The notes below the pieces were generated by a model. It did no database searches and was not told where the DNA came from. It saw only the letters and a program-made list of their open reading frames with translations. From assembly GCF_006345805.1 (NCBI RefSeq), contig NW_021825794.1:1-14520 (forward strand): 14,520 nt of DNA, written 5' to 3'. Below are positions 1-14,520 of the stretch, piece by piece; position 1 is the stretch's first letter, and the number at the start of each line of letters is the position of its first letter. Origin of the DNA: Octopus sinensis. Taxonomy: Eukaryota. The position numbers and the translations under genes were made by a program.

Positions 1-189
1 CTTAACCATTTACATCTCTTCAGGAAACTGTATAACCACCTGATCACTCAAGTAAATATGTAAATCAAATAAAATTTTATACTCCCCAAGAAAACAGGTT
101 ACATAACTGGTTGAAGAATACACCATACAACATAGACGAGGGATCATTGATCTCTCTATAAGACCTACATGGTGAGACATAAAACAATC

Positions 190-790
190 TGGAGCAGGAG
201 GGAATGTAAACTGAAGAACCTTTCAGTCAGTTGGAGGTTCAAAGAAATATCAGTTCATGCATATGGCTGGGAGACGGGAATAAAGGACAACTGGGAGTTT
301 CTATGAGATAGCTTGCTGTGAGTCATAGATCAGGTTTGTGGATAAAGTAAGGTGCAGTAGAGTAGTACATTAGGTAGAACTGTAAATACTAAGGGACTGG
401 CCGAGAAAGATTGGAAGTAAGAGGGAAGAAATAAACATTAAGAAAAGCTGCTGAAACTAAGAGGTTTGCTAATGTTCTGTGATGAAAGAATGAGAGGCTT
501 GATATGCACTGGGGTGCAAAAGAAAGTGTCATTGAGGAAAGGTGTGATGGTAATGGCATGCTTGACTTCACTGATAAGGAGAATAAAGATGCAGAAGTGC
601 TACTAAAGAGGTTGCCAAGTGAAGAGAATGTGTAGGAGAGAAAGAGACCAGCTGTTGAATGTGTTGTTAAGGATAGGAAGGAAGGGAAAGCAACTCAACC
701 AGATGCTAAAGATATCCACTGGTGTAGGATGGATACACACAAATCACTTGCATAATCAATCAGATTGTATAAAGAGATGTCATATCTAAT
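190..790 (+). mobile_element. Heavily decayed RTE-clade LINE remnant (APE-RT linker / RT N-terminus)
   Basis: Manual translation gives stop-broken pieces (AAETKRFANVL*, CDGNGMLDFTDKENKDA, KRLPSEENV*, TQITCIINQIV*) that resemble the linker of the better preserved RTE copy at 4405-5323 (-). Boundaries are approximate. Confidence 0.5.
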
Positions 791-1229
791 GACAGCATGT
801 GGCAAAAACCACTTTGCCTCCAAAAACTAGGTGTATTTGCTCATCAATGCAACATCTAAAAGGTCATCATCCAAACTGCTAAAAATGACTTCATACAGCT
901 CTCGGGTTATTTCACCTTTGAAACTAAGTTTATTGAATTGAATTTTCCTTTGCTTCATAACGTTGATAGTTCTTCGAGCAGTACTGCTGTAAAGAAAGAC
1001 TCTACCATTGCTGCCTGCTTTGCAGTCAACTCCACACCACACTCTTGGCAAACATCTTCCAAGCCTATCTCCTTCCTACCAGTCTTGACAGTCTTCCATT
1101 ACTCTTGAATATTGCACATCAGAAATAGCCACAATGTTCATCAAGCTCTTCATTCTCTCCAGAAATCTCCGCAGAAATCTATCCGGAACTTTGGAAGCAT
1201 GTTACAGTGTGTTGCATCCCAAGAAAGGC

Positions 1230-2190
1230 AACCTTTCTAACTCTACCAACTTTCACTCTATTGCATTCATTGGACATTTGCATATCTAATCCACCCCCGC
1301 TGCTTTGGAGGAGAACACTGAACAGCTGTGAACATTTGAAACTCAAGTGCCTCGTTCTCAATAAGAACAAGAAAGCAGAACTTTTAAGATTATACATTAA
1401 TGTCCTTTTTGAGGTTTTGTTTGGTCTCGAGCCATGCCTGGGCTCACAAGGGCCAATTTCCCGGTTTCTTGGTGTATAGGTTCCCCACCTGGATGCAACG
1501 CCGGTCCGTCGCAGGTGAGCTGCAAGATGCAGGAGGAAAGAGTGAGAGAAAGTTGTGGTGAAAGAGTCAGCAGAAGTTTCGCCATTACCTTCTGCCAGAG
1601 CTGCATGGAGCTTAGGTGTTTCGCTCATAAACACAATCACCCGGTCTGAGATGCGAACCCCCTACTGCGAGTCTGCTGCTCTAACCACTAGGCCATGTGC
1701 CTCCACAGTTTGGTGCTAGTTTCTCTAGTACTTTCCAGATATAGATTTTTGTTAATCACTATTCCCTTCTATTTTCCTGGAAATATAGTTTCAAAGCCTT
1801 TAACCTCTCTCAGGAGCACATTTGGTGTATAGAGCAGTTTGTTTTGAGTATGATTGCCTCCAGTTCATCTTGATAGTATGAACTGACTATAACTGGTTAT
1901 CAATAATTTAGGTGACTAAGAACAACAGTCTTCCAGAAAACAATCATAATCTCTTGTGGTCTTGTTCAAATATCCTTAGAATCCATCCTGCTAATCTTTG
2001 GCCTGTTTTTTTCCAATTTTTTAATAAGTGCATGAAATGATGTATCCTTATTCATTGCAATTCTCAGGACCTCTGCTGTTTCAGGCCTTGGTATTGCAGT
2101 TTCTTTGAGCTGTGTGTCTTCATTTTGTATTGTTGGAGAATTAATTGATGGTAATACTGTACTGAACTTCATATTGTTTTCTCTAGTCCA
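1230..2190 (-). mobile_element. Decayed CR1/L2-type LINE 3' ORF2 remnant, interrupted by a SINE
   Basis: Minus-strand pieces IAMNKDTSFHALIKK, FWKTVVLSHLNY, SSYYQ, ERLKALKLYFQENRRE and RTRHLSFKCSQLFSVL resemble the CR1 RT C-terminal pattern (LxY...WSPY...ERLxxLxLxxLExRR...GPQLFN). Many stops and frameshifts; boundaries are approximate. Confidence 0.6.
1415..1706 (-). mobile_element. tRNA-derived SINE (~290 bp) with a V-domain-like core
   Basis: GC-rich island. The minus strand begins GTGGAGGCACA-TGGCCTAGTGG (A box, 1685-1695), has a degenerate B box GTTCGCATC (1650-1658), a core CACCTGCGACGGACCGGCGTTGCATCCAGG, and ends in an A-rich CCAAACAAAA tail. Confidence 0.75.
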
Positions 2191-2200
2191 GTATGTATAC

Positions 2201-2419
2201 CTGTGGTTTTCAACCAGGGTTCCGTGGAACCTTAAGGTTCTGCAAGTACAGTGCAGGGGTTCCGCAAGAAGTTACAAAACTGCTAAAATAGGCAGTAATT
2301 TTTAAGTCTCCTGTGCAGATATGTGTGCATAAGACTATTAAATTATTGCACAGGGGTTCCTCGAGCCAGTGGAATGTTTCCTTGGGGTTCCGCTCCAGCA
2401 AAAAGTTTGAAAAGCACTG
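2201..2419. mobile_element. hAT (Charlie-like) MITE, 219 bp
   Basis: Imperfect 15-bp TIRs CTGTGGTTTTCAACC / GTTTGAAAAGCACTG. Perfect 8-bp TSD ATGTATAC at 2193-2200 and 2420-2427, fitting the Charlie-type NTNTANAN target. Internal GGGGTTCC subterminal motifs. Confidence 0.9.
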
Positions 2420-3796
2420 ATGTATACAGCATTGAAGTCCTTCTAAAGGCATTTACTATTATTTTGGGTCCTTTTACTGTTTATTTATGTCTTAGTATCA
2501 TCAACCAAATTGATTGGCTTAAGCTATTACAAACAATAGAGGTCTGAAGGCCTATATCACTCCACTGACCTTTCAGATAGAGCACTAATGCTTTTAATGT
2601 GTCACCAGGATTCTTGCAGGCCAATCCTCCTCACCAGGGGGAGTGGCCTTAACACTTCTGCTGTGGAGTACAGGTCTTCTTCTAGTAGAGCACGGTGCCA
2701 GGTATCTTGGTCCTTTGTCATCTTGTCTGAAAGGTTCAGTGTCCTGAGGTCATCCTCCAGTATTTTGTTCCATGTCTTACTGGGTCTCCCTCTTCCATGT
2801 GTCCCATCTACATTGAATGACTGGCTCTTCTTTATGGAGCTGTTGGCATCCATCTACATCACATGACCGAACCAGTGCAGCATTCTCTCTTACACACTGC
2901 ATCTAATTCCTCTTATGCCTGACTTCTCTCTCAATACACTGGCACTCTGTTGAACATGTACACTTATATTACACATCCAGTAGAGCATACTAGCATCATT
3001 CTTCTCTAGCCTTTGCATGTCCTGCCTTCAGGGCCCATGTAGAATAACTGTCCGTATACATGCATCCTACAATGCATCCTACAGAGAAAGAAACCTTTGG
3101 TTGCCAACAGAGGTTAAAGTTCTCTGAATTTCCTCCATCCTGTTCTTATTCTAGCTATCATGCTCTCCATACATTCCCTAGGTAGCAGAAATTATTTGGT
3201 TCCCTAGGTAGCAGAAATTATCCACTACCTCTAATGAGCCACCAAGGCATTTGAGAGAATCAATCTCCTGAGTATCTGTAGTTTTTAAGGTTCCTATGTC
3301 TCTTCCACATATGAACACTACTTTCTCTGATAATCTTCCTATTATTCCGCTGCACCTCTTGTGTATCCATAGCTTACAGTGAGTATGCTGTATGGAATTC
3401 CTGCTTCCACCTTTCCTACAAATTGAGCAGGGCCACCTACCTGAAGGGGTAGGGTCTTTGCACACACATGAAATTTCTCTTCTAGCTCTGATATAGAATC
3501 TGCTATGAGGGCAAGATCATTATCATTTAGCAGTTCCCAGGGTCTGCCAGTCTTGAATTCCTCTGTTATAGTTTGGAGGACAATAATGAAAAGGAGAAGA
3601 CTGAGGACTGAGCCCTGATGAATGCCTACCTGTGTATGAAATTCTTTGCTGTACTCATTAACTCTCGCCTTACTGGCAGCATCTCTATATATGGCCTGAA
3701 CAGCTTTCATAAGCCACTCATCTAACCCTAGCTTCTGCAGAGCCCACCATATCACACATGATACTCTATCAAAAGCTTTCTCTAGATCAATATTGG

Positions 3797-3800
<4 letters not shown>

Positions 3801-3832
<32 letters not shown>
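3801..3832. repeat. (TA)16 microsatellite
   Basis: Read directly from the sequence. Confidence 0.97.
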
Positions 3833-3836
<4 letters not shown>

Positions 3837-3889
3837 CATGATGGGTTTCTTTCAGTTTCCGTCTACCAAACCCACTCACAATTATATAA
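3833..3889 (-). mobile_element. Possible short SINE/LINE 3'-tail fragment
   Basis: CATACATGATGGGTTTCTTTCAGTTTCCGTCTACCAAACCCACTCACAA abuts a (TA)/(CATA) tail. It resembles a cephalopod SINE tail that I recall; not verified. Confidence 0.35.
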
Positions 3890-4242
3890 AATATAATTAA
3901 GATTCAGTTGATTTAGGTACTTAAAGTGAGGCACCTTGCTAGGTTAGTATAATCCGCACACCCAAACAATATTAATTAAATATTGAATATCAAGACTCCG
4001 TACAGGGGTGTTTGCACCTGATATTCCTGCTGTGTGTGCAGACAACGCTTTTTTCTAGAGGGTACCCTATCAAAAGCTTTCTCTAGATCAAAAAAGGCCA
4101 AGTATAATGGTTCTTGGCTAAGTACTTCTTTTGCAGTTGCCTAATTATGAAAATAGTGTCAGTAGTGCTTCTCCTTGGGATGAAACCAGACTGCATTTTG
4201 TCTAGCCTAATTCTGCCCCTAATTGATTGTGCTATAACTTCA

Positions 4243-4404
4243 AATGTTGTTGAAGTAGTCCTCAGAAAGGATTTGTAGAAGTGGTCCATCTGAGTATCTG
4301 CGAGTCTGGTGTGTGGAGCATATACTGAGATAACTGATACAGTTACATCAAAGAAGACTATCCTTAGCTTAACAATTCTATCACATACCCTGACTGCCTC
4401 AATC
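4243..4404 (-). repeat. 162-bp copy of APE segment 5997-6158 inserted in the RT region
   Basis: 161/162 identical by manual comparison (TATCCTT vs TATTCTT). Confidence 0.93.
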
Positions 4405-5323
4405 TCTCTAATTTTCATCATCTGGTCCAGGAGTTTGATGCTTCTATAATTGCTTATATCTAAGGCATCTCCCTTACCTTTATAGCAGCTAACTATAATG
4501 CTGCTACACCAGTCACTGGGTTTTACACCTTCTTAAATAACCTGATTAACTATGCAGGTGACTAGCCTGTATCCTACCTCACCGGATATTTTGAGCATCT
4601 TAGCAGTGACTCCTGATAGACAAGGGGCTTTTCCTGTTTCCATGTCTATAATTGCCTTACCTACCATATTGCTGTCCACTAGGTTAGCTGGTCTCTCTGT
4701 TGGATAAAGGAGACTCCCTTTATCCTAATCATTCTCCACATTCAATAGCCTTGCATAGTAACTCTTCCATGCCCCTTTCTTGTCTGCATCATTAAGTGCA
4801 AGCATACTGTTATACATCCGCACATACTTCTCTCTCACAATATCTTAATTCTCTTTGACACACTGTCTAGCAATCCAGAACACCTCAAGTCTCTGATTTT
4901 CATGCTGTAGGACATTGGCAAGCTTCTTCCTTTCTACTTGTGCCCTAGCTAAATAAACCTGATGTCATGCTTCTCTTTTAAATTTCTGAAGTGATTCTTT
5001 GTTACCCATTCTTTCTAGCTCTGTCTCTTCTCTTTTTTGACCCTGTCAACCTCATTGTTACACTGCCAAGTCACCCTTGATCTGGCAGAGGCTTTACTCC
5101 AACCACAGACTTGGTTTGTCACCCTCAGTAGATTGTCCTTCCAGTGGTTGTCTGCAAGAAATGTCACTCTTTCTTCCTCCTTCTCATCAAAAGCTTCATT
5201 AAAAACACCTCTAAATCTTTGTCTCTTTGAAAGATCTTTGAGCTTCCACAACCTCCTTTTCCATATTGGCTTGCATCTCTGGATCCTTTGGGCCCTAACC
5301 CTGGAGTCACTAACCACTAGCTT

Positions 5324-5516
5324 ATGAATGCCTACCTGTGTAAGAAATTCTTTGCTGTACTCATTAACTATCACCTTACTGGCAGCATCTCTATATATGG
5401 CCTGAACAGCTTTCATAAGCCACTCATCTATCCTTAGTTTCCTCAGAGCTCACCATATCACACATGATACTCTATCAAAAGCTTTCTCTAGATCAACATT
5501 GGTGAATATATATATA
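5324..5516 (-). repeat. ~190-bp direct duplicate of RTE RT segment 3618-3808
   Basis: Both copies run from TGAATGCCTACCTGTGT to TCTAGATCAA(T/C)ATTGGTGAATATATATA with roughly 90% identity and the same TA-tract breakpoint. Confidence 0.92.
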
Positions 5517-5519
5517 TTT

Positions 5520-5729
5520 ATTTAAAAATCTATTAATCTTACATATAAATGTAGACATAAATATATTAAAACATACATATATATGTAAATATATTGAAGA
5601 AGGTTTGAAGTAGTGATGAAAACGAATTTAGCAATTCCTCTTTCTTCAGGGTAACAGGTTTACATTTGCAAGTTGACAAATTATGTTAGGTTTCCTTATA
5701 GATAAGAGGCATGGGTAGGGGAAGAAAGA
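5520..5729. repeat. Rearranged copy of Penelope 3' tail 6460-6790
   Basis: 5521-5550 is about the reverse complement of 6460-6489; 5550-5624 matches 6501-6575; 5634-5729 matches 6695-6790. The ~120 bp between the last two donor segments is missing from this copy. Confidence 0.9.
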
Positions 5730-6170
5730 TTTTGCATTTATGATCATATATCTGTCCCCATGTATGGTGAGGATGTAGTCAATCTGGCTAGTATGTCCCC
5801 CAGATTGATAAGTGATAAGATAGTTGGTAAGTTTTCTGAAGTTGGTGTTGTAGACCAGTAAGTCCTGCACGTCACGAAACTCCAGCAGCCTTGTCCCTTC
5901 CTCATTTCTAGAGCCAAAGCTGTAGCTTCCATGCACACCCTGGGATCCATTGGGATGTCTTCCAACATGTCCATTAAAGTCCCCTGCCACAATGAGAATG
6001 TTGTTGAAGTAGTCCTCAGAAAGGATTTGTAGAAGTGGTCCATCTGAGTATCTGCGAGTCTGGTGTGTGGAGCATATACTGAGATAACTGATACAGTTAC
6101 ATCAAAGAAGACTATTCTTAGCTTAACAATTCTATCACATACCCTGACTGCCTCAATCACTTTATTCATC
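5730..6170 (-). pseudogene. APE (EEP) endonuclease domain fragment of the RTE LINE, frameshifted
   Basis: ORFs 5744..6169 and 5646..5990 overlap in different frames and together give SVYAP...GDFNGHVG...GTRLLEF...SQIDYIL. Confidence 0.88.
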
Positions 6171-6254
6171 CATTTCGCTACTAGTAGAATAGCTACATAC
6201 TCACATATTTATAAATACACACACATATATGTATGTATATAATACATGTGTGTG

Positions 6255-6261
<7 letters not shown>

Positions 6262-6302
<41 letters not shown>
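6262..6302. repeat. (TA)n microsatellite, about 20 units
   Basis: Read directly from the sequence. Confidence 0.97.
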
Positions 6303-6306
<4 letters not shown>

Positions 6307-6624
6307 CAAAAAATAGTAGTATCCGCACCAAACCTGGCGCTGATGCTGCTTTTTTTGATAATTTGACCCATAAACATGACTTTGATTTCAGATGAATTTA
6401 AAGCACAAATATATACAAGATACATTAAAAAATATAAATACATAGACATTTAAAAAAAAATTTATATGTAAGATTAATAGATTTAAAAAAAAATTTTAGA
6501 TGTAGACATAAATATATTAAAACATACATATATACGTAAATATATTGAAGAAGGTTTGAAGTAGTGATGAAAACAAAATAACAGATAGAAGGAGGAAAGA
6601 AATTAAAAATCAGGATAGTTATAA

Positions 6625-6725
6625 TAGGGTGCCAGTGGCTGTTTCTAGGGGTTAATTGCAGGTAAAAATAAGGCGATAAATACCCATTATTTATCAATTC
6701 CTCTTTCTTCAGGGTAGCAGGCTTA
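6625..6725 (-). ncRNA. Candidate degenerate hammerhead ribozyme in the Penelope 3' pLTR region
   Basis: Minus strand has CTGAAGA (6712-6706), a long stem II containing a perfect GATAAATA/TATTTATC hairpin (6675-6695), then GAAAC (6645-6641) and GCCA-C-TGGC. Stem I and a canonical cleavage triplet are not clearly intact. Confidence 0.45.
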
Positions 6726-6884
6726 CATTTGCAAGTTAACAAATTATGTTAGGTTTCCTTATAGATAAGAGGCATGGGTAGGGGAAGAAAGAGAAATATA
6801 TTCCAATAAAATATAACAAGGAATAAAAGTTTGTTTTAAAATATATCTTAGTTCAATTCTAATCAGAGTCACTGTAGTGTAAAA

Positions 6885-7250
6885 ATGTTGGGTAAATTTT
6901 ATGTTTGCATGAAAAAAACCATGTCTGACAATTTGTTAAGTAGCAGTAGATTTTACGTTCGAAGAATGATGAGTGCTTCCCTTATACATAATTTACATTT
7001 ACCTAAATTAGTGTTATACAATGGAGCATTTTAGAGTATATTTTCTCTTCTCTGATTTGAGCTTGTGGATATACCTAGCAAGCATGGTAGTCATTTTATA
7101 TTTAGGATTGTTAAAAGAATAGATATAAGTTTGATATCTACGCTTAAAATCAGTGGCACTACCAATGTATATTTTAGGTTTTGCATCTGGTGTTGATACC
7201 TGACATTTATTAATTCCTGCAAGGAATCATTTACACGACAATTGCATCTT
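6885..7250 (-). pseudogene. GIY-YIG endonuclease domain of the Penelope-like element, frameshifted
   Basis: CNCR is in ORF 7091..7321. A second frame reads STPDAKPKIYIGSATDFKRRYQTYIYSFNNPKYKMTTMLARYIHKLK (IYIG at about 7161-7172), followed by GKCKLCIREALII...LLNK...CKH. Confidence 0.85.
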
Positions 7251-7290
7251 TTTCTTCTTTTTTGCTGTTTCATTTTTAATTTGAATAAAT

Positions 7291-8011
7291 GGATCTTTTC
7301 CTTTTGAATGGCAGTTTTCAACTTTTAAACTTCGTATACTGGTAGAATGTGTCAAAATAAAACATTTTTTTCTCTTGGCTTTCTTGAGAAAATTGTAATT
7401 TGTGAGTTTAACATAGTTTAATTTTTCGAATTTTAGCCAATCGATGGCCTCTATTTAGCTAAAATCATTTGCTGCGTCTAAAACTGAGACAACATACTGT
7501 CACTGACCCTAACACTAACCCTAACCCTAAATTTTAGCCTTTTGTTTTTTTTTTCTTAATTTTTAAATTAATTTAATTGTTACGCGTATGTCTAAAATTA
7601 TTCGTTTTGTTTTTGTTTTGAGATACACATGTATTGTTTAAACTATTTTCCATTGCTTAAGAAAAAAAAACAAACGAAAGGCTAAAACGAAAGCAATGGA
7701 AAATAATTTAAACAATTAACAAACAAAATAATTCTATAATTTTATACACACGCTTTCCAAACGTAAACATAACAGTGACAGGATGTTGTCTCAGTTTTAG
7801 ACGCAGCAAATGATTTTAGCTAAATAGAGGCCATTGATTGGTTAAAACTCGAAAAATTAAATTAGGTTAAACTTATAAATTACAATTTTCTCAAGAAAGC
7901 CAAGAGAAAAAAAATGTTTTATTTTGACACATTCTACCAGTATACGAAGTTTAAAATTGTTTAGTTAACTAGAAATTGTGTTGAAAACTGCCGTTCAAAA
8001 GGAAAAGATCC
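7291..8011. mobile_element. Non-autonomous foldback DNA transposon, 721 bp, ~215-bp TIRs, 8-bp TSD
   Basis: TIRs 7291-7505 and 7773-8011 begin GGATC and end GATCC; about 95% identical apart from a 23-bp extra in the right arm. TSD GAATAAAT at 7283-7290 and 8012-8019. Confidence 0.92.
7507..7530 (-). repeat. Telomere-like (TTAGGG)4 tract, one unit variant
   Basis: CCCTAA CACTAA CCCTAA CCCTAA immediately inside the left TIR. Confidence 0.85.
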
Positions 8012-8699
8012 GAATAAATTTGGAGCCGGGATATTAGTTTGTAGGCCAATAGTGTTATTTAAATTATGAATATCAATTTCAGATTGAGCAGTTGTATTGG
8101 AACCACAAGTTACATGTGTTTTATAGTTGGGGAATTGATCAAGTTTCTTATATTTATCTAACGCATTGGATTTAAAGGTTTGTGCGCTAATTTTTGATTT
8201 ATTAATAGAAGATATTATCGATCTCAAATTAGGAGTTGTAGAGAAACAAATTTTCACAGAAGTTTTATTGAATATGGAATAGTATTTATGGTATTTCGGA
8301 AAGTTTGTTTTCAAAATTTTAATGAAAAGTTTTGGTAACGATTTTATTTGAAGGGAAAAGTGAGGGGTGTACCAAATAATTTCACGTTTTTTTTATTTAG
8401 ATACGTTATCTCCCCTGAATTTATACATTATTAATTAATAAATTATGTTAAATTATTTTATAACCTTTTATTTTTGAATTAATTAATGTATAAACTTAAT
8501 TTTTTTCTAGATAGATATATGTATAGAATTGTGTATATTTGTTGTTATATTTTTATTTGGAGTGTCATACAAATTGAATGTAAATTTTTGATATGGCCAG
8601 TGTGGTCTTGTGTGTAATTTAGATTGTAAAGTTTTTAATTGATTTTCAGTGGAGGCAGATTTAATAGGCTTAGCATTCTTTTCGGAAAATGTTTGCTAT

Positions 8700-9485
8700 T
8701 TTTGTTTTTAGTATAGTATTATGTATATAATATATTTTTTCCTGGAAACCACTTAACTGTAATACTTGTTTGTAATGTGGAATGTGGTTGTTAAATATTG
8801 TCTCGTTAACAGATAAATTTGAGATTCTTATTAAAATTCTGGTTACAATACTTTTTATGGTGCTTGTAGGATGATTGGAGAGAACATTGATGTACTGTAG
8901 TGTTTAATTCGGCTTATGATATATTTGGTATGACTTGGTATTTAAATTCCATGTAACATTGAGAAAGTCGGCTATTTTGGTGTCAGTCTCAAATTAAATG
9001 TGCAAGTTATAATAAATTTTGAGAAATTTTAGTATCCTTTTTTTAGTGCATTCAACTGCTGGTTTGGATAATCTGGTAGTAGTGAAAAGGGAATCATCTC
9101 TGTATAATCTGCCTGCTATTTCAAGGAAGTTCGATTCAGTTTGTGATAATAAAAATAGGCCAACCAGATCTGTAATTTGTGCAGGGTCAGATGAGCCCAT
9201 TGTTATATCAAAAAAAGTATGTAAAGTAGTCCTGGTCCAATTTGTGTTTTTCTGGCAGTTAATATAATGTCGGTATCATGTTGGGAAATTGTTGTAAAGT
9301 TATGACCAAAGATTAAAACTTTATTAAGGAGGATTGGTGAAATTGAAATGTAATAGTTTGAAATATCAAATTGTATGAAATGAGTATGATGTTTATCCTT
9401 AATCAATAAAACCAGGTAATGACATCACTGATTGAATTCCATAAGGGAAGTTTTATGTTAGTTCTGATCTTAGGAATTATTGTAT
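8700..9485 (-). pseudogene. Penelope-type reverse transcriptase, disrupted
   Basis: ORFs 9203..9406 (FIQFDISNYY) and 8994..9200 (MGS...LYRDD), plus the thumb region SNHP...LSGF. Confidence 0.87.
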
Positions 9486-9491
9486 CCAGTA

Positions 9492-9610
9492 TACCAGATT
9501 ATCCAAAGCAACAGTTGAACGCACTAAGAAAAGGATAGAAAAATTTCTCAAAGATTACTATAGCTTGCACATTTTATTTGAAACCGAGACTAATATAAAT
9601 GAATTTTTTA
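9492..9610 (+). repeat. Inverted, diverged Penelope RT fragment (matches ~8965-9078)
   Basis: TACCAGATTATCCAAAGCAACAGTTGAACGCACTAAG versus the reverse complement TACCAGATTATCCAAACCAGCAGTTGAATGCACTAAA; roughly 80% identity overall by eye. Confidence 0.8.
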
Positions 9611-9658
9611 TTTTTATGTAGTTTGTTTTTCGTTTCTGATGCAATAAATACTAAAATA

Positions 9659-9796
9659 GTTATCTCCCCTGAATTTATACATTATTAATTAATAAATTAT
9701 GTTAAATTATTTTATAACCTTTTATTTTTGAATTAATTAATGTATAAACTTAATTTTTTTCTAGATAGATATATGTATAGAATTGTGTATATTTGT
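9659..9796. repeat. 138-bp direct repeat identical to 8405-8542
   Basis: GTTATCTCCCCTGAA...GTGTATATTTGT; no differences found by manual comparison. Confidence 0.92.
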
Positions 9797-9867
9797 ATGT
9801 TGTAAAAATATATATATAGTAATTAAAAAAAAAGAAGTACATTAACTCGTGTATATGGAAGTGTATG

Positions 9868-9891
9868 TATATATATATATATATATATATA
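9868..9891. repeat. (TA)n microsatellite flanking the first Helitron 5' end
   Basis: Read directly from the sequence. Confidence 0.95.
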
Positions 9892-10400
9892 TCTCTTATT
9901 ATAAAAGGCAGATTTTAGCTGCCTCCCTTTGGGAGTTATACAAATCTACAATATAAGATTTCTTCAATTACAATTTACCTAGCATTTTTAAGAGTACAAT
10001 GCATCGCGTCATGCCAGGTCCAGTTTTTAAAATTTAAACTCCAATTAAGCAAAATTTACAGAAAACTCACATTCTGGTGTGTGTGTCAAATGCTTTTCTT
10101 AGTCTGGTTTACACCACACGCAAACGCACACACACAGTGGGCAACGAATAAAATGAAAGTAAATAGCGACAGAGTGATTTGAGCAAGACTAAACTGAAAG
10201 TGTTTAAACCACTACTCAAAAAATAAAAAAACACAGCAAACAGAAACAAATAAATACATAACCATTTAATCCTCACACAACTTCTTCAATTAGCATTTAC
10301 CTAAGATTTTTCAAAGTACTCCATTCGCTCATGCCATAATATATTTCTTTCAATTTCACCCCCAATTAAGACAAAATTCGAGAAAACTCAATATTTTAAC
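9892..10400 (+). mobile_element. Non-autonomous Helitron family A, copy A1 (5' part; own 3' end not seen)
   Basis: A|TCTCTTATTATAAAAGGCAG start. About 98% identical to 11432-11673 over ~243 bp, and homologous to 12244-12800. Confidence 0.75.
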
Positions 10401-11059
10401 ATATCACTCCGAAAGCATTGATGTACATGTGTGCGTGCGTGAGTGTGTGTGTGTCATTCCTCACACACACGCATACACATACATATACAACTACATACAA
10501 CTACATACACATACAACTACATACAAACACGTGTGTGTTTGTTATTAGTAAAAAAGGCGCAAAAACACAACTCACTTATCATTCCAACACATTTGCAAAG
10601 ACACACGGAGGACAGAAAAGGTAAATTGGTTTTTATTTTACTCTGTATATATTTTATTATATAATATTATATATAGATATATGTATATATAATTGCAGTA
10701 TGAAACAGTGTTTATGTATAAACAGACGACACTTATATATAGTTACCAAGCCGCCCGAATTTGCCTATTCATATTTAAATGAGAATATCAGAGCAAATCT
10801 CTTTAGTACATTCGTGAAAACACGTATTATACTTCGTAAACACTTCAACTAGTTTTGTACAAAAATCGAAGTGTAATTTTAATTCCGTGAATTATGGGAG
10901 ATTTTTTTCCGAAATTTGTTCCTATTGTGTTTTCAAAATTTTTAATTCTGACAAAAAATGGATACGAATTTCATTATATCAAGCAGCGAGTCAGAATTCG
11001 AAGGATTTTCTACTGAAGACCTTCATAAATCTAACTCTATGACTGAAAAAAAAAAAGCA

Positions 11060-11431
11060 TCTTTATATAAGAGTGAAGTTGTGTGTCTGTCTCCTACGAT
11101 TTAGATTCCTAACTACTCCCACATTTTGCGGTGCAGTTTAACCAAAAGCGGGTATCTTATAGTCGTGATTCATATCGAGCCCTTCTGGGTATTAGCGTGC
11201 ATCTACGATTTAAAAACAATTTACCATCATATTTTTCCATTTTAATGCATTTTTTTCGCTTTTATATAAGGGAAATAACTCTCTAAAAATATCTACGATG
11301 TGTCAACGATTTAAAAAATATTTACCTTCATTTTTTTTCAATTTTTAATGCATTTTTTGGCTATAACTCTCTAAAAATGCTTATATAGTTATTTCCCTTA
11401 CAACCCGAGCAACGCCGGGCGATACTGCTAG
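11060..11431 (+). mobile_element. Complete 372-bp non-autonomous Helitron family B, copy B1
   Basis: A|TCTTTATATAAG 5' end; GC hairpin CCCGAGCAACGCCGGG (11404-11419); CTAG at 11428-11431 followed by T; no TSD. Contains two ~90-bp internal subrepeats. Confidence 0.88.
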
Positions 11432-12243
11432 TCTTATTATAAAAGGCAGATTTTATCTGCCTCCCTTTGGGAGTTATACAAATCTACAATATAGGATTTC
11501 TTCAATTACAATTTACCTAGCACTTTTAAGAGTACAATGCATCGCGTCATGCCAGGTCCAGTTTTTAAAATTTAAACTCCAATTAAGCAAAATTTACAGA
11601 AAACTCACATTCTGGTGTGTGTGTCAAATGCTTTTCTTAGTCTGGTAACACCACACGCAAACGCACACACACACAAAGGGAGCGAATTGTTTCACTGATG
11701 CTATCACCCTTCTCCTCCTTTGTCTTTGCAAGTTTGCAGCTATCGTAAAATTTTGTTGTATACCCAATTGAATATTAGCTAATAACCCATTTTTTATAGC
11801 GATGTTTGAACAAAATTTTAATAATTTTACAGAAAGTTACCCAGAATAACAAATTCTATCGTAAAATTTTGTTGTATACCCAATTGAATATTAGCTAATA
11901 ACCCATTTTCTATAGCGATGTTTGAACAAAATTTTAATAATTTTACAGAAAGTTACCCAGAATAACAAACGAGCCCTTCTGGGTATTAGCGCGCGTCTAC
12001 GATGAGTCTACGATTTAAAAAAAAATTACCATATTTTTCTATTTTAATGCATTTTTTTCGCTTTTATATAAGGGAAGTAACTCTCTAAAAATATCTACGA
12101 TGTGTCAACGATTTAAAGAAAAATTTACCTAATTTTTTTTCAATTTTTAATGCATTTTTTTGCTATTTTTTGGCTATAACTCTCTAAAATGCTTATATAG
12201 TTATTTCCCTTACAACCCGGCAGCGCCGGGACGATACTGCTAG
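11432..12243 (+). mobile_element. Chimeric Helitron: family A 5' end joined to family B 3' end
   Basis: TC start; family A sequence to ~11739; 114-bp duplication 11740-11969; family B sequence from 11970; perfect hairpin CCCGGC-AGC-GCCGGG (12216-12230); CTAG at 12240-12243. Confidence 0.82.
11740..11969. repeat. Tandem duplication, 2 x 114 bp (period 116)
   Basis: 11740-11853 vs 11856-11969 differ by one substitution and are separated by a TT spacer. Confidence 0.95.
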
Positions 12244-12456
12244 TCTTATTATAAAAGGCAGATTTATCTGCCTCCTTTGTCTATTATAGAAATTACAATA
12301 TAGGATTTCTTCAATTACAATTTACCTAGCATTTTAAGAGTAGAATACATCGGGTCGTGCCAGGTACGGTTTTTCAAATTTCACCCCCAATTAAGCAAAA
12401 TTTCGAGAAAACTCACATTGTGGTGTGTAAGTGAAGTGCTTTTCTTAGTGTGGGCT

Positions 12457-12460
<4 letters not shown>

Positions 12461-12498
<38 letters not shown>
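12461..12498. repeat. (CA)19 microsatellite
   Basis: Read directly from the sequence. Confidence 0.97.
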
Positions 12499-12503
<5 letters not shown>

Positions 12504-12887
12504 AGTGAAATGCTTCACTCATGCTATCACCCTTATTTCTCCTCCTTTCTCTTTGCAAGTGTGCAACGATTAAAGTGAAAGTATTTATATAAAACGAGAG
12601 AAGTGTACCTTAAACCACTACTCAAAAAAAAAACAACACAGCAAACAGAAACAAAACATAACGATTTACTCCTCACACATTTTCTTCAATTAGAGTTTAC
12701 CTATGATTTTTCAAAGTACTTCCATTCCGTCATGGCATACAAAATTTCTTTCAATTTCACCCCCATTTCAGAAAAAATTCGAGAAAACTAAATATTTTAC
12801 CATTTCACTCTTTCACTCTGCATATTACTCCCACTTCCTCTTTACACACATAGACACGCAAATATATAAATAAAATTGTAAGCTAAC

Positions 12888-12940
12888 GTGCGTGTGTGTG
12901 TGTGTGAGGGTGTGTGTGTGTGCGTGTGTGTGAGTGTGTG
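12888..12940. repeat. Imperfect (GT)n microsatellite
   Basis: Read directly from the sequence. Confidence 0.93.
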
Positions 12941-13169
12941 ACAAGGATGAGCCAGTCAGACTGGTCATCCTTTTTGCTAGATCACCTATGGTCTTATATG
13001 CTACACCACTGGTTTTCAGTTCATATTAATCAAATTAATATTCACAACAAGAAGGACTATTCATTATAATACATCAGTTCCACACATTTACCCTGGTTCC
13101 ATTTCGGACAACTGCACAAACATTTGCCATTTCACACATGTATGTAAACAAATTCCTTTCTTAAAAATT

Positions 13170-13527
13170 TCAATTCATACAAAGTTTTTTAGGACGAATA
13201 TAAGATCTAAAGTATATCCAAGTAGCAGAAAGATCGCCCAAAAGTGTATATAGATATTTAAATGTATTTATATATTCATCTATACACATGTATGTATAAT
13301 GTGTGTGTATATTTTCCATAGAGGTAACATTTCACTCCATACAAAGTTATTTAGGACGAAAATAAGATCTAAAGTTATCTCTAAGAAACAGAAAGATCGC
13401 CCAAAAGTGTATATAGATATTTAAATGTATTTATATATTATCTATACACACATGTATGTATAATGTGCGTGTATATATTTCCATAGAGGTAACCATTCAA
13501 TCCATACAAAGTTTTTTAGGACGAAAA
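13170..13527. repeat. Tandem repeat, ~163-bp unit, ~2.2 copies
   Basis: CATACAAAGTT(T/A)TTTAGGACGAA recurs at 13176, 13338 and 13503 (periods 162 and 165). Confidence 0.92.
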
Positions 13528-14366
13528 TTTTATATATAAAAGAAAGGTTGTGTGTCTGTCTACTCCGATTAGATTCCTAACTACTCCCACATTTTGCGAT
13601 GCAGTTTAACCAAAACCGGTATCTTATAGTCGTGATTCATATCGAGCCCTTCTGGGTATTAGCGCACGTCTACGATGAGTCTACGATTTTACAAATAATT
13701 TACCATCATTTTTTTCCATTTTAATGCATATTTCTTTAAATAAAGGGAAGTAACTCTCAAACTTCACCAATATGCGTGCTCATATGCGACGTAATATCAC
13801 ATCAGCAGCATTTCCTCACACCCTCCTTGCACTTGGCGAAGGCAAAATACCAGGGGATGAATGGTAATATTGCCATCGATTCCATTTGTACCATTGTTAA
13901 GACGCCTTCTGATCTCAGAGATGCAGTGTTCCCAGATCTACAAGCTAATTATCAGGATATATGGATTGGATTGGCAAAAAGGCTATTACTGGCCCCGAGG
14001 AATAAAACTGTTCACCATATTAATGATGAAATGCTAAAACTCATTCCTGGGGAAGTCTATGTATATCAGTCTATCGATACAACTCCTGACCCAGAGGACG
14101 TCATCAACTATCCAATAGAGGTACTCAATTCCTTTGAGCACCCCGGACTACCACCACACTTTCTCAAACTTAAAGTTGGTGCCCCTATAATGCTCATCAG
14201 AAATTTGGTTCTCCAAAACAATGAAATGGCACATATTGATCGTTAAGTCTTATCTCCCACCGTAAACTATATCAATATTTGCCTGAATAATCATCATAAT
14301 TCAGTGCAATCATTAACAGTACTTTCAAGCTATTCAGCCCCGAGCAACGCCGGGCAATTCTGCTAG
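13528..14366 (+). mobile_element. Helitron family B long form (B3), an internal-deletion derivative with a helicase fragment
   Basis: The 5' ~230 bp match B1 (5' TC degenerate). Hairpin CCCGAGCAACGCCGGG at 14339-14354; CTAG at 14363-14366 followed by T. Confidence 0.85.
13760..14245 (+). pseudogene. Pif1-like (SF1B) Helitron helicase fragment, frameshifted
   Basis: TNMRAH...LLALGEG in an upstream frame, then VFPDL..NY, LAPRNKTVHHIN, YQSIDT, EVLNSFEHPGLPPHFLKLKVGAPIMLIRNL and a frameshifted NGT. These are classic Helitron RepHel helicase motifs. Confidence 0.92.
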
Positions 14367-14520
14367 TCTATATAAACAGCAAAATGTCTGTGTGCGTGTC
14401 CTTATACAATCCACAGTTTTTAGTTAGAGGGCTTGCACTTTCTATGGTCACTCAAAAACCCATCAAAGGGTGGTCGTGCACATCTTTACATTTCCCCAGT
14501 CACCCTGCAAAGTCATTAAA
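14367..14520 (+). mobile_element. 5' end of a third Helitron-like family (C), running off the window
   Basis: TCTATATAAACAGCAAAATGTCTGTGTGCGTGTC begins exactly after the CTAG and has the same TC / TATA-rich / GTCTG layout as family B. Confidence 0.6.

Follow-up and report, generated by a model that had tools for sequence, protein, structure and literature searches.

The window analysed here, the whole stretch of 14,520 nucleotides, carries on its plus strand a series of short Helitron-like elements, which we sorted into families A, B and C. A solo family A copy (A0) lies at 9894-10455, with the 5' end TCTTATTATAAAAGG and a 3' limit that is approximate. The stack downstream of it opens with B1, a complete 372-bp non-autonomous Helitron (11060-11431) with the 5' end TCTTTATATAAG and a hairpin plus CTGCTAG at its 3' end, continues with an 812-bp chimera (11432-12243) and closes with A2 (12244-12980), a complete member of family A that measures 737 bp, has a hairpin and CTAG of its own and was delimited by fold, hairpin scan and alignment. 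The chimera consists of a head formed by the first 308 bp of family A, truncated on the 3' side according to alignments (A1, 11432-11739), a middle part of two tandem 116-bp units that are 99% identical (X, 11740-11969, from TRF and self-BLAST), and a tail formed by the last 274 bp of family B without the B 5' end (B2, 11970-12243). Beyond A2 lies a spacer (12981-13527) that includes a 163-bp tandem repeat detected by TRF (2.2 copies, 13167-13528), the third unit of which is broken by B3 after ...GACGAAAA, at the following T. No sequence matching a Helitron-like 5' end was found in this spacer. B3 itself (13528-14366) is, from alignments and fold, an internally deleted derivative of a protein-coding B element, and at 13769-14207 it contains the frameshifted and truncated remnant of a Pif1-like Helitron helicase, identified through matches to Helraiser and Pfam. 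It is followed directly by C (14367-14520), which has the Helitron-like 5' end TCTATATAAACAGC..., is visible over 154 bp and continues past the window edge. The initial annotation dealt with 11060-14520, and the fourth A copy, A0 at 9894, lies outside these coordinates.

In each of three places a B-type 3' end, that is a hairpin followed by CTAG, meets a Helitron-like 5' end with a spacer of 0 bp (a slash marks the point of contact below). Read directly from the sequence, the first join brings ...CGGGCGATACTGCTAG up to TCTTATTATAAAAGG, with the last g at 11431 and the first t at 11432, the second brings ...CGGGACGATACTGCTAG up to TCTTATTATAAAAGG at 12243/12244, and the third brings ...CGGGCAATTCTGCTAG up to TCTATATAAACAGC at 14366/14367. 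The exact CTAG/TC joins that the initial annotation had placed at these positions are thus present at all three, and its view that they are non-random is borne out, since the 9-mer CTGCTAGTC (CTGCTAG/TC) occurs three times in the window against an expectation of 0.05 and three or more occurrences were reached in 0 of 200 shuffles. The window contains 41 CTAG sites, only 4 of them followed by TC, and three of these four are the joins described here. Moreover, there are 350 internal AT sites within 11060-14520, yet the junctions sit at element termini. The end-to-end Helitron joins are confirmed as genuine and not a product of chance. It could be considered that an assembler wrongly concatenated repeats in this repeat-dense region, where the 116-bp units are 99% identical, but such an artefact is extremely unlikely: the joined copies differ by 4-11%, the joins fall at biologically defined termini and not within shared sequence, and three different partner pairs are involved.

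The ends of A and B that take part in these joins are genuine boundaries of elements. In three copies (9894, 11432 and 12244) the A 5' end TCTTATTATAAAAGG starts at the identical first base, and it is found in two distinct upstream contexts, namely (TA)14+TC or a B 3' end. The B 5' end likewise occurs in two distinct upstream contexts (at 11060 and at 13528), and the B 3' end has two distinct downstream partners (A and C), so that the window holds 3 A heads, 3 B tails and 2 B heads with conserved ends in at least two contexts each. Because A0, which adjoins (TA)14+TC and has no B upstream, shares the 5' boundary of the other A copies, these ends are true element termini. In A0 a 3' hairpin with CTAG was looked for and none was found.

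Canonical Helitrons begin with TC at the 5' end, have a short hairpin about 10-12 nt before the CTRR with which they finish, and insert between A and T without a target-site duplication. At this locus TC forms the 5' terminus of A0, A1, A2, B1 and C, and B3 begins with TT, which is probably a mutated end. All four 3' ends finish with TGCTAG and have hairpins 8-12 nt upstream. The GC hairpin previously noticed upstream of the B CTAG folds at all three B ends, with dG of -4.5, -7.4 and -4.2 kcal/mol for B1, B2 and B3 respectively; those of B1 and B3 are weak (z about -0.5 to -0.9), and B2 has the variant CCCGGCAGCGCCGGG (CCCGGC-AGC-GCCGGG), followed by CTGCTAG, which forms a perfect 6-bp stem (z -2.9). 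The 3' end of A2 has an 11-bp bulged hairpin followed by TTTTTGCTAG; this hairpin is strong (dG -10.5, z -5.1) and was equalled in 0 of 200 shuffles. Regarding the identity of family B, the remnant in B3 matches residues 1217-1357 of Helraiser (7lcc) with an E value of 2e-16 and the Pfam entry Pif1_2B_dom with an E value of 5e-11, a match that covers part of the helicase, and no Rep domain was found in the window. By these similarities family B is Helitron-derived. We also considered a reading of the locus on the minus strand, where the 8-bp hairpin of the A head (nt 13-31) and the CTAG of the B upstream, which is a palindrome, together mimic a 3' end; it was rejected, since A0 has no CTAG there and the opposite end of A2 would begin with CTAG, not TC.

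Over their first 50 nt, A, B and C have significantly similar 5' ends (p <= 0.005); the three are therefore related non-autonomous derivatives and not unrelated families, and a single transposase might plausibly recognise them all. The joins had been described as uniting different families, and this remains correct in that the joined elements are non-identical, but the families have related 5' ends. Within families, the 5' 223 bp of B1 align with B3 at 84%, A0 is 98% identical to A1 over 243 bp (11432-11673), with a similarity that ends at a (CA)n tract and with A0 only 1.5 kb away, and A0 (9894-10409) is about 75% identical to A2. Neither X nor the A part is present in B1, and neither X nor the B part in A2. 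The earlier statement that this is not a rolling-circle concatemer of one and the same element agrees with our map, in which B1, the chimera, A2, B3 and C differ from one another in what they contain.

The chimera is present in one copy in the window and has the composition A head (308 bp), X (2x116 bp) and B tail (274 bp). X has no match elsewhere in the window by TRF or self-BLAST and is probably captured DNA, and from its sequence the whole element looks like a classic end-bypass product. This also bears on the earlier observation that three of three B ends precede Helitron heads: there are indeed three such joins, but one of the B ends is the tail of a chimera of A and B. In maize, new Helitrons that combine the head of one element with the tail of another have been reported (Dong et al. 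2011, PMC3288121), and in silkworm new Helitrons arose by the merging of two others (Han et al. 2013, PMC3789558). These have the same head-plus-tail build as the element at 11432-12243, although they were defined from many genomic copies and the present one is seen once.

A question raised by the map is whether the two B/A joins are a single block that was duplicated, a possibility that the initial annotation had named as a way in which its own interpretation could fail. B2 and the corresponding part of B1 (11176-11431) show 96.4% substitution identity, with differences at 9 of 250 sites (3.6%), while A1 and A2 differ at 34 of 304 sites (11.2%), so that divergence is unequal between the B part and the A part (p = 7e-4; heterogeneity permutation p = 0.0005). 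Since divergence is uneven and A0, a solo copy, is 98% identical to A1, a plain duplication of the B/A block is disfavoured and, judged from these comparisons, unlikely. The divergence change point is nevertheless not unique to the join: the log-likelihood ratio (LLR) is 9.26 at 11469, in the join region, versus 8.89 at 11534, 100 bp inside A, and because 11534 fits nearly as well, separate histories of the two parts are not pinned to the junction. A step placed exactly at the join was rejected on account of these two near-equal fits. Moreover, the block 11176-11743 aligns with 11970-12570 straight through the join, at 84% over 611 columns and without an indel at the junction.

These last observations are compatible with a more elaborate history, in which a B/A composite had a single origin and was multiplied afterwards, whether through a rolling-circle dimer or through local tandem duplication, a later deletion with X as filler took away the A1 tail and the B2 head, and gene conversion with A0 raised the divergence between A1 and A2. 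If so, the two B/A joins would represent one event and the window would hold two independent joins. The alignment unbroken across an indel-free junction and the change point that is not uniquely at the join fit this history, as does the proximity of A0, which is 98% identical to A1 with a similarity that stops at the (CA)n tract, in the way a conversion tract could; exact tandem Helitron arrays are, furthermore, known in bats and plants. We consider it unlikely, however, because four steps are required: a composite has to form and then dimerise, a deletion has to take up the 116-bp filler, and conversion has to occur. It must also accommodate a three-fold gap in substitution divergence between the two halves. 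At the same time, a 5' end, captured DNA and a 3' end make up the normal layout of a chimeric Helitron, so that X needs no special pleading, and the third join has a different partner, C.

We hypothesise that related non-autonomous Helitrons were stacked at this locus in one orientation through separate insertions exactly at the terminal nick site of resident elements, and we put the probability of this explanation at about 0.5. The transposase would cleave the resident A/TC at the bond that links the host A to the initial T, which is the bond cut when transposition starts, and the CTAG-3'OH of the incoming element would be joined to the resident T, giving the spacer-free arrangement host A-(TC...CTAG)-(TC...). 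As to the order of events, we infer that A2 may have come first, that the chimera of A and B would then have inserted at the head of A2 and B1 at the head of the chimera, and that B3 would have inserted separately at the head of C. A canonical host A is present at the left edge of both stacks (11059 and 13527). The initial annotation had argued that a canonical A/T target arises where a host A meets the T with which a resident element starts, and this logic is sound, being one of two published readings of a comparable junction (PMC2267711). The 5' flank is A for B1 and B3 and is C, not A, for A0; the 3' flank of all three B ends is the T of the next element, and that of A2 is A, not T. Counted against the explanation by insertion at resident heads are the single locus, the A at the 3' flank of A2 instead of the founder's T and the C at the 5' flank of A0, together with the B/A block that aligns through the join and the divergence step that is not unique to it.

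The same final sequence would result if the opposite side had been targeted, with A-headed and C-headed elements inserting non-canonically at G/T behind resident B 3' ends, the transposase also cleaving after CTAG, and the stacks growing rightwards from B1 and B3 as founders. Some maize lines carry only the left element of such a pair, which fits a later arrival of the right one (PMC2267711), and in our window the 3' end is of B type in 3/3 joins, the sole A-type 3' end (12980) being without a following Helitron head; a scan from 12981 onward, 3' of A2, for heads of A, B or C type with up to 3 errors found none. We nonetheless regard targeting of this side as quite unlikely, for it needs a non-canonical target dinucleotide three times, and the host T expected after the last element is missing under it as well (A at the 3' flank of A2). 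It could also be considered that the chain came as one piece, a multi-termini Helitron co-mobilised by bypass of the weak, bulged B hairpins (dG -4.5 and -4.2; z about -0.5 to -0.9), so that the joins were made elsewhere and only copied here. Multi-termini Helitrons are common in maize, and the silkworm elements formed by the merging of two others offer a similar precedent; but arrival in one piece only shifts the origin of the exact joins to another locus, and the 3' flank of the chain is not T, which makes it very unlikely.

Exact joins between Helitrons have been described earlier, for an unlike pair in maize and in a fungus, and the present locus is a further clear example. In maize, two unlike Helitrons share an exact CTAG/TC join with a G/T junction and no host A (Du et al. 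2008, PMC2267711), CTAG being set directly onto the TC of an unlike element as in our three joins. It was read as the product of consecutive insertions, either at the canonical site formed by host A and resident T or at G/T, and a PCR survey of inbred lines left the targeted side unsettled (PMC2267711). That case concerns one pair of gene-carrying plant Helitrons followed by presence/absence PCR across inbred lines, whereas here three joins lie within 3.3 kb, between short non-autonomous elements of animal type, one of them chimeric, in the sequence of one locus. Perfect head-to-tail Helitron junctions in tandem arrays were reported for Myotis lucifugus (Pritham and Feschotte 2007), and, as cited in PMC2267711 and PMC5876387, those junctions are likewise exact contacts of a 3' end with a 5' end without a host A between them; the same citing papers describe the bat arrays as tandem repeats of Helitrons attributed to rolling-circle replication, whereas the neighbours here are not the same element. 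For Helraiser, a circular intermediate with a precise RTS-LTS junction, in which the 3' end meets the 5' end, is formed, and its plus strand precisely cut, by purified transposase (Grabundzija et al. 2018, PMC5876387). That junction has the same layout as the genomic CTAG/TC joins, and the helicase remnant of B3 is homologous to Helraiser, although the Helraiser junction is episomal, joins two ends of one element and was obtained experimentally, and ours are chromosomal, join different elements and are known from sequence. Metarhizium acridum has three Helitrons in tandem (Chellapan et al. 2016, PMC5148889), but the elements of this fungus are Helitron2-like, carry terminal inverted repeats and all belong to one family. 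In maize, multi-termini Helitrons make up 28.7% of HelA and derive from nested or adjacent elements (PMC3288121). The locus adds one more case to a pattern first reported in maize in 2008 and does not prove a preference, and the preferential targeting of Helitron 5' ends by family B that the initial annotation had proposed is at this point conjectural.

Whether resident Helitron ends, either the A/TC nick site or a CTAG/TC that resembles a circle junction, are a strongly preferred integration site in this lineage is a broader proposal that we hold as tentative and, at present, doubtful. Helitron target choice and the origin of chimeric or multi-ended Helitrons have been argued mostly from genome patterns. 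Were a family to land repeatedly and exactly at the ends of other Helitrons, nature would have supplied evidence that resident ends serve the transposase as targets, and clustering, arrays in one orientation and the way in which composite elements arise would be accounted for. Trains of unlike elements in the same orientation would then grow by end-stacking. The target would be determined by the site that the enzyme itself cleaves, as it is in some bacterial single-strand transposons, and such stacking would readily give rise to chimeric, multi-termini Helitrons.

Searches for further copies outside the window covered protein and DNA collections. In the protein search the B3 helicase remnant had a single relative, at 73% identity, on a GC-rich ENA contig from another organism, and two ORFs of the window had no record in the protein collection. 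The closest match to the reverse-transcriptase ORF of the window was 72% identical and the top-scoring one 66%; as there was no match above 72%, the source species is absent from that collection. DNA-pattern scans for family copies gave no match in viral contigs and two in genome contigs, one a chance bacterial sequence and the other in a Ruegeria genome. In metagenome contigs the 17-mer CCCGAGCAACGCCGGGC, a short and GC-rich query, gave 119 matches, mostly chance bacterial ones. Five JAAUXU01 contigs, from a different eukaryote, contain a true Helitron 3' end with nearly the same hairpin, and these five copies have ordinary, unrelated 3' flanks that start with T, with TC in 0/5, which we count in favour of insertion at resident ends in the present window. 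Elsewhere in the window, near 3840-3885, we noted a SINE-like tail, which may point to an octopus.

The 3' end of one Helitron is joined exactly to the 5' end of the next at three places, all at the positions given by the initial annotation: CTGCTAG has its last G at 11431, 12243 and 14366, and TC comes next in all three cases. The window has three copies of CTGCTAGTC where 0.05 would be expected, with none of 200 shuffles giving three, and TC directly follows CTAG at 4 of the window's 41 CTAG sites, 3 of these 4 being the joins. Moreover, there are 350 AT dinucleotides within 11060-14520, yet the junctions are located at termini. The CTAG|TC joins are real and non-random. A fold check recovered the hairpin previously described upstream of each join (3/3), and the earlier reading of the joined sequences as Helitron ends, tails (3' ends) followed by heads (5' ends), was correct.

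Self-comparison and alignments were used to build a map of the elements, all on the plus strand. B1 (11060-11431) is a complete family B copy of 372 bp, with a host A at 11059, the head TCTTTATATAAG and a tail made of the hairpin and CTGCTAG. It is joined to a chimeric element (11432-12243) that opens with the 5' 308 bp of family A (A1) and closes with the 3' 274 bp of family B (B2); between them lie two 116-bp tandem units, 99% identical to each other, that have no second occurrence in the window. The chimera is joined in turn to A2 (12244-12980), a complete A element of 737 bp with a 3' end of its own, in which a strong hairpin (dG -10.5 kcal/mol, z -5.1) precedes TTTTTGCTAG. A spacer (12981-13527) contains a 163-bp tandem repeat, the third unit of which is split by B3 (13528-14366) right after ...GACGAAAA, and B3 is joined to a family C element running from 14367 to the window edge. 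An extra A copy, A0, starts at 9894, outside the coordinates first considered; it shares 98% identity with A1 across 243 bp and begins at the same base, and is preceded by (TA)14 plus TC (9864-9895) where A1 has a B tail. Excision of Helitrons in maize is described as leaving TA-repeat footprints (Li and Dooner, cited in PMC10095026), and the microsatellite here could likewise mark an element lost from upstream; alternatively, the site may just have been an AT-rich target. The termini can be taken as true ends of mobile units because each recurs with an identical boundary in differing contexts, which also rules out that they are internal points of one long repeat. The six units (A0, B1, chimera, A2, B3 and C; 9894-14520) share one orientation, as would be expected under strand-specific end-targeting.

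The coding remnant of B3 is truncated and carries a single frameshift; when read through it, the remnant has matches to 7lcc, the structure of the Helraiser transposase (residues 1217-1357, E 2e-16), and to the Pfam Pif1 2B domain (E 5e-11). Added to the TC heads, the CTAG tails and the subterminal hairpins, and to the host A bordering both stacks on the left, this is the structure that defines a canonical Helitron. Non-canonical bases flank two of the units: A rather than T after A2, and C rather than A before A0. A, B and C are alike over their first 50 nt (p <= 0.005 against shuffles) and TGCTAG ends both tail types, so that the "families" are related non-autonomous derivatives, and one transposase could plausibly serve them all. 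The B2 hairpin (12217-12231) has lost a bulged A and gained an A-to-G change relative to B1 and B3, giving a perfect 6-bp stem (dG -7.4 versus -4.5 for the bulged form), which suggests a compensated form of the terminator. The A head carries an 8-bp hairpin, AGGCAGAT-TTT-ATCTGCCT, which lies 12 nt in from the start of the head (11444-11462, 12256-12273 and also 9906-9924). Read on the minus strand, this hairpin and the palindromic CTAG of the B element before it resemble a 3' end of the form hairpin-N12-CTAG. We rejected this as a real terminus, but the hairpin might affect cleavage at the junction. All three B copies also contain, at the same position, an internal head-like motif, T[T/C]TTTA[T/A]ATAA[G/A]GGGAA (11260, 12062, 13733), with no CTAG end before it, which may be due to chance or be left over from an earlier internal head.

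The B tail and A head form a block that aligns through the join (11176-11743 versus 11970-12570, 84% with gaps), and we therefore weighed the alternative of a single B|A composite that dimerised, was later rearranged and was partly converted by A0. Besides this alignment straight across the join, the position of the divergence step is compatible with such a composite, since a step at 11534 (LLR 8.89) fits almost as well as the best one at 11469 (LLR 9.26). Substitutions are, however, unevenly distributed, with 9/250 in the B halves and 34/304 in the A halves (Fisher p = 7e-4), and a change-point scan agrees on this heterogeneity (permutation p = 0.0005). A1 clusters with the solo A0 (98%) and not with A2. 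A composite, the less likely alternative, would require the more elaborate history. In the simplest account, B1 and the chimera are both young and came to lie beside an A2 of another subfamily, the two joins probably having been made separately.

Helitrons start transposition and integrate through the same chemistry, acting on an A|T bond. Where a resident element begins, the host A and the initial T of its 5' end form such a bond, so that this point is a canonical target as well as a site already recognised by the transposase; insertion at a resident A|TC would give exactly hostA-[TC...CTAG]-[TC...]. Unlike maize Helitrons joined CTAG|TC exactly were reported by Du et al. 2008 (PMC2267711), who proposed this resident-5'-end route and, as an alternative, insertion at a non-canonical G|T site just after the 3' end of a resident element. 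Targeting of this opposite side gives the same product, and by either route a host T should follow the last element, so the two are indistinguishable in the window sequence; the predicted T was not seen after A2, where the base is A. Purified Helraiser transposase makes a 3'-end/5'-end junction and cuts it precisely (PMC5876387), preferential insertion near other Helitrons has been reported (among other sources, PMC3288121), and chimeric and multi-ended Helitrons are well known (PMC3288121, PMC3789558). End-adjacent insertions are the best explanation for the chain, which includes one chimeric element. A preference of family B for Helitron heads, as the initial annotation suggests, is at this stage a hypothesis. 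Both the phenomenon and the explanation offered by the initial annotation are already in the literature, and the locus would be of more than modest interest if a genome-wide census showed a strong end-stacking preference.

As a rough outside control only, we considered five Helitron copies of another eukaryote that carry the hairpin CCCGAGCAACGCCGGGC and a CTGCTAG end. Their flanks are ordinary, unrelated and start with T, and TC follows in 0/5. The hairpin was matched at loci L010, L047, L064, L083 and L111 (JAAUXU01 contigs), and also at L038 and L043, with CTGCTAG next in five loci. These loci belong to eukaryotic contigs, richer in GC, from a metagenome assembly, and their upstream sequence is unrelated; the terminator motif is therefore conserved across distant hosts. 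Pattern scans of genome and viral contigs for further copies yielded nothing relevant, and two ORFs of the window had no database entry.

Other repeats occur in the window. Just upstream of the Helitron cluster lie a 138-bp direct repeat with 100% identity (8405-8542 / 9659-9796) and a 125-nt inverted repeat at 81% (8954-9078 / 9492-9616). A long inverted repeat at 7323-7956 resembles a foldback or MITE-like element; its arms of ~150-180 nt are 91-100% complementary, and its core opens, near 7507-7530, with ccctaaccctaaccctaa, a telomere-like run. ARAGORN called no tRNA in the tRNA-like stretch 1440-1700. On the minus strand, 2600-6170 holds degraded retrotransposon reverse-transcriptase fragments with internal duplications (3615-3827 versus 5321-5533 at 92%; 4243-4410 versus 5997-6164 at 98%), whose closest database proteins are at most 72% identical (top-scoring match 66%) and carry PF00078. 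Beside a (TA)n tract, 3838-3885 is a SINE-like tail (reverse complement ttgtgagtgggtttggtagacggaaactgaaagaa), which we take to resemble an abundant octopus SINE.
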